Below, piece by piece: positions 1 through 64,000 of a stretch of DNA of 64,000 bases (positions are counted from its first letter, which is position 1; each line of letters opens with the position of its first letter). The notes under the pieces were generated by a model, which saw only the letters and a program-made list of their open reading frames with translations, was not told the origin of the DNA and did no database searches. Source of the stretch: Planctomycetota bacterium. Lineage in GTDB: Bacteria; Planctomycetota; JAJSAM01; JAJVHW01. Both the position numbers and the translations under genes were made by a program. The DNA lies in the NCBI GenBank assembly GCA_965248445.1, contig CBDFJG010000001.1:407979-471978 (forward strand), written 5' to 3'.

Positions 1-2
1 AC

Positions 3-2438
3 GGCGACGCCAAGTCCGCGTTCGAGATCTACGAGCGCATTCACGAGTTCCTGCCGACCGACCTCTCGGCGGCGGACCGGATGATCGAGATCTACGCGAT
101 GAACCCGGACGGCCGGGAGTCGCGTGCGCCGGAGATGATCCGGCTGGGCACCGAGCTGGCGGAGATCTACACCGACCTCGCCCGCCCGAGCCGCGCGATC
201 CAGGTCCTGCACCGCGTCGTGTCCCTCAAGCCCGACGATGAGGCGCTGCGTCAGCGGCTCATCGACGTCTACATGGCCACGGGCATGACCGGCGAGGCGA
301 TCGCGGAGTACGAAGCGATCGCCGAGACCGCACTCGCGACCGGCAACGACAAGCACGCCGAAGCGGTGTTCCGCAAGGTGCTGTCGATCGACCGCGGACG
401 GGACGACATCAACGGGCGCCTCAACAGGATCCTGCTGAAGCGCACGCGCGCCAAGCGGTCGAAGCGGCGCGCGCTGCTGGTCATCCTGCTCATCGTGCTC
501 GGCGTGACCGCGAGCGCCGGTGCCTGGCACTTCTGGACGATCTACAGCACCAAACGCACGCAGCAGAGCGTGCAGGCCACGTCGCAGCTCGCGAAGGTCG
601 GAGAGCAGTACGCAGCCACGTTCGATGAACTGCGTGGCGAGGTCGCCAAGCTGGCGGCGCGACTGGGCGATCCGCCAGCGCTGCTCGAGCTGCGTCAGCA
701 GCGGAGCGGCGAGTGGACGGAGCTGGTCACGCGCGCAAATCAGGCCGCGCAGGCGTACCTGTCGGTCGCCGAGGAGTTCCCCGGCACCGAGGCGGGCGAG
801 CACGCACTCACCGAGGCGGAGGCACTGCGCAGCCACCTCGAGGGCGTCAAGGGCCTGGAAGCCGACGCGGAGGAACTGCTGACCGCACGGGCCAAGCAAC
901 TGCTCATGGACGCCGAACGACTCGATCGCGAGACGACGCCCACGCCTGCCCTGCTCGAGGCGTTCGAGGCCGCCCGCGCATACGCCGAGCACTGCCCTGC
1001 CTTCATCGCCACCGAGCGCGGGCAGCGTCTCATGGACTGGGAGAAGGACCTCCGCCACAACCTGGCGGCGTTCGAAAGCGCGAAGGAGACCGTCGAGGAC
1101 CTGATGGCAGGCGGCGATGCCGACGGCGCGTTCCAGCGCGCCATGACCTACCTGTCGAACTACCCGCCGATGGACCTGGCAGCCCAGGTCGGCATCCCCG
1201 TGAACGTGACGACGCTGCCTGCAGGGGCCAAGGTGCTCATCAACGGCGAGGAGCGCGGCTTCACGAACGGCTGGGTGCTGATCTCGCCCCGCGCAGACTC
1301 CAAGATCGAACTGAAGCGCTCGGGCTACGAGACCTTCGAGATCCAGCGCGACGCAATCACCGAGCCGAACCCAAGAGAACTGCGCAAGCTGATCGATAGG
1401 GAGATCACGGCGACGCTCCAGAAGAGCGTCGCGTTCCAGTCCGCACCCATCGGGGCGGAGCTGACGTCGGTGACCGTCATCGGCAACCGCGTGATCGTCG
1501 GGACGCGCGGGGACAAGCAGGAGATGATCCGCGTTCCGGGCGGTCAGTTCGAGTGGGCGCTCCGGACACCGAACCCCGGCGGCGTCGTCGCACGTCCTGC
1601 AGTGAGCGGGAGCGTCGTGGCGATCCCGGGCGTCGACGGCGTCGTGTACTTCTTCGACGTCGACTCTCGCGATCCGCTCGGCTCCGTGAAGGTCGAGGGG
1701 CAGATCTGGAGCGATCCGGTCCTCGCGAGCGGACGCCTGGTAGTCGCTGATCTGTCCGGGCGCGTGACCGGCATCGACATGGCGAGCCGCGAGGTGGCGT
1801 GGCGCTATCCCGCCGACGGCGCGGCGCCTGTCGGGGCGGGGTTCCGCGCAAGTCTCGTCGCGGTCGCGGACCACGTGTTCGCGGCAACGGTCGACGGCGA
1901 GGTACATGTCATCGACGCGCGCAGCGGGCGCCGCACCGAGCGCATCGATCTGGACCCGAAGGACGACGCGGGTGCGGTGCAGGGCATCGCCGTGACGTCT
2001 TCTCAGATCATCGCGGTGACGGACCGCGGCAACTTGGTTCGCGCAGAGCGCGGTACGGGACGTGACCTCGGCCGAGTGAGCCTCTCGATCGCGCCTCGTG
2101 GCGGACCGCTGCTACAGGGCGAGACGGTGTTCGTCGTCGGCCGCTCCGGCCGCGTACGGGCCATCTCGCTGGCGACCGGCGCGGTCCAGGCGTCCCGGGA
2201 TCTGGGCGCCGACGTGCGCGCGTCCGCGGCGATCCTGAACGGGCTGGTCGTGATCGGCGACGCCGCCGGTCGGCTGACGGCCCTGCAGTGCGCCGGCAAC
2301 CAGATCGAGCAGGTCTGGCAGTACAGCGTCCCGAGCCGGACCGGTGCGGCGATCGGGATCGTCACGACGCCCGTGCTCCACGGGGATCGGATCGTCTTCG
2401 GGGCGGCGGATCGCCGCGTCCACGCGATCTCGAGGTAG
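3..2438 (+). CDS. 5'-partial large membrane protein: N-terminal TPR repeats, one TM helix, PEGA domain, C-terminal PQQ/BamB-like beta-propeller repeats
   Basis: The reading frame is open from base 3; the ATG at 81 is internal, so the gene continues upstream of the window. TPR-like helical repeats. Hydrophobic stretch RRALLVILLIVLGVTASAGAW. PEGA-like motif (GWVLISPRADSKIELKRSGYETFEI). Repeated W/G beta-propeller blades in the C-terminal half. Confidence 0.6.
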   Translation, partial: GDAKSAFEIYERIHEFLPTDLSAADRMIEIYAMNPDGRESRAPEMIRLGTELAEIYTDLARPSRAIQVLHRVVSLKPDDEALRQRLIDVYMATGMTGEAIAEYEAIAETALATGNDKHAEAVFRKVLSIDRGRDDINGRLNRILLKRTRAKRSKRRALLVILLIVLGVTASAGAWHFWTIYSTKRTQQSVQATSQLAKVGEQYAATFDELRGEVAKLAARLGDPPALLELRQQRSGEWTELVTRANQAAQAYLSVAEEFPGTEAGEHALTEAEALRSHLEGVKGLEADAEELLTARAKQLLMDAERLDRETTPTPALLEAFEAARAYAEHCPAFIATERGQRLMDWEKDLRHNLAAFESAKETVEDLMAGGDADGAFQRAMTYLSNYPPMDLAAQVGIPVNVTTLPAGAKVLINGEERGFTNGWVLISPRADSKIELKRSGYETFEIQRDAITEPNPRELRKLIDREITATLQKSVAFQSAPIGAELTSVTVIGNRVIVGTRGDKQEMIRVPGGQFEWALRTPNPGGVVARPAVSGSVVAIPGVDGVVYFFDVDSRDPLGSVKVEGQIWSDPVLASGRLVVADLSGRVTGIDMASREVAWRYPADGAAPVGAGFRASLVAVADHVFAATVDGEVHVIDARSGRRTERIDLDPKDDAGAVQGIAVTSSQIIAVTDRGNLVRAERGTGRDLGRVSLSIAPRGGPLLQGETVFVVGRSGRVRAISLATGAVQASRDLGADVRASAAILNGLVVIGDAAGRLTALQCAGNQIEQVWQYSVPSRTGAAIGIVTTPVLHGDRIVFGAADRRVHAISR

Positions 2439-2540
2439 CCACGCTCTCGGCTCCGAAGGCAACCGGGGCCGAGCCTCGGGCGGGAGCCTGCGTGCTCCGA
2501 GCCTGGATCGAGCCTGGCACCGTTCTCGCGGCACTCTCAA

Positions 2541-3758
2541 GTGAACCGAGGCGGAATCCCGATGGATGAGCGTCCCGGATGTCGGGAAAGGAGGCGGGCT
2601 GCCGTGAACTTGCTCGAACGCATCAAGAGAGCGCGACAGATCCATACGCTGCGGCGTGCGGTCAAGCGCTCCCCCTCCCCCAAGACGTTCGGGACCCTGG
2701 CGGAGCGGTTCCTGGCACTCGGCGAGCCCGAGCGCGCCCTGACCGTCGCGCAGGAGGGCCTGAGCCACTTCCCGGACTCCGAGCGGCTGTTGCACGTCCG
2801 CCTGTTCGTGAAGAAGAAGTCGCTCGCAGACGACATCCGGAAGCTGCGCCGCGACATCGCGCGCCGCCCGAGCCCGCTCTCGTACACGCAGCTCGCGCAG
2901 ATCTACCGCGAGCTGGGTAACGAGGACGAGGCGCTCGAGATGGCGCACGAGTGCGCGGAGCGCTTCCCGCTGAACGAGAACCCGTACCTGATCCAGGCCG
3001 AGATCCGTCTGAGCCGCTTCCTCCGCGACCTGGTCGCCAAGGACGCGGTTCTCGCGGAGCAGGCGCTCCGCAAGGTCGTGCGGCTCAACCCGCACCACGT
3101 CGGCGCGCACCTCCTGCTCGCGCAGGTCTACTACCTGGTCGGCGGCGCCGGCGAGACCCGCCGGCAGCTGCGCGCCGTGCTCACGACGATGCCCACCGCG
3201 AAGGAGGTTCAGACCTTCTTACAGCGTCTGCACGTCACGGAGTCGGACCCCTCGGACACCACGCCGTTCGAGGAACTCGCCCGTGCCGTCGAGCAAGAGG
3301 GCGCGTTCGCAGCGGCGCCGGACTCCTTCCCCACTCTGCACCCGCAAGCGCCTTCGGTGCCCTCCCAGTCGGACGCACGCCTCGACATGGAGAACCTGAT
3401 GCAGGACGTCGCGCGCCTCGGCCGCGAGCCCGGCGTGCGCAACTCAATCCTGCTCGACCGTGACGGAGAGATCTTGGCGGACTTCTCCGACGCAATCGCC
3501 CTGTCGCGCCGTCAGTTCGCGGAGCTCATCCGCAGCATCCGCGAGGTGGCAGATGACGCCAGCAAGCGAATGGACGCGGGCGCGCTCGTGCGCGCCGAGA
3601 TCGAGGGTCCGGGCGGCAGCATCACAGTGGTGCGCGTTCGCTCACTGACCATTGCGCTCCTCTTCGGTGATCCCATGCGACCTGATCGCGCTTGGGAGCT
3701 GCTGCAGGGGTTCATCGCGCGGCATCTGAGGACCGGCAAGGAGACGATCCATGCGTAA
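2541..3758 (+). CDS. TPR-repeat protein fused to a C-terminal roadblock/LC7 (MglB-like) domain
   Basis: N-terminal TPR-like helices. The C-terminal ~110 aa (ILLDRDGEILADFSD...ITVVRVRSLTIALLFGD) match the roadblock/LC7 fold. Start is ambiguous (2541 or 2562). Confidence 0.55.
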   Translation: MNRGGIPMDERPGCRERRRAAVNLLERIKRARQIHTLRRAVKRSPSPKTFGTLAERFLALGEPERALTVAQEGLSHFPDSERLLHVRLFVKKKSLADDIRKLRRDIARRPSPLSYTQLAQIYRELGNEDEALEMAHECAERFPLNENPYLIQAEIRLSRFLRDLVAKDAVLAEQALRKVVRLNPHHVGAHLLLAQVYYLVGGAGETRRQLRAVLTTMPTAKEVQTFLQRLHVTESDPSDTTPFEELARAVEQEGAFAAAPDSFPTLHPQAPSVPSQSDARLDMENLMQDVARLGREPGVRNSILLDRDGEILADFSDAIALSRRQFAELIRSIREVADDASKRMDAGALVRAEIEGPGGSITVVRVRSLTIALLFGDPMRPDRAWELLQGFIARHLRTGKETIHA

Positions 3759-4104
3759 CATCCTCAAGCGCCTCAACGACGTCCCGGGAGTGAAGGGCAG
3801 CCTTGTCGTCACGAAGGACGGCATGGTGATCGCCGCACACGTCACCCGGAACCTCGAGGAAGACCTCGTGGCCGCCATGGCCGCGGGAGTCATCCAACAG
3901 ACGCGTCGCGCACTCGAGAAGTACGGGCAGCGGCACTTCGTTCGCTTCACGCTCGTCGCGAGTCACGGGAAGCTCATTCTCACGGACGCTGGTCCGGCGT
4001 ACCTCGTTGCGCTGATGGACCGGAACGTGGAACTGGGACCGGTCGAGATCGAGATCGAGTCGGCCGCCATGCGGATCCGCAATCAGGGAGAGATCCGCAT
4101 CTAG
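3751..4104 (+). CDS. mglB: MglB-like roadblock/LC7 protein (GTPase-activating partner of MglA)
   Basis: 117 aa with a roadblock signature (KGSLVVTKDGMVIAAH...LVALMD). AAGGAG RBS upstream. Sits immediately upstream of the MglA gene; its start overlaps the previous gene by 8 nt. Confidence 0.7.
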   Translation: MRNILKRLNDVPGVKGSLVVTKDGMVIAAHVTRNLEEDLVAAMAAGVIQQTRRALEKYGQRHFVRFTLVASHGKLILTDAGPAYLVALMDRNVELGPVEIEIESAAMRIRNQGEIRI

Positions 4105-4122
4105 CGGTTCGGAGACAAAGAC

Positions 4123-5289
4123 ATGGTTCAAATCAACTTCGCGCTCCGAGAGGTCAACTGCAAGGTCGTGTACTACGGTCCGGGCATGAGTGGCAAGACC
4201 ACCAACCTCGAGATCGTGCACCAGAAGGCACCTGAGTCGAACAAGGGCGAACTCACCTCCATCGCAACGGAAGGTGACCGCACGCTGTTCTTCGACTTCA
4301 TGCCGCTCGACCTCGGGACGATCGCGGGCATGCGCACGCGGTTCCAGCTGTACACGGTGCCGGGTCAGGTCTACTACAACTCGACTCGCAAGCTGGTGTT
4401 GCAGGGCGTTGACGGCGTCGTGTTCGTCGCCGACTCCTCCGCGAGCAAGATGGACGAAAACCTCGAGTCGCTCGAGAACCTCAAGAACAACCTCGCCGAG
4501 TACGGCAAGGACATTCGCGAGCTCCCGATCGTCATCCAGTGGAACAAGCGCGACCTGCCGGACGCGCTCCCCGTCGAGCAACTGAACGCGAAGATCAACT
4601 CGTGGGGCTGCCCCACGTTCGAGGCCGTCGCGATCACCGGCGAGGGCGTCTTCCCGACACTCAAGTGCCTGTCCGGGATGGTCCTCGAGACCTTGAACCG
4701 CGATCAGCGCGAGGCGCCCGGCGCCCCGGGCCGGCCTCAGGCGACGAAGCTCGCCGCGCCGGCCGCCCAGGCGGCTCCTGCAGCCCCCGCGGTCATCGCC
4801 GCACCAGCGCCTGTGGCGCCGGTCGCGGCGCAGCCGGCGGTCGCAGCCGCTTCGGCGGCCTCCCCCATCCGGCAGGGCTTCGGTAACACCATGGGCGGTT
4901 CTCCGCCTGCTCCGCCGGTCGGCGTACCCAGTCGCGCGGGGCGGTTCGGTGGCGGCGGAGGCAGCGTATTCGATGAGATCAACGAGCAGGCCGCAGAGCA
5001 GCCGGCGCGCCCGGCCGCGTCCCCCGGCCTCGTCGGTGGTGAAAACGAAGGACCCTGGCAGCAGCAGCAGCAGAAGCAGAAGCAGCAGCGGCGCCAGGTA
5101 GACGCTTCGCCGCTCGAGACGTCGACCATTCGCACCACGCCCAAGAGCTCGGCGGGTGACGCACGGCCGCATCTGCGTATCAAGCAGGAGAAGTCGGTCC
5201 CGTGGGTGGCGGTCACACTCGGAGCACTCATCGTCATCGCGGTCGGCATCATCCTCTTCACGACCGGGCTCGTGAGCCTGCCTGTTTAG
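4123..5289 (+). CDS. mglA: MglA-family Ras-like GTPase with ~190-aa low-complexity C-terminal extension ending in a TM helix
   Basis: Residues 1-195 align closely with M. xanthus MglA (INCKVVYYGPG-MSGKTTN P-loop, RTLFFDF, TVPGQ switch II, NKRD). The extension is Ala/Pro-rich, contains a QQQQQKQKQQ run and ends in the hydrophobic stretch WVAVTLGALIVIAVGIILFTTGLV. Confidence 0.8.
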   Translation: MVQINFALREVNCKVVYYGPGMSGKTTNLEIVHQKAPESNKGELTSIATEGDRTLFFDFMPLDLGTIAGMRTRFQLYTVPGQVYYNSTRKLVLQGVDGVVFVADSSASKMDENLESLENLKNNLAEYGKDIRELPIVIQWNKRDLPDALPVEQLNAKINSWGCPTFEAVAITGEGVFPTLKCLSGMVLETLNRDQREAPGAPGRPQATKLAAPAAQAAPAAPAVIAAPAPVAPVAAQPAVAAASAASPIRQGFGNTMGGSPPAPPVGVPSRAGRFGGGGGSVFDEINEQAAEQPARPAASPGLVGGENEGPWQQQQQKQKQQRRQVDASPLETSTIRTTPKSSAGDARPHLRIKQEKSVPWVAVTLGALIVIAVGIILFTTGLVSLPV

Positions 5290-5309
5290 GCCCGTATCGG
5301 AGTTAAGTC

Positions 5310-5825
5310 ATGGACAGCCACACACTGCGAAATGACCGCCTTGTCTTCTACGAAGACCTGATTCGCGACGTCAACCGGCTGCTTCGGGAGTTCCTGAAGC
5401 TGTCCGGCGCGAACTGCGTCTTCCTCGTGGACAAGGAAGGTCACATGGTCACCCGTCAGGGCGTGACCCGCGACATCGACATGGACACCATCTCCGCCCT
5501 CGTCGCCGGCTCGTTCGCCGCGACGAAGGAGATGGCGCGCCTGCTCGGCGAAGACGAGTTCTCCGTCCTGTTCCACCAGGGCAAGACGGACAACATCCAG
5601 CTCTCGCTGGTGGGCGACAGAACCCTCCTGACCGTGATCTTCGACGAGGCCACCACGGTCGGCATGGTCCGCCTGTACGCGGCCGAGACCGCGAAGCGAC
5701 TCGGCGAGGTCTTCCGCAAGCACGAGATGGAACAGCGCCGCAACCCGAACAAGACGAACCCGGAGCTCGCTCAGGGCTTCGTGGGCAGCGCCAAGGACAA
5801 GCTGGACGACCTGTTCGGCGGCTGA
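5310..5825 (+). CDS. roadblock/LC7 domain protein (MglC/MglB-like)
   Basis: 171 aa with a roadblock core (ANCVFLVDKEGHMVTRQG...LTVIFD). GGAG RBS. Followed by a strong hairpin terminator. Confidence 0.6.
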   Translation: MDSHTLRNDRLVFYEDLIRDVNRLLREFLKLSGANCVFLVDKEGHMVTRQGVTRDIDMDTISALVAGSFAATKEMARLLGEDEFSVLFHQGKTDNIQLSLVGDRTLLTVIFDEATTVGMVRLYAAETAKRLGEVFRKHEMEQRRNPNKTNPELAQGFVGSAKDKLDDLFGG

Positions 5826-5848
5826 TCCAAGACGACGACGACATCCAC

Positions 5849-5879
5849 GAGCGGGCCGGCCGATAAGGCCGGCCCGCTC
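5849..5879 (+). terminator. intrinsic-terminator-like hairpin (13-bp perfect stem, gataa loop)
   Basis: gagcgggccggcc-gataa-ggccggcccgctc, located directly after the stop of the 5310..5825 gene. The trailing sequence is U-poor, so it is an atypical terminator. Confidence 0.5.
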
Positions 5880-5916
5880 TGATTCCAGTGCTGCGGTTCC
5901 TGTACGATTCGGCTCC

Positions 5917-8900
5917 ATGCGACGGATCGCCACCGCGCTTCTCCTGCTCCTCTCCGGCATCGCGCACGCCGGAGGAGGCCCGTCCGACACTGTCGTGCTC
6001 GTCAACGACGACAGCCCCGACGGACAACGGGTCGCGGCGCACTACCTCGTCGCGCGCGACATCCCCCCCACTCACCTGTGCCGCGTGCGGTCTTCGACCG
6101 ACGCAACCGTTCCCGTCGCCGACTTCGTGCGGGACGTGGTCGATCCCCTGCGCCGCTTCCTGGCCGAGCGGCAGCTCGAGGACCGAGTCCGGTTCCTCGT
6201 CCTCACCCAGGGCCTGCCGATCCGGCTGCGCGCACCCGGCGGCATGGTCTCGAGCGCCGCCGCGCTGGAGCTGTTGGACACGCCCATCTGCGGCAGCGAC
6301 GGCGCGCGTATGCCGCGGTATCAGAACGCCTACCTGTCGGGCGCCGCGCCGCGGACGACTCTCGACGAGTCCGGCCGGCTGATCCTGGTCACTGCCCTCA
6401 TCTCCTCCACCGCCGACGAGGCGATCGCGCTCATCGACCGCAGCGTCGCCGCCGACGGGACGGCGCCGAAGAAGACACTCTTCGTGTTCCAGGATGCGCG
6501 GGGCAACGCGGCGAACCGGAACCCGGGCTACGACCCGGCGCGCGCGGAACTCGAGAAGCTCGGGCACAAGTCCGAGCACGTGCCCGCCGGCGCCGACGAG
6601 GTCCGTGAGCGAAAGCGTGTGATGGGCTACATGTCGGGAGGCTCGTACTCCCGCCTCTCGGTCGCCGGAGTGGACGACAACGAGTATCTGCCGGGCGCGC
6701 TCTGCGACATGCTCCAGAGCTTCGGCGCGGTGCCGGCGAACTTCGTTCCCGGGGGGAAGGGCAAACAGTTCCCGATCACGCACATGATCCGCGCGGGAAT
6801 CACCGGAGTGCACGGCGCGGTGGCAGAGCCGTACAACATCACATTCCCGTCGGCGGATCTGTTCACGCCGTACGTCCACGGCTTCACGCTGGCCGAGACG
6901 TTCCACCAGAAGCTGCCGTTCCGCTACTGGATGAATCTCGTCCTCGGCGATCCGCTCTGCGCTCCGTACGCCAAGCGGCCGAAGGTCGTGGTGTACGGAG
7001 CTCCCCGCACGGGCTGGAGCGGAGAGGTCTCGTTCGTGGCCCGTGCGAAGGGCGCCGAGAGCATGGCCGTGTTCGTAGACGGCGTTCCGGTGACGGAGGG
7101 AGCGGGCGACGAGCTGAACGTCGTGATCGATACCGCGCGGTTCCAGGGCGGCAAGCGCCACGTCCTGATCGAGGCGACCGGTGCCGGCGAGGCGGAGCCG
7201 CGGGGCTGGACAGTCTTGCAGCCAACGTTCGTCAACGAGAACGTCGGAGTGGATCAGCCCGCATCCGCACCTCTGCCCGCCGGACTGCGGCTCGAGGTAC
7301 CGGACCAAGTGCAGGCCGGCGAGAGCTTCGAGGTGCGCCTCGTCGCGCTTTCAGAAGACGGGACGCCCTTCGCCCCAGGCGCACCGACGGCGTGGCTGTC
7401 CTCGGCGAAGCCGCCGGTGCGATGGGCCCGCGGCATCCCGGTGGACGGTACGCCCCACACACTGCGCCTGGTCAAGTCCGGAGACGTGACGTTCCGCGCG
7501 CAGATCCCCGGCGCGCACGCGGTCGCGGATGCGGTCGTGCGGGTCGCGTCGGCGGAGATGCTGAACGTGACCACACCGGTGTCCCGCGTCGCGCTCGGGC
7601 AGGTGTCGGACCTGCCGCTCCAGGCGGTCGACCGGTTCGGCAACATCGCGGAGGACTACTCCGGTCCGGTGCGCGTTGAAGCTCCCGGCAATCCCGGGGC
7701 CGACGTGGGCCGGACGGCGGAGATGGTGCGCGGAAGGGGCGTGATCCGAGACGTTCTGATCACGCACAGCGGACCGCGGCGTCTGGTGTTCCGGGACGGC
7801 GGAGGAGCGACCGTCTCCGGTGCGCAGGAGGGGATCCGCGTCGCGCGAGGAGCCGTGCGTGCGTGGGTGGTGTCGCAACCGTCGCGCGGCGACGACGCCG
7901 CGGCGCTCTTCAAGTCGGGGGCCAAGCTGCTGCCGCAGCGCCACGGCGACGTCGTGGACGGCACACTGTTCGTGCGCCATCGGGACGGAGACGACCAGAT
8001 CGATCTCTCGACCGGGTTGCGCGACGGTGATTCCGTCGTCGCCGTCGCGTTCGTGCACGCGCTCGCGGACACGGACGTGAAGGTCAACCTCGCCGCCAAG
8101 GGCCGGGTCGTGGTCGCCCTCGACGGGAAGATCGTGCACGACGGCGTCGTGGACGGCAGCGACCCAGCCAACACGAAGAAGCGCTCGACCGTCGCGAAGC
8201 TGAAGATCTCGAAGGGACGCCACCGGCTCTCCGTGATCACGGAGCGGCGCGGGCGGGCTGCGTTCGCGTTGGAACTGCAGGGCGGCGGCGAAGAGGGGCG
8301 GCTCGTGCGGATCGTTGCGGACATGGACGAGGAGCCGTCGACGATGTGTCTCTCCGGCCGGGTGCTGCGCCCCGCCGGCGCCCGCGGCGCGGCGGGCGTA
8401 TCCGTCGAACTGGCCGTCGGCGACGCGAAGCACACGACGAAGAGCGACGCGGCGGGGCTCTACTGGTTCGCGGACGTGCCGGCGGGTGCGGCGGTAGTGA
8501 CCGCTGGCAGCGCACCGGTCCGCACCGTCACGGTGGACGACGCGAACGTCACGGGCGTCGACATCCGTCTGCCCGATACGAAGGAGCCGACGGTTACGCT
8601 GCCCGCCGGGAGCGACGGCAGGCACGTCGGCTCGCTCCTTGTGCTCACCGCGGACGTGAAGGACGACGGCAAGGTGCGGCAAGTCCGTCTCCTTCTCGGT
8701 GGAGACGAAGCCGCGCCCCCACTCACCGCTCCGCCGTGGCGCTTCGAGGTCGATGTCGCGGGGCGCGACCGCGGTCCGCTCGCACTCGAGGTCCGCGCGA
8801 GCGATGCGTCCGGCAAGGAAGGCACGAGCGGCGAGATCAAGGTGCGCCTGGTCAACGACAAGAGCGGGCCGAAGGTGACGCTCTCCGGTCTCTCCGCGAA

Positions 8901-9132
8901 CGCGCTGCTCAGGAAGACCGCAAGGCTCGTTGCGAAGGTGAGCGATCCGATCGGCGTACGGAGCGTCTCGTTCTCGGTGGACGGCGCGCCGGGCGACACG
9001 CTGACCGCGGCGCCCTACGAGATCGCGCTGAACCCCGCCGCGTTCGAGAAGGGGAAGCACCTGGTCGAGATCGTGGCGAGGGACACGGACGGACACGAGA
9101 CAAAGAAGAAGCTGCCATTCCGCGTCCGGTGA
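5917..9132 (+). CDS. large secreted protein (signal peptide; TIGR03790-like N-terminal region; Ig-like/Big and carboxypeptidase-regulatory-like domains)
   Basis: 1071 aa. N-terminal signal peptide MRRIATALLLLLSGIAHA. CarboxypepD_reg-like segment (SGRVLRPAGARGAAGVSVELAVGDAKHTTKSDAAGLYWF). Repeated beta-rich segments. Confidence 0.6.
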   Translation: MRRIATALLLLLSGIAHAGGGPSDTVVLVNDDSPDGQRVAAHYLVARDIPPTHLCRVRSSTDATVPVADFVRDVVDPLRRFLAERQLEDRVRFLVLTQGLPIRLRAPGGMVSSAAALELLDTPICGSDGARMPRYQNAYLSGAAPRTTLDESGRLILVTALISSTADEAIALIDRSVAADGTAPKKTLFVFQDARGNAANRNPGYDPARAELEKLGHKSEHVPAGADEVRERKRVMGYMSGGSYSRLSVAGVDDNEYLPGALCDMLQSFGAVPANFVPGGKGKQFPITHMIRAGITGVHGAVAEPYNITFPSADLFTPYVHGFTLAETFHQKLPFRYWMNLVLGDPLCAPYAKRPKVVVYGAPRTGWSGEVSFVARAKGAESMAVFVDGVPVTEGAGDELNVVIDTARFQGGKRHVLIEATGAGEAEPRGWTVLQPTFVNENVGVDQPASAPLPAGLRLEVPDQVQAGESFEVRLVALSEDGTPFAPGAPTAWLSSAKPPVRWARGIPVDGTPHTLRLVKSGDVTFRAQIPGAHAVADAVVRVASAEMLNVTTPVSRVALGQVSDLPLQAVDRFGNIAEDYSGPVRVEAPGNPGADVGRTAEMVRGRGVIRDVLITHSGPRRLVFRDGGGATVSGAQEGIRVARGAVRAWVVSQPSRGDDAAALFKSGAKLLPQRHGDVVDGTLFVRHRDGDDQIDLSTGLRDGDSVVAVAFVHALADTDVKVNLAAKGRVVVALDGKIVHDGVVDGSDPANTKKRSTVAKLKISKGRHRLSVITERRGRAAFALELQGGGEEGRLVRIVADMDEEPSTMCLSGRVLRPAGARGAAGVSVELAVGDAKHTTKSDAAGLYWFADVPAGAAVVTAGSAPVRTVTVDDANVTGVDIRLPDTKEPTVTLPAGSDGRHVGSLLVLTADVKDDGKVRQVRLLLGGDEAAPPLTAPPWRFEVDVAGRDRGPLALEVRASDASGKEGTSGEIKVRLVNDKSGPKVTLSGLSANALLRKTARLVAKVSDPIGVRSVSFSVDGAPGDTLTAAPYEIALNPAAFEKGKHLVEIVARDTDGHETKKKLPFRVR

Positions 9133-9270
9133 GTCGCGGTCGTCAGTCCGATGGACCCGCGACTGAGGCGCCCCATACCGGCGTCGTCGTAGGGGCCGGG
9201 TTCCACCCCCGTCCGCGCGGGGACGCGTTCCGCACACACGAGAGGTCGGACGCAGAAGCCCGTCGAGCGG

Positions 9271-9903
9271 TCAGCCGCCGCGGCGATTGACCTGGTTGAT
9301 GACCTTGCGCGCCTTCTTCTTGCCGAGCGCATTCTGCAGCGCCTTGTCGCGCTCGCGCTTGAGGTCGCTCTGCAACTTGCTGTCGCCGTCGGTGCGCGCC
9401 TTCCAGCTCTTCGTGAACCAGTCCGTGAGGATCGGCGTGGCGGCGGCCTCTTCGTCCTCGGTCAGGTCGGATCCCTCGAACGCGCGGTCGAGCGCGCGCC
9501 GCTGCCAGGCCGCCAGAGGGTCCTCGTCCGGCTCATCGTCGGCTTCGTCGTTCTTCCCGTCGGCGCCGAGCGCCTTCTTCAGGTCCTCGCGCTCGCTCTC
9601 GGTCAGTTCTTCCGGCTTGATCGGCTTGAGCAGCGCTTTGGCGTCCTCCATGGCCTTCTCGAGGCGGTCGAGCATGGCCGTGTCGGGAGTCTCCGCACCG
9701 CGCTCCTTCTCGTAGGAGGCCTCGAGCGTCGTGAGGATCCGCTTGGTGCGCACCATGCGCAGCACGGGCTTCACCTTCACTGCAGGCGGTGCCTCGGCAG
9801 CCTCGTCCTCCGCGAGGAGCCCCTGAGAGAAGACCAGCGGGCCCGAGATCGCGAGCCAGGCTCCGAAGAGCAGTGCCGCAGAAATGGTGAGAGTGAGTCG
9901 CAT
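9271..9903 (-). CDS. secreted charged hypothetical protein
   Basis: ATG at 9903 with a GGAGG RBS 5 nt upstream. Signal peptide MRLTLTISAALLFGAWLAISG. The remainder is rich in E/K/D. Confidence 0.5.
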   Translation of the reverse strand: MRLTLTISAALLFGAWLAISGPLVFSQGLLAEDEAAEAPPAVKVKPVLRMVRTKRILTTLEASYEKERGAETPDTAMLDRLEKAMEDAKALLKPIKPEELTESEREDLKKALGADGKNDEADDEPDEDPLAAWQRRALDRAFEGSDLTEDEEAAATPILTDWFTKSWKARTDGDSKLQSDLKRERDKALQNALGKKKARKVINQVNRRGG

Positions 9904-10034
9904 CGTGGCCTCCGTGCGTTGTCCCGACTGGGTCTCGTTCGAGGTCAACCACCCCGCCCATCGTTCGGACGCCGTGAGGAACCGGGGTGTTCCAGCGGTC
10001 GTCCGTGGGCGGAGAAGGAGATATCCTCGCCGCC

Positions 10035-11825
10035 ATGCCCAAGCTGCACAAGACCGCCACGACCCTCTCGCTCCTGGCCCTCCTGCTGGCCTCGGGGCCG
10101 ACGATCGCCACCTCGATCGCCCGCGCCGACGGCAAGGGCTCCGACATCGGAGGCCCCGAACGCGCCGCGGTGCGCAATGACCGGACGCGCTTCGGACTCG
10201 ATCCCGCGGCGATGTCGGACACCGAGAAGGCGGAGCGACTGGCCTCCATCGAGGTGGAGTACGAGGGGCTGCGCCGCAACCAGGATCTCGTCCAGGTCCG
10301 CACCCGCCGCAACCGGATCACATTCGTCGGCGAGATGAAGTACCCACCGGCCGCGGAGTTCCTCAAGAAGGCGTTCACGACCGACCGCGACGTGCGTGCG
10401 CGAGCAGCGGCGATGGCGGCGGTCGGCAAGTGCGGCGATCCCGACGCGATCGAGTTCGTGGTCAAGAAGGTTCTCGCGAACGCGCGCAAGGATCCCGTGT
10501 ACGTCGCTCAACTCGGCCGGATGTTCGCCGAGGTCGAGAACCAGCAAGCCGCCGAGTGGATCGTCACGCGCCTGAGGCAAAAGGACCAGACGACCCTCGC
10601 GAACGTTGTCGAGGCCGTCGGCTACGGGGGCTCCCCCACGGCGGTGCCGGCGCTGGTGGCTCTGATCGAGAAGACCAAGAACGCGCCGGTCAAGTTCGAG
10701 GCGTTGCGCGCGCTCGGACGCTGCGGTAGGTCCGACGCGATCCCGACACTCCTGCTCTACATCGACGACTCCGACTGGCGCATGCGCATGGCAGCCGCCG
10801 AGGGTCTCGGGTACACGGAAGACGCGAACGTGATCGACCATCTCGCGCCGCTCATCGCGCGTCACGAGGAACCGATCGTGGTCGAGACGGCGGCCGAAGC
10901 CGTCGCGACGCTCGGGACCCCGGCGGCTGTCGAACCACTGATCAAGTGCCTCGACGTCGGGCGGCTCCGCGCGCGGCAGAAGGCACGCAAGGGCCTTGTG
11001 AACATCGCCCGCCGCGACTACCGCATGGACAAGGACTATCACGTCGATCCGAACGCGTGGAGATCGTGGTGGCGCAAGATCAAGAGCGGCATCGACCCCG
11101 ACGACCCGACGGTCTCGGGCCGCGACACCGCGTCCTACTTCACTTTCCCGGTGCACAGCGACCGCGTGCTCTTCATCCTGGACGTATCCGGATCGATGGA
11201 GTGGCCGAACGCGCCGCGGGCCGCCAACATCAAGCCATCCGCCTGGAGAGGCCGCCGCATCGACCTGGCGCACAGCGAGCTCTTCGCGGCACTGCGGGGG
11301 CTCGCCAAGCAGAACAAGGGCCGCATCAAGAAGAAGGGCAGCAAGGGCCGGACCGGCGACCTGCCGTACGCACCTGACGAGAACGGCGTGGAGCCGCCGA
11401 CCCTCTTCAACGTCGCCACGTTCGCCGGGCACGTCCCCTCCTGGCAGAAGGAGCCCGTCCTCGCCAGCGAGGAGAACGTCGAGGCCGCCATCAAGTGGCT
11501 GACTGTGCAGTTCCCGCGCGGCGGCACGAACACACACGGCGCGCTCGAGTTCGCGCTCGCGCAGCCCAACGTCGATACCGTGTTCTTCCTCTCCGACGGC
11601 GTGCCGTCGGTCGGCAAGATCGAGGAGCCGGAGCACATCCTCGCCGACGTGCGCCGCATGAACCGTTTCCGGCGCATCACGATCAACACCGTTGCGCTCA
11701 TCGTCGGTCGCTCCTCCATCGAGAAGGCGCTCAAGTACGAGGACCCCGAGGAGATGGCGGACTTCATGAACCGCATCGCCACGGAGAACTACGGGAAGTT
11801 CGCCGACGAGTCGCGGCCCCAATAG
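10035..11825 (+). CDS. secreted HEAT-repeat (PBS-lyase-like) protein with C-terminal von Willebrand factor A domain
   Basis: Signal peptide. Repeated HEAT-like units (e.g. AAAMAAVGKCGDPDAI). VWA core with MIDAS (LFILDVSGSM ... GGTNTHGALEFAL ... FFLSDGVPS). GGAGAAGGAG RBS upstream. Confidence 0.65.
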   Translation: MPKLHKTATTLSLLALLLASGPTIATSIARADGKGSDIGGPERAAVRNDRTRFGLDPAAMSDTEKAERLASIEVEYEGLRRNQDLVQVRTRRNRITFVGEMKYPPAAEFLKKAFTTDRDVRARAAAMAAVGKCGDPDAIEFVVKKVLANARKDPVYVAQLGRMFAEVENQQAAEWIVTRLRQKDQTTLANVVEAVGYGGSPTAVPALVALIEKTKNAPVKFEALRALGRCGRSDAIPTLLLYIDDSDWRMRMAAAEGLGYTEDANVIDHLAPLIARHEEPIVVETAAEAVATLGTPAAVEPLIKCLDVGRLRARQKARKGLVNIARRDYRMDKDYHVDPNAWRSWWRKIKSGIDPDDPTVSGRDTASYFTFPVHSDRVLFILDVSGSMEWPNAPRAANIKPSAWRGRRIDLAHSELFAALRGLAKQNKGRIKKKGSKGRTGDLPYAPDENGVEPPTLFNVATFAGHVPSWQKEPVLASEENVEAAIKWLTVQFPRGGTNTHGALEFALAQPNVDTVFFLSDGVPSVGKIEEPEHILADVRRMNRFRRITINTVALIVGRSSIEKALKYEDPEEMADFMNRIATENYGKFADESRPQ

Positions 11826-11841
11826 AGATGGCACAGTAGCG

Positions 11842-13365
11842 ATGCAGCCGCGATACGCAGGACCCCGCCAGATTCGCGGAGCCGGCGGCGCGCTCCTGAT
11901 CGCCGCCATCGCGAGCATCGCGCTCGCGGCGGACAGTCCCCGGTTCAAGGCGCTGAAGAAGGAGTACGGCGCGCTCAGTCGGAATCACGACGACGAGGCC
12001 AGCCGGGCCCGCCGGCTCGTCCTTCTCGAGATGTTCGACGTGCGCGAGGAGTCCGGCGCCCGCAAGCTGCTCAAGAAGGCGCTCGGCGACGAGAAGCGCA
12101 TCGACAACCGGGTGGCGGTCGTCCATCTGCTGGCGGGCTGCGGCGACCCGAAGGCGTTCACCAGCATGCTCTCCGGCCTGAAGAAGGAGCGCTTTCGCGC
12201 ACCGGTGCTCGCGATCGGGCGCGGACTCGGCTTCACCCCCGACGCCGCCCGCGCCGATGTCTCGACGGCGGCCCTGAAGGCCTTGAAGAGGGCGAAGGAG
12301 GATCTCCGTTCCGCCCTTCTCGAGGGCCTCGGAGAACTCGGAGCCGCCGAGGCGACACCCGCCCTGCTGGCCTACGAGCCGGACGATACGGTCGAGGGCT
12401 TCTACCGCAACCGCAGCATCGGACTGTGCAACGGTGAGGGCGCCGAAGCGTTCCTGCTGACGGAGTTGGACAACGCCTACCCCGCGTATCGCCGCGGGGC
12501 CGTGCAGGGCCTGGCCGCCATCGGCAGCGACACGGCGCTCGCGGCGCTGACCAAGACGGCGCTACACGATCTCGACTCGCGCGTCGTGCGCGCCGCCGCG
12601 GAGGCGCTGGCTGCCGCCGGCCACAAGGCCGCGGCCCCCGAGATGGCCAAGGAGCTGCATCGCTCCCACTGGCGGCGCACGCGCGAGGTCCTGCGTCAGT
12701 CACTGAAGACCCTGCTCGGCAAGGACCTCGGTTACGACGCCAAGAAATGGGAGGCCGCGGCCGCGGGCAAGCCCTCGACACCCGGCGAACTGCCGAAGCA
12801 ACCTGAGTTCTTCGGCGTCCCGGTCGCCACCAACTCGGTGCTCGTCATGCTCGACACGTCGCGCTCGGTCCAGTGGATGGGCCGCCTGGAGCGCGAGATC
12901 GAGGGGTGCCAGGAGTTCATCACGGGGCTCCCTGACGACGCGTTCTTCAGCGTCTGGAACGTGACCCGCAGCTCACAGAAGTACGAAGAGGGCATGGTCG
13001 CCGCCGAGTCCCACCGCGACAGCGCGATCGCGTGGCTCGGCGAACAGAAGTCCGGGCGGGGCTGGCTGTACGTCAAGCGGGCGCTCAAGGAGGCCGTCTC
13101 GGACCTGCCGACGGTGGACACGATCGTGTTCGCCACCGACTCGCATCCGTGGGGTGAGACCGCGGAAGAGACGTCCCTCGAGACGATCGAGACGTTCCGA
13201 CACCTGAACCGGGACACCGACGTCCGTCTCGTCATCGCTCTCGTCATGCCCGGCGGCCGCTTCGAGCAGAGCGAACGCAGCGAAGTCGAGATCGAGGAGC
13301 GCATCGAGTTCCTCACCCAGCTCGCCGAGGAGTCCGGCGGCACGTTCGTGCACGTAGACGAGTAG
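11842..13365 (+). CDS. paralogous HEAT-repeat + VWA-like protein
   Basis: Same architecture as the upstream gene: hydrophobic N-terminus, HEAT-like repeats, and a VWA-like domain with a DxSxS motif (LVMLDTSRS). 17-nt spacing from the previous gene. Confidence 0.6.
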   Translation: MQPRYAGPRQIRGAGGALLIAAIASIALAADSPRFKALKKEYGALSRNHDDEASRARRLVLLEMFDVREESGARKLLKKALGDEKRIDNRVAVVHLLAGCGDPKAFTSMLSGLKKERFRAPVLAIGRGLGFTPDAARADVSTAALKALKRAKEDLRSALLEGLGELGAAEATPALLAYEPDDTVEGFYRNRSIGLCNGEGAEAFLLTELDNAYPAYRRGAVQGLAAIGSDTALAALTKTALHDLDSRVVRAAAEALAAAGHKAAAPEMAKELHRSHWRRTREVLRQSLKTLLGKDLGYDAKKWEAAAAGKPSTPGELPKQPEFFGVPVATNSVLVMLDTSRSVQWMGRLEREIEGCQEFITGLPDDAFFSVWNVTRSSQKYEEGMVAAESHRDSAIAWLGEQKSGRGWLYVKRALKEAVSDLPTVDTIVFATDSHPWGETAEETSLETIETFRHLNRDTDVRLVIALVMPGGRFEQSERSEVEIEERIEFLTQLAEESGGTFVHVDE

Positions 13366-14715
13366 CTACTCGCCGTCCGACCGCAGCGTGAGCCTGCCCG
13401 GTCGGTCGGCGACGACGCGCGCCGCCCGGCTCCCCCACCATGCGGCGAACACGGCGGGCTCCCGCCCGAGAAGCGGCAGGAACTCCTCCGCCAAACCGTC
13501 GTCGAGGACGCGCGCGACGGCCTCGCGCACGTGCGCCTCCCGCTCCGGGGTGCGCCACACCTGATCGGCGGCGACGCGCAGCAGCGCGGGGTGGCCGGCC
13601 GCCGCGAGCGGAGGCAGCGCGTCGCGCACGGAGCGGGGAGCTCTCTCGGGACGCCCCTCGAATCCGCCGGGAACGGGCGCCGACAGGCGCTCCCACGCAG
13701 CGAGCACCAGCTCGGCGCGCGGGAAGGAGGGGCGGTGACCTGCGGCGAGGCCATGCAGCGGGCGAGCCGCATCCACGTTCGCGAGGGGCGCTACGGTCCA
13801 GAATGCCAGCTTCGTGGCGCGCGCCGACCGGGGCAGCGGCTTGCCGTCCTTGCGCGGTGCGAACCACGAGTTGCGCGCGTGGTAGTAGAGACCCGTGCTC
13901 GACGCCGACGATGAGGCGCGGGCGAGAACGAGCATCCGTGAAGGTCCGGCAGGCAGTCCCGCCGGGGCGTCGGCCGTGAGCTGCGCCGTCGTCTCCACGG
14001 GCACGAAGCCACGATCCGGCAGATGCACTTCGGCCAAGCGGTGGAACGTCGAGTCCACCGCCCGTCCGTTGTATCCGCCGCGCAAGAGGGTCCCGCCGGT
14101 CCACCGCGCCGGGATGCCCAGGCGCCGGCAGATGGCCACGAACGCGAACGTGCTCTCGCTGCACGAGCCTTCGCCCGCCAGGAGAACGTCGGGAGCGGAG
14201 CGCCAGCCGCCGTCCAGCTCGTAGCTGACCGATTGACGCACGTGCGCAAGCGCGGCGTAGGCCAGGGCGTGCGGCGAGTCGTCGTCGGCAGCCGCGCGCA
14301 CCGCCGTCGCCGCGGCGCGGACGGCGTCGTGGTCGAGCCCGAGGATCTCGTCGTCTGCGAGGCACGCCGCCAGCTCGGCCTGGCTCGGCGCGGCGGCGCC
14401 TGAGTCGTCGAACTCGATCTCCGCGAGCCACGCGAACGTGACCGCGTCCCCGGCAGCCAGCACATCGACCACGGCATGGGCCGTCCAGCCATCTCCGGCA
14501 CTGCGCCGCAGCTCGAAGTCATGCGGGGAGAGCCGGACCCAGTGCACGCGCTGGCCGTGCCCGGACTGCGGTAGGACGAGATCGCACGCGATGCGTCGCA
14601 GGGTCGCCGGCGCGTCGTTCCGGACCGTGTCCTCGAAGCGGACCAGGTAGCGCTCACCGGCGTGGCCGTGCGCCGTCAGGACAAGGAGTAGGGCAGCGGA
14701 CAGCGGCCAACGCAC
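13366..14715 (-). CDS. secreted transglutaminase-like cysteine protease superfamily protein
   Basis: GTG start. Signal peptide MRWPLSAALLLVLTAHGHA. Transglutaminase core motif GEGSCSESTFAFVAICRRLGIPARWTGG. Lies 9 nt downstream of the last mrp gene on the same strand. Confidence 0.6.
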   Translation of the reverse strand: MRWPLSAALLLVLTAHGHAGERYLVRFEDTVRNDAPATLRRIACDLVLPQSGHGQRVHWVRLSPHDFELRRSAGDGWTAHAVVDVLAAGDAVTFAWLAEIEFDDSGAAAPSQAELAACLADDEILGLDHDAVRAAATAVRAAADDDSPHALAYAALAHVRQSVSYELDGGWRSAPDVLLAGEGSCSESTFAFVAICRRLGIPARWTGGTLLRGGYNGRAVDSTFHRLAEVHLPDRGFVPVETTAQLTADAPAGLPAGPSRMLVLARASSSASSTGLYYHARNSWFAPRKDGKPLPRSARATKLAFWTVAPLANVDAARPLHGLAAGHRPSFPRAELVLAAWERLSAPVPGGFEGRPERAPRSVRDALPPLAAAGHPALLRVAADQVWRTPEREAHVREAVARVLDDGLAEEFLPLLGREPAVFAAWWGSRAARVVADRPGRLTLRSDGE

Positions 14716-14724
14716 ACATAGAGG

Positions 14725-16419
14725 CTACAGCGCGAGGTAGAGCACGTACGCCGCCAGCAGGACGGCCGCCCAGAGCGCGGTCGCGCCGCTGGACCAGGGC
14801 TCACCGAGCACGCCCTGCGGGCTGTGCAGCTTGCGAATGCGCGCTGCGAGCATGGCGAAGAGCGCGAGCGCTGCCGCGATCAGGGCGCTCCACACGCCGC
14901 CACCGACACGTCGGACGAAGCCGACGGTGTTCGGGAGCACGCGGCGATACGACCAGTCCGCGTCGAGGACAGTCGAGCGCAGTTCCGGCGGATACCGGCC
15001 GGAGAGGTTGAGCCAGACGAACGCCAGTGCGGAGAAGAAGAGGACCTGCAACTGCGTGATCACGTGCCCCGCCGTGTACGGCACGTAGTCGACCGCGTAC
15101 GGGACCATCTTGTAGAGGAACACCTCGGGGAAGCACCCGTTGAAGATGCACAGCGCCGCCGCGATGCTCATGGCGATGAGCATGTTGCGGGGCGCCTCCT
15201 TGCAGCGGATCCCCGAGTCGTGGGCGAAGAACGCGAAGAACGGGATCTTGATGCCCGCGTGGTGGAATACGCCGGCTGACGCAAACAGGAGTACCAGCCA
15301 CACGGCGATGTGGCCTTCGTGCATCGCGGCGGACATCACCATCGACTTGCTGACGAATCCGCTGAACAACGGGAACGCCGAGATCGAGCATGCACCGACG
15401 ATGCAGAGCGCCGCCGTCTTGGGCATGCTCTTGTAGAGCCCGCCGAGGTCGCTCCCGTTGATCTTGCCCGTTCTGTAGAGCACCGCGCCCATGGACATGA
15501 ACAGCAGGCCCTTGAACATCACGTCGTTGAACGCGTGCGCGACCGTGCCGTTGAGTGCCAGCTCGGTGCCGATGCCGATGCCGACCACCATGAAACCGAT
15601 CTGGTTGATCATGCTGTACGCGAGCACGCGCCGCAGGTCGTTCTCGATGACTGCGAAGAATATCGGGAAGCCGGCCATTCCGGCGCCGACGTAGATGAGC
15701 GCTTCCGTGCCCGCGAAACCACGCAGGAGCGCATACACCGCGACCTTCGTCGTGAACGCGCTCAGAAACACCGCGCCGCTCGGCGTCGACTCGGGGTACG
15801 CGTCCGTCAGCCAGTTGTGCAGCAGCGGGAACGCGCACTTGATGCCGAACGCAGCCAGGATGAGGTTGGTGCCCGGGGTTCCCGCGCCCAGGTGGTCGAA
15901 CTCGATCGAACCCGAGGCCTGGTAGTGGAGGATGATCCCCGCCAAGAGCAGCACGCCCGAGCCGACCTGAACGATCAGGTAGCGCATGCCGGAGCGGAAT
16001 GCGCGCTCGGTCCCGCTCGCCCAGACCAGGAACGCGGAGCTGACCGCGAGGATCTCCCAGAACACGAACAGGGTGACGAGGTCGCCCGCGAGGACCGCGC
16101 CGACGGCGCTCGCTCCGTAGATCAGCGCAGCCGGGTGTTCGACGCGGCTCTTCGCCCGCAGCGAGAAGATCAAGCCGACGAACACGGCGATGTGGAACAG
16201 GTATGCGAACAGGCGGCTCGTCCCGTCGACCCGCACGAGAGTGAACTCGTAGTCGAAGACGCTGATCTGTCCGAACTCGCCCTCGCCGAGGCTCCACAAG
16301 TACGCGCAACTGACGATCGGCAGGAGCAGCACGAACGCCGCGCGCAGCTTGCCGCGCAACGCCGGCACGAGCAGCGCGCCGAGGATCATGATGGCAGCGG
16401 GCGGGAGGCTACCGATCAT
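14725..16419 (-). CDS. Mrp/Mnh antiporter subunit D-like proton-conducting membrane protein (NuoL/M/N family), copy 3
   Basis: 564 aa polytopic protein with NuoLMN-family motifs (WLTDAYPESTPSGAVFLSAFTTKVAVYALLR). Confidence 0.75.
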   Translation of the reverse strand: MIGSLPPAAIMILGALLVPALRGKLRAAFVLLLPIVSCAYLWSLGEGEFGQISVFDYEFTLVRVDGTSRLFAYLFHIAVFVGLIFSLRAKSRVEHPAALIYGASAVGAVLAGDLVTLFVFWEILAVSSAFLVWASGTERAFRSGMRYLIVQVGSGVLLLAGIILHYQASGSIEFDHLGAGTPGTNLILAAFGIKCAFPLLHNWLTDAYPESTPSGAVFLSAFTTKVAVYALLRGFAGTEALIYVGAGMAGFPIFFAVIENDLRRVLAYSMINQIGFMVVGIGIGTELALNGTVAHAFNDVMFKGLLFMSMGAVLYRTGKINGSDLGGLYKSMPKTAALCIVGACSISAFPLFSGFVSKSMVMSAAMHEGHIAVWLVLLFASAGVFHHAGIKIPFFAFFAHDSGIRCKEAPRNMLIAMSIAAALCIFNGCFPEVFLYKMVPYAVDYVPYTAGHVITQLQVLFFSALAFVWLNLSGRYPPELRSTVLDADWSYRRVLPNTVGFVRRVGGGVWSALIAAALALFAMLAARIRKLHSPQGVLGEPWSSGATALWAAVLLAAYVLYLAL

Positions 16420-16696
16420 AGTAGTCCTCGTCGCGCATCAGCACCCTGCGCATCTGCTTCGAGACGAGCACCAGCACGACGCAGCCGATGAACCCGTAGA
16501 TCGCGTAGAAGCCCGGCAGGTTCTCCCACCAGTGCTCCGCGTGCCGCACGTCAGGTCCGCCGAAGTTGTGCCAGGCCACGATGACGATGTCGATCAGGAA
16601 CAGCAGCCCACACACGACGTAGAGCGCACGCAACAGCCGCTGCGTGTTGCGCGGGTCATCGAACATGTGCTTCTTGCCGTCGGGGTCAGGTGTCAT
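16409..16696 (-). CDS. small two-TM membrane protein within mrp cluster (MbhI-like position)
   Basis: 95 aa with two hydrophobic helices. Overlaps its upstream and downstream mrp genes by a few nt. Confidence 0.4.
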   Translation of the reverse strand: MTPDPDGKKHMFDDPRNTQRLLRALYVVCGLLFLIDIVIVAWHNFGGPDVRHAEHWWENLPGFYAIYGFIGCVVLVLVSKQMRRVLMRDEDYYDR

Positions 16697-16699
16697 GGA

Positions 16700-18190
16700 T
16701 CAACCTCCCCCCGCAATGGGCAGGAGCAAGTCGTAGACGTGCTCCGCGAAGAAGAACATCACGACGCAGCCGAGCGCGGTCACGCAGAGCGGCACGACGC
16801 ACAGCAGCGGCGCCTCGTGAATGCCGTCCGCGGGCGCGTGATGGTCGTCGTCCGCGTGCTCGACCGGCTTGACGGGCACGAAGAACGCCCGCCCCACCAC
16901 GGGCATCAGGTAGCCGATGCTCAGCAGCGAGCTGACCATGAACGCGGCGACGAACACCAGGTGGCCGGAATCGGCGGCGCCCAGCGCCAGGTACCATTTG
17001 CTCCAGGAACCGCCGAGTGGCGGCAGCCCGATGATGCTGAGCGACCCCACCAGGAACGCGATCATCGTGAACGGCATCGTGCGACCGATGCCGTCCATCT
17101 CGCTGATCTTCTTCTTGTGCGTCGCGACCATGATTGCGCCGGCACAGAAGAAGAGCGTGATCTTGCCCATCGCATGCATCGCGATGTGCATGCCGCCACC
17201 GATGGCAGCCTGGGGCGTCGCGAGCGCAGCGGCCAGAACGATGTACGCCAGTTGGCTGATCGTCGAGTACGCCAGCCGCGCCTTCAGGTTGTCCTTCGTG
17301 AGCGCGATCACGGACGCGCAGATCATGGTGAATCCGGCGGCGTACATGAGCCACACCGACGCGCCGGTCGTCGTCAGGAAGTCGGTCCCGAAGATGTACA
17401 CCGAGATCTTGAGCACTGTGAACACGCCGGCCTTCACGACGGCGACGGCATGGAGCAGCGCGCTCACCGGTGTGGGCGCGACCATCGCGGCCGGCAGCCA
17501 TTTGTGGAAGGGCATCAGCGCGGCCTTGCCCGTCCCGAACGCGAACAGGCCGAGCAGCACGGGGACGACCCAGCCCTCGGCCTTGCCCTCGAGAATGCCA
17601 CCCGGCGTGAACTCCACGGTGCCCGAGATCTGCCAGGTCCAGATCACGGCGAGCAACAGGAACGCGACCGAGGTGGAGACCAGGATGCCGAGGTACTTGC
17701 GGCCCGCCCGCTTGGCCTCCTCGTTGCCGTGGTGCGTGACCAGCGGGTACGTCGAGAACGTCAGCACTTCGTAGAAGACGAACAGCGTGAACAGGTTGCG
17801 TGAGAACGCGATGCCGAGCGCCGCGAAGATCGCGAGTGCGAAGCAGATGAAGAACCGTGTCTGGTTCTTCTCGTGGTGCCCGCGCATGTAGCCGAACGCG
17901 TAGAACGACGTGACCGGCCAGAGCCCGCCCGCCACGAGCGCGTAGACCATGCCGAGCGGCTCGACCTTGAACCCGAGCGTCAGACCGGGCAGCACGTCGA
18001 CCAGGTCGAGCACGGGACGCTCGCCGCCCGTGACCATCCCGGCGAGGTTGACGACGAAGAACAGGGTGATCGCACCGGCGACGATGGTCACCGTCTCGCG
18101 CACGTTCGGCCAGCGGCCGCACAGCGCGACACCGCACGCCCCGACTACCGGGGTCAGAAGAGCCAGGGCGATGGTCGTCCCCGGACTCAC
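16700..18190 (-). CDS. Mrp/Mnh antiporter subunit D-like (NuoM-like), copy 2
   Basis: Start inferred as the GTG at 18190, which overlaps the upstream TAG by 1 nt; the ORF-track N-terminus is out-of-frame shadow. Motifs: KAALMPFHKWLPAAMVAPTPVSALLHAVAVVKAGV. Confidence 0.7.
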   Translation of the reverse strand: MSPGTTIALALLTPVVGACGVALCGRWPNVRETVTIVAGAITLFFVVNLAGMVTGGERPVLDLVDVLPGLTLGFKVEPLGMVYALVAGGLWPVTSFYAFGYMRGHHEKNQTRFFICFALAIFAALGIAFSRNLFTLFVFYEVLTFSTYPLVTHHGNEEAKRAGRKYLGILVSTSVAFLLLAVIWTWQISGTVEFTPGGILEGKAEGWVVPVLLGLFAFGTGKAALMPFHKWLPAAMVAPTPVSALLHAVAVVKAGVFTVLKISVYIFGTDFLTTTGASVWLMYAAGFTMICASVIALTKDNLKARLAYSTISQLAYIVLAAALATPQAAIGGGMHIAMHAMGKITLFFCAGAIMVATHKKKISEMDGIGRTMPFTMIAFLVGSLSIIGLPPLGGSWSKWYLALGAADSGHLVFVAAFMVSSLLSIGYLMPVVGRAFFVPVKPVEHADDDHHAPADGIHEAPLLCVVPLCVTALGCVVMFFFAEHVYDLLLPIAGGG

Positions 18191-19662
18191 TACCCACCCC
18201 CCAGCAACTGCCGCGCGGCAGACGTCGCCACACCGACGGTCTGTTCCGTGAAGATCCCGAAGTAGAGCGTGCCACCGATGAGAATCCAGACCGGGACGAG
18301 CATGCTGAGCGGAGCTTCGCTGACCTCGCGGTCGTCCGCCGGCTTCTGGAAGTAGGCCACCTCGATCACGCGCCAGACGTAGATGACTGCGAGCAGCGAA
18401 CTGATGAGCGTCAGCGCCGCGACCGGATACCAGCCGCGCTCGAGCGCGCCGAGCACCAGGTACCACTTGCTCACGAAGCCGACGGTTCCCGGCACACCGA
18501 TGAGCCCGAGGCCGCCCACAACAAACGCGGCCATGGTGATCGGCATGCGCCGCCCCAGCCCGCGCATGTCCTCGATGCGCGATGAGCGGATGCGGAACGC
18601 AACGCACGCGACGACGAGGAACAATCCGCCCTTCATCAGCGCATGGTTGAACAGATGGACGATGCCGCCGGTCAGGCCGTCCACGTTGTGGAAGGACAGC
18701 CCGAGCGTCATGTAACCGATCTGCGCGATCGACGAGTACGCAAGCAGCCGCTTGATCTTCGACTGATAGATCGCCGCGGTCGAGCCGACGAACATCGCGG
18801 CCAGCGAGATCGGCACGAGCAGCCAGTGCAGACTCAGTTCGCCGAACACGAAGTCCTTCCCGAAGATCGAGAAGATCACCCGCAGCAGCACGTAGAACGC
18901 GACCTTGGTCGCCGTCGCGGCAAGGAAGGCCGAGATCTTCGGCGGCGAGTACGTGTAGGCGTTCGGCAGCCACTGGTGCAGCGGGAACACCGCGAGCTTG
19001 ATGCTCAGCCCCACGAACATGACGCCGAACGCGACCGAGAGGGTGCGCGTCGTCGTGACGTCGGGCAGGCGCTCGGACAGGTCGCCCATGTTGAGCGTGC
19101 CGGTCATCTGGTAGAGCAGCCCGGTGCCGATCAGGAAGAGCGCACCGCCGATGGTGCCCATGATCAGGTACGCGTACGCCGCCGTCAGAGCCCGGCGGCC
19201 GCGGCCCAGCGCGACCAGCGTGTACGCCGCCAGCGAGCTGATCTCGAGGAACACGTACACGTTGAAGAGGTCACCCGTCGCCGTCATGCCGAGCAGGCCG
19301 GTCAGGCACAGCAGATAGACCGCGTAGACGGCGTGCCGCTGGCCGCCCTCCAGATCGTCCCCCCGCGGCGCCGGTCCGAACGGCACCACGACCGAAGCGA
19401 TGAGCGAGATGATCACGGCCACGAACGCGTTGACCTGATCGAGGCGGTACTCGATCCCCAGCGGCGCCGGCCACCCGCCTACTTCGTAGGAGATCGTCCC
19501 CTCCGAGATCACGCGAGCGAGCAGCAGCGACGAGATGACCAGGCACGCGAACGACGCGATGCCGGCCAGCGGCCGTGCGAGTTGCGTGTTGCGCAGCAAC
19601 AGGCAGAACGGGGCCGCCACGAGCGGCAACGCGACCAGCAGGACGGGGAAATGCTCGCTCAT
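18190..19662 (-). CDS. Mrp/Mnh antiporter subunit D-like (NuoN-like), copy 1
   Basis: ATG at 19662 preceded by a GGAGGAG RBS. Motif FPLHQWLPNAYTYSPPKISAFL. Confidence 0.75.
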   Translation of the reverse strand: MSEHFPVLLVALPLVAAPFCLLLRNTQLARPLAGIASFACLVISSLLLARVISEGTISYEVGGWPAPLGIEYRLDQVNAFVAVIISLIASVVVPFGPAPRGDDLEGGQRHAVYAVYLLCLTGLLGMTATGDLFNVYVFLEISSLAAYTLVALGRGRRALTAAYAYLIMGTIGGALFLIGTGLLYQMTGTLNMGDLSERLPDVTTTRTLSVAFGVMFVGLSIKLAVFPLHQWLPNAYTYSPPKISAFLAATATKVAFYVLLRVIFSIFGKDFVFGELSLHWLLVPISLAAMFVGSTAAIYQSKIKRLLAYSSIAQIGYMTLGLSFHNVDGLTGGIVHLFNHALMKGGLFLVVACVAFRIRSSRIEDMRGLGRRMPITMAAFVVGGLGLIGVPGTVGFVSKWYLVLGALERGWYPVAALTLISSLLAVIYVWRVIEVAYFQKPADDREVSEAPLSMLVPVWILIGGTLYFGIFTEQTVGVATSAARQLLGGG

Positions 19663-19667
19663 CGCGC

Positions 19668-20036
19668 TCACTCCTCCGCCGCGTCCAGGGCGAAGATCTC
19701 GTCTTCCTCGGCGGTGCCGTAGGCCTCGCGGATGCGCACCACCAGCGCAAGCGCCACTGCGCTCGTGGCAACCCCGACCACGATGGCGGTCAGCATCAGC
19801 ACGTGCGGCAGCGGATTGCTGTAGAGCTGATCGGGCGGGGCGCCCTCGATGATGATCGGCGCGGTGCCGCCCCGCACCTTCCCCATCGCCACGTAGAACA
19901 TGATCACGGCGACCTGGAAAATGGTCAGCCCCATCAGCTTCTTGACGAGGTTGTCGCGCTCGATGACGACGTACAAGCCGATCATCATGAGCGTGATGCA
20001 CGCCCAGTAGTGCCACAGTCCCGGGAAGTTGCTCAC
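19668..20036 (-). CDS. mrpC: Mrp antiporter subunit C (NuoK-like)
   Basis: GTG start with a GTGA overlap onto the mrpB stop. About 122 aa; three TM helices; sequence resembles MnhC/NuoK (MGLTIFQVAVIMFYVAMG). Confidence 0.65.
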   Translation of the reverse strand: MSNFPGLWHYWACITLMMIGLYVVIERDNLVKKLMGLTIFQVAVIMFYVAMGKVRGGTAPIIIEGAPPDQLYSNPLPHVLMLTAIVVGVATSAVALALVVRIREAYGTAEEDEIFALDAAEE

Positions 20037-20503
20037 CGGTACGCGCGCCCCGCGAACAGGTAGAAGATCAGCGACATCCCGGACGTGACCGTGAACAGCA
20101 CGCCGGCCTCGACGATCATGATCCCGAGGTGCTGGCCGTGCACCCGCGCCTCCTCGAAGTGCGCGGGGTCGTTCGACGACAGCAGCGCTCCGTAATCGAG
20201 GAAGTTGCCGCCCGCCATCAAGGTCGCAACCGCGGTGCCGGCCCACAGCAGGACGCCGAGCGCCACGCCGGCTTCGAGTGCGCGCGGCGGGACGACCCGC
20301 TTGGCGGCGTCGAGCCCAAAGATCAGCGCATAGAGGATGATTCCCGCCGCGAAGATCACGCCTGCCTGGAAGCCGCCGCCGGGGCCGAAGTCGCCGTGGA
20401 ACTGCACGTACAACGCGAACAGGAAGAAGAAGGGGACGACCGCCTTGCCGACCACCCGGAGGATGATCTTGTCGCGCATGCGCATGTGTGTCCGCGTGCT
20501 CAT
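20033..20503 (-). CDS. mrpB: Mrp antiporter subunit B
   Basis: 156 aa. MnhB-like (FFFLFALYVQFHGDFGPGGGFQAGVIFAAG). Confidence 0.7.
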   Translation of the reverse strand: MSTRTHMRMRDKIILRVVGKAVVPFFFLFALYVQFHGDFGPGGGFQAGVIFAAGIILYALIFGLDAAKRVVPPRALEAGVALGVLLWAGTAVATLMAGGNFLDYGALLSSNDPAHFEEARVHGQHLGIMIVEAGVLFTVTSGMSLIFYLFAGRAYR

Positions 20504-21075
20504 GCCTCACCCGCGCCGTCGACCGGTCCAGCCTGATCTGCGCGGACGTCCGGGCTCACCGGGCGGCGCCCGGCCAGGAGGACGAACACGCCGACTGCCG
20601 CGGTGAACACGACCGTCGTCTCGCCGAAGGTGTCCCATCCGCGGTAGCTCGCGAGCACCGTCGTGACCACGTTGGGGATGCCGAGCGCGCGCGACCCGGC
20701 GATGAAGTCGGGAGCCACGTGGTGGTGGATCACCGACGCGGCGTCGCCGTAGCTCGGCATGTCGAGCGTTCCGAACACGAGAACAGCCCCCGTCACGACG
20801 ACGACGAGCGCGGGGAGCAGGCGCATCGGCCGTTGATTCTCACGACTTCCTGTGAGCGACAGCGCGCCGAGCATCAGGACCGTCGAGAGCCCGGCGCCCA
20901 CCGCGGCCTCCGTGAACGCCACGTCCACCGCGTCCATGAGCACGAACAGCCCGGCTGAGAGCAGGCTGAAGATGCCGGTCATCATCGCTGCGGCGAACAG
21001 GTCGCGCAGTCGCGCCACCACGACCGCCGTGACGATCAGCAACAGGAAGAGGAAGGCCTCGATGGGTACGTCCAT
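20500..21075 (-). CDS. DUF4040/MnhB-domain membrane protein (MrpA C-terminal-domain / MbhD-E-like)
   Basis: 191 aa polytopic protein. ATGA overlap with mrpB. Occupies the position of the split MrpA C-terminal region seen in Mbh-type clusters. Confidence 0.55.
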   Translation of the reverse strand: MDVPIEAFLFLLLIVTAVVVARLRDLFAAAMMTGIFSLLSAGLFVLMDAVDVAFTEAAVGAGLSTVLMLGALSLTGSRENQRPMRLLPALVVVVTGAVLVFGTLDMPSYGDAASVIHHHVAPDFIAGSRALGIPNVVTTVLASYRGWDTFGETTVVFTAAVGVFVLLAGRRPVSPDVRADQAGPVDGAGEA

Positions 21076-21079
21076 CGCG

Positions 21080-21403
21080 CTACTCCTCGGCGTCCCGGTT
21101 CACGCGCACGCCGTGGGCGTACGCCGCCTTGACCAGCGCGTGTGCCGCGGTCGGGCTGCTGATCAGGATGAACACCAACACGATCACGAGCTTGACCGTG
21201 ACGAGGCTGGCGCCGGAATGGAGGGCCAGGCCGACGAGGATGAGCCCCGCGCCGAGCGTGTCGATGATGGTCGCTGGGTGTGTGCGTGTGTAGAAGTCGG
21301 GCATGCGCAGAAGGCCGAGCGCACCGATCACACAGAAGACACTGCCGAGCACGAGCAGCGCGCCGCTCGCGATGACGAGGGGGTCGAGCATGCCGAGCAT
21401 CAC
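21080..21403 (-). CDS. mrpG: Mrp antiporter subunit G
   Basis: 107 aa with three TM helices. MnhG-like. Confidence 0.6.
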   Translation of the reverse strand: MMLGMLDPLVIASGALLVLGSVFCVIGALGLLRMPDFYTRTHPATIIDTLGAGLILVGLALHSGASLVTVKLVIVLVFILISSPTAAHALVKAAYAHGVRVNRDAEE

Positions 21404-21699
21404 TCGGCCGACCTCCGCTGCTCGTCCTTGACCCGCCGGTCATCGGCCAGTTCGCCGAAGCGCGCATATTTCGCGACGGCGATCGTCCCGGTGAAGTTGA
21501 CGATCGCGTACAGGATGGCGAGATCGAGCCACTCGGGCCGGCCGGTCAGGAACCCGGCAACAGCGATCAGGAGAATCGTCGCCGTGCCGAACGAGTTGGC
21601 GGCAAGCACGCGGTCGTAGACCGTGGGTCCCTTGATGGCGCGAACCAGCACGAGGGACATCGTGACCAGGACGCCGAACATCGCGACAGTGAACATCAC
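21400..21699 (-). CDS. mrpF: Mrp antiporter subunit F
   Basis: 99 aa. MnhF-like. ATGA overlap with mrpG. Confidence 0.6.
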   Translation of the reverse strand: MMFTVAMFGVLVTMSLVLVRAIKGPTVYDRVLAANSFGTATILLIAVAGFLTGRPEWLDLAILYAIVNFTGTIAVAKYARFGELADDRRVKDEQRRSAE

Positions 21700-22172
21700 T
21701 CACCGCCCTCGAGCGCCGCGCACTTGCGGTTCATGTCACCGCTGCGCAGACCGTCCGCCGCCTCGTCCGTGAGCGCGTGCACCAGGAACGTGCCGTCGCG
21801 GCAATCGAGTGTGATCGTGCCGGGGGTCAGCGTGATCGAGTTGCCGTAGACCACCTGACCGACCTCGGTCTTCTGGTCGGACGGCACGCGAAGCAGGTGC
21901 TCCTGGATCGGCAGGCCGGGCGTCAGCACGACCTTCGCGACCTGCAGGTTCGCCTTGACGATCTCCCACGCCAGCCACGGCACGTAGAAGAGTGGCCGGA
22001 CGCCGAGCGTGTAGTTCTCCGCGGCGCCGTCAACACTGTCCATGCGGCGCATGAGTAGGACCACGATCAGCGAGGACACCGCGCCGAACGTCATCAGCAT
22101 CGGCGTGTAGATCCCCGAGAGCAGGAGCCACGTCCCGAAGAGCGCCACGAACGCGGTGATCGAGCGAATCAC
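21696..22172 (-). CDS. mrpE: Mrp antiporter subunit E
   Basis: GTG start inferred at 22172. MnhE-like (FVALFGTWLLLSG...). First gene of the cluster; the stop overlaps the mrpF start. Confidence 0.55.
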   Translation of the reverse strand: MIRSITAFVALFGTWLLLSGIYTPMLMTFGAVSSLIVVLLMRRMDSVDGAAENYTLGVRPLFYVPWLAWEIVKANLQVAKVVLTPGLPIQEHLLRVPSDQKTEVGQVVYGNSITLTPGTITLDCRDGTFLVHALTDEAADGLRSGDMNRKCAALEGGE

Positions 22173-22427
22173 CGGGCTGCTCCGGCCTCCGGCCGGCCCG
22201 TAGCGGGGACACAACGCCAGATCGCAGCGGTCATCCCACCTCCGAGCGGATCCACCCCGGGTGCCCGGGGATCCGCGTGCCTTCCTTCGTCCACCTCGCC
22301 GCGCCTGCCCTGCGCTGCGGAGTCTCCTTCCCGGAGCGCGCCAAATGTGGCCTCTGCCCCGCCGCGGGTCAACGAACGCAGGGGCGCGGACGAGGCAGAC
22401 GTGGCCGCCGCAGGGCGGGGGGTGAGA

Positions 22428-23138
22428 ATGAGCCGCGTGAGCGAACGTCCGAGCGCAGTGGCCCTCCTCTCCGGCGGCCTGGATTCCGCCGTGGCGGCGG
22501 CCTCGGCCCAGGCGGAGGGGCTTCTGGTTCACGGGCTCACGGTCGACTACGGACAGCGCTGCCGCGCCGAGATCGGCGCCGCCGCCAAGCTCGCGGATCG
22601 CATGGGTCTCGTGACGCACCGCGTGGTCGGCGTCGACCTTCGCGCTGTGGGCGGAAGCTCGCTCACCGGCTCAACCGCGGTTCCACGGGACCGCAGTGAC
22701 GCTGAGATGGGCCAGGGCGTCCCCAACACGTACGTCCCCGCACGCAACACGGTCCTCCTCGCGGTGGCGCTCGGTCTCGCCGAGGTCGTCGGCGCCCGGA
22801 CGCTGGTCATCGGCGCGAACGCGCTCGACTACTCGGGATACCCCGACTGCCGCGGACCGTTCCTCCGCGCCTTCGAGGAGCTCGCATCGCTCGCGACGGC
22901 GGCAGGCACGGAGGAGGGTGCGCGATTCCGCGTCTCGGCACCGCTGCTCGAGATGTCCAAGGCCGAGATCGTGCTGCGGGGCGTCGAGCTGGACGTGCCG
23001 CTCGTGCTGACGGTGTCCTGCTACGTGCAGGAGGGCCTCACCGCATGCGGCAAGTGCGACGCCTGCGCCCTGAGAACGAAGGGGTTCCGCGAAGCGGGAG
23101 TCGTCAACCCCACTGTCCAGGACGGGGGCCGGCTGTGA
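22428..23138 (+). CDS. queC: 7-cyano-7-deazaguanine synthase
   Basis: SGGLDS PP-loop motif and a C-terminal Zn-binding Cys cluster (CGKCDAC). Confidence 0.85.
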   Translation: MSRVSERPSAVALLSGGLDSAVAAASAQAEGLLVHGLTVDYGQRCRAEIGAAAKLADRMGLVTHRVVGVDLRAVGGSSLTGSTAVPRDRSDAEMGQGVPNTYVPARNTVLLAVALGLAEVVGARTLVIGANALDYSGYPDCRGPFLRAFEELASLATAAGTEEGARFRVSAPLLEMSKAEIVLRGVELDVPLVLTVSCYVQEGLTACGKCDACALRTKGFREAGVVNPTVQDGGRL

Positions 23139-23839
23139 ACCGGACGGAGTCCGCCGCCGAGGTCGCCGCGACGCTCCCGGAGCCGCGCAGTGACTCTCTG
23201 CTGCTCACGGAGACGTACACGAGCATTCAGGGCGAATCGACGTTCGCCGGCCTGCCGTTCGTGCTCGTGCGCACCGCGCGCTGCAATCTGCGTTGCGTCT
23301 GGTGCGACTCCGAGTTCACGTTTCGGGGCGGCGAGCGGAGGCCGGTCGCCGACGTGCTCGCAGAGATCCGAGCGAGCGGTCTCACGCACGTGCTCGTCAC
23401 GGGTGGCGAGCCGCTGCTCCAGCCTGCGGTGCTGCCGTTCATGGCGACGCTCTGCGACGAGGGCTTCACGGTGCTGCTCGAGACAGGCGGCTCGCTCGAC
23501 ATCGCGAGCGTGGACCCACGTGTGCACCGGATCGTGGACGTCAAGTGTCCCGCGAGCGGTGAGAGCGCGCGGAACCGCCTAGAGAACCTCGTGCACCTCG
23601 GCGAACGGGACGAGGTGAAGTTCGTAGTGGCGGATCGCGCCGACTACGAGTGGGCGAAGGAGGTCGTCGCACGAGAGCACCTCGCGGAGCGGGCCGGCGC
23701 GGTCCTGTTCTCCCCGGTGGCGGGCGATGAGACACTGCGCCAGGCCATGGCCGGGTGGCTCGTCGAGGACCGGCTTCCCGTCCGCCTCCAGATCCAGTTG
23801 CACAAGATCGTCTGGCCGGCAGAGGAGCGTGGACGATGA
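23135..23839 (+). CDS. queE: 7-carboxy-7-deazaguanine synthase (radical SAM)
   Basis: GTG start with a GTGA overlap onto the queC stop. Radical-SAM CNLRCVWCD motif. Confidence 0.8.
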   Translation: MNRTESAAEVAATLPEPRSDSLLLTETYTSIQGESTFAGLPFVLVRTARCNLRCVWCDSEFTFRGGERRPVADVLAEIRASGLTHVLVTGGEPLLQPAVLPFMATLCDEGFTVLLETGGSLDIASVDPRVHRIVDVKCPASGESARNRLENLVHLGERDEVKFVVADRADYEWAKEVVAREHLAERAGAVLFSPVAGDETLRQAMAGWLVEDRLPVRLQIQLHKIVWPAEERGR

Positions 23840-24228
23840 GCGACGGCGGTCCGAGAGTCTTGCTGATCGAAGACGAAGCCGAGCTCCGCGCGATGATCGC
23901 CGCGATGCTCGCCGCCGACGGTTACCGCGTTGCCGACTTCGGCGACGCCGAGGCGGCGATGGCGCACGCGGACTCGCTCGCGAAGGCGCCGCGACTGGTC
24001 GTCACGGACGCGGGCCTCCCCGGCATGAGCGGACAGGACCTGATTCGAACCCTCGACGGGAAGTTCCCGGGGCTCGCTGCACGCTCGCTGCTGATCACCG
24101 GCGACGACATCGGCCCGGAACTCGAGCGCTTCTCCACCGAGGTTGGCTGCGGACTGCTGGGCAAACCGTTCCGCATGGACACCTTCCTGCGTCGCTGCCG
24201 CGAGATCCTGCGCGACGAACTCCGATAG
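23836..24228 (+). CDS. stand-alone response-regulator receiver (CheY-like) protein
   Basis: ATGA overlap with the queE stop. Receiver-domain residues (LLIEDE ... VVTDAGLPGMSG ... K). Confidence 0.7.
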   Translation: MSDGGPRVLLIEDEAELRAMIAAMLAADGYRVADFGDAEAAMAHADSLAKAPRLVVTDAGLPGMSGQDLIRTLDGKFPGLAARSLLITGDDIGPELERFSTEVGCGLLGKPFRMDTFLRRCREILRDELR

Positions 24229-24255
24229 CCTGGACCGCGACAACGGGAGGTTCGG

Positions 24256-24732
24256 ATGACTGCAGCGAAGTCGGGCGCGCTCGGAGCTGCGTTGATCGGC
24301 GCGATCGCCGGGGCGCTGGCGGGATCGTTTGTCACGATGGCACTGCGACCGTCGACTGGCAGCACAGAGACCTCCCCCGCCACCGTCGACCTCGACGAGC
24401 GGGTGCTCGCCAGGGCGATCGCATCGGCCAACGAGCCGCTGCGCGAAGAGCTGCGACAGCTCCGCGCGTCGCTCGCGAGAGCGCGGGCCGTCCCGGGAGC
24501 GGAGGTCGCGGGAACGACCGCCGACGGCGAATCGAGGGCTGCCGCGCCTGAGCGTCCCGGCCGAGTGACCGCTCGCGCCGAGGCGGCGCTGTGGCGCGGG
24601 ACCAGGGCGTCCGGCGACGACGTGCGTGGCGGTGTCGAGTTGACGCCGAAGCCCGACCGCGCGCGGTTGCGCCGGGTGCGTGACTTCGATGACAACTCGC
24701 TGACCCGTCGTCGCTACCTGTTCAGTTCATGA
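24256..24732 (+). CDS. hypothetical membrane-anchored protein
   Basis: GGGAGG RBS. N-terminal glycine-rich TM helix. Confidence 0.4.
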   Translation: MTAAKSGALGAALIGAIAGALAGSFVTMALRPSTGSTETSPATVDLDERVLARAIASANEPLREELRQLRASLARARAVPGAEVAGTTADGESRAAAPERPGRVTARAEAALWRGTRASGDDVRGGVELTPKPDRARLRRVRDFDDNSLTRRRYLFSS

Positions 24733-24932
24733 CCGAACGCGACGCGCTCGCGTGGTTCGGGTCGCCGGGCACGATCTACGCCGGGGAGGGCGGCGAGGAG
24801 TACTGGAACTACGAAGTCGTCGTCGGGACCGACGACGACGGCGATGAGGTCACACAGGACTTCTCGCTGAAGTTCCAGCGGGGGCGGCTGGTCTATGCGT
24901 CAGGCGACGACGATCCCGAAGACGACGAGTAG
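24729..24932 (+). CDS. small acidic hypothetical protein
   Basis: 67 aa. ATGA overlap with the upstream gene. Confidence 0.3.
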   Translation: MTERDALAWFGSPGTIYAGEGGEEYWNYEVVVGTDDDGDEVTQDFSLKFQRGRLVYASGDDDPEDDE

Positions 24933-24935
24933 CCG

Positions 24936-25445
24936 TCAGCGTTTGCGGAGGTAGCGCACGATCTGTACGCGCTCCAGGCTCTCGCGTGACTCCTCGCGCC
25001 AGTCGGCCCGGTCCCACTCAGGGAAGTACACGTCGCCGCCGCCGACCTCGGGGATCTCGGTGAGGAGCAGTTCGTCCGCGTGCGGGAGTGCGAGTCCGTA
25101 CACAACTCCCCCACCGGCGACGAACAGGTTGTCGTGCCCGAGCGCGGCCGTCATGCTGACGGCCCCGTCGAGCGTCGCGGCGCCGCCGACCCCCATCCAG
25201 CGAGCTTCGGCCTCGCGCGGCTTGCGCGTCAGCACGAGCGTCGTGCGTCCGGGGAGTGGCCGGCGCACGGACTCCATCGTGCGCGTGCCCATCAGCACGA
25301 CTGCGCCGGTGGTCAAGCGCTTGAAGTGCTTGAGGTCCTCCGTGTAGTGCCACGGGAGACCGCCGTCCCGTCCGATCGTTCGGTCGCGCGCGATGCCGGC
25401 GACGAGAACGACGCGAACCGCGTCGCGCGCGCTCACACCGCCCAT
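24936..25445 (-). CDS. folA: dihydrofolate reductase
   Basis: DHFR motifs (IGRDGGLPWH, LMGTRT). Confidence 0.8.
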   Translation of the reverse strand: MGGVSARDAVRVVLVAGIARDRTIGRDGGLPWHYTEDLKHFKRLTTGAVVLMGTRTMESVRRPLPGRTTLVLTRKPREAEARWMGVGGAATLDGAVSMTAALGHDNLFVAGGGVVYGLALPHADELLLTEIPEVGGGDVYFPEWDRADWREESRESLERVQIVRYLRKR

Positions 25446-25446
25446 C

Positions 25447-26286
25447 TCAAACTGCTACGGCAAAGTCGAGCTTCTGGCAGGGCTCGTAGCCCTCGACCCT
25501 GAAGTCCTCGAACGTCAGTTCGTCGAGGGGCTTCTTGGCGATGTGCAGTTGTGGCAGCGCGCGGGGCTCCCGTTCGAGCTGCTCGAGCAGACCCGGCACG
25601 TGGTCGTACTCAGCCATCGAGCCGTCGCGCTTCTTCGTGTAGATGTGCGCGTCCACGATGAAGTGGCTGAACACGCCGGGCTCCAGGCCGACGTCCTGCG
25701 CGACCGCCATCGTGAGCGCGGAGTACGCCGCCAAGTTGAACGGGATGCCGAGGGCGATGTCTCCGGAGCGCTGGTTCAGGTGGCAGTTCAGGCGGCCGTC
25801 GAGCACGTTGAACGTGAACGTGTAGTGGCACGGCGGGAGCTTGCTCGTCGTCGCGTTCCCCGGTTCCCACGCCGTGACGACCATGCGCCGGCTGTCGGGC
25901 TGATTGCGAAGCTGGTCGAGAACGTACTGGATCTGATCGACCTCACGGACGTGCCACTTGCCGTCGCCGTTCTTCTGCGCGGACGGGAAGCGCCGCCAGT
26001 AGTAGCCGTATGCGGTGTCGAGGTTCCCGTCCTCGTCGGCCCACGCGTCCCAGATCTTGGTCTTGCCGCGAAGGTTGCGGATGTGGTCGTCGCCGCTGAG
26101 GTACCAAAGGAGTTCGTGCAGCATGGACTTCCAGTACATGCGCTTGGTGGTCAGGAGCGGGAAGCCCTCGGCCAGGTCCACCTTGTAGTGGCAGCCGAAG
26201 CAGGCGATCGTGTCGACCCCCGTTCGGCTCGTCTTGCGACGGCCGTGCTCGAGGACATGACGGACCAGATCGAGATACTGCTTCAT
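25447..26286 (-). CDS. thyA: thymidylate synthase
   Basis: Close match to ThyA (MKQYLDLVRHVLE..., catalytic-Cys region PPCH, ...LPPCHYTFTF). Confidence 0.9.
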   Translation of the reverse strand: MKQYLDLVRHVLEHGRRKTSRTGVDTIACFGCHYKVDLAEGFPLLTTKRMYWKSMLHELLWYLSGDDHIRNLRGKTKIWDAWADEDGNLDTAYGYYWRRFPSAQKNGDGKWHVREVDQIQYVLDQLRNQPDSRRMVVTAWEPGNATTSKLPPCHYTFTFNVLDGRLNCHLNQRSGDIALGIPFNLAAYSALTMAVAQDVGLEPGVFSHFIVDAHIYTKKRDGSMAEYDHVPGLLEQLEREPRALPQLHIAKKPLDELTFEDFRVEGYEPCQKLDFAVAV

Positions 26287-26361
26287 GGTGCCGCTCCTTC
26301 CCGTGGGTCTGACGCTTCCCGTGGGGCGACGAGGCTACCCAGCATCGAGGACACTCGCCCC

Positions 26362-26973
26362 GTGGACGACGAACTCCCCACGCTGCCAGCGATCCTGCTC
26401 GCCGCGGGATCCGGGACCCGCCTCGGAAGACCCAAGGCGCTCCTCGACGTGCGCGGCCGCAGCGCTGTGGCGCACGTCTCGGAGGTCCTCCGCATGGGTG
26501 GCGCCGGCCCGGTGATCGCCGTGACCGGTGCTGCGGCGGCCCACGTCGAGCCGGAGGCGCAGCGCGGCGGCGCCCGGGCCGTGCATTGCGCTGGCTGGGA
26601 GGGTGGCCGCACGGCCTCACTCCAGGCCGGGCTCGCCGCCGTGCCCGACGGCGCGCCGGCCGTGCTCGTTGCGCTGGTGGACATGCCCCTCGTGACCACC
26701 GGAACCGTTGGGGCGCTGATCTCCGCGTGGACCTGCGCGCCGGACGGCACCGAGGTCATCGTCCCCTCCCACGAGGGACGGAGGGGCCATCCGATCGTGC
26801 TCGCGCGTTCGCTCTTCCCGGCGCTCGCGGCTCTCGGACCCGACACTCCTCTCCGCGATGCGCTGCGCACGGCCCGCCGCCTGGTCGTCGACGTCGACGA
26901 TCCCGGCGTCCTGGTGGATCTCGATACGCCGGAGGATCTGGCGCGTCATGGTCTCGATCCTTCCAATCGCTGA
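26362..26973 (+). CDS. MobA/MocA-like nucleotidyltransferase family protein
   Basis: GTG start inferred. NTP-transferase motif LLAAGSGTRLG. Confidence 0.55.
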   Translation: MDDELPTLPAILLAAGSGTRLGRPKALLDVRGRSAVAHVSEVLRMGGAGPVIAVTGAAAAHVEPEAQRGGARAVHCAGWEGGRTASLQAGLAAVPDGAPAVLVALVDMPLVTTGTVGALISAWTCAPDGTEVIVPSHEGRRGHPIVLARSLFPALAALGPDTPLRDALRTARRLVVDVDDPGVLVDLDTPEDLARHGLDPSNR

Positions 26974-27056
26974 TCTGTGGTTGGTGTTGCTGTAGCGGCG
27001 GGGCGCTGCCCCGCGATCCGGCGAACCCCAACTCGTGCTCGGTTACCCTCACGGCC

Positions 27057-28001
27057 GTGAAGATCTACCTCGCCTCCCCCCGCGGCTTCTGCGCCGGAGT
27101 CGATTACGCGATCGAGATCGTCGAGCGCGCCCTTGAGCGCTTCGGCGACCGCGTCTACGTGCGGCACGAGATCGTGCACAACGAGCACGTCGTCGACCGG
27201 CTCCGCGAGAAGGGGGCGATCTTCGTCGATGAACCGGGCGAGATCCCCGAGGGCGAGACGGTCATCTACTCGGCCCACGGCGTGTCACCGCAGGTGCGCG
27301 CGGAGAGCCGGCAGAAGGGGCTCCGGGAGATCGACGCCACCTGCCCGCTCGTGCGCAAGGTCCACGACGAAGCAGTGCGCCTCGCGGCCGAGGGGTACGA
27401 CATCCTGCTGATCGGCCACGCCGGTCACGTGGAGGTCGAGGGGACGATGGGTGAGGCTCCCGAGCGCATCCGCGTCATCGAGACGCTCGAGGACGCCGAG
27501 GTCATCGAGGTCGCGGATCCGTCGCGGGTCGCCTACCTGACGCAGACCACTCTGTCGGTGGACGACACGGCAAGGATCGTCGACCAGCTACGCGAGCGGT
27601 TCCCCGACATCGTCGGTCCGAAGAAGGACGACATCTGCTACGCCACGCAGAACCGGCAGAACGCGGTCAAGGAACTGTGCAAGCACGTCGATATCGTGCT
27701 GGTCGTCGGAGACCCGCACTCGAGCAACAGCAACCGCCTGGTGGACGTGGCGCGCGGACAGGGCAAGTTCGCGCATCTGCTGCGCGACGCCGACCAACTG
27801 GAGGCGCTGATCGAGGAGGCGCGCGGCTGCCTGGGCCGCCCCATCGCCGCCGTCGGCCTGACCGCCGGCGCGAGCGCCCCGGCGGACCTGATCGACAACG
27901 TCTTGGAGACGCTCGTTCAACTCGGCGGCGAGCTCGCGGACGAGATCGTCACCGCGCGGGAGCGAATCCACTTCGCGCTGCCGCCCGCGCTGCGCGACTG
28001 A
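27057..28001 (+). CDS. ispH: 4-hydroxy-3-methylbut-2-enyl diphosphate reductase
   Basis: GTG start. Characteristic IspH N-terminus (KIYLASPRGFCAGVDYAIEIVE) and the conserved Cys ligands. Confidence 0.85.
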   Translation: MKIYLASPRGFCAGVDYAIEIVERALERFGDRVYVRHEIVHNEHVVDRLREKGAIFVDEPGEIPEGETVIYSAHGVSPQVRAESRQKGLREIDATCPLVRKVHDEAVRLAAEGYDILLIGHAGHVEVEGTMGEAPERIRVIETLEDAEVIEVADPSRVAYLTQTTLSVDDTARIVDQLRERFPDIVGPKKDDICYATQNRQNAVKELCKHVDIVLVVGDPHSSNSNRLVDVARGQGKFAHLLRDADQLEALIEEARGCLGRPIAAVGLTAGASAPADLIDNVLETLVQLGGELADEIVTARERIHFALPPALRD

Positions 28002-28017
28002 TGGGTCCGGGGGCCTG

Positions 28018-28863
28018 ATGGACACAGGACTGGCGGAGCGCAGCGTCCTGGTCACCGGCGCCTCGGGCGGCATCGGCCGCGCCGTCGCCGAAGAGCTGGC
28101 GGCCGAAGGAGCGCACGTCGCCCTGCACGGCAACGCGGCGTTCGACGAGATGACGGCCTGGCTCGCGCAGCAGCCGTGGAAGGAGCGCGCGCTCGCGGTG
28201 CGCGGGGACGTGCGTGATCCGGACGCCATGCAAGCGTGTTGCGACGAGGCCGTGCACCGTTTCGGCCGTCTCGATCACTGCGTGGCGAACGCCGGCCGTT
28301 GGAAGCAGGCGCCGGAGCGCCTCGACGAGATGGACCCCGCCCGCTTCGAGGACTCCGTGGCCGTGAATCTGCTCGGTGCCGCGTGGACCGCACGCGGGTT
28401 CCTGCAAGCGCTCGGGTCAACGGGGCCGCGGGAGGGTGAGGGCGCCTCACTCGTGTTCGTCGGGTCGACGGCCGGTCGCTTCGGCGAGCGGCACCACGCC
28501 GACTACGCCGCGGCCAAGGCGGGCTTGCACGGCCTCTCGCAGAGCCTCAAGAACGAGATCGTGCTGATCGATCCCTTCGGCCGCGTGAACGTGGTCGAGC
28601 CGGGCTGGACGGTCACGCACATGGCTCGCAAGGCGATCGACACGCCGGGCAGCGTCGAGCGCGCAGTCCGCACGATGGCGCTGCGGCAACTGGCCCGCGC
28701 GAAGGACATCGCGCGAACGATCGTCACGCTGCTCTCACCTCGCCTCTCCCGGCACGTGACGGGCCAGGCCATCACCGTCGCGGGCGGCATGGAAGGCCGT
28801 CTGCTCTGGGATGCCGACGCCGTCGACGAAGACGCCATCCGCGCCCGCGCCCGCAGCGACTGA
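28018..28863 (+). CDS. SDR-family oxidoreductase
   Basis: TGASGGIGRAVA Rossmann motif and a YxxxK catalytic motif. Confidence 0.75.
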   Translation: MDTGLAERSVLVTGASGGIGRAVAEELAAEGAHVALHGNAAFDEMTAWLAQQPWKERALAVRGDVRDPDAMQACCDEAVHRFGRLDHCVANAGRWKQAPERLDEMDPARFEDSVAVNLLGAAWTARGFLQALGSTGPREGEGASLVFVGSTAGRFGERHHADYAAAKAGLHGLSQSLKNEIVLIDPFGRVNVVEPGWTVTHMARKAIDTPGSVERAVRTMALRQLARAKDIARTIVTLLSPRLSRHVTGQAITVAGGMEGRLLWDADAVDEDAIRARARSD

Positions 28864-30684
28864 TCACTCCAGCGAGCGCAGGAACCCGCGCACACGGTCG
28901 GCCCCAACGCCATCGGGCGTGATTTCGAGCGCCCTCTCGTACGCGCGGCGCGCCTGTTCCCGGTCGCCCTCCGCCTGGAGTGCGCGGCCCACCTGTGCGA
29001 AGAAGCGGAAACTCTCGCCCTCGTCGAGTTCCATTCCGGCGCGGTCCGCAGCGTGCATCGCCGCGGCCGCCTCACCCGGACGGCGGAGCCGCAGGAGAGA
29101 CCAGGCGCGGTTGTAGTGCCCCTCCCCCGAGTCCGGACGGATGGCGAGAGCCTCGTTCGCGTACGCGAGCGCGTCTTCGTGACGCCCCAGTGCAATGGCG
29201 ACATTGGACGCATTCACAAGAGGGACCGACGCGACGTGGTACTGCGGAGGCCACGGATCGATCTGGCGTTTCCATCCTTCAATTGCGGCGTCGAGGTGCC
29301 ACAGAGCGCCGTTGAACGCTACGACGGACATGTGGCGCCATGCCTCGGCCTCCGCCGCGTCGTCCGCTTCGCGGGCGCGTCTGCGCAGCGCCCAGCCGCG
29401 TTCCCGTTGCTGATTGCCCGCCCACGTGTGGGCGCGCACGCTGTCGTGCTGCTCGAGCGTCTCGGTGTAGATCGTCGCGTCGTCCCGCCAGTCCGGCACG
29501 CGCTGGGCGGCGATCGCCCCCATGGCGAGCGCCGCCATCCAGACGGCCGCGAGCGCCGCGCGGCTGCCCACTCTCGCGACGCCGGCGCCGACGAGGAGGA
29601 CGAGGCCCACCAGCGGCACGTAGAGGAAGCGCTCCGTCGTCGGGATGCCGAGATCGAACGGCCAGTTCGCGACCGGCAGGAGCGCCCCGTAGAACAGCAG
29701 CACGCCCGCGAGCGGCACACAGCGGCCGCGACGGTAGAGCACGGCCGCACCCGCCACGACTCCGAGGTGCACAGCCAACCACGCCAGTGCCACGGGATCG
29801 GCGAGCGTCCGGCTGACGGGCAAGTACCAGTCGTAGGCGGGAGCGACCGGAAGGGCGGCAAACGTCAGGTACGCGCCGAACCCCTTGAACATCGTCGCGA
29901 ACACACCCGCGACGCCACCGCCGATGCGGTACCCGACGTGACTGTCCGCTCCCTCGATCAGCCCGAAGCGGTAGACGGCGTAGAGCACAGCGACGGCCAC
30001 GTACGGCAGCGCGGCCCGCGCTGCCGAAGCAAGCGGCCGACGCCCGTCGCGCGGCCGAACCAGCAGGACGGCGAACACCAGGAGCGGCAGCACGATCGCC
30101 GTCTCCTTCCAGAGCATGGCGAGCACCGCGCCAGCGAGCGCAAACGCCAGCCAGCGGTCGCGGCCGTTCGAACGCAGCGCGCAATAGAGCGTCGCGGCCG
30201 CGAACGCCCCCATGGCGACGTCTGCGCGGAACCCGATCGCGGCGACCGGCTCGACGTGCATCGGATGCAGCGCCCACACCGCCGCTCCGGCAAGCGCGGC
30301 ACGCGCATCGCCGAGCAGCCGTCGGAGGAGACTCAGCACCAGCACGCAAGCGAGTGCGTGCCAGACGACCGAGTGCCAGTGGAAGATCGCGGCCCCTGCG
30401 CCGAGCGCCCGGTCGAAGCGATACTCGAGAGTCCGCAGGGGGCGCACGATGCCGCCGTCGTCCCGGGCATCCACGGTCATGGGATCGACGAACGCCCGCC
30501 ACCACTCGCCCTCTCCGCTGACGAACGGGTTCTCGAGGATGAAACGGCTGTCATCGACCGCGAAGCCATTGGTGGCGGCGCCGTATCCGTAGACCGCGAC
30601 GACGAGCGCGGTGAGAAGGAGAGCCCCGGCGGCCGGGTGACCCAGAGCGCTTGCGGCCGTCGTGGGCACGACGTCGTCGCTCAC
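28864..30684 (-). CDS. polytopic GT-C/PMT-like glycosyltransferase-fold membrane protein with C-terminal TPR repeats
   Basis: About 11 TM helices followed by TPR-like repeats (YNRAWSLLRLRRPGEA...). Confidence 0.5.
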   Translation of the reverse strand: MSDDVVPTTAASALGHPAAGALLLTALVVAVYGYGAATNGFAVDDSRFILENPFVSGEGEWWRAFVDPMTVDARDDGGIVRPLRTLEYRFDRALGAGAAIFHWHSVVWHALACVLVLSLLRRLLGDARAALAGAAVWALHPMHVEPVAAIGFRADVAMGAFAAATLYCALRSNGRDRWLAFALAGAVLAMLWKETAIVLPLLVFAVLLVRPRDGRRPLASAARAALPYVAVAVLYAVYRFGLIEGADSHVGYRIGGGVAGVFATMFKGFGAYLTFAALPVAPAYDWYLPVSRTLADPVALAWLAVHLGVVAGAAVLYRRGRCVPLAGVLLFYGALLPVANWPFDLGIPTTERFLYVPLVGLVLLVGAGVARVGSRAALAAVWMAALAMGAIAAQRVPDWRDDATIYTETLEQHDSVRAHTWAGNQQRERGWALRRRAREADDAAEAEAWRHMSVVAFNGALWHLDAAIEGWKRQIDPWPPQYHVASVPLVNASNVAIALGRHEDALAYANEALAIRPDSGEGHYNRAWSLLRLRRPGEAAAAMHAADRAGMELDEGESFRFFAQVGRALQAEGDREQARRAYERALEITPDGVGADRVRGFLRSLE

Positions 30685-31496
30685 GCGTCCGATTCAGTTC
30701 CGGTCAGGTGTTCGCGCATACGTTCAGCCAGCCACGAGGGGCGCTCGACGGCGACGGTGTGACCGCAGCGCTCTACCTCGAGGAAGTGCGTGTCCGGGAG
30801 CAGGTCCACGAGTTCGTCGTTCAAGAAACGCGGCACGAGCGGGTCGTCCACTCCGCGAATCACGAGAGCAGCGGCGCGTACAGACTTCAGCTCTTCCCCG
30901 AAGTCGCCACCCGGGAGAAGCGTGTCGAGCAGCATGCGCCGCATGCTCTCCGGATCGTTCCGCCGCCGGAACGCGCGCAGCATCTGCTCGCGCATCTGCT
31001 CGTTCTCGCGCAGCCATTCTTCCCCCACCACGTCCGGGGTGACGACCTGGAACAGGAGGTCCTGACCCCCCGCGTCCAGCGCGTCGAGCCAGCCCTGCAC
31101 GATCCAGCGCCGCAGCGCGGTCTCGCGGTGGGCACAGCCGATGAGGACCAGCCGCCGCACGCGCTCGGGCGCCGCGAGAACAACCCGGAGCGCCACACGC
31201 GATCCGAACGAGAAGCCGACGAGATCAACCTGATCCAGTTCGAGCGTGTCGAGCAGGTGGAGCAGGTCGCGACCGTGGTCAGCGGTGCGGGAGCCCTCCG
31301 GTGGCGGATCGCTCTTGCCCTGGCCGGACGCGTCGTACAGCAGGACGTCACGAACTCCGCGCAGCCGCTTCACCTGCAGGCCCCACGCGATGGTGGTCTG
31401 CGAGAGTCCGTTCAGGAACACGACCACCGGGCCGCCCCCCTGGCGGCGCAGCTCGTAGCGGAGCCGGCGGCCGTCGGGAAGTGCGTGGACCTTCAT
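30681..31496 (-). CDS. alpha/beta hydrolase
   Basis: GFSFGS nucleophile elbow. ATGA overlap with the upstream gene. Confidence 0.7.
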   Translation of the reverse strand: MKVHALPDGRRLRYELRRQGGGPVVVFLNGLSQTTIAWGLQVKRLRGVRDVLLYDASGQGKSDPPPEGSRTADHGRDLLHLLDTLELDQVDLVGFSFGSRVALRVVLAAPERVRRLVLIGCAHRETALRRWIVQGWLDALDAGGQDLLFQVVTPDVVGEEWLRENEQMREQMLRAFRRRNDPESMRRMLLDTLLPGGDFGEELKSVRAAALVIRGVDDPLVPRFLNDELVDLLPDTHFLEVERCGHTVAVERPSWLAERMREHLTGTESDA

Positions 31497-31574
31497 CGCG
31501 TTCAGAGAATCGCACGATTCCCGCCGCGGGCCGAACGATGTAGGCTCTCGGGACGAACACCCCGGAGGTCACCA

Positions 31575-31658
31575 TGCCGAGCTGGCTCATCTTCGCAATC
31601 GGCGCCGTCGCGGGACTGGTGCTCATCACCATCCTCAAGGGCGGAGGCGGCGGCTGAG
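31575..31658 (+). CDS. 27-aa hydrophobic micro-peptide (MPSWLIFAIGAVAGLVLITILKGGGGG), not in ORF track
   Basis: GGAGG RBS 5 nt upstream of the ATG. Single TM-like helix. Followed by a bidirectional hairpin. Confidence 0.3.
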
Positions 31659-31659
31659 G

Positions 31660-31697
31660 CTAGCCCTCACGCCGTCCGTCGGACGGCAGCTAGCCCT
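31660..31697. terminator. nested palindrome between convergent genes (gctag...gccgtc-cgtcg-gacggc...ctagc)
   Basis: Inner 6-bp stem and outer 5-bp stem sit between the end of the micro-ORF and the topA stop. Confidence 0.35.
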
Positions 31698-34344
31698 TCT
31701 TCGCGCTCTTCTTCGTGCTCTTCGTGGCGGTCTTCTTCGCCGCCTTCTTGCGCGTTGTCTTCTTGCGGGTCGTCTTCTTGGTGCCCTTGCGTCCGCCACC
31801 CGAGGCGACGCGCTTCTCGATGAGGTCGACGGCCTCCTCGACGGTCAACGCCGCGGGGTCCGCGTAGTCCCTCGGCAGCGATGCGTTGATCTCGCCGTCG
31901 GTGACGTAAGGACCGTACCGGCCCTTCAGGAGTCGGATGTCGGCGCCACCTCGCGCTTCGACCTTCTCGAACGTCTTGATCGGTTCGACCGTCCGCCGAG
32001 TGCGCTTCTCTTTCGCGAACAGCTCGAGCGCTCGAGGCAGTCCGACCGTCAGCACGCCGTCCGTCGCTTCGAGGCTGCGGTACTCCTTCTCGCGCTTCAC
32101 GAAGGGGCCGTAGCGCCCGACACCGGCCTCGATCACGCGGCCCTCGGCATCCACGCCCAACGGCCGCGGCAGCGAAAGCAGTTCCAGCGCGACGTCGAGT
32201 GTGACGGAGTCCGGCGCCATGCCCTTGAGCAACGAGACCATCTTGGGCTTCTCTTCGGACTCGTCCTTTGTGCCGAGCTGGACATACGGTCCGAAGCGCC
32301 CGTTCTTCACGAAGACCGGCTTGCCGTTCTCCGGGTGCTCGCCGATGGGCGTGTCGCCCTTGCGCACCGTCTCGAGCATCTCGATCGCCTTGTCGAGCGA
32401 GAGCTCGTCGGGCGGCGTCTTTTCGGGAACGCGCGCGGTGTCATCACCGCGTGAGATGAACGGACCGTACCGCCCGACACGAATCGCGACCGGCGTGCCG
32501 TCCGCGTCGACCCCGAGGGGGATCGTGCAGACCGTGCGCGGATCGATCTCCTCCGCCTTCGTGTCGAGCGTGTTGCGGAGTCCGCGCTCGCCACGATAGA
32601 AGTCGTTCAGGTAGGCCAGCGTCTGTTCCTCGCCCCGCGCGATCGCGTCCAGGCGATCTTCCATGCGCGCAGTGAAGTCGAGATCGATGAGCGCGGTCAG
32701 GTGCTCGCGCATCAGGCGGACGACGGCGAACGCCGTGAACGTCGGGACCAGGGCGTTGCCCTTCTTGAACGTGTACTCGCGCCGCTGGATCGTGTCGATG
32801 ATCGACGCGTAGGTGCTCGGACGGCCGATGCCCGACTCCTCGAGCAGCTTGACGAGCGTGGCCTCGGTGAGGCGGGCCGGCGGCGACGTCGTGTGGGACT
32901 CGGACTCGAGCCCGCCGAGTGTCAGCGGGTCGCCCTCCGCGAGCGCCGGGAGCAGGACGTCCTTGTCGGCCAGCGCGGCCTCGGGGTCATCGGATCCCTC
33001 GACGTATGCCCGCAGGAAGCCCGGGCGGTCGATCACCGTGCCGCCTGCGTGGAACACGGCGAGCTTGCCGTTCGCACTGCCGCCGACGCGAAGAACCATG
33101 CGCCGACCGACGGCGTCCCGCATCTGGCACGCCATCGTGCGTTTCCAGATGAGCTCGTAGAGGCGCGCCTCGTCATCGCCGAGCTTCGCACGCACGTCGC
33201 TGACCGTGCGAACGTGCGAGCCGGCCGGGCGGATGGCCTCGTGGGCCTCCTGCGCGTTCTTGACCTTGTTCTTGTACTGGCGCGGGTTCGGCGGCAGTTC
33301 GTCCTCGCCGTAGGTCTTCGCGATCGCCTGGCGGGTCATCCGGATCGCGTCGCCGGAGAGCGCGACCGAGTCCGTTCGCATGTAGGTGATGTAGCCGTTC
33401 TCGTACAGCTTCTGCGCCGCACGCATCGTTCGGCGAGCGTCGAAGCGCAGCTTGCGGTTGCCCTCCTGCTGCAGCGTCGAGGTCGTGAACGGCGCGGCAG
33501 GCCGGCGGACGTAGGGCTTTTCCTGTGCGTCGGTCACGGAGAACGACGCGGAGCCGAGCGCGTCGGCGAGACCGCGTGCGTCGTCCCCGCCGAGCAGGGC
33601 TACCTTCGCGTTCTTCAGCTTGCCCGTGTCGGCGTCGAAGTCCTTCCCCGTCGCGATGCGCGCGCCGTCGAGTTCGATCAGGCGAGCCTGGAATGCCGCG
33701 CCGTCCTTCGTCTTGAAACTGGCGAGCAGATCCCAGTAAGTCGCTTCGTGGAAACGCATGCGCGCCTGCTCGCGCTCGACGATCACTCGGGTGGCGACGC
33801 TCTGCACGCGGCCGGCGGACAAGCGCGGCGCGATCTTGCGCCAGAGGATCGGCGAGACCTCGTAGCCGTACAGGCGGTCGATGATGCGCCGTGTCTCCTG
33901 CGCCTCGACGAGGTTCTTGTCGATCTCGCGGGTCTCGCCGACGGCCCTCTCGATGGCCTGGCGGGTGATCTCGTGGAACACCATGCGGTGGACCGGGACC
34001 TTGGGAGCGAGCAGCTGCACGATGTGCCAGCTGATCGCCTCGCCCTCGCGGTCCTCATCGGTCGCGAGGTAGATCGAGTCGACCGTTTTCGCCAGTTTCC
34101 GGAGCGCCGCGATGCGGTCCTTCTTGTCTGGCTGAATGACGTAGAGCGGCTTGAAATCGTCGTCGACGTTCACGCCGAGCCTGGCCCACTTCTCCTTCTT
34201 GTACTTCGCCGGTATCTGCGCAGCGTTGCCGGGCAGGTCCCGCACGTGACCCACGGTCGCTTCCACGATGTAGTCGTCGCCCAGGAAACGGCGCAGGGTG
34301 CGCGCCTTGGTCGGCGACTCGACGATGACGAGGTGCTTGGCCAT
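31690..34344 (-). CDS. topA: DNA topoisomerase I
   Basis: Toprim and catalytic domains, C-terminal GRYGP repeats, and a lysine-rich tail. ATG at 34344. Confidence 0.9.
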   Translation of the reverse strand: MAKHLVIVESPTKARTLRRFLGDDYIVEATVGHVRDLPGNAAQIPAKYKKEKWARLGVNVDDDFKPLYVIQPDKKDRIAALRKLAKTVDSIYLATDEDREGEAISWHIVQLLAPKVPVHRMVFHEITRQAIERAVGETREIDKNLVEAQETRRIIDRLYGYEVSPILWRKIAPRLSAGRVQSVATRVIVEREQARMRFHEATYWDLLASFKTKDGAAFQARLIELDGARIATGKDFDADTGKLKNAKVALLGGDDARGLADALGSASFSVTDAQEKPYVRRPAAPFTTSTLQQEGNRKLRFDARRTMRAAQKLYENGYITYMRTDSVALSGDAIRMTRQAIAKTYGEDELPPNPRQYKNKVKNAQEAHEAIRPAGSHVRTVSDVRAKLGDDEARLYELIWKRTMACQMRDAVGRRMVLRVGGSANGKLAVFHAGGTVIDRPGFLRAYVEGSDDPEAALADKDVLLPALAEGDPLTLGGLESESHTTSPPARLTEATLVKLLEESGIGRPSTYASIIDTIQRREYTFKKGNALVPTFTAFAVVRLMREHLTALIDLDFTARMEDRLDAIARGEEQTLAYLNDFYRGERGLRNTLDTKAEEIDPRTVCTIPLGVDADGTPVAIRVGRYGPFISRGDDTARVPEKTPPDELSLDKAIEMLETVRKGDTPIGEHPENGKPVFVKNGRFGPYVQLGTKDESEEKPKMVSLLKGMAPDSVTLDVALELLSLPRPLGVDAEGRVIEAGVGRYGPFVKREKEYRSLEATDGVLTVGLPRALELFAKEKRTRRTVEPIKTFEKVEARGGADIRLLKGRYGPYVTDGEINASLPRDYADPAALTVEEAVDLIEKRVASGGGRKGTKKTTRKKTTRKKAAKKTATKSTKKSAKKG

Positions 34345-34515
34345 CTGTGGTGCGGGATTCTCCGGTTCGGCGGGCGTTCGTGGACTCGCGGCGCACGCCT
34401 CCATGGGTGGCGCGAGCGGAAAGGGTTACCCGAGATTCGCGGGTCGGACCATGATCTTCCCGGGCGGCAACACCGCTCGCCCCGCGTGCTCCGTAGGAGC
34501 AGAGGAGTCGAGAAA

Positions 34516-34752
34516 GTGGCAGTTGACGAGTTTCTCCTCGGACTTCTGGCCTGCCCCGAGTCACGGGCGCCGCTCGTGCTGGTCGAGGACGGCGAGGCGA
34601 CATGGCTAGTCTCGACCGACGCTGCCACGCGGCGGCGGTACGCCGTGCGCGACGGCATCCCGATCCTGCTGATCGACGAGTCCGAGCAACTGGACGAAGA
34701 GACCTGGCGCGCCCAAGTGGCGGCCGGTCGCGCAGCCTCAGGCGCAGCGTAG
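34516..34752 (+). CDS. Trm112/UPF0434 family small protein
   Basis: GTG start with an AGGAG RBS. LLACP...RDGIPILLIDE motif. Confidence 0.6.
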   Translation: MAVDEFLLGLLACPESRAPLVLVEDGEATWLVSTDAATRRRYAVRDGIPILLIDESEQLDEETWRAQVAAGRAASGAA

Positions 34753-34761
34753 GGAGAGATC

Positions 34762-35433
34762 GTGCAGGCCTATAAGGGTGAGTTCATCGAGTTCATGGTG
34801 CGTGCCGGGGTCCTTCTCTTCGGGGACTTCGTCACGAAGAGTGGCCGGCGGACCCCGTACTTCGTCAACACGGGCAAGTACCGCACCGGCGAGCAGCTTC
34901 GGGCGCTCGGCGGTTACTACGCCGAGTCGATGATCGAGCACTTCGGTGACGGCTTCGACGTCCTGTTCGGGCCCGCCTACAAGGGCATCCCGCTCGTGAC
35001 CGCCGCTGCGCTGGCCTTGGCGGATCGCGGCCGCGACGTGGCGTACTGCTTCGATCGCAAGGAGCGCAAGGCCCACGGAGAGGGTGGCGTGATCGTCGGC
35101 CACCAGCCCGCGGACGGCGACCGCGTGCTGATCGTCGAGGACGTCACGACGGCAGGCACGTCGATCCGCGACACGGTCCCCAAGCTCCGCGCCGCCGCGG
35201 ACATCTCGCTCGCGGGACTCATCATCTCCGTGGACCGCCGGGAGCGCGGCCCCACCGGCCGCGGGGCTCTCGAGCAACTGGCCGACGAGTTCGACATGCG
35301 CTGCCACGCCATCGTGACCATCCATGAGGTCATCGAGCACCTGCACGGCCGAGAAGTCGACGGCACGGTCCACATCGACGACGAGGCTCGTGAGCGGATC
35401 GCGGGCTACCTCTCCGAGTACGGCGTCGACTGA
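34762..35433 (+). CDS. pyrE: orotate phosphoribosyltransferase
   Basis: GTG start. PRPP-binding motif VLIVEDVTTAGTS. Confidence 0.85.
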   Translation: MQAYKGEFIEFMVRAGVLLFGDFVTKSGRRTPYFVNTGKYRTGEQLRALGGYYAESMIEHFGDGFDVLFGPAYKGIPLVTAAALALADRGRDVAYCFDRKERKAHGEGGVIVGHQPADGDRVLIVEDVTTAGTSIRDTVPKLRAAADISLAGLIISVDRRERGPTGRGALEQLADEFDMRCHAIVTIHEVIEHLHGREVDGTVHIDDEARERIAGYLSEYGVD

Positions 35434-35446
35434 CGCCGCGAAGCGT

Positions 35447-38047
35447 TCATCGCCGCAGATGGTCGAGGATCTCTCGGACGGCCTCGCGGAGCGTCAGGGG
35501 CTGCGCCCCACGGCGGCGGTTCTCCGCAGCGATCCGGAACGCGATGCGCCACTGCTCGAAGAGCACCCGATACGCCTCGACCAGGCCGTGCCTCGGGTCG
35601 TAGATGTGCGCCGCCTCGGAGGTGAGGCCGTTGAGTTCGAGGATGCGGAACCCCTCTCCGCGGCGAAACACGTCGAGATCGGTCGCCCGAACGTCGTACC
35701 GGCCGAAGTAGAAGCCGCCGAACGCGCGGCTGATGCGGTCGAACGCGTCCTCGAGCGCCGGAGTGCGGAACGCCTCCCCGTCCAGGAACACAGCGCCCAG
35801 GGAATGCGTGCCGATCTCCGCGATCGGCGCCTCCGCACCCACCGCGGGCACGGTGCGCAGTCGCGAGGCGTTCGTGCGGAGGTACACCGGCGCCATCCGC
35901 ACGGCACGGGCGTCGTCGAGAATCAGCCGTTCCAGCGTGCGGACGCCGTCGCCCGTGAGCGTCGGGAGCCGCTTCTCCGCGATCGAGAACACGCACCCGC
36001 GCTCCTCGCCGGGAATGCGGTAGTAGAAGACACCGAACTCGTGCCCATCGGCGTACTCCTGCACGATCGTGTCCCGCGTCGCGGCGGCGAGGTACGTACC
36101 GAGTTGCGCGTCGTCCCGGACGATGCTGACGCCCTCGCCGCGCTCTCCGACATCCGGTTTCAACACGACGGGGTACGAGAGTTCGTGGTCACGCAGAAAC
36201 GCGTTCGCCGCGGCGACGCGCTCAGCTGCGCCGAGGTTCGCGCCGACCGTCCGCAGCGCGGGCACCGGAGCCCCACTGGCGCGGAGGGCCTCCAGAATCT
36301 CGCTCTTCGACTCGCCGACGAGACCACCGCCTCGGATCGCCGGGTTCACGGCCGTCACGAGTGAGAGGCTGCGGTGCCGCAGCGCCAGCCACACGACGTA
36401 CGCCGTGACGGGGGCGTAGAAGACCCAGCGTGGCCAGAACTCGAAGTGACGAACGCGCCCGAACGAGCCAACGAGGAGACGCCGACCACGGTGGCTCAGC
36501 AGCTTCAGGCCGACGCGCTCGACGAAGAAGATCGCGGCGATGAGGATCAGCGCGGCGGGCAGCCCCCACCTGCCCAGTTGCTCGAGAGAGTCGTACGCTC
36601 GGGTGCCGACCAACGCGGAGAATCCCACGATGATGGGTGTCCAGATCGCGCAGGCGAGTGCGAAGTAGAGAGTGCACACCGCCAGGTTCGTGCGCAGGAC
36701 GCCGGCCGCGACGTAGGTCGGCAGGCGTAATCCGGGGACGAAGCGAGAGACGAAGATCGCACGAGCGCTGCGCGCGCCGAACCACGCAGCGGCCGCGTCG
36801 ACACGGTCCCGTGGGATGAACCAGCGCAGCGGAGCGCGAGAGAGAACCGGACGACCCAGCCAGCGTCCAGCGACGTACAGCGCGAGGTCGCTCAGGAAGT
36901 TGCCCAGCCAGCACGCGAGGATCGCTGCGACGAAGTCCATCCGACCCTGTGCGACCAGCAGGCCGGCACCGATGCAGGTCAGATCCTCCGAGACGAACGC
37001 CGACGCGATCAGGAGTCCCATCAGAACGAGCAGAGCGAGGCCCGAGAGCGGCGCGACGTCGTCGATGGCGAACGGCGTGGCCGCCGCCGCGACGCGCTCC
37101 GGAGCGGCCCCGGCGCGGCCAGACACCCGCCCGAGTTCGACCCGATCGAGGAAGCCGCCGACGACATCTGCGACCTCGTCCGTGCGGCTGAAGAGGACGA
37201 GATGCCCCTCCGGCAGCCATTGCAGTTCGCTCTGCGCAACGATCCGGTGGTGCTCGATTGCGACCTCCGGAGGGACGAGCGCATCCTCCCGTCCGTGCAC
37301 GATGAGCATCGGGCCGGCATGGCGCTCGAGCATGGCGCGCAGCGGGCGCTGATCGGTGTCGAAGAAGTTCCGCGCATACGGCACGCCGAACGCCGCGTCG
37401 TCGAACGCGCCGAAGTGCGGAAACCCCCAGTCGATCGCGCGAATCATCGCGAGCTGCATGCCGTGCACCACGTGGTTCATGCGGTACGAGCCGAACAGCT
37501 CGAGCTCTTGGACGCCGATAGCAGAGATCATGGAGACGGAACGGATTCGGTCGGGCGCCCGGTCCGCCGCGCGGACCGCCGCGCCGCCCGCCATGCTGAA
37601 CGCCACGAGGTGGGCACTCTCGCGTCCCAGTTCGTCGAGCAGCTGCTGGACGTACAGGGAGTGGGCGTCGGTCGAGTAGTCCGGCACGTGCCGTTCGGAG
37701 TGCATGAAGCCGGGTAGGTCCGGCACGAAGACGTCGTATCGCTCGCCGAGACGAGCGCCCATCGCGCCGAAGTCCTGGATGCTGCCCGGGCTGCCGTGGA
37801 GCAGCACCACGGCCGGAGCATCCGGCCGTCCACCGGGCGGGAAGCGCCGATAGACGACGCGGACGGACTGCGCAGTGAGTTCACCGCCGTCCACTGCACG
37901 CAGATGCGCCACTTGCTGACCCGGAAGAAGAGGCCTCTTGTCGCTCCGGGCCGCCGCCACGAGGTGCGAGACCACCAGAACGAGCACGTAGGCGATCAAG
38001 AGACGGACTGGCCAGCGTCTACGCGGCCGGGCGATCTCCGCGTCCAT
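35447..38047 (-). CDS. tripartite fusion: alpha/beta hydrolase + DedA/SNARE-associated membrane domain + ATP-grasp ligase
   Basis: 866 aa. N-terminal hydrolase with an FSMAGG nucleophile. Central DedA-like polytopic segment. C-terminal ATP-grasp (YPVVLKPDVGERGEGVSIV ... EFGVFYY). Confidence 0.65.
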   Translation of the reverse strand: MDAEIARPRRRWPVRLLIAYVLVLVVSHLVAAARSDKRPLLPGQQVAHLRAVDGGELTAQSVRVVYRRFPPGGRPDAPAVVLLHGSPGSIQDFGAMGARLGERYDVFVPDLPGFMHSERHVPDYSTDAHSLYVQQLLDELGRESAHLVAFSMAGGAAVRAADRAPDRIRSVSMISAIGVQELELFGSYRMNHVVHGMQLAMIRAIDWGFPHFGAFDDAAFGVPYARNFFDTDQRPLRAMLERHAGPMLIVHGREDALVPPEVAIEHHRIVAQSELQWLPEGHLVLFSRTDEVADVVGGFLDRVELGRVSGRAGAAPERVAAAATPFAIDDVAPLSGLALLVLMGLLIASAFVSEDLTCIGAGLLVAQGRMDFVAAILACWLGNFLSDLALYVAGRWLGRPVLSRAPLRWFIPRDRVDAAAAWFGARSARAIFVSRFVPGLRLPTYVAAGVLRTNLAVCTLYFALACAIWTPIIVGFSALVGTRAYDSLEQLGRWGLPAALILIAAIFFVERVGLKLLSHRGRRLLVGSFGRVRHFEFWPRWVFYAPVTAYVVWLALRHRSLSLVTAVNPAIRGGGLVGESKSEILEALRASGAPVPALRTVGANLGAAERVAAANAFLRDHELSYPVVLKPDVGERGEGVSIVRDDAQLGTYLAAATRDTIVQEYADGHEFGVFYYRIPGEERGCVFSIAEKRLPTLTGDGVRTLERLILDDARAVRMAPVYLRTNASRLRTVPAVGAEAPIAEIGTHSLGAVFLDGEAFRTPALEDAFDRISRAFGGFYFGRYDVRATDLDVFRRGEGFRILELNGLTSEAAHIYDPRHGLVEAYRVLFEQWRIAFRIAAENRRRGAQPLTLREAVREILDHLRR

Positions 38048-38059
38048 GAAGGCTTCCCC

Positions 38060-38794
38060 TCACCGGGGCGCCGCGCGCACAACGCGACGCGGGAGGCTCA
38101 GTACGGGGCCGGCGGGGGTCCGGCACGGCGGGCCCGGTGTGTGGCGCAGCTCCACCGTGACCGGCCCGACGTCGATGCGCGTCATGCTGCGCGTTGCGGC
38201 GTCCTCGCGATGCATGCACGGCGAGTACGGTCCGCGACCACCGGCGTGGCCGCGGTGGAACGCCTCCACGTGGTCGGGGGTTCGTTCAGCGAGTTCCCGG
38301 AACGCGGCGCTTCGGCGGACACGCACATCGCTCTGGCTGAACGCTGAGGAGATGAGTGGGACACGCCGGTCGGCGCGGCGGTCCTCGAGCCGTGACTGCC
38401 CGTCCCACTCGACGACGAGCGCTTGCGCGGCGGGAGTGAGCGCCGCGAGCACGAACGGGCGGTATGCGCTCAGGTCGGCCGCGGAGAGTCGTGTTGAGAC
38501 CGCCTCCACCGAAGACGCGTCCGCCAGTGACGATACGAGCAGCCCGCGACTCGTGAACTCATGCTCCGCGTGATTGGGCCGGCCGTATCCGTTCAGGATG
38601 CACACCGTCAGTCCCAGCTCGTTCGTGGCAATCCACGTCCCGCCGAAGTCCGCGTCCTGCGGGGCCAGAATGCGGACACCGCGAGACTCGTGAACAGAAG
38701 GCCCGATCTCCGGGCCGCGCGTCCGCCGTTCATCCCGGTTGAAGAAGAGGTGGTACCCCGCGTCACGTGCGGGCAGCCAGCTCACGGTGCACAT
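38060..38794 (-). CDS. NRDE-family (DUF833/TANGO2-like) protein
   Basis: MCTVSW N-terminus and an FFNRDE motif. Confidence 0.65.
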   Translation of the reverse strand: MCTVSWLPARDAGYHLFFNRDERRTRGPEIGPSVHESRGVRILAPQDADFGGTWIATNELGLTVCILNGYGRPNHAEHEFTSRGLLVSSLADASSVEAVSTRLSAADLSAYRPFVLAALTPAAQALVVEWDGQSRLEDRRADRRVPLISSAFSQSDVRVRRSAAFRELAERTPDHVEAFHRGHAGGRGPYSPCMHREDAATRSMTRIDVGPVTVELRHTPGPPCRTPAGPVLSLPRRVVRAAPR

Positions 38795-39318
38795 GTGCGG
38801 CTCTCCTGCCAGCTGTGCAGCGTGGATGGCGCAACGCCGAATTCCCGCCCCGGATCGTGGCCGGCGACGCGCAGGATCATGGCGACGACTGCGAAGTGAT
38901 GGACTGTGTGGCTGATCAGTGACTGGAGTTCCCGATCGAGCGAAGACGTCGTCCAGGGAACCTCGTCAGAGCCGGTTTGGGCGGCGTCCAGGCGGACCAC
39001 GAGCGGCCGGGGCACACCAGCGCCACGCATCCCGCGAAGCCGCGACTTCACGTCCCGGAGCCGCTGGATCACCGCGCTGCAGCTCCGTTCCAGGCGCACG
39101 TCGCGCTCTCGCGCGTCGTAGTTCACGCGGCCGTCCACCAGCCCGGCGAAGAGGCACTCGTAGAAGTCGATGCAGTGGCGCACATGGCTGCCGACGCCGC
39201 TCGACGCCAGGCGCGGCTCCGAACGCGCGTATGTCGCGTCATCGAGTCTCTCGATAACGCGAATGCCCTCGTCGAGTATCCGAACGTTGCTGCGGATGAG
39301 CGCTTCTCGCTGACTCAT
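38782..39318 (-). CDS. DinB-like/four-helix-bundle metalloprotein family (putative)
   Basis: His-containing motifs HCIDFYE and HTVHHF. Assignment is tentative. Confidence 0.35.
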   Translation of the reverse strand: MSQREALIRSNVRILDEGIRVIERLDDATYARSEPRLASSGVGSHVRHCIDFYECLFAGLVDGRVNYDARERDVRLERSCSAVIQRLRDVKSRLRGMRGAGVPRPLVVRLDAAQTGSDEVPWTTSSLDRELQSLISHTVHHFAVVAMILRVAGHDPGREFGVAPSTLHSWQESRTCAP

Positions 39319-39358
39319 GACGTCTCCGGATGATGAACGACCACGCGTCTCGACATGC

Positions 39359-40120
39359 CTAACCGAGGACCGGTGTGAATTGTGCCTGGACCGACCGATG
39401 CGCCGCGCGCGCCAGCGCCTTGCGGTCCCCGTCCACCACGGGGTTGGCGCCGAACGCCACTCTCGCGCGCACGGAGGGTATCTGGAGCAGCCCGTACAGG
39501 TGCCGCCCGAACGTCATGTCGCCCCACCAGCAAACCGACGTACTCGGTGGATGGGCGGCGCTACCGGTCTGGTACGAGAGGCTCGCGCACCACACCGGGC
39601 GTCCCGTCCTCGCTGGAACCTCGAAGATCGACGGCTTGAAGTGCAGCACCTCCGAACCCGCGGTGCTCGTGCCCTCCGGGAAGACCACGACGCCCACGTC
39701 CTCGGCCAGCGTTCGTTCGACCTCCGCGATCGCGCGCCGCAGATCCGCCTTCCGTTCCCGGTCGACGAAGAGGGTGCCGGACGTCCGCGCCAAGAGCCCG
39801 ATGACAGGCCACCGCGCGACATCCGACTTCGCAACGAACACGCAGTCCGCCAGCGTCAGCAGCACGACGATGTCGAGGTACGACAAGTGGTTGCAGACGA
39901 GGAAGAACGGAGCTTGCGGTGCGTGTCCGACGGTCTCGGTGCGCACGCCGAGCAACCACGCGACACCGCGCGCCCAACTGCGCTTGACCCAGATCCGCGC
40001 CCGCGTACCGAGGCGGGGCGCGACCAGAGCCAGTACGCGCGCAGCCACCAGCGCGACGAACCACACGAACGTGTGAATGCAGAGCGCAGCAGCTCGGACC
40101 CCAGCCCTCAGGTGTCCCAT
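39359..40120 (-). CDS. olsA: lysophospholipid/lyso-ornithine-lipid O-acyltransferase (PlsC family)
   Basis: NHLSYLD (HX4D) and FPEGTS motifs. Directly downstream of an OlsB-like gene. Confidence 0.6.
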   Translation of the reverse strand: MGHLRAGVRAAALCIHTFVWFVALVAARVLALVAPRLGTRARIWVKRSWARGVAWLLGVRTETVGHAPQAPFFLVCNHLSYLDIVVLLTLADCVFVAKSDVARWPVIGLLARTSGTLFVDRERKADLRRAIAEVERTLAEDVGVVVFPEGTSTAGSEVLHFKPSIFEVPARTGRPVWCASLSYQTGSAAHPPSTSVCWWGDMTFGRHLYGLLQIPSVRARVAFGANPVVDGDRKALARAAHRSVQAQFTPVLG

Positions 40121-40151
40121 GTCGTGTCGATCCGTGCTCTCGGCGAGTCGC

Positions 40152-40943
40152 TCACCGCGTGAAGGTCCGGAACGTCCGCTCGTCCATCGCGGCGACGTCG
40201 AGAATCGTGAGGAAGTCGATCGTGCCGAAGAAGCGGTCGAGAGCCGGCTCGCTGGCCACCTTGGCTCCATAGCGCAGGTAGGTGCTGAACAGCGTAGGGA
40301 TGGGTGCGTCCTCGCGACTCGGCACGTAGTCGTCCACGACACACGCGTAGCTCGGCAGCACGGGCACGAGCCAATCCGGGTGCGCGTGTCCCATGCGCCG
40401 CAGCTGATCGTGGAAGCGGAGGCCCTCGAGCGGGTCCTGGCTCGTCAGTGACGAGCATCCGAAGAAGTAGCGCTTCCTGTTCCACAGCACATATGAGGCG
40501 AGCCCCTTCCAGAGCAGGAACAGGACGGTGCGGTTGCGATGCTCCTTCGCGATGCACGCGCGACCGAGCTCGATCGACTGCGCGACGACTTCCGCAGGGA
40601 GGCCCGAGAGATCGAACTCGGTTTCCGCGTAGAAACCGTTCGCACGCTCGGCAGACTCGGCCACCTGCATCCGGTAGGTGCCGATGGTGCTGTCGCTCTC
40701 GTCGTCGATCACCATGACGTGCTCGCATTGTGCGTCGAAGCGGTCCGAGTCCCTGCCGGTGTCGAACGACTCTTCTAGTCCCTCCCCCATCTCGAGGTTG
40801 AACACCTCGAAGCGCATGCGAAACACGGCATCGAGGTCGGCCTCCGACCGCGCGAAGCGGACCCGGTACCGGCCGCGAACGTGATCGAGGTCCGGCGTCA
40901 GAGCTGTGAGTGCCGACCGACGGGCGTGGACGGTGTCGGACAT
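40152..40943 (-). CDS. olsB: ornithine N-acyltransferase-like (GNAT-fold putative-hemolysin family)
   Basis: OlsB family architecture of about 260 aa. Paired with a PlsC-family gene. Confidence 0.55.
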   Translation of the reverse strand: MSDTVHARRSALTALTPDLDHVRGRYRVRFARSEADLDAVFRMRFEVFNLEMGEGLEESFDTGRDSDRFDAQCEHVMVIDDESDSTIGTYRMQVAESAERANGFYAETEFDLSGLPAEVVAQSIELGRACIAKEHRNRTVLFLLWKGLASYVLWNRKRYFFGCSSLTSQDPLEGLRFHDQLRRMGHAHPDWLVPVLPSYACVVDDYVPSREDAPIPTLFSTYLRYGAKVASEPALDRFFGTIDFLTILDVAAMDERTFRTFTR

Positions 40944-40952
40944 GACGCTCTC

Positions 40953-41708
40953 CTACTCGAGTCTCCTATACGTCCCCGGATCGGCGTAGAGCACGAGCTG
41001 ATCGCCCGCTCGACGCAGCGTGCCGGTGACTTCGAGTGGCTCGGCCACCATGTCGAGCACCTCGCTGTTCACGGTGCGGCCCTCGGACGAGACGAGAAGG
41101 TAGTACGTCGCGATCCCCGATGCGTCGCGGGCCAGCAGGACCGGCGGGATCCCACCGCTGATGCAGCGGGTCGCACACGCGCGGTGCGGCTTCAGATTTC
41201 CGGGCTTCATCACTCCGAGGAAGCACTTGCTGTCGACGATCTCACCTCGGATCGTCTGCCGTCCCAGATCCTCAATCACGGACGAAGGCGGCGGCCCCGC
41301 CCCGGCGACCTGCTCGATCGTCCCGTCCGCGATCTCGATCATGGTGCGGTGATCGCGGTAGACCAGCGTGCCATCGAGGCGAACGCGCTGTCCGTCCAGT
41401 CCACTGACGGCATCGCCGGCGCCGTGTTTCCCGAACACGACGAGCAGGTAGCGCGACGTGCCCGCTCCGGTACCCGGACGCTCGACGATCAGCGTCGGAT
41501 AGGGCTTCGCCTCGATCCAGCCCTCGAACGAACGCACCGTGCCGAACTCGAAGTTCGATTGCGCGAACGGTCTCTGACTCGCGGAGAACACGGCCGCAAG
41601 TGCGACGCACGCGACGAGCACGATCAGGAGCCGGCCGCGGACGAACCGCGCCAGCGATGCGGGCGCGTCGGGCTTGTACCCGACGTAGAAGTCGCCGTCG
41701 TCAGCCAT
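40953..41708 (-). CDS. membrane-anchored hypothetical protein
   Basis: N-terminal TM helix. No recognisable domain. Confidence 0.4.
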   Translation of the reverse strand: MADDGDFYVGYKPDAPASLARFVRGRLLIVLVACVALAAVFSASQRPFAQSNFEFGTVRSFEGWIEAKPYPTLIVERPGTGAGTSRYLLVVFGKHGAGDAVSGLDGQRVRLDGTLVYRDHRTMIEIADGTIEQVAGAGPPPSSVIEDLGRQTIRGEIVDSKCFLGVMKPGNLKPHRACATRCISGGIPPVLLARDASGIATYYLLVSSEGRTVNSEVLDMVAEPLEVTGTLRRAGDQLVLYADPGTYRRLE

Positions 41709-42768
41709 CGTTCACCACCTCGGACGCGCCGGGGATCGCCGCCGGCGTAACGTGAGTGCCGGCGGCCAGCGGCTGCGGGTGGACGAGGACTCGCCCGTCC
41801 TCGACGCGCACGCGGAACGTCGGCACCTTCTCCGTGAACGGCTCGGGCGATCGCCCGCAGTCCGGCTTGTACTCGTAGCCGTGCCACGGGCAGACGACGC
41901 ACCCATTGACGATTCGCCCTTCGCCCAGCGGACCGTTCTGGTGCTGGCACGCGTTCGAGAGAGCGGAGACCTTCCCGTCGTACCGGAAGACCGCGACGCG
42001 ATCTCCGGAGAGGGCGAACGTGCGCCCGCGACCCTCTCTGAGATCGCCGACCGCGCAGAGGTCCACGAACCCTTCGTCCCGTGTTGCCGGGCGCGCCGGT
42101 TCCGCGTCCCGGCGCCGCTCCCGCAGGCCCGCAACGAGGTGCAACCCGAGCACCCAGGCCATGCCGACACCGAGGGCGCCGGCCAGGATCGGACTCGTCT
42201 CGGCCTGCAACACGCCGAGAACCACGTGCATGACGATCAGTCCGTACGCGAGATACACGAGCATGTGCAGCGCCTTCCAGAGCGGCGCCGTCAGGTTCGC
42301 GAGCCAGAAGTCATGGCTTGTGGCCGCCATGAGAAACAGGATGCCGAGAGCGATCAGACCGAGCGGTTGGAACGGGAACTGCGCGATGCTCTCGAACCGC
42401 GTGTTGGAGACCAGCACACTGACGAGGGGGTTCACATCGCCCAGTGCGTGGAACTGTACGAGCGAGAACCCGCCGTGCAGCAGCGCCACGAAGAACATCG
42501 AGACGCCCAGGTGCCTGCGGTTGTAGAGCAGCGGCAGGAAGCGGCGATCGAGGCGGCACAGCGGACCGATCGACAGGACCACGTGGAGCATCAAGAACGC
42601 GCAGGTGCCGAGCGCCCGGATGAGCATGGTCTCGGCCGTCGCCTCCGGGTGGATCGCGAACCCCGCCCCCACGAAGATGGCGAGATACCCGACCACGCCG
42701 ACCGCGATGACCTTGTCGTAGATCTTCTTCTGGCGATTCCAGCCGACAGCCTTGTAGGTGAGACTCAT
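41701..42768 (-). CDS. polytopic membrane protein with C-terminal Rieske [2Fe-2S] domain
   Basis: ATG at 42768 with an ATGA overlap onto the upstream gene. About 6 TM helices. Rieske ligands CQHQNGPLGEG...CPWHGYEY. Confidence 0.6.
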   Translation of the reverse strand: MSLTYKAVGWNRQKKIYDKVIAVGVVGYLAIFVGAGFAIHPEATAETMLIRALGTCAFLMLHVVLSIGPLCRLDRRFLPLLYNRRHLGVSMFFVALLHGGFSLVQFHALGDVNPLVSVLVSNTRFESIAQFPFQPLGLIALGILFLMAATSHDFWLANLTAPLWKALHMLVYLAYGLIVMHVVLGVLQAETSPILAGALGVGMAWVLGLHLVAGLRERRRDAEPARPATRDEGFVDLCAVGDLREGRGRTFALSGDRVAVFRYDGKVSALSNACQHQNGPLGEGRIVNGCVVCPWHGYEYKPDCGRSPEPFTEKVPTFRVRVEDGRVLVHPQPLAAGTHVTPAAIPGASEVVNDG

Positions 42769-43241
42769 CGCGCTGCTCCGACGTCGGCGCGTCCGACGAT
42801 CTCCTGGTGCGCCAGGCTGTAGAGCACAAGGTCGCCCGTGTCCCGCCGGCCTTCCGGGACATCGAAGCGGTGCAAGCCCGAGCCGCCGACCGTGCCCAGC
42901 AGATACGCGTCCGCCGGAATCCCATCGCCCTCGACTCCCGACAGCGACCAATAGAGCAGCAGGTCCGGCCGGCGCAGATCGTCGCCCACCTCGAGTTCGA
43001 TCGAGTTGCCGCCCGGCGGCGGGCCGCCGGCCAGGCGACGCGTCACGATCGGCAGCTCGCCCCACAGCGTCGCCGACTCCCATAGGAGGTGACCGGACTG
43101 CACCACGGACTGTCCCGGCGCAGGGCCGTCGGTGCTGGGAATCTCCGTGCGCGCGAGCAGCCCGGCGGCGAAGCCCACCGGTAGCAACAGAGCAAGCGCG
43201 GCCAGGACACGGAGGTGGCGCGAGCGGAGGCGGCTGATCAC
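42765..43241 (-). CDS. secreted hypothetical protein
   Basis: GTG start with a GGAGAG RBS. Signal peptide. Confidence 0.4.
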   Translation of the reverse strand: MISRLRSRHLRVLAALALLLPVGFAAGLLARTEIPSTDGPAPGQSVVQSGHLLWESATLWGELPIVTRRLAGGPPPGGNSIELEVGDDLRRPDLLLYWSLSGVEGDGIPADAYLLGTVGGSGLHRFDVPEGRRDTGDLVLYSLAHQEIVGRADVGAAR

Positions 43242-43501
43242 GTGAGGCTCTCCGCTGCATCTCGGTGCGCGGATCGCTCCGTCGGCGGAGCCGCGTCCCG
43301 GCGGGCCCAGCGCAGCAGGAGGTACGGCCACAGGGCCGCGGCGCCCGGCAGGATCAACAGTTTGAATCCCCAGGTGCTGCCGGCAGCAACCGGATCGATC
43401 CGGCGCGCGCCAACGCTCGCAAACGCGATTGCGAACAGCAGTCCGATGCCCGCATAGAGCAGCAGCGCCAGGACGATCGCCTCCGCTGTCCCGTGAGACA
43501 T
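43238..43501 (-). CDS. small two-TM membrane protein
   Basis: GGAGGGGAAGG RBS. 87 aa. Confidence 0.45.
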   Translation of the reverse strand: MSHGTAEAIVLALLLYAGIGLLFAIAFASVGARRIDPVAAGSTWGFKLLILPGAAALWPYLLLRWARRDAAPPTERSAHRDAAESLT

Positions 43502-43677
43502 TCAGCCTTCCCCTCCGTGCGCGACCTCGAATGGCCCAACGCGGTAGGCTCTCCGAACCGAGACCCACGTCTCCCCATTCCGTCCCTGCACGATTTTGCC
43601 GTACCTCGTCTCCGGGCCGTGCAGAGGAATATGAGGAGCTACCGGAGGGTTCGACAGGCTCGACAGCAGGGGGAAGC

Positions 43678-45306
43678 ATGGGGAACGTGTCCGTTGCGCG
43701 CTGGGATGAACTGGAGGACCGCGCTCCGGCGCATGCTCTGGTCGAGGGTGTCGACCTCGTGGTCGTCCGCTACGACGACAGTGTGTCCGTTTTCTACGGA
43801 CGCTGTCTGCACCGCGGGGCACTGCTCTCCGACGGCTTCGTGCGCGGCCAGGATCTGATCTGCGGCGTCCACGACTGGGACTACCGGCTGGACAGCGGGG
43901 TCAGCGCGTACAAGAACGACGAGGTGCTCCCTCGCTTCCGCTCCTGGCGCGAGGACGGCAACGTCCTGGTGGATGACACCGAGATCGCCGCGTGGGCGCT
44001 CGAGCATCCGCAGCCGTTCAACCGGGCGGCGTTCCAGGGCGCGTATCAGGACATCCACGGCACTCCGGACGAGCCCCGCACCAAGCTGATCCAGAAGCTC
44101 GCAGCGAAGGGCATCGAGGGCGTCGGGCACCACGGCCCGGTGGCGGCCATGGGAGTACCGGCACCGAACCTCCCTCGGTGGGACGACATCCAGTTCGTGA
44201 CAGCGCAGCTCTGGAAGGTCCCCCAGCTCGATGAGGTGCCGGTCGCCAGCGAGGTGGTGATCGGGCCGGGGGCAAAGAAGCCACTGCGGCTCGATATCCC
44301 GCTCTTCGTATCGGACATGAGCTTCGGCGCGCTGTCCGAGGAGGCGAAGGTGTCGCTCGCGATGGGCGCGGAGCTCGCCGGGACCGGGATCTGTTCCGGC
44401 GAGGGCGGGATGCTGCCCGAGGAGCAGGCCGAGAACTCGCGCTACTTCTACGAGCTCGCATCCGCCCGCTTCGGCTTCTCCATGGACAAGCTGCGACGCG
44501 TGCAAGCGTTCCACTTCAAGGGCGGTCAGGGTGCGAAGACCGGCACCGGAGGCCACCTGCCGGGGTCGAAGGTGAAGGGCAAGATCGCGGAGGTGCGCCA
44601 GCTCCCCGAGGGGCAACAGGCGGTCTCGCCGGCTCGGTTCCCCGAGTGGGACTCTCTCGAACCGTTCAAGGAGTTCTCCCACGCCGTGCGCGAGGAGACC
44701 GGGGGGATCCCGATCGGGTTCAAGCTCTCGGCCCAGCACGTGGAGAAGGACATCGACGCCGCCCTCGAGATCGGCGTCGACTACATCATCCTGGACGGCC
44801 GCGGCGGCGGCACCGGTGCGGCACCGCTCATCTTCCGCAACAACATCTCCGTGCCGACCATCCCGGCGCTGGCGCGCGCGCGGCGCCACCTTGATCGCTG
44901 TGGCGCGGACCAGGTGTCGCTCGTCATCACCGGCGGCCTGCGCGTACCGGACGACTTCGCGAAGGCGTTGGCGCTCGGCGCCGACGCGGTCGCGGTGTCG
45001 AACGCCGCCATGCAGGCGATCGGCTGCATCGCGATGCGCGCGTGCCACACCAACAACTGCCCTGTCGGGATCGCGACACAGAAGAAGCACCTGCGCGAGC
45101 GCCTCCCGGTGAACGAAGCAGCCAAGCGGCTGCACCGGTTCTTCCACGCATCGACGCACCTCATGCAGGTGCTGGCGCGAGCCTGCGGGCACACGCGCCT
45201 CGATCAGTTCAACGTCGACGACCTGACGACCTGGAAGCGCGACATGGCGCACCTCGCGGGCATCCGCTACGCGGGCGTGGGGTCGGTACAGGGAGAGGAC
45301 CGGTGA
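43678..45306 (+). CDS. Rieske [2Fe-2S] domain fused to glutamate-synthase-type FMN domain (GltS central-domain-like)
   Basis: Rieske ligands CLHRG...CGVHDWDY. GltB FMN-domain motifs (GEGGMLPEE, FKGGQGAKTGTGGHLPG, ILDGRGGGTGAAP). Confidence 0.7.
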   Translation: MGNVSVARWDELEDRAPAHALVEGVDLVVVRYDDSVSVFYGRCLHRGALLSDGFVRGQDLICGVHDWDYRLDSGVSAYKNDEVLPRFRSWREDGNVLVDDTEIAAWALEHPQPFNRAAFQGAYQDIHGTPDEPRTKLIQKLAAKGIEGVGHHGPVAAMGVPAPNLPRWDDIQFVTAQLWKVPQLDEVPVASEVVIGPGAKKPLRLDIPLFVSDMSFGALSEEAKVSLAMGAELAGTGICSGEGGMLPEEQAENSRYFYELASARFGFSMDKLRRVQAFHFKGGQGAKTGTGGHLPGSKVKGKIAEVRQLPEGQQAVSPARFPEWDSLEPFKEFSHAVREETGGIPIGFKLSAQHVEKDIDAALEIGVDYIILDGRGGGTGAAPLIFRNNISVPTIPALARARRHLDRCGADQVSLVITGGLRVPDDFAKALALGADAVAVSNAAMQAIGCIAMRACHTNNCPVGIATQKKHLRERLPVNEAAKRLHRFFHASTHLMQVLARACGHTRLDQFNVDDLTTWKRDMAHLAGIRYAGVGSVQGEDR

Positions 45307-47232
45307 CCGCACCGCAGGCCGGGAGCACCGAGAGCCGCACCGTCTGGCACCGCGCCCTCGCGCCCGAAGAGTTGCCGGAGGGGCGTGTCACCTCCGTCAC
45401 CTGCGGACTGAAGACGCTCTGCGTGACGCACTTCGGTGGCGAGTACGCGGCGCTCGACAACCGTTGCCCTCACCAGGGTGGCCCGCTCGGCGAAGGCTCC
45501 ATCGAGAAAGGACTGTTGCGCTGCCCCTGGCACGGCTGGGACTACCACCCGACCACGGGCAAGGCGCCCGGCTTCGACGACGGTGTGGAGACGTTCCCGA
45601 TACAGGTTCGCGAGGACGGCGTCTACGTGGGCCTCGAAGAGGAGCAGCCGCACGTCACCACGGTCTCCGACGTGATGGTCGAGACGATGGTGAACTGGGG
45701 TGTCACGTCGGTGTTCGGCATCGTGGGACACAGCAACCTCGGGCTCTCGGACGCCGTCCGCGTCCAGGCCGAGGGCGGCGGACTGCAGTACTTCGGGGTT
45801 CGTCACGAGGGCGCCGCGTCGTTCGCCGTGTCCGCCTACGGCAAGCTCACCGGGCGGCCTGCCGCATGCCTTGCAATCGCGGGTCCCGGCGCGACGAACC
45901 TGCTCACGGGACTGTGGGACGCGAACGTGGACCGCGCACCGGCGCTGGCACTGACCGGTCAGGTCGACACCCAGGTCCTCGGCCCCGGCGCGTTCCAGGA
46001 AGTGGACCTCGTCGCGGCATTCGGCCGTGTAGCGCAGTGGGCACAACCGGTGCTGCACACGAGCAGACATTCGGAACTCGTGAATCTCGCGTGCAAGAGC
46101 GCGATCCTGAATCGCGGGGTGTCGCACCTGATCTTCCCCGACGAGGTGCAGGTGCTGCCCGCGCCCGCCGGAGCGAAGGCGGGCGGACCGGCTGGGCGGC
46201 TGCCCGCTCGCGAGATCGCACCGGCTGCGGAGGCACTTGATGAGGCTCTCGCGCTGCTGCGCCGGTCCAAGCGCCCGCTGATCATCGTCGGCCACGGCGC
46301 GCGCTTCCACATGGACGGCGTGATCGCGTTGGCGGAGCGACTGGGCGCCGCGGTCGCCACCACGTTCAAGGGAAAGGGCCTGATCGCAGACGACCACGAG
46401 CTCGCGTGTGGTGTGCTCGGGCGCAGCGGGACCCCCATCGCCAGACACGGGGATCACACCCAAGAGGCCGACCATCCAGGTCGACTTCGACGCGATGACG
46501 CTGGGCAAGTTCCACGCCGTGGACGTGCCCGTGCTGGGCGAGATCGGCGTCACGACAGGGCTTCTGAGAGAGCGCCTGACTGACGGCGACCTCTGGGTCG
46601 ACCAGCGGTCGGATGTGGCGGCCCGTTGGACGATCTGGCGCGCAGAGAAGACCCGTCGCGAACAGGACGACTCCGGCAGCGGCATCAACTCGGCGGCCAT
46701 CTTCGCTGCGCTGAACAGGACGCTGCCCGCGGACGCGATCATCGCCGTCGACGTCGGCAACAACACCTACTCGTTCGGACGCTACTTCGAGCCGCGGCAA
46801 CAGGCCGTGCTGATGTCGGGTTACCTGGGTTCGATCGGATTTGCCCTGCCGGCGGCGATGGGTGCATGGGCCGCGACGCAGGAAGACGATCCACGCTTCA
46901 AGGGCCGCACCGTGGTCTCCATCTCGGGCGATGGCGGGTTCGGCCAGTACATGGTCGAACTGCTCACAGCGGTGAAGTACGGCATGAACATCACACACGT
47001 CCTGCTGAACAACAGCGAACTGGGGAAGATCAGCAAGGAGCAGCGCGCCGGCAAGTGGCACGTCTGGCAGACATCACTGCACAACCCCGACTTCGCGGAG
47101 TACGCCCGCATCTGCGGCGCACACGGGGCGCGCGTGACCGAGAAGAGCGACCTGGATGCCGCGCTCTCGGCTGCCCTGGCGTACGACGGCCCGGCGCTGG
47201 TCGAGATCGTCTCCGACGCGCTGCTCGTGTAG
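45303..47232 (+). pseudogene. Rieske [2Fe-2S] domain fused to thiamine-pyrophosphate enzyme (ALS/POX-like); reading frame switches 0 to +1 near 46440-46470 with about 40 expected residues missing
   Basis: GTGA overlap with the upstream stop. Rieske CPHQGGPLGEG...CPWHGWDY. TPP N-terminal and central domains end at GVLGRSGTPIA; the TPP-binding C-terminal domain (GDGGFGQYM) continues in the +1 frame. Confidence 0.5.
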
Positions 47233-47250
47233 CAGACGCAGGCGAGCCGT

Positions 47251-47295
47251 TCAGTACACGATGCGGTCGGGCTCGACGGCGGGCGTGAGGCGCCG
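47251..47295. repeat. direct repeat copy A (22/22 nt identical, ~45 nt similar) duplicating the 3' end of gene 47910..50114
   Basis: tcagtacacgatgcggtcgggc is identical at 47251 and 47910. On the minus strand copy A encodes ...TPAVEPDRIVY* versus ...TPALVPDRIVY* at the intact gene end. Confidence 0.7.
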
Positions 47296-47439
47296 TCGAT
47301 CGTCGCCTGCCGTGGTAGGTTCTCGCTGCGTTCGATGGTCACCCGAGCACAAGCGATCGAAAGCCGCGGCGTTGTCCGCGCCGCGAGAGCACATCCCGGA
47401 GACTGAGATGCAGAAGAGCCCCGTCACGGGGTCGGACCA

Positions 47440-47796
47440 ATGCCGCACGAGCTAACCGTTGCGGTCGAATGGGTCGTCCACGCGATCAACATCGTCACCA
47501 TCCTGGTGCTCGTCTGGGGCGTTGCGCGCGGATTCGTGCAGTTCGTCGCGTGCGAGCTGCGCCGCGTCGGTTCGGCCGCGCGCGCCGCCGCGCAGGCGAG
47601 GCTGCGCCGGCAGGTCGGGTTCTACCTGCTCTTCGGCCTCGAACTGTTGATCGCCGGCGACGTGATCGAGACCATGATCAAGCCAAGCCTGGAGCAACTG
47701 GCGATCCTCGCAGGAGTTTCGGCGATCCGTATCGTCACTGGGTACGCCCTCGGGCGCGAGTTGAGTGCAGAACACGAGGGCGTTTCGAACGCCTGA
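47440..47796 (+). CDS. DUF1622 family membrane protein
   Basis: 118 aa with two TM helices. Sits between the two direct-repeat copies. Confidence 0.55.
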   Translation: MPHELTVAVEWVVHAINIVTILVLVWGVARGFVQFVACELRRVGSAARAAAQARLRRQVGFYLLFGLELLIAGDVIETMIKPSLEQLAILAGVSAIRIVTGYALGRELSAEHEGVSNA

Positions 47797-47909
47797 TGGC
47801 AGCTCGCTTCGATGCATAGCGCCGCCGGACCCGACGAACTGCCCCGTCGTCCCCGCTACGCGGGCGCGGGTTCGGTGCACGGAGAGCACCGATGAAGGTG
47901 CGTTGACCG

Positions 47910-47954
47910 TCAGTACACGATGCGGTCGGGCACGAGCGCCGGGGTGACCTCGGC
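47910..47954. repeat. direct repeat copy B (native 3' end of CAP/P-domain gene)
   Basis: See copy A. Confidence 0.7.
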
Positions 47955-50114
47955 CTCGCCGTAGAACTCCCCGAGCCAGAGCGAGATGCGGATCCGCCCG
48001 TCCGCGTCGAGCACGCTGTGGGCGCCGTCGAGGATCGCCTTGAACGTGTTGCGCCGCGGGTTGAGGACCAGCTTGCGGACCCTGTTGTTGCGCCCGTACT
48101 GGATGCGCGTCTCCTCGAGCACGTCGGCCAGTCCGCGCCAGAGTGCCGCCACGTCGCCGACCCGCAGTTCAGCGAGCGGCGGGATCGGCGGCAACCCGCG
48201 TCCCAGGTAGCGGCCCTTGATGACGGTCTTTCGTCCCGTTGCGCCCGCTCGCTTGCTCGTGACGGCGTCGATGCGCAGGCCCTCGCCGAGCGGCGGGGTG
48301 CGCCGGCCGCGGTAGACACCCTTCTTTGCGCGCACGTCCTCTGTCAGGAACGCGTCGCCGGCGAGCAGTTCCACACGCAGTTCGCTCCCGACGACCGGGA
48401 GGTCTGTACGGACGAGCTTCGCGGTCACGCGCGCCTTCGAGGTGCCGCGCACGGAACCGTCCACTCTCGCGGTCAGGGTGCCGTTCGCGGTCGCCACTTC
48501 GCCGCCCGCGGCGAGCGCCGCGCCGACGTCCAGCCGCACGACCTCCGCCAGCCCGTCCAGGTCGCGCAGCACGATCTCCATCGGTCCAGTCGTGTCGAGC
48601 CCGCCGCCGGTCTCGGCGTCGAGGGAGACCGCGACCGAGTCCCGTCCGACCTTCTTGCGGTCCTTGACCTTGAGCTTGGTGACGAAGAGCTGCACGCTGC
48701 GTGCGAAGACCGGACCCTCGTAACGCGGACGGATGTGGAGTCGCGCCGACACGAGGTTGCCCGCCTGGCCGGACGTGTCCGCGATCACGAGCGTCCACGT
48801 ACCGAGCCACGGCTCGCCGATGAAGCTGTCGAGCGACTCGTGGGGCCGCAGAGATGCGTCGAAGGTCCCGGCGAGATCAGCGCCGCTTGCGTCCGCCTCC
48901 CACACCTTGACCTCGGTGCCGCTCGGCGAACGCAGTGTGACGCCGACCTGGCCGCGCTCGGGGTGCGCGAAGTCGATGTCCAGATCGACGTCGCCCACCA
49001 GGGTTCGCAACGGGTGGACATCCGATACAGCGAACGGGAACTCCGTCGATCCGAGCGCGGGAACCGCGCCCGGCACCGCGTCGAACGCCGCCGCAGCCGG
49101 CGGCGCGACCCGGTCCTGCAGGCGGAAGTCTGCCTTGATGTTCCCGGCGCGTCCGAACTGGAGAGTGCTGCCCGTCGTGGACTGCGCCGTGAAGAGTTCG
49201 GACACGGTGCCCGCGACGCCGGTGGCGCGAATTGTCACTGCGCCGGCAAACCCGTCCACCGGCACGGCGTAACCGCCGCTCGATGAAGAGATCGCATAGC
49301 TGCTCGAACGGTTGACGTCGATGCGCACGCCCGGCAGTCCCTCGCCCGGATCCCACATCTGGTCGAAGTCCTTGTCCTCGTACACAACACCTGTCACGTA
49401 GCGCAGGTTGGCGCCTGCGCGCGTGCCGAGGACCAGGGTCGCGACCAGCGGGCCGACTCCGCCGGGCGGCGGGTTGTCACGCCGCACAAAGCCCGGCCCG
49501 ACCTCCACGAAGTCGAGGAACGCCTGGTTCTGGTGGTTGATGATCGCCGCGCGATTCCACAGCCCCGGACGCCCGGTCGTCGGGTCGAGCACCTGGCCCC
49601 AGTCCACGGCCCAGGACGCGTACGCCGTCAGCACGTCGGCGGCGTAACCGTTCACGAGCTGTCCGGACCAGAACGCGGGGTACCCGTTCTGCCCCATGCG
49701 CGTCAGCAGGCCCGGCTGCCCCGGCAGCGTCTGCGCCTGGCGGTCGGCGGAGCGCATCGCGATGGACCACTGGTTCCCGACGAGTGCGAGGTTCTGGTTG
49801 AAGACGAGCGGCGGCTCCTGCGAGTACGTCCTCCAAGCCGCCTGGGACTCCGCGCGGGTCCAGTGCAGGGGATCGGCGGCCAGCGCGCCGTCGTACTCGA
49901 ACTTGACGCTCGCGGAGTTGTAGTCCGCGGCGATGCGGTCCCCCTCGCCCGACGGATCCGAGCGGGCCCGGTTGATGAGTTCCACCATGTGCTGCTGGTC
50001 GTCGGTCGGATCGCCGTGCTCGTAGAGCAGCGTCCCGGGCACCTCTTGCGCCGCCGCGGTAGCTGCGAACGCGACGCCCGCCAGAATCGCCCCAACTCGC
50101 GTGAAGTGCCTCAC
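47910..50114 (-). CDS. secreted CAP/SCP (PR-1-like) domain protein with proprotein-convertase P-domain
   Basis: Signal peptide. CAP motif region (HMVELINRARSDP). P-domain-like segment (GVTLRSPSGTEVKVWE...GTWTLVIADTSGQAGNLVSARLHI). Confidence 0.55.
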   Translation of the reverse strand: MRHFTRVGAILAGVAFAATAAAQEVPGTLLYEHGDPTDDQQHMVELINRARSDPSGEGDRIAADYNSASVKFEYDGALAADPLHWTRAESQAAWRTYSQEPPLVFNQNLALVGNQWSIAMRSADRQAQTLPGQPGLLTRMGQNGYPAFWSGQLVNGYAADVLTAYASWAVDWGQVLDPTTGRPGLWNRAAIINHQNQAFLDFVEVGPGFVRRDNPPPGGVGPLVATLVLGTRAGANLRYVTGVVYEDKDFDQMWDPGEGLPGVRIDVNRSSSYAISSSSGGYAVPVDGFAGAVTIRATGVAGTVSELFTAQSTTGSTLQFGRAGNIKADFRLQDRVAPPAAAAFDAVPGAVPALGSTEFPFAVSDVHPLRTLVGDVDLDIDFAHPERGQVGVTLRSPSGTEVKVWEADASGADLAGTFDASLRPHESLDSFIGEPWLGTWTLVIADTSGQAGNLVSARLHIRPRYEGPVFARSVQLFVTKLKVKDRKKVGRDSVAVSLDAETGGGLDTTGPMEIVLRDLDGLAEVVRLDVGAALAAGGEVATANGTLTARVDGSVRGTSKARVTAKLVRTDLPVVGSELRVELLAGDAFLTEDVRAKKGVYRGRRTPPLGEGLRIDAVTSKRAGATGRKTVIKGRYLGRGLPPIPPLAELRVGDVAALWRGLADVLEETRIQYGRNNRVRKLVLNPRRNTFKAILDGAHSVLDADGRIRISLWLGEFYGEAEVTPALVPDRIVY

Positions 50115-50218
50115 GACCGGAGTCTAGCGGAGCCTGCCCGCGCGGGAACCCGGCCGCGCCCCGACGCCCGGAGGCTCACCATCGTCGACCCGGTCCGGCT
50201 TGCTCTACGATCGCGGCG

Positions 50219-50941
50219 ATGACGAAGCCCTACATCGGCCCCGACGTGCGACTGGGCGAGAACGTGAAGGTCCACCCGTTCGCCTACATCGAGGGGCACA
50301 CGACGATCGGGGACGGCTGCGAGATCTTCCCCCACACGGCGATCGGCACACCGCCGCACGACGTGTCCTACAAGGGCGCCCCGACGCGTCTCGAGATCGG
50401 CGCGGAGTGCGTGATCCGCGAGGGCGTCACGATCCACCGCGGCAGCGAGAAGGAGGACGGCGTGACCCGCGTCGGGTCCCGCTGCTACCTCATGGCCGGC
50501 TCCCACGTCGGCCACGACTGCCGTGTGGGCGACGACGTGATCGTGACGAACGCGTCGACGCTCGGCGGTCACGCGGTCGTGGAGGAGAAGGTCCTGATCT
50601 CGGCCCTCGCAGCCGTCCATCAGTTCACCCGCGTAGGAACGATGGCGATGGTCGCGGGCGGCGCCATGGTGGTTCAGGACGTTCCGCCGTACTGCTTGGC
50701 ACACGGCGACCGCGCGCGTCTGGTCGGCCTGAACGAAGTCGGACTCGACCGCCGGGGAGTCCCCACCGACTCGGTCCACGCCCTTCGACGGACGTACCGC
50801 CTCGTGTTCCGCTCCGGCCACCCGCGCGACGAGGCCGTCGACCTCGCCCGCGCCGAATGGGGTGAGGTGCCCGAGGTCGAGCGCATGCTCTCCTTCATCG
50901 AGTCCTCGAGGCGCGGCGTGGCGCGACACGGCCGGAAGTAG
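50219..50941 (+). CDS. lpxA: acyl-ACP--UDP-N-acetylglucosamine O-acyltransferase
   Basis: Hexapeptide-repeat left-handed beta-helix. Aligns closely with E. coli LpxA along its length, including the C-terminal helical domain. Confidence 0.75.
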   Translation: MTKPYIGPDVRLGENVKVHPFAYIEGHTTIGDGCEIFPHTAIGTPPHDVSYKGAPTRLEIGAECVIREGVTIHRGSEKEDGVTRVGSRCYLMAGSHVGHDCRVGDDVIVTNASTLGGHAVVEEKVLISALAAVHQFTRVGTMAMVAGGAMVVQDVPPYCLAHGDRARLVGLNEVGLDRRGVPTDSVHALRRTYRLVFRSGHPRDEAVDLARAEWGEVPEVERMLSFIESSRRGVARHGRK

Positions 50942-51042
50942 CGCCGACGTTCGCGAGAGTGGCTCCGGGGGCGCCGGAACGGGCTTGCGCAGCACCGTGG
51001 GTTGCGGGCAATCTGGGCGGCACACCGCTCGGGGAGGGGAAC

Positions 51043-52185
51043 ATGAGACGCCACGGATTCGGACAGCCGGTCATCTTCGCGGGAACGCTGATCGCAGCAC
51101 TCGCATCAAGCGCAGCCGCAGGGACGATCGTCGTCACGCCGGATGGTGACAAGACGATCCAGCAGGCGGTCGACGAGGCGCTGCCAAACGACGTCATCGA
51201 ACTGCGCGGCGGCACGTTCTTCGAGTCCGTGATGCTCTCTTCGAGATCGAACATCTCCATCGTCGGCAAGCGCGGAGCCAAGATCGATGCCGGGCAGATC
51301 GGAGACGGCATTCACCTCGACCACCAGTGCAGCGACATCACGATCTCGAAGGTCCACATCGTCGGCGCCTCGATGACCGGCTTCCGCGTGATCGACTCCC
51401 AGGACGTGCTCATCGAGAAGTGCAACATCAGCGCGATCGGCACGTTCGCAGTCCTCGTTCGCGGGAGCTCACGCGTCACGCTGTCTCGAGCGAAGATCTC
51501 GGGCGTCGGGTCCGACGCCGTCAACTTCGGCGGCCAGGAAGAGCAGGAGGCTCTCGCCCCCGCGCCCTGCCAAGACTGCACGATCGAACGCTGCAAGATC
51601 AGTCAGGTGGGCCGCGACGGGGTCGAGTACGCCGGCACGGGCAACCTCGTCTCGCGATGCAAGATCAAGGAACTGGGCGGCCGCGGCATCACCCACGACG
51701 GCTCCGACACGGGAACCGGCAACATCGTGGACAGGAACAAGATCAGCGACCTCGGCGTCGGTATCCGCCTTGCCGGCAGTTCCGACACGGCATCGAACAA
51801 CAGGATCTCGAAGACCGGAGCGGACGCGATCCGCGGCGAGGGCACCGGCGGCCACACGATCGAGGGCAACAAGATCAAGTCACTCGTTGGCTCGGCGGAC
51901 GGGATCGAGGTCGAGACGGGCTCGGACGGTTGCCTCGTCAAGGACAACAAGATCACCAAGCCCGGGGGTGACGGCATCGAGTGCGACGCCGACGGCGCCA
52001 CGATCGACGGCAACAAGATCCGGAAGGCCGGCAACCAGGGCGTCCGCATCCAGGGCACGGGCTGCACCATCCAGAACAACAACGTCAAGAAGAGCGGCGA
52101 CGTCGACCTGCGAGACACGACCGGCGGCGGATCGAACGTCTACGGGAAGAACAAGTTCGGGACCGAGAACCTCGATCCCGAATAG
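51043..52185 (+). CDS. secreted right-handed parallel beta-helix repeat protein (NosD/pectate-lyase-like)
   Basis: GGGGAGGGG RBS. Signal peptide. Repeated ~22-aa G-x-x-I/V-x-G-N units. Confidence 0.6.
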   Translation: MRRHGFGQPVIFAGTLIAALASSAAAGTIVVTPDGDKTIQQAVDEALPNDVIELRGGTFFESVMLSSRSNISIVGKRGAKIDAGQIGDGIHLDHQCSDITISKVHIVGASMTGFRVIDSQDVLIEKCNISAIGTFAVLVRGSSRVTLSRAKISGVGSDAVNFGGQEEQEALAPAPCQDCTIERCKISQVGRDGVEYAGTGNLVSRCKIKELGGRGITHDGSDTGTGNIVDRNKISDLGVGIRLAGSSDTASNNRISKTGADAIRGEGTGGHTIEGNKIKSLVGSADGIEVETGSDGCLVKDNKITKPGGDGIECDADGATIDGNKIRKAGNQGVRIQGTGCTIQNNNVKKSGDVDLRDTTGGGSNVYGKNKFGTENLDPE

Positions 52186-52196
52186 CCCGCTCGAGG

Positions 52197-53279
52197 TCAG
52201 TACCGCCTGAGCTTGACGTCGACGACGCTCTCGCGGTCCGCACCCAGCTCGACAGCCGGGACGCGGGCGGCCCAGTACTCGGTCCCGGTGCCCACGCGGG
52301 CGTCGATCTCATAGTAACCGGGGTCAGCGAGGAAGAGACCGACTTCACGTCGGTTGTGGCGCAGTTCGTGGAAACTGGCGTCGAGTGCAGCCCCGGGTCG
52401 GCGCAGTTCACAGGCGATCCACGGTGCATTGATCGTGATCGGAGCGCCGGTCGTCTCGTCGAGCAGGCGGAGAGTGACGGCGAACATGGGCCGGGCGACG
52501 AGCCGCACGTCTCGCGCGTGGGCACTCACCGCGGTCAGGCGCGCGCCCAGCGGCGCGGTCTTCGATCCGCTTGCCGGATCGACGCGCGCGTATACCTCGT
52601 AGCGGTACGGACCGACCGCGTTGAACGTGAATCTGCCGTCCTCGTCCGTGACCATGGACCCGAGCGTCCGGCAGTCGAGGTCGCTCGACAGCAGCGTAAC
52701 GCGCGCGCCGGCGACCGGCTCACCCGATTCGTCCACGACGACGCCGGCGATGGTCCCGGCCGGCGCGAGGCGGATGTCGCCGAGATCGGCAACGTCCGAG
52801 TCGTCCTGCGGATAGTCGAGGCGGACGCGAGCGCCGTCGGGTTGCAGAGCGATCAGGAATCCGCGCCGGCCGCGCGGCTGGCGCAGAACGAGTCGTCCGT
52901 CGGCGTCGCTCGTGGCACCGTGCATCCGCACGCCCGCCGCGGGCAGCCCCGCCATCAGGAAGCGCGCGCGCACGGTCTTGATCTCGGCGGCGCTCTCCCG
53001 CTCCGGGGAGTTCACAACGGAACTGCGCCCGGCGGCGGCCGAAGAGCCGGACGTCCCTCCCGCCGTCGTCGGCTCCCCCGCGCTCGGGACCGGCGCCTCC
53101 GCAGCGGCGGCGCGGACGTGGACCCGACTGCGTCGCCGCGGCGGCTCTTGCGGCGGCGTGACGTCGGACGGCGCCACAGCATGCCGAGCGGGACCATCGA
53201 CGCTGCTGACCCACAGAACGCCGACGACGCCAGCAAGCACAAGAAACACCACTGCGGCACGGACGCCCCGGGACTTCAT
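52197..53279 (-). CDS. membrane-anchored protein with carboxypeptidase-regulatory-like beta-sandwich domains
   Basis: N-terminal TM helix. Two CarboxypepD_reg-like segments (GVVVDESGEPVAGARVTL, DEDGRF). Confidence 0.45.
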   Translation of the reverse strand: MKSRGVRAAVVFLVLAGVVGVLWVSSVDGPARHAVAPSDVTPPQEPPRRRSRVHVRAAAAEAPVPSAGEPTTAGGTSGSSAAAGRSSVVNSPERESAAEIKTVRARFLMAGLPAAGVRMHGATSDADGRLVLRQPRGRRGFLIALQPDGARVRLDYPQDDSDVADLGDIRLAPAGTIAGVVVDESGEPVAGARVTLLSSDLDCRTLGSMVTDEDGRFTFNAVGPYRYEVYARVDPASGSKTAPLGARLTAVSAHARDVRLVARPMFAVTLRLLDETTGAPITINAPWIACELRRPGAALDASFHELRHNRREVGLFLADPGYYEIDARVGTGTEYWAARVPAVELGADRESVVDVKLRRY

Positions 53280-53382
53280 GGCGCCACGATCCTAGCCGCG
53301 CAGGGCTTCGTGCGCGCTCGTCCACGCTCCGGCTACGGGAACGCGGCCGGGGGCAGGCCGGGCGCGGTACCATCCGCCCCGC

Positions 53383-54354
53383 ATGATCAAGCGCATCCTC
53401 GTGACCGGCGGCGCCGGCTTCCTCGGCTCCCACCTCTGCGAGCGGCTCGTCGAGGCCGGGCAAGACGTCATCTGCCTCGACAACCTGTTCACGAGCCAGA
53501 AGGCCAACATCGAGCACCTGCTCGGGCGGGCGAACTTCGACTTCATTCGCCATGACGTGACGCACCCGATCTGGCTCGAGGTCGACGAGGTCTACAACCT
53601 CGCGTGCCCGGCGGCGCCCGGCCACTACCAGTACAACCCGATCAAGACGATGAAGACGTCGGTGATCGGCGCGATCAACGTCCTCGGGATGGCCAAGCGG
53701 GTCGGCGCGAAAGTGCTGCACGCGTCCACGAGCGAGGTCTACGGCGACCCCGCAGTGCACCCGCAGCCGGAGAGTTACCACGGCAACGTCAACCCGATCG
53801 GGCCGCGCGCGTGCTACGACGAGGGAAAGCGCGCCGCCGAGACGCTGATGTTCGACTACCACCGCTCGAACGGGGTCAACATCCGCGTCGTACGGATCTT
53901 CAACACCTATGGACCGCGCATGCATCCGTACGACGGCCGCGTCGTCAGCAACTTCATCCGGCAGGCGCTCGCCGGCGAGGACATCACGCTGTACGGCGAC
54001 GGCTCGCAGACGCGCGCTTTCTGCTACCGCGACGACCTGATCGACGGGATCCTGGCGATGATGTCCGCGCCGGACGACTTCACCGGCCCCGTGAACCTCG
54101 GCAACCCCGAGGAGTTCACCATCCGTCAGCTGGCGGAACTGGTCGTCGAACTGACCGGATCGGGGTCCGAGATCGTGCTCGCCCGGGCCCTGCCCGACGA
54201 CGATCCGCAGAGGCGGCGACCGGAGATATCGCTCGCGCGCGAGCGCCTGGGCTGGGAGCCGACGGTCGAGCTCCGCGAGGGTCTGGGCCGGACCATCGAC
54301 TGGTTCCGATCGGTGGACCTCTCGGCCTTCCGCGCCCCGACCCCGAACTACTGA
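53383..54354 (+). CDS. UDP-glucuronate decarboxylase (UDP-xylose synthase)-like NAD-dependent epimerase/dehydratase
   Basis: GAGFLGSHL Rossmann motif, YxxxK, and high similarity to the UXS family. Confidence 0.75.
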
Positions 54355-54512
54355 CCGGATCGAGCGTGAGCGAGCCTGGCAGGGCGAGCCCCGCAGTCTC
54401 GCGCTCAACTCCAGGCACCCAGATGGCCGATTTTCGAACTGGGTCCGCCCCCGGCCGACCCCGGGCTCCTTCCCGCACGGGGTGATGCCGGGCGATCCGT
54501 GAGGAGATCGAC

Positions 54513-56015
54513 ATGTCGAAGTGCTTGGAGTGCGGTGCCGCCGTCGCCGCGGAAGACGGCTTCTGCGTGGTCTGTGAGTTCGTCCCCGGCGACGACGACG
54601 ACCAGTTCTTGGAAGGCAACGCACCTCCTGCCACAGCGCAGGAGACCGCGTCGCTTCTCGTCCCGATCGCGGGGGCGCCCGGCAAGGCGCCCGCGGATCA
54701 GCTGGACGCCATGGCGCCCGGCAATGACGTGTCCGTGCTCCCGCCGACCGCCGCGGCGGACGAGCGGTGCGAGGTCGACATCGCCGTGACTTCCACCTTC
54801 GATCACTGGACGGCCCCCGCCGACGCGTCCCCGACCGTGCACGCACTGCTCGAGCTGGACCCCTCCGGACCGGCGCTCCGTGCCAGCGACGGCGAGGTCC
54901 TCTCGCACGTGATCCTGGCGCTGGACGTGTCCGCCAGCATGAACCACCCGGACAAGTACCCCGTCCTCACGAACGCCCTGGAGCGCATGCTGACCGAACT
55001 CCGATACGCGCCGGGCGGCGAGGTGCTGATCAGCATCGTCCTGTTCGCGTACGGCTCGGAGGTCATGATCCGCGACGCGCGGGCGTCCGAGCTGGATCCT
55101 CGCGAGGTGGTGCGGATGATCGACGCGTCGCAGCTCCGCTTCACGCGCTACACCGACTTCGCCGGCGCCATGTCGCGCGCCGGACGCATCGCGTTCGACG
55201 CGCACAGCACGGACCGTCGGCTTCCGATCCGGATCTATGCGCTGACGGACGGAAGGCCCCAGGACATCGCCCGCGCGTCGACCGTTATGCAACGCGTGGA
55301 GCGCCTGCCCGTGGACGTGCACGGCCTGGCGTTCGGCGCCGACGCCGACGTGGTCGCGCTGAAGTCGCTCATCGCGGGCAAGCGGGGCGGAACCGTGAAG
55401 CACGTGCGGCCCGACAACCTCGAGAGTGCGTTCTCGCGGATCGCCGCCGTGGCGACGGACGTCGTCGCGAAGCGCTGCCTGGTGGACGTGCAGCTCGCAC
55501 CTGGTGTGGCCGGCGGCTCCGTCTACCGCTTCCGCCCCGGACGTTATGCGTACGGCGACGACGCGTACGGGCTGGACCGCGACTTCCGCACCGATCTGGG
55601 CATCCTGGAAGCGGGCCGCAAGTACTCGCTGCTACTGGAGTTCGTCCTCCCCCCCACCGTGCAGAAGCAATTCAGCGTCGGCACGGTCACGATGCGCATA
55701 CCCGGCGAGGGCGGCCCGCGCTCGTTCGAACACCTCATGGTGGTCCTGCGACATCCCGGTTCCTCACTCGCGACCGCGGATCCGATGGTCACCGAAGCGG
55801 TCGACATCGTCACCGCGGACAGAACGGGAGATCCCGCCGCCACGCTGCGCGCACTGCGCGCCCGCAAGCGCCTCTACGAGGAGGAGCGTCGGGACCCGGC
55901 CCTGGTGGAACTCGTCACACGTGCCATTGCCGAGCTCGAGGAGCAGGGCAGTCTGGACGCGATGTCGAAGGCAGATCGAGCCGCGCTGGTCGCGCACACG
56001 CACTCCGCTCGTTGA
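54513..56015 (+). CDS. zinc-ribbon + von Willebrand factor A domain protein
   Basis: N-terminal CLECG...CVVC ribbon. VWA domain with MIDAS (ILALDVSASM). GAGGAG RBS. Confidence 0.65.
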   Translation: MSKCLECGAAVAAEDGFCVVCEFVPGDDDDQFLEGNAPPATAQETASLLVPIAGAPGKAPADQLDAMAPGNDVSVLPPTAAADERCEVDIAVTSTFDHWTAPADASPTVHALLELDPSGPALRASDGEVLSHVILALDVSASMNHPDKYPVLTNALERMLTELRYAPGGEVLISIVLFAYGSEVMIRDARASELDPREVVRMIDASQLRFTRYTDFAGAMSRAGRIAFDAHSTDRRLPIRIYALTDGRPQDIARASTVMQRVERLPVDVHGLAFGADADVVALKSLIAGKRGGTVKHVRPDNLESAFSRIAAVATDVVAKRCLVDVQLAPGVAGGSVYRFRPGRYAYGDDAYGLDRDFRTDLGILEAGRKYSLLLEFVLPPTVQKQFSVGTVTMRIPGEGGPRSFEHLMVVLRHPGSSLATADPMVTEAVDIVTADRTGDPAATLRALRARKRLYEEERRDPALVELVTRAIAELEEQGSLDAMSKADRAALVAHTHSAR

Positions 56016-56040
56016 GCGGCGGTCACACCGGGGCATCGGC

Positions 56041-57264
56041 ATGACGACACGGGCAACACGCCTCGAGTCAAGTCCGCGCGAGCGTCGCGTCATCCGCCGG
56101 ATGGAGGCGCGCGGCGAGAGCGGGCTGGAAGATGCTCTGCTCACGTTGCGCGGCACCGTCGCGTCTGCGCGCTACCTGCTGACACGTCTCTACGCCGTCG
56201 GCGGCGAGGGTGCGGTGTACGAGTGCAAGGACATCCTCAATCCGCGCGGCCGGCGACTCGTCGCCAAGCTGCCGTTGCACTCCTACCACCGCCCGGCCCG
56301 ACTACAGGGCGACCGCATCCGGGAGATGCGCCGCGCACTCCAGATCGAAGCGAGCCACCTGCTCGGGAACTGCACGCAATTCATGGCGGAGGGAATCGGC
56401 CTGTTCGAGTTCCAGAATCTTCTGCTCGATCCGTGCCGCGGCGGCGCGTTCGCCGAACGCGAGCCGCTCCTGGTCATGGAGAAGCTACCGGGACACGATC
56501 TGGACCGCTGGCTCGCGCGGGCGCACCGGTCGGGCAAGCCGCCCGAGCTCATGCGGCGTACGCTGGACCGCGTCGTGGTCGTGCTCCTGCAAGCGCTCAC
56601 GGACCTGCGCAGCCGAGGCCTGATCTACGCGGACCTTCGGCCCGGCAACATCCGCATGATCGGCCGGCCGAGCCGGCGCATCCGGTTGATCGACGCCGGG
56701 AGCCTGGTCAGTGTGGACGACGACAGCGGCCGCTTCCCGCACGTCCCGGCATACCTCCCTTGCGACCTTTTCGCCGATCGCCTCTCCGGCAAACCGATCC
56801 GCGCCACCGACGAGGTGCAGGCGATCATGGCCGGACGGACCCTGTTCGAAGTCGCGACCGGGCGCGTGCCACGGCCGGGCAGCGAACCCGACCTCTGGTG
56901 GCTCGACAGGAGCGACGTGTCACCTCCCGTCGCGGGTGTGATCACGGGTCTCCTGGACGGGCAGTTCCCGAGCGCGAAGTCAGCCCTCGCGTGGCTGGCC
57001 CGCCGGGCACGTCGCCGCGTGCCGGGAGGAAACGCGGTGAACCGTCCTACACAGCCGGCGGCCGTTGCGGTCGCGCCGAAGGCCGCCCCGCCGCGGAACT
57101 CCCAGGAAGGTCAAGGACTGGCGTGGACGTCTACAGCGCCGTCCGTGTCGGCGCAGCGCACGCAGCCGGCGGCGGAGAAGCGTTCTCAGAACGCGCGTGC
57201 GGCGCAGCGCAAGCGATCCGGCCTCCGGGGCGTCGTGCGCCGGTTGCTGCGCCGCCGCGACTAG
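56041..57264 (+). CDS. Ser/Thr protein-kinase-like protein with basic C-terminal tail
   Basis: Gly-rich loop GGEGAVYEC, VAK lysine, catalytic-loop-like YADLRPGNI, and DAG in place of DFG. Confidence 0.55.
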   Translation: MTTRATRLESSPRERRVIRRMEARGESGLEDALLTLRGTVASARYLLTRLYAVGGEGAVYECKDILNPRGRRLVAKLPLHSYHRPARLQGDRIREMRRALQIEASHLLGNCTQFMAEGIGLFEFQNLLLDPCRGGAFAEREPLLVMEKLPGHDLDRWLARAHRSGKPPELMRRTLDRVVVVLLQALTDLRSRGLIYADLRPGNIRMIGRPSRRIRLIDAGSLVSVDDDSGRFPHVPAYLPCDLFADRLSGKPIRATDEVQAIMAGRTLFEVATGRVPRPGSEPDLWWLDRSDVSPPVAGVITGLLDGQFPSAKSALAWLARRARRRVPGGNAVNRPTQPAAVAVAPKAAPPRNSQEGQGLAWTSTAPSVSAQRTQPAAEKRSQNARAAQRKRSGLRGVVRRLLRRRD

Positions 57265-58814
57265 ACCGTCCAGAACGGTTTGGCCGCAGCCGCTTCCGCG
57301 ACGCGCTTCTCGAGTCGGTCCGCGTCGGCATCCGCGGCGTGGGCGCACCAGCCCTCGACGATGCCGGCCGCACGATCCAGCTCGCGCGCTGCGGCGGGAT
57401 CGGACGGGCGTCCGATGCGCTCCATGAGAGTGCCCGCCACGTACACGTCGTTCAGGCGGCCCAGTCCATCCTGCAGACGCGATAGGCGCCGCGCGAATCG
57501 GGCGGCCGGACGGCGCTTGTACAGCGAGCCGAAGAACTCGACGCCGTAGCGCAGTTTCTTGACGTCGATCCGGAGCGCGTGTCGTTCCTCCGGCGGCGCC
57601 GTCGGGAAGCGCTTGGCCTTTTTGCGCAACTTGGCGAACAGGCGGCCGAGCAGTTGAGCGCCGAGCTCACGGGCGGGCACGAACAACCGCGCGGAGTCGG
57701 CCGAGAGCTCCTGACGCCGCCAACCGCGGGTCGCGATCCACTCGCCGAAGACCAGCACGGTGTCCGTGAACATCGGATCCGAGACCGCCTGTCGAGCGTT
57801 GGCCCGCGCCCGTGTCCGCGCTTCGCCGAGAGCTGCCACCAGGTGCGACAGCGACTCCTCGGACGGCAGTGCACGCACGATGGGCGCGACGAGTTCGTCG
57901 ACGACGACATCGAGGTCGCGGATGGGGCCGAGTCGCGCACCCAGTGCCTTGAGCAGCGCGTTCATGCGGCCGTGCTCTGTGGCCGGAAGCACGCCCTTGA
58001 ACGTCGAGAGCACAGATCGGGCGCGGCGGCAGCCGACGCGCATCTGATGAACACCCTCGACGTCGTCGTTCTGCATCAGCGGGCGCTCGTTGGCCACGAT
58101 CTGCTCGAGGGCGGAACCGAAGATCGCGACCAGCGCGTCGTCCACGGTGGAGTCGCGATCGAGTTCGACGGCCCGCGCGCGCACCGGCTCCGGGAGCACG
58201 CCGTCCGTCAGCCGATATCCGCGCGCCGCCTTCGAGTCGACGGAGACGCGCAGCGGGACGGACGCGCGGATCTCACGGGCGATCTCGTAGATCGCCTCCG
58301 GAGCACCTCGCACGAGTTCGAGTTCAACCTCGCAGATCGGCTCGCGGCGATCGCCTGAGACGACCTCGCCGACATCGATGTCGAGGCTGATCGCTCCGTC
58401 CGCGACGCCGGTGCTCAGCTCGCGGGACGACCGGCGGATGTCCGTCCGGAACAGAGGCACGAGCGGTCGTTCCCCCACGGCGGCCTGCACTCTGGCTCGC
58501 AGGACGATGTCAGGGATCGCATTTATGTCCGGCTGGAGCCCCGGCACGCGGATCTCGCTCTCGACGCGCACCAGGATGCCACCCGCTGAGGCGGCGTCCG
58601 TCTTGGCGCACTGGATGTGCGTCCTGCCGCGGCGCCGCACGCGCAGGGCGATCCCCCGCCGCCGCAGATCCTGGCCGGGCGTGTCGTAGTAGACGCTGAG
58701 CAGGTGCAGGTGCCGTGGGCGCCCTGACGCCCGGGCACGCAACTCCGGGATGCGCCGCAGCCTGTTGACCTGCGTCGCGTCGGCCAGGAGTTTCAGTTCG
58801 ATCTCATTCGCCAT
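57261..58814 (-). CDS. CYTH domain + CHAD domain protein
   Basis: N-terminal EIELK (ExExK) CYTH motif. C-terminal helical CHAD region. Confidence 0.65.
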   Translation of the reverse strand: MANEIELKLLADATQVNRLRRIPELRARASGRPRHLHLLSVYYDTPGQDLRRRGIALRVRRRGRTHIQCAKTDAASAGGILVRVESEIRVPGLQPDINAIPDIVLRARVQAAVGERPLVPLFRTDIRRSSRELSTGVADGAISLDIDVGEVVSGDRREPICEVELELVRGAPEAIYEIAREIRASVPLRVSVDSKAARGYRLTDGVLPEPVRARAVELDRDSTVDDALVAIFGSALEQIVANERPLMQNDDVEGVHQMRVGCRRARSVLSTFKGVLPATEHGRMNALLKALGARLGPIRDLDVVVDELVAPIVRALPSEESLSHLVAALGEARTRARANARQAVSDPMFTDTVLVFGEWIATRGWRRQELSADSARLFVPARELGAQLLGRLFAKLRKKAKRFPTAPPEERHALRIDVKKLRYGVEFFGSLYKRRPAARFARRLSRLQDGLGRLNDVYVAGTLMERIGRPSDPAAARELDRAAGIVEGWCAHAADADADRLEKRVAEAAAAKPFWTV

Positions 58815-58932
58815 TCCTGCTCCCGATCTCCGGCGCCCCGACCCCGAGCGCCCTGCTGGATGTTCGCACACCGGGCTCCGAGACCCGATTCTGGTCGGCA
58901 CGCGCAGGCGTAGCGTTAGCGTTGCGCTTGCA

Positions 58933-59517
58933 GTGAGTGAGTCAGCACAACCGTTCGTGACCGTGGTCACCGGCGTGCCCAGATCGGGCACGTCGATGAT
59001 GATGCGGATGCTCGAACAGGGCGGGCTGCCGCCGCTCACCGACACGCTCCGGACGGCGGACCGGGACAACCCGAACGGATACTACGAGTTCGAACCCGTC
59101 AAGCGCCTCCCGGACGACACGTCCTGGCTGCCGGACGCGGAAGGGCATGCCGTCAAGATGGTCTACGCGCTGTTGCGCCATCTACCGCTCGACCGCCCGT
59201 ACCGGGTCGTTCTGATGACGCGCAACCTGGACGAAGTCGTCCGCTCGCAGAACCGGATGCTCGAACGCCTAGGTCGCCCACCGCGGAAGATCGCCGACGA
59301 GAAGGCGGTGGCAATGTTCCGCTCGCACCTGGTGGACACCGAACGGTGGCTTGACGCCGCGCCGAGCGTCACGTGGCGCAAGCTCGACTACAACGACCTG
59401 CTGCGCGACCCGGGCGCGGTGCTCGCTACACTGAACGAGATGTTCGGTGGATCTCTTGACGTCCCGACCATGAGCGCAGTCGTCGATCCGGCTCTCTATC
59501 GCAACCGCATCGAGTAA
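58933..59517 (+). CDS. sulfotransferase family protein
   Basis: GTG start inferred. PAPS-binding-like TGVPRSGTS motif. Confidence 0.5.
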   Translation: MSESAQPFVTVVTGVPRSGTSMMMRMLEQGGLPPLTDTLRTADRDNPNGYYEFEPVKRLPDDTSWLPDAEGHAVKMVYALLRHLPLDRPYRVVLMTRNLDEVVRSQNRMLERLGRPPRKIADEKAVAMFRSHLVDTERWLDAAPSVTWRKLDYNDLLRDPGAVLATLNEMFGGSLDVPTMSAVVDPALYRNRIE

Positions 59518-59549
59518 CCGCACGGCGTTGCCGCGCTGCGTAGCCGCGC

Positions 59550-59888
59550 CTACTCGAACGAGGCGATCGCGTCGTCGACCGTGGGGTGCACGGCGAACAC
59601 CTCGAGGAGGCCGAGTGTCGAGAAGCACTTCTGAATGAGCGGGGGTGGCGCGGCGATCGCGAACCCGCCGCCGCTCTTCTGCGCAGCCTTGTGCGCCTCG
59701 AGCAAGAGGACGATGGAGCCCGAGTCGAGGAAGGACGTCTTGGCGAGGTCCAGCACGATGCGGCTACCCGCCTCGTCGATGACGCGCGTGAACGCGCCGG
59801 GAGTCGCTTCCATCGCGCCTCGATCGAAGTCGCCCTCGACTCGCACGACAGTCACGTCTCCGCGCTCGTCACTCAAGATGCGCAGCAT
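59550..59888 (-). CDS. STAS-domain anti-sigma-factor antagonist (SpoIIAA-like)
   Basis: 112 aa with a typical STAS fold sequence (FLDSGSIVLLLEAHK). Confidence 0.7.
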   Translation of the reverse strand: MLRILSDERGDVTVVRVEGDFDRGAMEATPGAFTRVIDEAGSRIVLDLAKTSFLDSGSIVLLLEAHKAAQKSGGGFAIAAPPPLIQKCFSTLGLLEVFAVHPTVDDAIASFE

Positions 59889-59924
59889 CGCGTCTCCGCT
59901 CCGGTTCCGTTCCCCTACCCGCCC

Positions 59925-60942
59925 TTATGACGAGGCGAGCCCCTGCAGCAGTTCCCCGGCCTTGAAGATCAGTTTCAGCGACTTCTCGACCTGCTTGTTC
60001 ACGGCCTTGGGCGGCTTTCCGCCGTCCAGCTTCGAGCGCGCCTTCTCCCGCGCGCGCTTCCCGCCTCCGAGCATACCGAGCGCGCGCGCCTCCGGGGGCT
60101 TCCGCTTCGTCGGAATCGCCGTCTCGACCTGAGCAGCCGCGTTCTCGATGTGCTCGATCGCCGCGGCAATCTCCACCCGGGCCTGGGCTCGATCCGGCGC
60201 GTCCTTCTCCAGCCGGTAGAGGGCGGAGAGCCCGTCATCCCCGGCCAGGAACGTCTCGTGCAGGGCGTGCTCGAACCCACCGACGCAGACGGCCGCCGTC
60301 TGCACGACGCGCAGGTCGTCGAACACCACCTTGCCGGGCTTCGTGACCTGGAACACCCCGAGCGTCGGGTAGACGGGGAACGTCTGTCCCGCGGCCGCCA
60401 CCTCGCCGACGAGGGTCCAGGGGGCCGACTCCGAGGCCCGGGCCTGGAACGTCACGATCGAACCACTGTGGTCGATGGCGACGTACAGCAGGTTCGCCCC
60501 CGCGAAGAACTCGTCGCCGACGGCGGACCCCGACAGGTGCGTGGCACCGAACGTCTGGAGTCCCCCGGCAGTGCGCAGCACGACCGACGAGTAGAACTCG
60601 GTGGGCGGTCGGGCACCGGGGAGGGCCATCTCGATCGAGAAGCGACCGTTGTCCTCGAGCTTCGCGGCCGCCTTGTCGTCGTTCGCGCCGAGACACGCCT
60701 CCACGCGGAACGGCGGATAGAGCGGCCGTTCGTAGACGAGCGAGCCGGCCGCCTGCGGCCCCTCGGGATCGAGGGGGCCCTTGAGCTTGCTCGCCGCCTC
60801 GACAAAGCGGTCGCCCTTCTTGCTCTTGATCTTCCACTTGATGTCGTTGCCGCGCTGCGAGACCTTCCCCCCGACGAGTGCGCATCCCGGAAGCACCCAC
60901 AGTGCGATTGCGAGCGCGGCGATCGTGGCCGTGATCCTCAAC
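59925..60942 (-). CDS. lipoprotein, hypothetical
   Basis: TTG start inferred, with a GGAGG RBS 7 nt upstream. Lipobox LPGC. Confidence 0.45.
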
Positions 60943-62221
60943 TCTCCACCTCCGATCCCCAGGATACGCCACGGCCTCCGCGGTGCGTCACGCTCAACGC
61001 AAACCACGCGACCAGCGTGGCCGCTGTCATCACCCCGCCCACGACCAGGAGCACCGGGTGGAAGCCGTGGGCATCGACGCCCGCCCCGATGAAGGGGGCC
61101 ATTCCGAAGAAGCACAGGCGGAAGATCAGGCTGCTGAGGGACAGGTAGCCAGCCCGGTCCTCGGATGGGACGCGCATCTGCTCCTCGTGCAGGAGCGCAG
61201 GCGAGCGAACGCCGCGCAGGAACGTCAGGGCGAAGTACCAGACGAACCCGAACAGCCCAAACGAGAGGGCCATGCCGCCGTACCCCACGCCCACCAGCAC
61301 CACGCACCCGAGCAGCGCGGGCAGGAGTCCGATGCGCGTGATGATGCGGTCGCTCCCGAGCGCGGCGAACGCGACTGTGAAGTTGGCGACCGCCCAGATC
61401 GGTCCGATCCACGCGTCGGGCACGCCGGCTTCACGCGCGTAGAGCGGGAGCATCCAGACCGGGACGAACGTCGCGAGACCGAACGCGGTGCTCGCGAAGA
61501 CGATCGCCGCCAGCTTGCGATCGCCGCCGAACACGCGCCCGAGCATTCGCACCATCTGCAGCATGTGTCCGCCCGAGGGCGGCTTCGGCCGCCGTGGCTC
61601 GACCAGCCGCAGCACGACGAAGAACGCCGCGATCCAGGCGACGACCTGCATCACGAACGGGAGCCGTGGCCACGCCGCATACAGCAGGCCCGCTGAGAGC
61701 GCGGCGACGGCCTCCGAACTCTGTCCGAAGAACCGCCTCCGTCCGTCCCACTTGCGGAACGAGCGTTCCTGTCCCGCCTCCCGCAGTGATTCGAACAGGA
61801 GCGCGACGTCGCAACCGGAGATCAGCGCGAGGCCCGCACCGAGGATGATCTCCGCCAGCAGTGCGATGGCGAAGTCGTTCGCCACGACGTAGACGGACCA
61901 GCCCACCACCTGGAGACACACGGCGAGTAGCAGCGTGCGGCGGTACCCCAGCCGGTCCGCCACATAGCCGGACGGGAACTCGAGCGCCGCAACCGAGACC
62001 CCGAACAGACCCTGCAAGAGGAAGATCTCGCGCATCGACATGCCGAGTGCGTCTTGCCAGAAGAGCGTGACGATGGCGACCGGGAAGAGCGCCATCATCA
62101 GCGCCTGGAACGCCATCAGGAGACGCGGGTTGCGGCTTGAGTCGTTCACGCCGCCGAGGGTCGGCCGTGGGCACGGGCCGGGCGAGTTCTGCTCGCGCGC
62201 GCCGGCGAGACAGAATGCCAT
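60938..62221 (-). CDS. MFS transporter
   Basis: 12-TM pattern. The true start is possibly the ATG at 62116. Confidence 0.6.
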   Translation of the reverse strand: MAFCLAGAREQNSPGPCPRPTLGGVNDSSRNPRLLMAFQALMMALFPVAIVTLFWQDALGMSMREIFLLQGLFGVSVAALEFPSGYVADRLGYRRTLLLAVCLQVVGWSVYVVANDFAIALLAEIILGAGLALISGCDVALLFESLREAGQERSFRKWDGRRRFFGQSSEAVAALSAGLLYAAWPRLPFVMQVVAWIAAFFVVLRLVEPRRPKPPSGGHMLQMVRMLGRVFGGDRKLAAIVFASTAFGLATFVPVWMLPLYAREAGVPDAWIGPIWAVANFTVAFAALGSDRIITRIGLLPALLGCVVLVGVGYGGMALSFGLFGFVWYFALTFLRGVRSPALLHEEQMRVPSEDRAGYLSLSSLIFRLCFFGMAPFIGAGVDAHGFHPVLLVVGGVMTAATLVAWFALSVTHRGGRGVSWGSEVES

Positions 62222-62224
62222 CGC

Positions 62225-62989
62225 GTGCGCGACCTGCTCTCCCGGCCGATACGACTCTCACTCGTCCTCGCGATCCTGGTCGCGGCGACCGGCGCAGTCT
62301 GGTCGTTCGGGCCGATCCCTCAAGACCAGGCGTACCACGCGTTCGCCGACACGCGCACCTGTCTCGGCTGCAGCAACTGCGGCGACGTGTTCTCGAACTT
62401 GCCGTTCTTGCTCGTCGGGTTCTTCGGCCTGCGCGCACTCTTGGCAGGACGCGTGGTCGTGCGGGCCCCGTGGGAGCGGCGCGCCTGGGGCGTCTTGTTC
62501 GCCGGCATTGCCCTCACAGCGTTCGGATCGGCGTACTACCACCTGGCACCGGACGACGCGCGACTGGCGTGGGACCGGTATCCGATGACGCTCGTGTTCA
62601 CGTCACTGACAGCGCTGCTGGTGGGCGAGCGCGTCAGCCCGTGGCTGGGCAAGCACCTGCTCTGGCCGCTCATCATCGCCGGAGTCGGAAGCGTGGCGCT
62701 GTGGCGCTACGGCAACGGCGATCTGCGGCTCTACGCGACCCTGCACTACGTCCCGCTCGCGGGCGTGCCGCTGCTGCTCTGGCTCTTCCCCCGCCGGTAC
62801 ACCCGCGCCCTCGACCTGCTCGTCTGCGGCGTGCTGTACGGCATCGCCAAGGCGACCGAGGCGCTCGACCACGAGGTCTTCGAGGCGCTCGGCATCGTCA
62901 GCGGCCACACGCTGAAGCACCTGTTCGCAGCCGCGTGCACCGCGATGCTCGTCGTGCATGCGGTCCGCCGCGAGCGGATCAGCGACTGA
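62225..62989 (+). CDS. ceramidase-like polytopic membrane protein (putative)
   Basis: 7-TM protein. Resembles the alkaline ceramidase family. Confidence 0.4.
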   Translation: MRDLLSRPIRLSLVLAILVAATGAVWSFGPIPQDQAYHAFADTRTCLGCSNCGDVFSNLPFLLVGFFGLRALLAGRVVVRAPWERRAWGVLFAGIALTAFGSAYYHLAPDDARLAWDRYPMTLVFTSLTALLVGERVSPWLGKHLLWPLIIAGVGSVALWRYGNGDLRLYATLHYVPLAGVPLLLWLFPRRYTRALDLLVCGVLYGIAKATEALDHEVFEALGIVSGHTLKHLFAAACTAMLVVHAVRRERISD

Positions 62990-63047
62990 CCGCGCGTGCG
63001 GTAGGCTGTCCCACTGTCCATCGCGACTGGAACCCGGAGAACCTCAG

Positions 63048-63473
63048 ATGAGCAGCAAGAAGGTCCTGATCGGCGCGGCGGTGCTGATCGTCGGCGTCGT
63101 CGGCTACGTGTCGGTGTTCATGGGTCACTCCGCCGCGTCCCTGACGCCCGTGGAGGCCGGCAGTACGGCCAAAGCCGGGTTGATCTCGTCCGGCGAAGCG
63201 GTGGATCTCGCAGCCCACGCGCGGGCACAGGGGCTGACCGTCTTCGAATTCATGTCGCCCATGTGAATGGGCTGCAAGGTGCTCGCGCCTCGGGTCGAGG
63301 CGCTCGTGAACGGCCGGGACGACGCGACGCTGCGGGTCATCAACATCGGGGGCGGCAGTTCCGCCGTGGTCAACCAGTACCAGGTGCCGTCGGTCCCCTA
63401 CCTCGTGCTCTACGAGGACGGCGTCGAGGTCGCGAGGGGCCGCGAAGAAGTGCTCGCCCGCCTGGGCGACTGA
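63048..63473 (+). CDS. membrane-anchored thioredoxin-fold protein with in-frame TGA at active site (candidate selenoprotein, U-M-G-C motif)
   Basis: ATG at 63048 with a GGAGA RBS. Single N-terminal TM helix. The track ORFs 62958..63266 and 63267..63473 are in one frame, separated only by the TGA at 63264-66. Their concatenation aligns with thioredoxin (TVFEFMSPM-U-MGCKVLAP ... VPYLVLYEDGVEV). Confidence 0.6.
63285..63303 (+). promoter_or_regulatory. candidate bacterial SECIS hairpin (7-bp GC stem, GGGUC loop) 19 nt 3' of the UGA
   Basis: gcgcctc-gggtc-gaggcgc has perfect complementarity. Its position and G-containing loop are compatible with bSECIS. Confidence 0.45.
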
Positions 63474-63938
63474 TCAGTCCGCGGGCAGCACCCTGCGCAG
63501 CGGGTCGAGGGCCCGCGCCCGTGCGAGCAGCGCCTCCCGAACGTCTGCATCATCGGTGCGTCGCGCCGCGGCGTGGACCAGCGCGGCACGCAGGTGCGCC
63601 GGCAGCCGCACCTCGCGGGCCGGGAGCTGCGGCAGATCGTCGAGCAGTTCTCGCTTGAGGCTCGTCCTGGCAAACCCGGAGAGTCCGTTGAAGAGGATGT
63701 CCACGAGCGCGGTGTCGCCGCTCCGCACGAACTCGGCAGCGAGCTGGACCTTCGTCAGGTCACCCAACTGAACGAGCGGCTCCGGACCCGCCGACACCAG
63801 CGCTCGCGCCGCCGCGACCGCAGAATCCAAGTCCTGCGCCGTCAAGACGGTGATCTCGATGAGAGCGCGCGGCTCGTCCTCCAGCTCCGCCGCAAGCTCC
63901 CTGGCCACGGCCGCGTCTCCGCCCTCCGCCGCGAGCAT
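63474..63938 (-). CDS. hypothetical protein (may extend beyond window end)
   Basis: 154-aa ORF with no recognisable domain. Confidence 0.3.
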   Translation of the reverse strand: MLAAEGGDAAVARELAAELEDEPRALIEITVLTAQDLDSAVAAARALVSAGPEPLVQLGDLTKVQLAAEFVRSGDTALVDILFNGLSGFARTSLKRELLDDLPQLPAREVRLPAHLRAALVHAAARRTDDADVREALLARARALDPLRRVLPAD

Positions 63939-64000
63939 CGCCCGCCCCCACGTCGAGAACGCTGCATCGCTGCCTTCCGGCGGCAGGAACGCGCTGACGG

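Follow-up and report, generated by a model that had tools for sequence, protein, structure and literature searches.

At positions 63048-63473 on the forward strand of the 64-kb stretch of DNA analysed here (the window), two open reading frames in the same frame are separated by nothing but a TGA triplet at 63264-63266. Does this triplet end one small gene ahead of another, or is it read as selenocysteine (Sec) within a single gene? An initial annotation of the locus had favoured a membrane-tethered Sec-containing thioredoxin and named a pseudogene broken by a nonsense mutation as the alternative. Translation confirmed the arrangement on which that proposal was built. A frame of 141 codons runs from the ATG at 63048-63050 to the terminal TGA at 63471-63473, and the TGA at 63264-63266 is its sole internal break. 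A Shine-Dalgarno-like GGAG (63036-63039, + strand) lies 8 nt upstream of the ATG, as read from the sequence. The read-through product of 141 aa has the form MSSKK...FEFMSPM-U-MGCK...ARLGD, in which U is residue 73. In public records the gene appears as two separate 'hypothetical' fragments (72 and 68 aa), and relatives are recorded as fragments likewise. The 68 codons downstream of the UGA are intact and of coding type (GC3 of 0.95), in a window with 68.6% G+C whose genes typically have high GC3. In a scan of the window for stop codons, this was the only site at which a stop splits one domain between two coding-like stretches. We conclude, with a probability of about 0.85, that 63048-63473 is one gene for an anchored or secreted thioredoxin-fold protein, the UGA codon 73 of which would be decoded as Sec by means of a hairpin located downstream. 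The conclusion is drawn because TGA recurs at the first active-site Cys, the reading frames remain intact and the hairpin is found in six relatives; the choice of codons and published constraints on bacterial SECIS elements (bSECIS) lend further support.

The product of the read-through frame is recognisably a thioredoxin. With U replaced by C, it matched the Pfam Thioredoxin model PF00085 at residues 60-129 with 32.6 bits (cut-off 23.5), and the match therefore crosses the TGA, as had been expected of a thioredoxin fold spanning both frames. The score of 32.7 bits against TIGR01068, the equivalog model of canonical TrxA, stays below the cut-off of 96.8 bits, indicating that the protein is not a canonical TrxA. 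An NCBIfam scan with E up to 1 returned generic thioredoxin and PDI models and one weak RNA polymerase match, all below their cut-offs, and no match to selenoprotein-specific models such as SaoT (NF040730), the HUIPC-motif model (NF047660) or VPGUxxT (NF041383). When the family profile was compared with solved structures, thioredoxins and the a-domains of PDI were matched with E of 1e-16 to 1e-29. We modelled the Cys orthologue P0001 with AlphaFold from an alignment of 50 homologues, and obtained a pLDDT of 88.4 and a pTM of 0.80 (an alignment of three rows gave a pLDDT of 43.8). In this model, the elements follow the order beta-alpha-beta, CxxC-helix, beta-alpha-beta-beta-alpha, the CxxC at 63-66 heads the helix 64-79, and the nearest neighbours in the PDB are classical, E. 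coli-type thioredoxins. The codon for Pro117 (63396-63398, + strand), within SVPYLVLY, corresponds to the cis-proline of the thioredoxin fold: in the family alignment Pro117 and Cys76 are invariant, and in the profile match Pro117 pairs with the I-P of solved thioredoxins.

The N-terminal anchor proposed by the initial annotation was also recovered. Residues 6-24 (63063-63119, + strand; VLIGAAVLIVGVVGYVSVF) follow a basic N-terminus, and the Kyte-Doolittle hydropathy of these 19 residues averages 2.58. From this composition, the segment is predicted to be a signal peptide or a signal-anchor. An N-in topology is suggested by the basic residues (KK) on its N-terminal side and would place the redox domain outside the cytoplasm. 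Equivalent hydrophobic segments are present at the N-termini of L004 and L005, two of the TGA-containing relatives described below, and also in Cys-form sequences; that of a third such relative, L009, is weaker (mean 1.25).

The neighbouring genes are as had been described, namely an MFS transporter (60938-62221, - strand) and a ceramidase-like membrane protein (62225-62989, + strand), the latter being a weak match with 21.3 bits against a cut-off of 32.5 bits. The block of CHAD/CYTH, MFS and ceramidase-like genes at 57261-62989 in the window is syntenic with positions 1-3174 of L004. Four extra genes, including a fusion of Ser/Thr kinase, FGE and sulfatase, stand between the block and the Sec-thioredoxin gene in L004, so that the place of this gene beside the ceramidase-like one is not a conserved feature. 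Among the loci compared, there was no shared gene neighbourhood pointing to a partner or substrate.

Elsewhere in the window, a fusion of a Rieske domain and a TPP enzyme (pyruvate oxidase/PoxB-like) at 45042-47232 (+ strand) is broken near 46440-46450. The frame is lost after ...GVLGRSGTPIA and picked up again as TGITPKRPTIQVDFD; compared with E. coli PoxB, at least a dozen residues are absent. The break is a deletion with a frameshift, reflecting either a pseudogene or an assembly error. The adjacent ORFs at 43429-45306 and 45042-46583 (both + strand) each start with Rieske-type [2Fe-2S] motifs (CxH...CxxH, by eye); the former then resembles a glutamate-synthase-like FMN domain and the latter a TPP enzyme (PDB match), an unusual pairing. 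The two overlap by ~260 nt. Further away, a small Ras/Arf-like GTPase at 4123-5289 (+ strand), with Pfam matches to Arf and Gtr1/RagA, carries an Ala/Pro/Gln-rich extension of ~200 residues and a C-terminal hydrophobic segment. It stands among TPR/HEAT/vWA-type proteins (translations read by eye), and we take its N-terminus to resemble MglA. By this gene, and by no other in the window, the lineage looks Myxococcota-like.

Relatives of the gene were collected at the protein level. A word-indexed search returned one homologue, the full-length P0001, which is 48% identical to the window protein and has the active site WCGAC. An exhaustive profile search of 1.84 billion protein representatives, with P0001 and the two native fragments of the window as the query, yielded 798 relatives, the top list including the window's own fragments (P0003 and P0005). 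Many relatives of 54-73 aa either end at or before the CxxC (...FEFMAPW) or start just after it. We retrieved the DNA of six such fragment-type relatives (L004-L009), whose assemblies belong to different samples and are kept at ENA, JGI and Logan; the window protein is 35-61% identical to them, or 37-61% if the domain is compared. The wider family consists of Cys forms, called 'thioredoxin family protein' or 'thiol-disulfide isomerase/thioredoxin' where they are named, and the Cys-form relatives with a taxon label come from Acidobacteriota and Verrucomicrobiota MAGs. Motifs specific to the family are G-P-Q-L-E-A-L and S-W-x-S-P-V-A. Scans of contigs added no members: a first scan of genome contigs found none, a second found generic thioredoxins of unrelated taxa (L010, with WCGPC, is an ordinary one), and a scan of metagenome contigs found two unrelated-looking WCGPC thioredoxins outside the family. 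The contig of another relative, P0081 (JGI 3300050046), carries ORFs at 77-301 and 329-505 in the same frame, a layout typical of a Sec form.

The TGA occupies the position at which a redox-active residue is expected. It is the first codon of the U-M-G-C motif (63264-63275), and in six Cys forms (P0001, P0002, P0007, P0008, P0024 and P0030; WCGAC or WCPGC) the residue aligned to it is the leading Cys of CxxC, in agreement with the earlier assignment of the UGA to the first redox Cys. The aligned codon is TGC in the Cys forms L001 and L076, for which DNA was available. All six fragment-type relatives have TGA exactly at the first-Cys codon, giving the active sites W-U-PGC (L004, L005), F-U-PAC (L006), F-U-NAC (L007), F-U-GAC (L008) and W-U-PAC (L009). 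In each of them, 65-68 conserved in-frame codons follow the TGA up to the homologous stop. Thus, the orthologues do not all stop at this position, and the C-terminal half is conserved in all seven TGA forms, the window included. Nei-Gojobori dN/dS values among the Sec forms for the downstream part range from 0.25 to 0.95, but at such divergence they are too saturated and too distorted by GC3 bias to be informative. A further relative, P0152, comes from another metagenome (a JGI sample) and opens with M-G-C just as the downstream fragment of the window does; of the 68 residues, 6 differ between the two, for the most part by replacements of similar chemistry. In a neighbour-joining tree drawn without support values, Sec and Cys forms are interleaved, a pattern that has been reported for selenoprotein families of thiol oxidoreductases (PMC1794560).

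These observations bear on two trivial explanations of the TGA. An ordinary Cys thioredoxin could have acquired TGA in place of TGC by a single base change, whether through a recent chance nonsense mutation or through a fault of sequencing or assembly, and the broken TPP-enzyme gene is another disrupted gene in the same window. On the other hand, both fragments of the exact sequence are present in NCBI/ENA records, the near-identical P0152 was called from the same start after the TGA, and six further relatives carry the triplet. A TGA in common and a downstream frame kept at such divergence rule out an error or a recent mutation for practical purposes, and we regard this account as barely tenable. 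Even less weight attaches to a genome-wide reassignment of UGA to a sense codon (codes 4 or 25) with no involvement of Sec. TGA terminates 10 of the 18 confidently coding ORFs in the window, this gene included, the G+C content is high and no other coding region of the window is interrupted by TGA. TGA is thus a normal stop here, which excludes such a reassignment.

We then turn to the RNA. The initial annotation had pointed out a stem of seven GC-rich base pairs with a GGGUC loop, and this hairpin, GCGCCUC-GGGUC-GAGGCGC, is present within the coding sequence at 63285-63303 (+ strand). Its perfect 7-bp stem begins at the 19th nt past the UGA; RNAfold adds one pair, giving 8 bp with the loop GGU. 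The spacing from the UGA to the apical loop is 25-26 nt, and the local minimum free energy (MFE) is -15.4 kcal/mol, which makes it the most stable of the hairpins in the seven TGA forms. The six others have AGGUU, AGGUC or AGUUG loops and energies of -11.0 to -14.6 kcal/mol, and the stem of L005 carries a bulged U. Published constraints for bSECIS elements are a loop of 3-9 nt, a stem of 4-16 bp, 16-37 nt from the UGA to the loop, a G in loop positions 1-2 followed by G or U, and an MFE of at most -7.5 kcal/mol (PMC13188914); the hairpins of the window and of L004-L009 all lie within these limits. Rfam gave zero matches over the 64-kb window at gathering thresholds, and no SECIS or other meaningful match in 63200-63400 with E up to 10. 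Within the window, 2.9% of the 1325 TGA triplets are followed, at a SECIS-like distance, by a perfect stem of 7 bp or more whose loop starts with G; for stems of 8 bp or more under the same loop and distance criteria, the share is 0.5%. An inverted repeat of 6 bp (GCCCAU-GUGA-AUGGGC; 63257-63272, + strand) places the UGA itself in a tetraloop of the 86-nt MFE fold. It is probably incidental, and by eye it is not conserved in the other TGA forms.

How much of this hairpin could be a by-product of the coding sequence? Overall folding energy alone is uninformative on this point, because the MFE of segments of 57-86 nt is not unusual against dinucleotide shuffles (z = -0.5 to -0.1) and the segment of a Cys homologue is equally stable. 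We therefore recoded the nine codons around the hairpin synonymously, following the codon usage of the window, and recorded the fraction of recoded sequences at least as stable as the native one. The seven Sec forms gave fractions of 0.018 (window), 0.036, 0.19, 0.056, 0.0013, 0.014 and 0.0027, and the two Cys forms gave 0.49 and 0.17. There are zero indels between the TGA and the hairpin across the seven TGA forms, so the spacing is fixed. RNAalifold recovered the same helix from these forms unaided. Its seven pairs are formed in 91.8% of the alignment cells; in controls with the 3' side displaced by 1-3 columns, the value falls to 37-67%. Compensatory changes affect two pairs, from C-G to G-C (columns 35/51) and from G-C to U-A (columns 36/50), and a covariation control, in which 22 of 500 shuffles reached the observed score, is moderately convincing; as the seven TGA forms are related, such counts represent few events. 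The hairpin is accordingly conserved in the TGA homologues, with compensatory changes.

Part of this conservation stems from the protein, since the helix overlies a conserved peptide, G/A-P-Q/R-L/V-E-A/D-L. Codon choice within the peptide separates the Sec forms from the Cys forms. The Pro codon in the 5' arm is CCU in 6 of the 6 Sec forms that have Pro there, its U pairing with the A of GAG, and CCU accounts for 7.2% of the Pro codons in the window. The corresponding codon is CCC in L001 and CCG in L076, and the latter Cys form encodes the motif as A-P-Q-I-E-A-L, yet forms only a weak 5-bp helix. With moderate confidence, taking together seven related sequences and the DNA of two Cys forms, we consider that the hairpin is probably selected as RNA and is specific to the Sec forms.

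One further member of the family has the hairpin but not the TGA. L075 (90-260 of a 580-bp contig with 0.9x coverage, ENA ERZ27321363) contains a perfect GGGCCUC-AGUUG-GAGGCCC hairpin, accompanied by the codons CCU and UUG. Where the Sec forms have TGA, it carries GCG, for Ala; the part upstream is divergent and lacks one residue. L075 may be a remnant SECIS after the loss of Sec, or an artefact of low coverage. A hairpin without TGA could mean that part of the hairpin is tolerated or maintained without Sec.

Two other readings accept the family as real or its two halves as functional, and they deserve a closer comparison with the Sec reading. In one, the gene is a relic in this lineage: real selenoproteins do belong to the family, but here the UGA is no longer decoded, for instance because the Sec machinery was lost, and a stub of 72 residues is all that is made. 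Consistent with this, Sec machinery was found neither in the window nor in the fetched loci. ARAGORN detected no tRNA genes, and hence no tRNA-Sec, in the 64-kb window or the fetched loci, and a crude motif scan of the window revealed no hallmarks of SelA, SelB or SelD. The broken TPP-enzyme gene indicates that gene decay or assembly error does occur in the window. Furthermore, the window protein departs from near-invariant sites of the family, having M-U-M-G-C in place of W/F-U-P-x-C and GGG in place of S-W (residues 102-104), so that it has lost S-W as well as the conserved Trp and Pro on either side of the active site; these departures could be a sign of relaxed constraint. However, P0152, from an independent sample, shares M-U-M-G-C and the loss of S-W, which are therefore not errors, and its few and mostly conservative differences imply that purifying selection continues after the UGA. 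A decaying gene would also not be expected to hold the most stable hairpin of the seven with a perfect stem of 7-8 bp, to keep the rare CCU codon or to leave the downstream 68 codons intact with their high GC3. We consider a relic unlikely, and the pseudogene named as the alternative by the initial annotation likewise, because the TGA is common to divergent lineages and P0152 differs at so few downstream positions.

In the other reading, translation would stop at the UGA and re-initiate at the AUG directly adjoining it (UGA-AUG, 63264-63269), and the polypeptides of 72 and 68 aa would reassemble. Thioredoxin fragments can complement each other, and both the window and P0152 have ATG as the codon following the TGA. 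The six other TGA forms, however, have CCC, AAC or GGG there, and their nearest start codon lies at a varying distance of 3 to 14 codons downstream. Re-initiation is therefore not conserved. The reassembled product would lack the nucleophilic residue of the active site, and neither the conserved hairpin nor the rare codons would be explained. A split gene thus seems very improbable, clearly more so than a relic.

The reading of a single gene with Sec at codon 73 accommodates these observations. The product would be a small thioredoxin-fold thiol-disulfide oxidoreductase with an N-terminal membrane anchor or signal peptide. During its synthesis, the hairpin at 63285-63303 would recruit SelB carrying Sec-tRNA(Sec), presenting the G-G/U motif in its apical loop. 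The UGA would then be decoded as Sec and translation would run on to the stop at 63471-63473. In the folded protein, the U-x-x-C centre is predicted to head the active-site helix, to face cis-Pro117 and to cycle between a selenolate/thiol and a selenenylsulfide. Its substrates are probably found in the envelope or periplasm; they and the course of electron flow are predictions. Trp and Pro flanking the active site normally tune the redox properties of thioredoxins, and the M-U-M-G-C centre has neither. Sec insertion itself, which we infer, requires selA, selB, selD and selC elsewhere in the genome. If the reading is true, the source bacterium is a selenium user, and these genes are predicted to be found there.

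With Sec at the UGA, the two 'hypothetical' fragments become one complete redox protein. The family, in which Sec forms occur alongside Cys forms, is a compact case of a SECIS hairpin fitted into a conserved peptide motif by the choice of rare codons, and general knowledge of selenoproteins is unchanged by it. We suggest only tentatively, and with rather less than even odds, that the TGA forms and the fragment-type relatives make up an uncatalogued subfamily of small anchored or secreted thioredoxins, which would bear the SECIS element in the codons for G-P-Q-L-E-A-L and would include an atypical sub-lineage with M-U-M-G-C. The interleaving of Sec and Cys forms in the tree suggests that such a subfamily has switched repeatedly between Sec and Cys.

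The comparison with known systems may begin with the RNA element. Like the bSECIS of the E. coli fdhF type, the hairpin of the window lies within the coding sequence downstream of the UGA and has a small apical loop with G followed by G or U, and its spacing and energy fall within the bSECIS consensus. The distance from the UGA to the loop is about 18 nt in fdhF, and the 25-26 nt of the window are longer. The hairpin has no detected sequence similarity to the fdhF element and matches no SECIS model of Rfam.

With respect to architecture, TlpA, ResA and CcmG/DsbE are anchored, extracytoplasmic proteins with Cys-only domains of the Redoxin/AhpC-TSA type that carry an extra insert. The window protein resembles them in having an N-terminal anchor followed by a single thioredoxin-fold CxxC domain, and a role in envelope redox reactions is likely by this analogy. 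The best matches of its family are, in contrast, classical thioredoxins and PDI a-domains, and neither cytochrome-maturation genes nor any other conserved gene context was found at the loci compared.

The closest counterparts are selenoproteins of the thioredoxin type. A Sec-thioredoxin (Trx, PF00085, UxxC) is an experimentally verified selenoprotein, for example WP_010956703.1 (PMC13188914), and Sec-thioredoxins have been predicted in Geobacter and, in two copies, in the myxobacterium Anaeromyxobacter dehalogenans (PMC1794560). The window protein shares with these the PF00085 domain, Sec as the first residue of CxxC, a hairpin that closely follows the UGA within the gene and widespread Cys homologues. 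Compared by description, it differs in its N-terminal hydrophobic anchor or signal and its low TrxA score, as well as in the two motifs of its family and an active site, M-U-M-G-C, devoid of Trp and Pro. The 'Trx-like 1' class (COG0526, UxxC) is among the most abundant selenoprotein classes of marine metagenomes, with 321 Sec against 7,880 Cys forms in the GOS data (PMC2398784). Likened to it again by description, our family has UxxC, few Sec forms among many Cys forms and the name 'thiol-disulfide isomerase/thioredoxin' at JGI, although 'Trx-like 1' is a broad COG-defined class, unlike the subfamily of the window. The earlier statement that UxxC proteins of the thioredoxin fold are an established class of selenoproteins is thus borne out (PMC13188914, PMC1794560, PMC2398784), whereas the novelty claimed for the locus was overstated, because UxxC selenoproteins of the thioredoxin type are both known and abundant. 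What is perhaps new is the membrane-anchored subfamily to which the window protein would belong.
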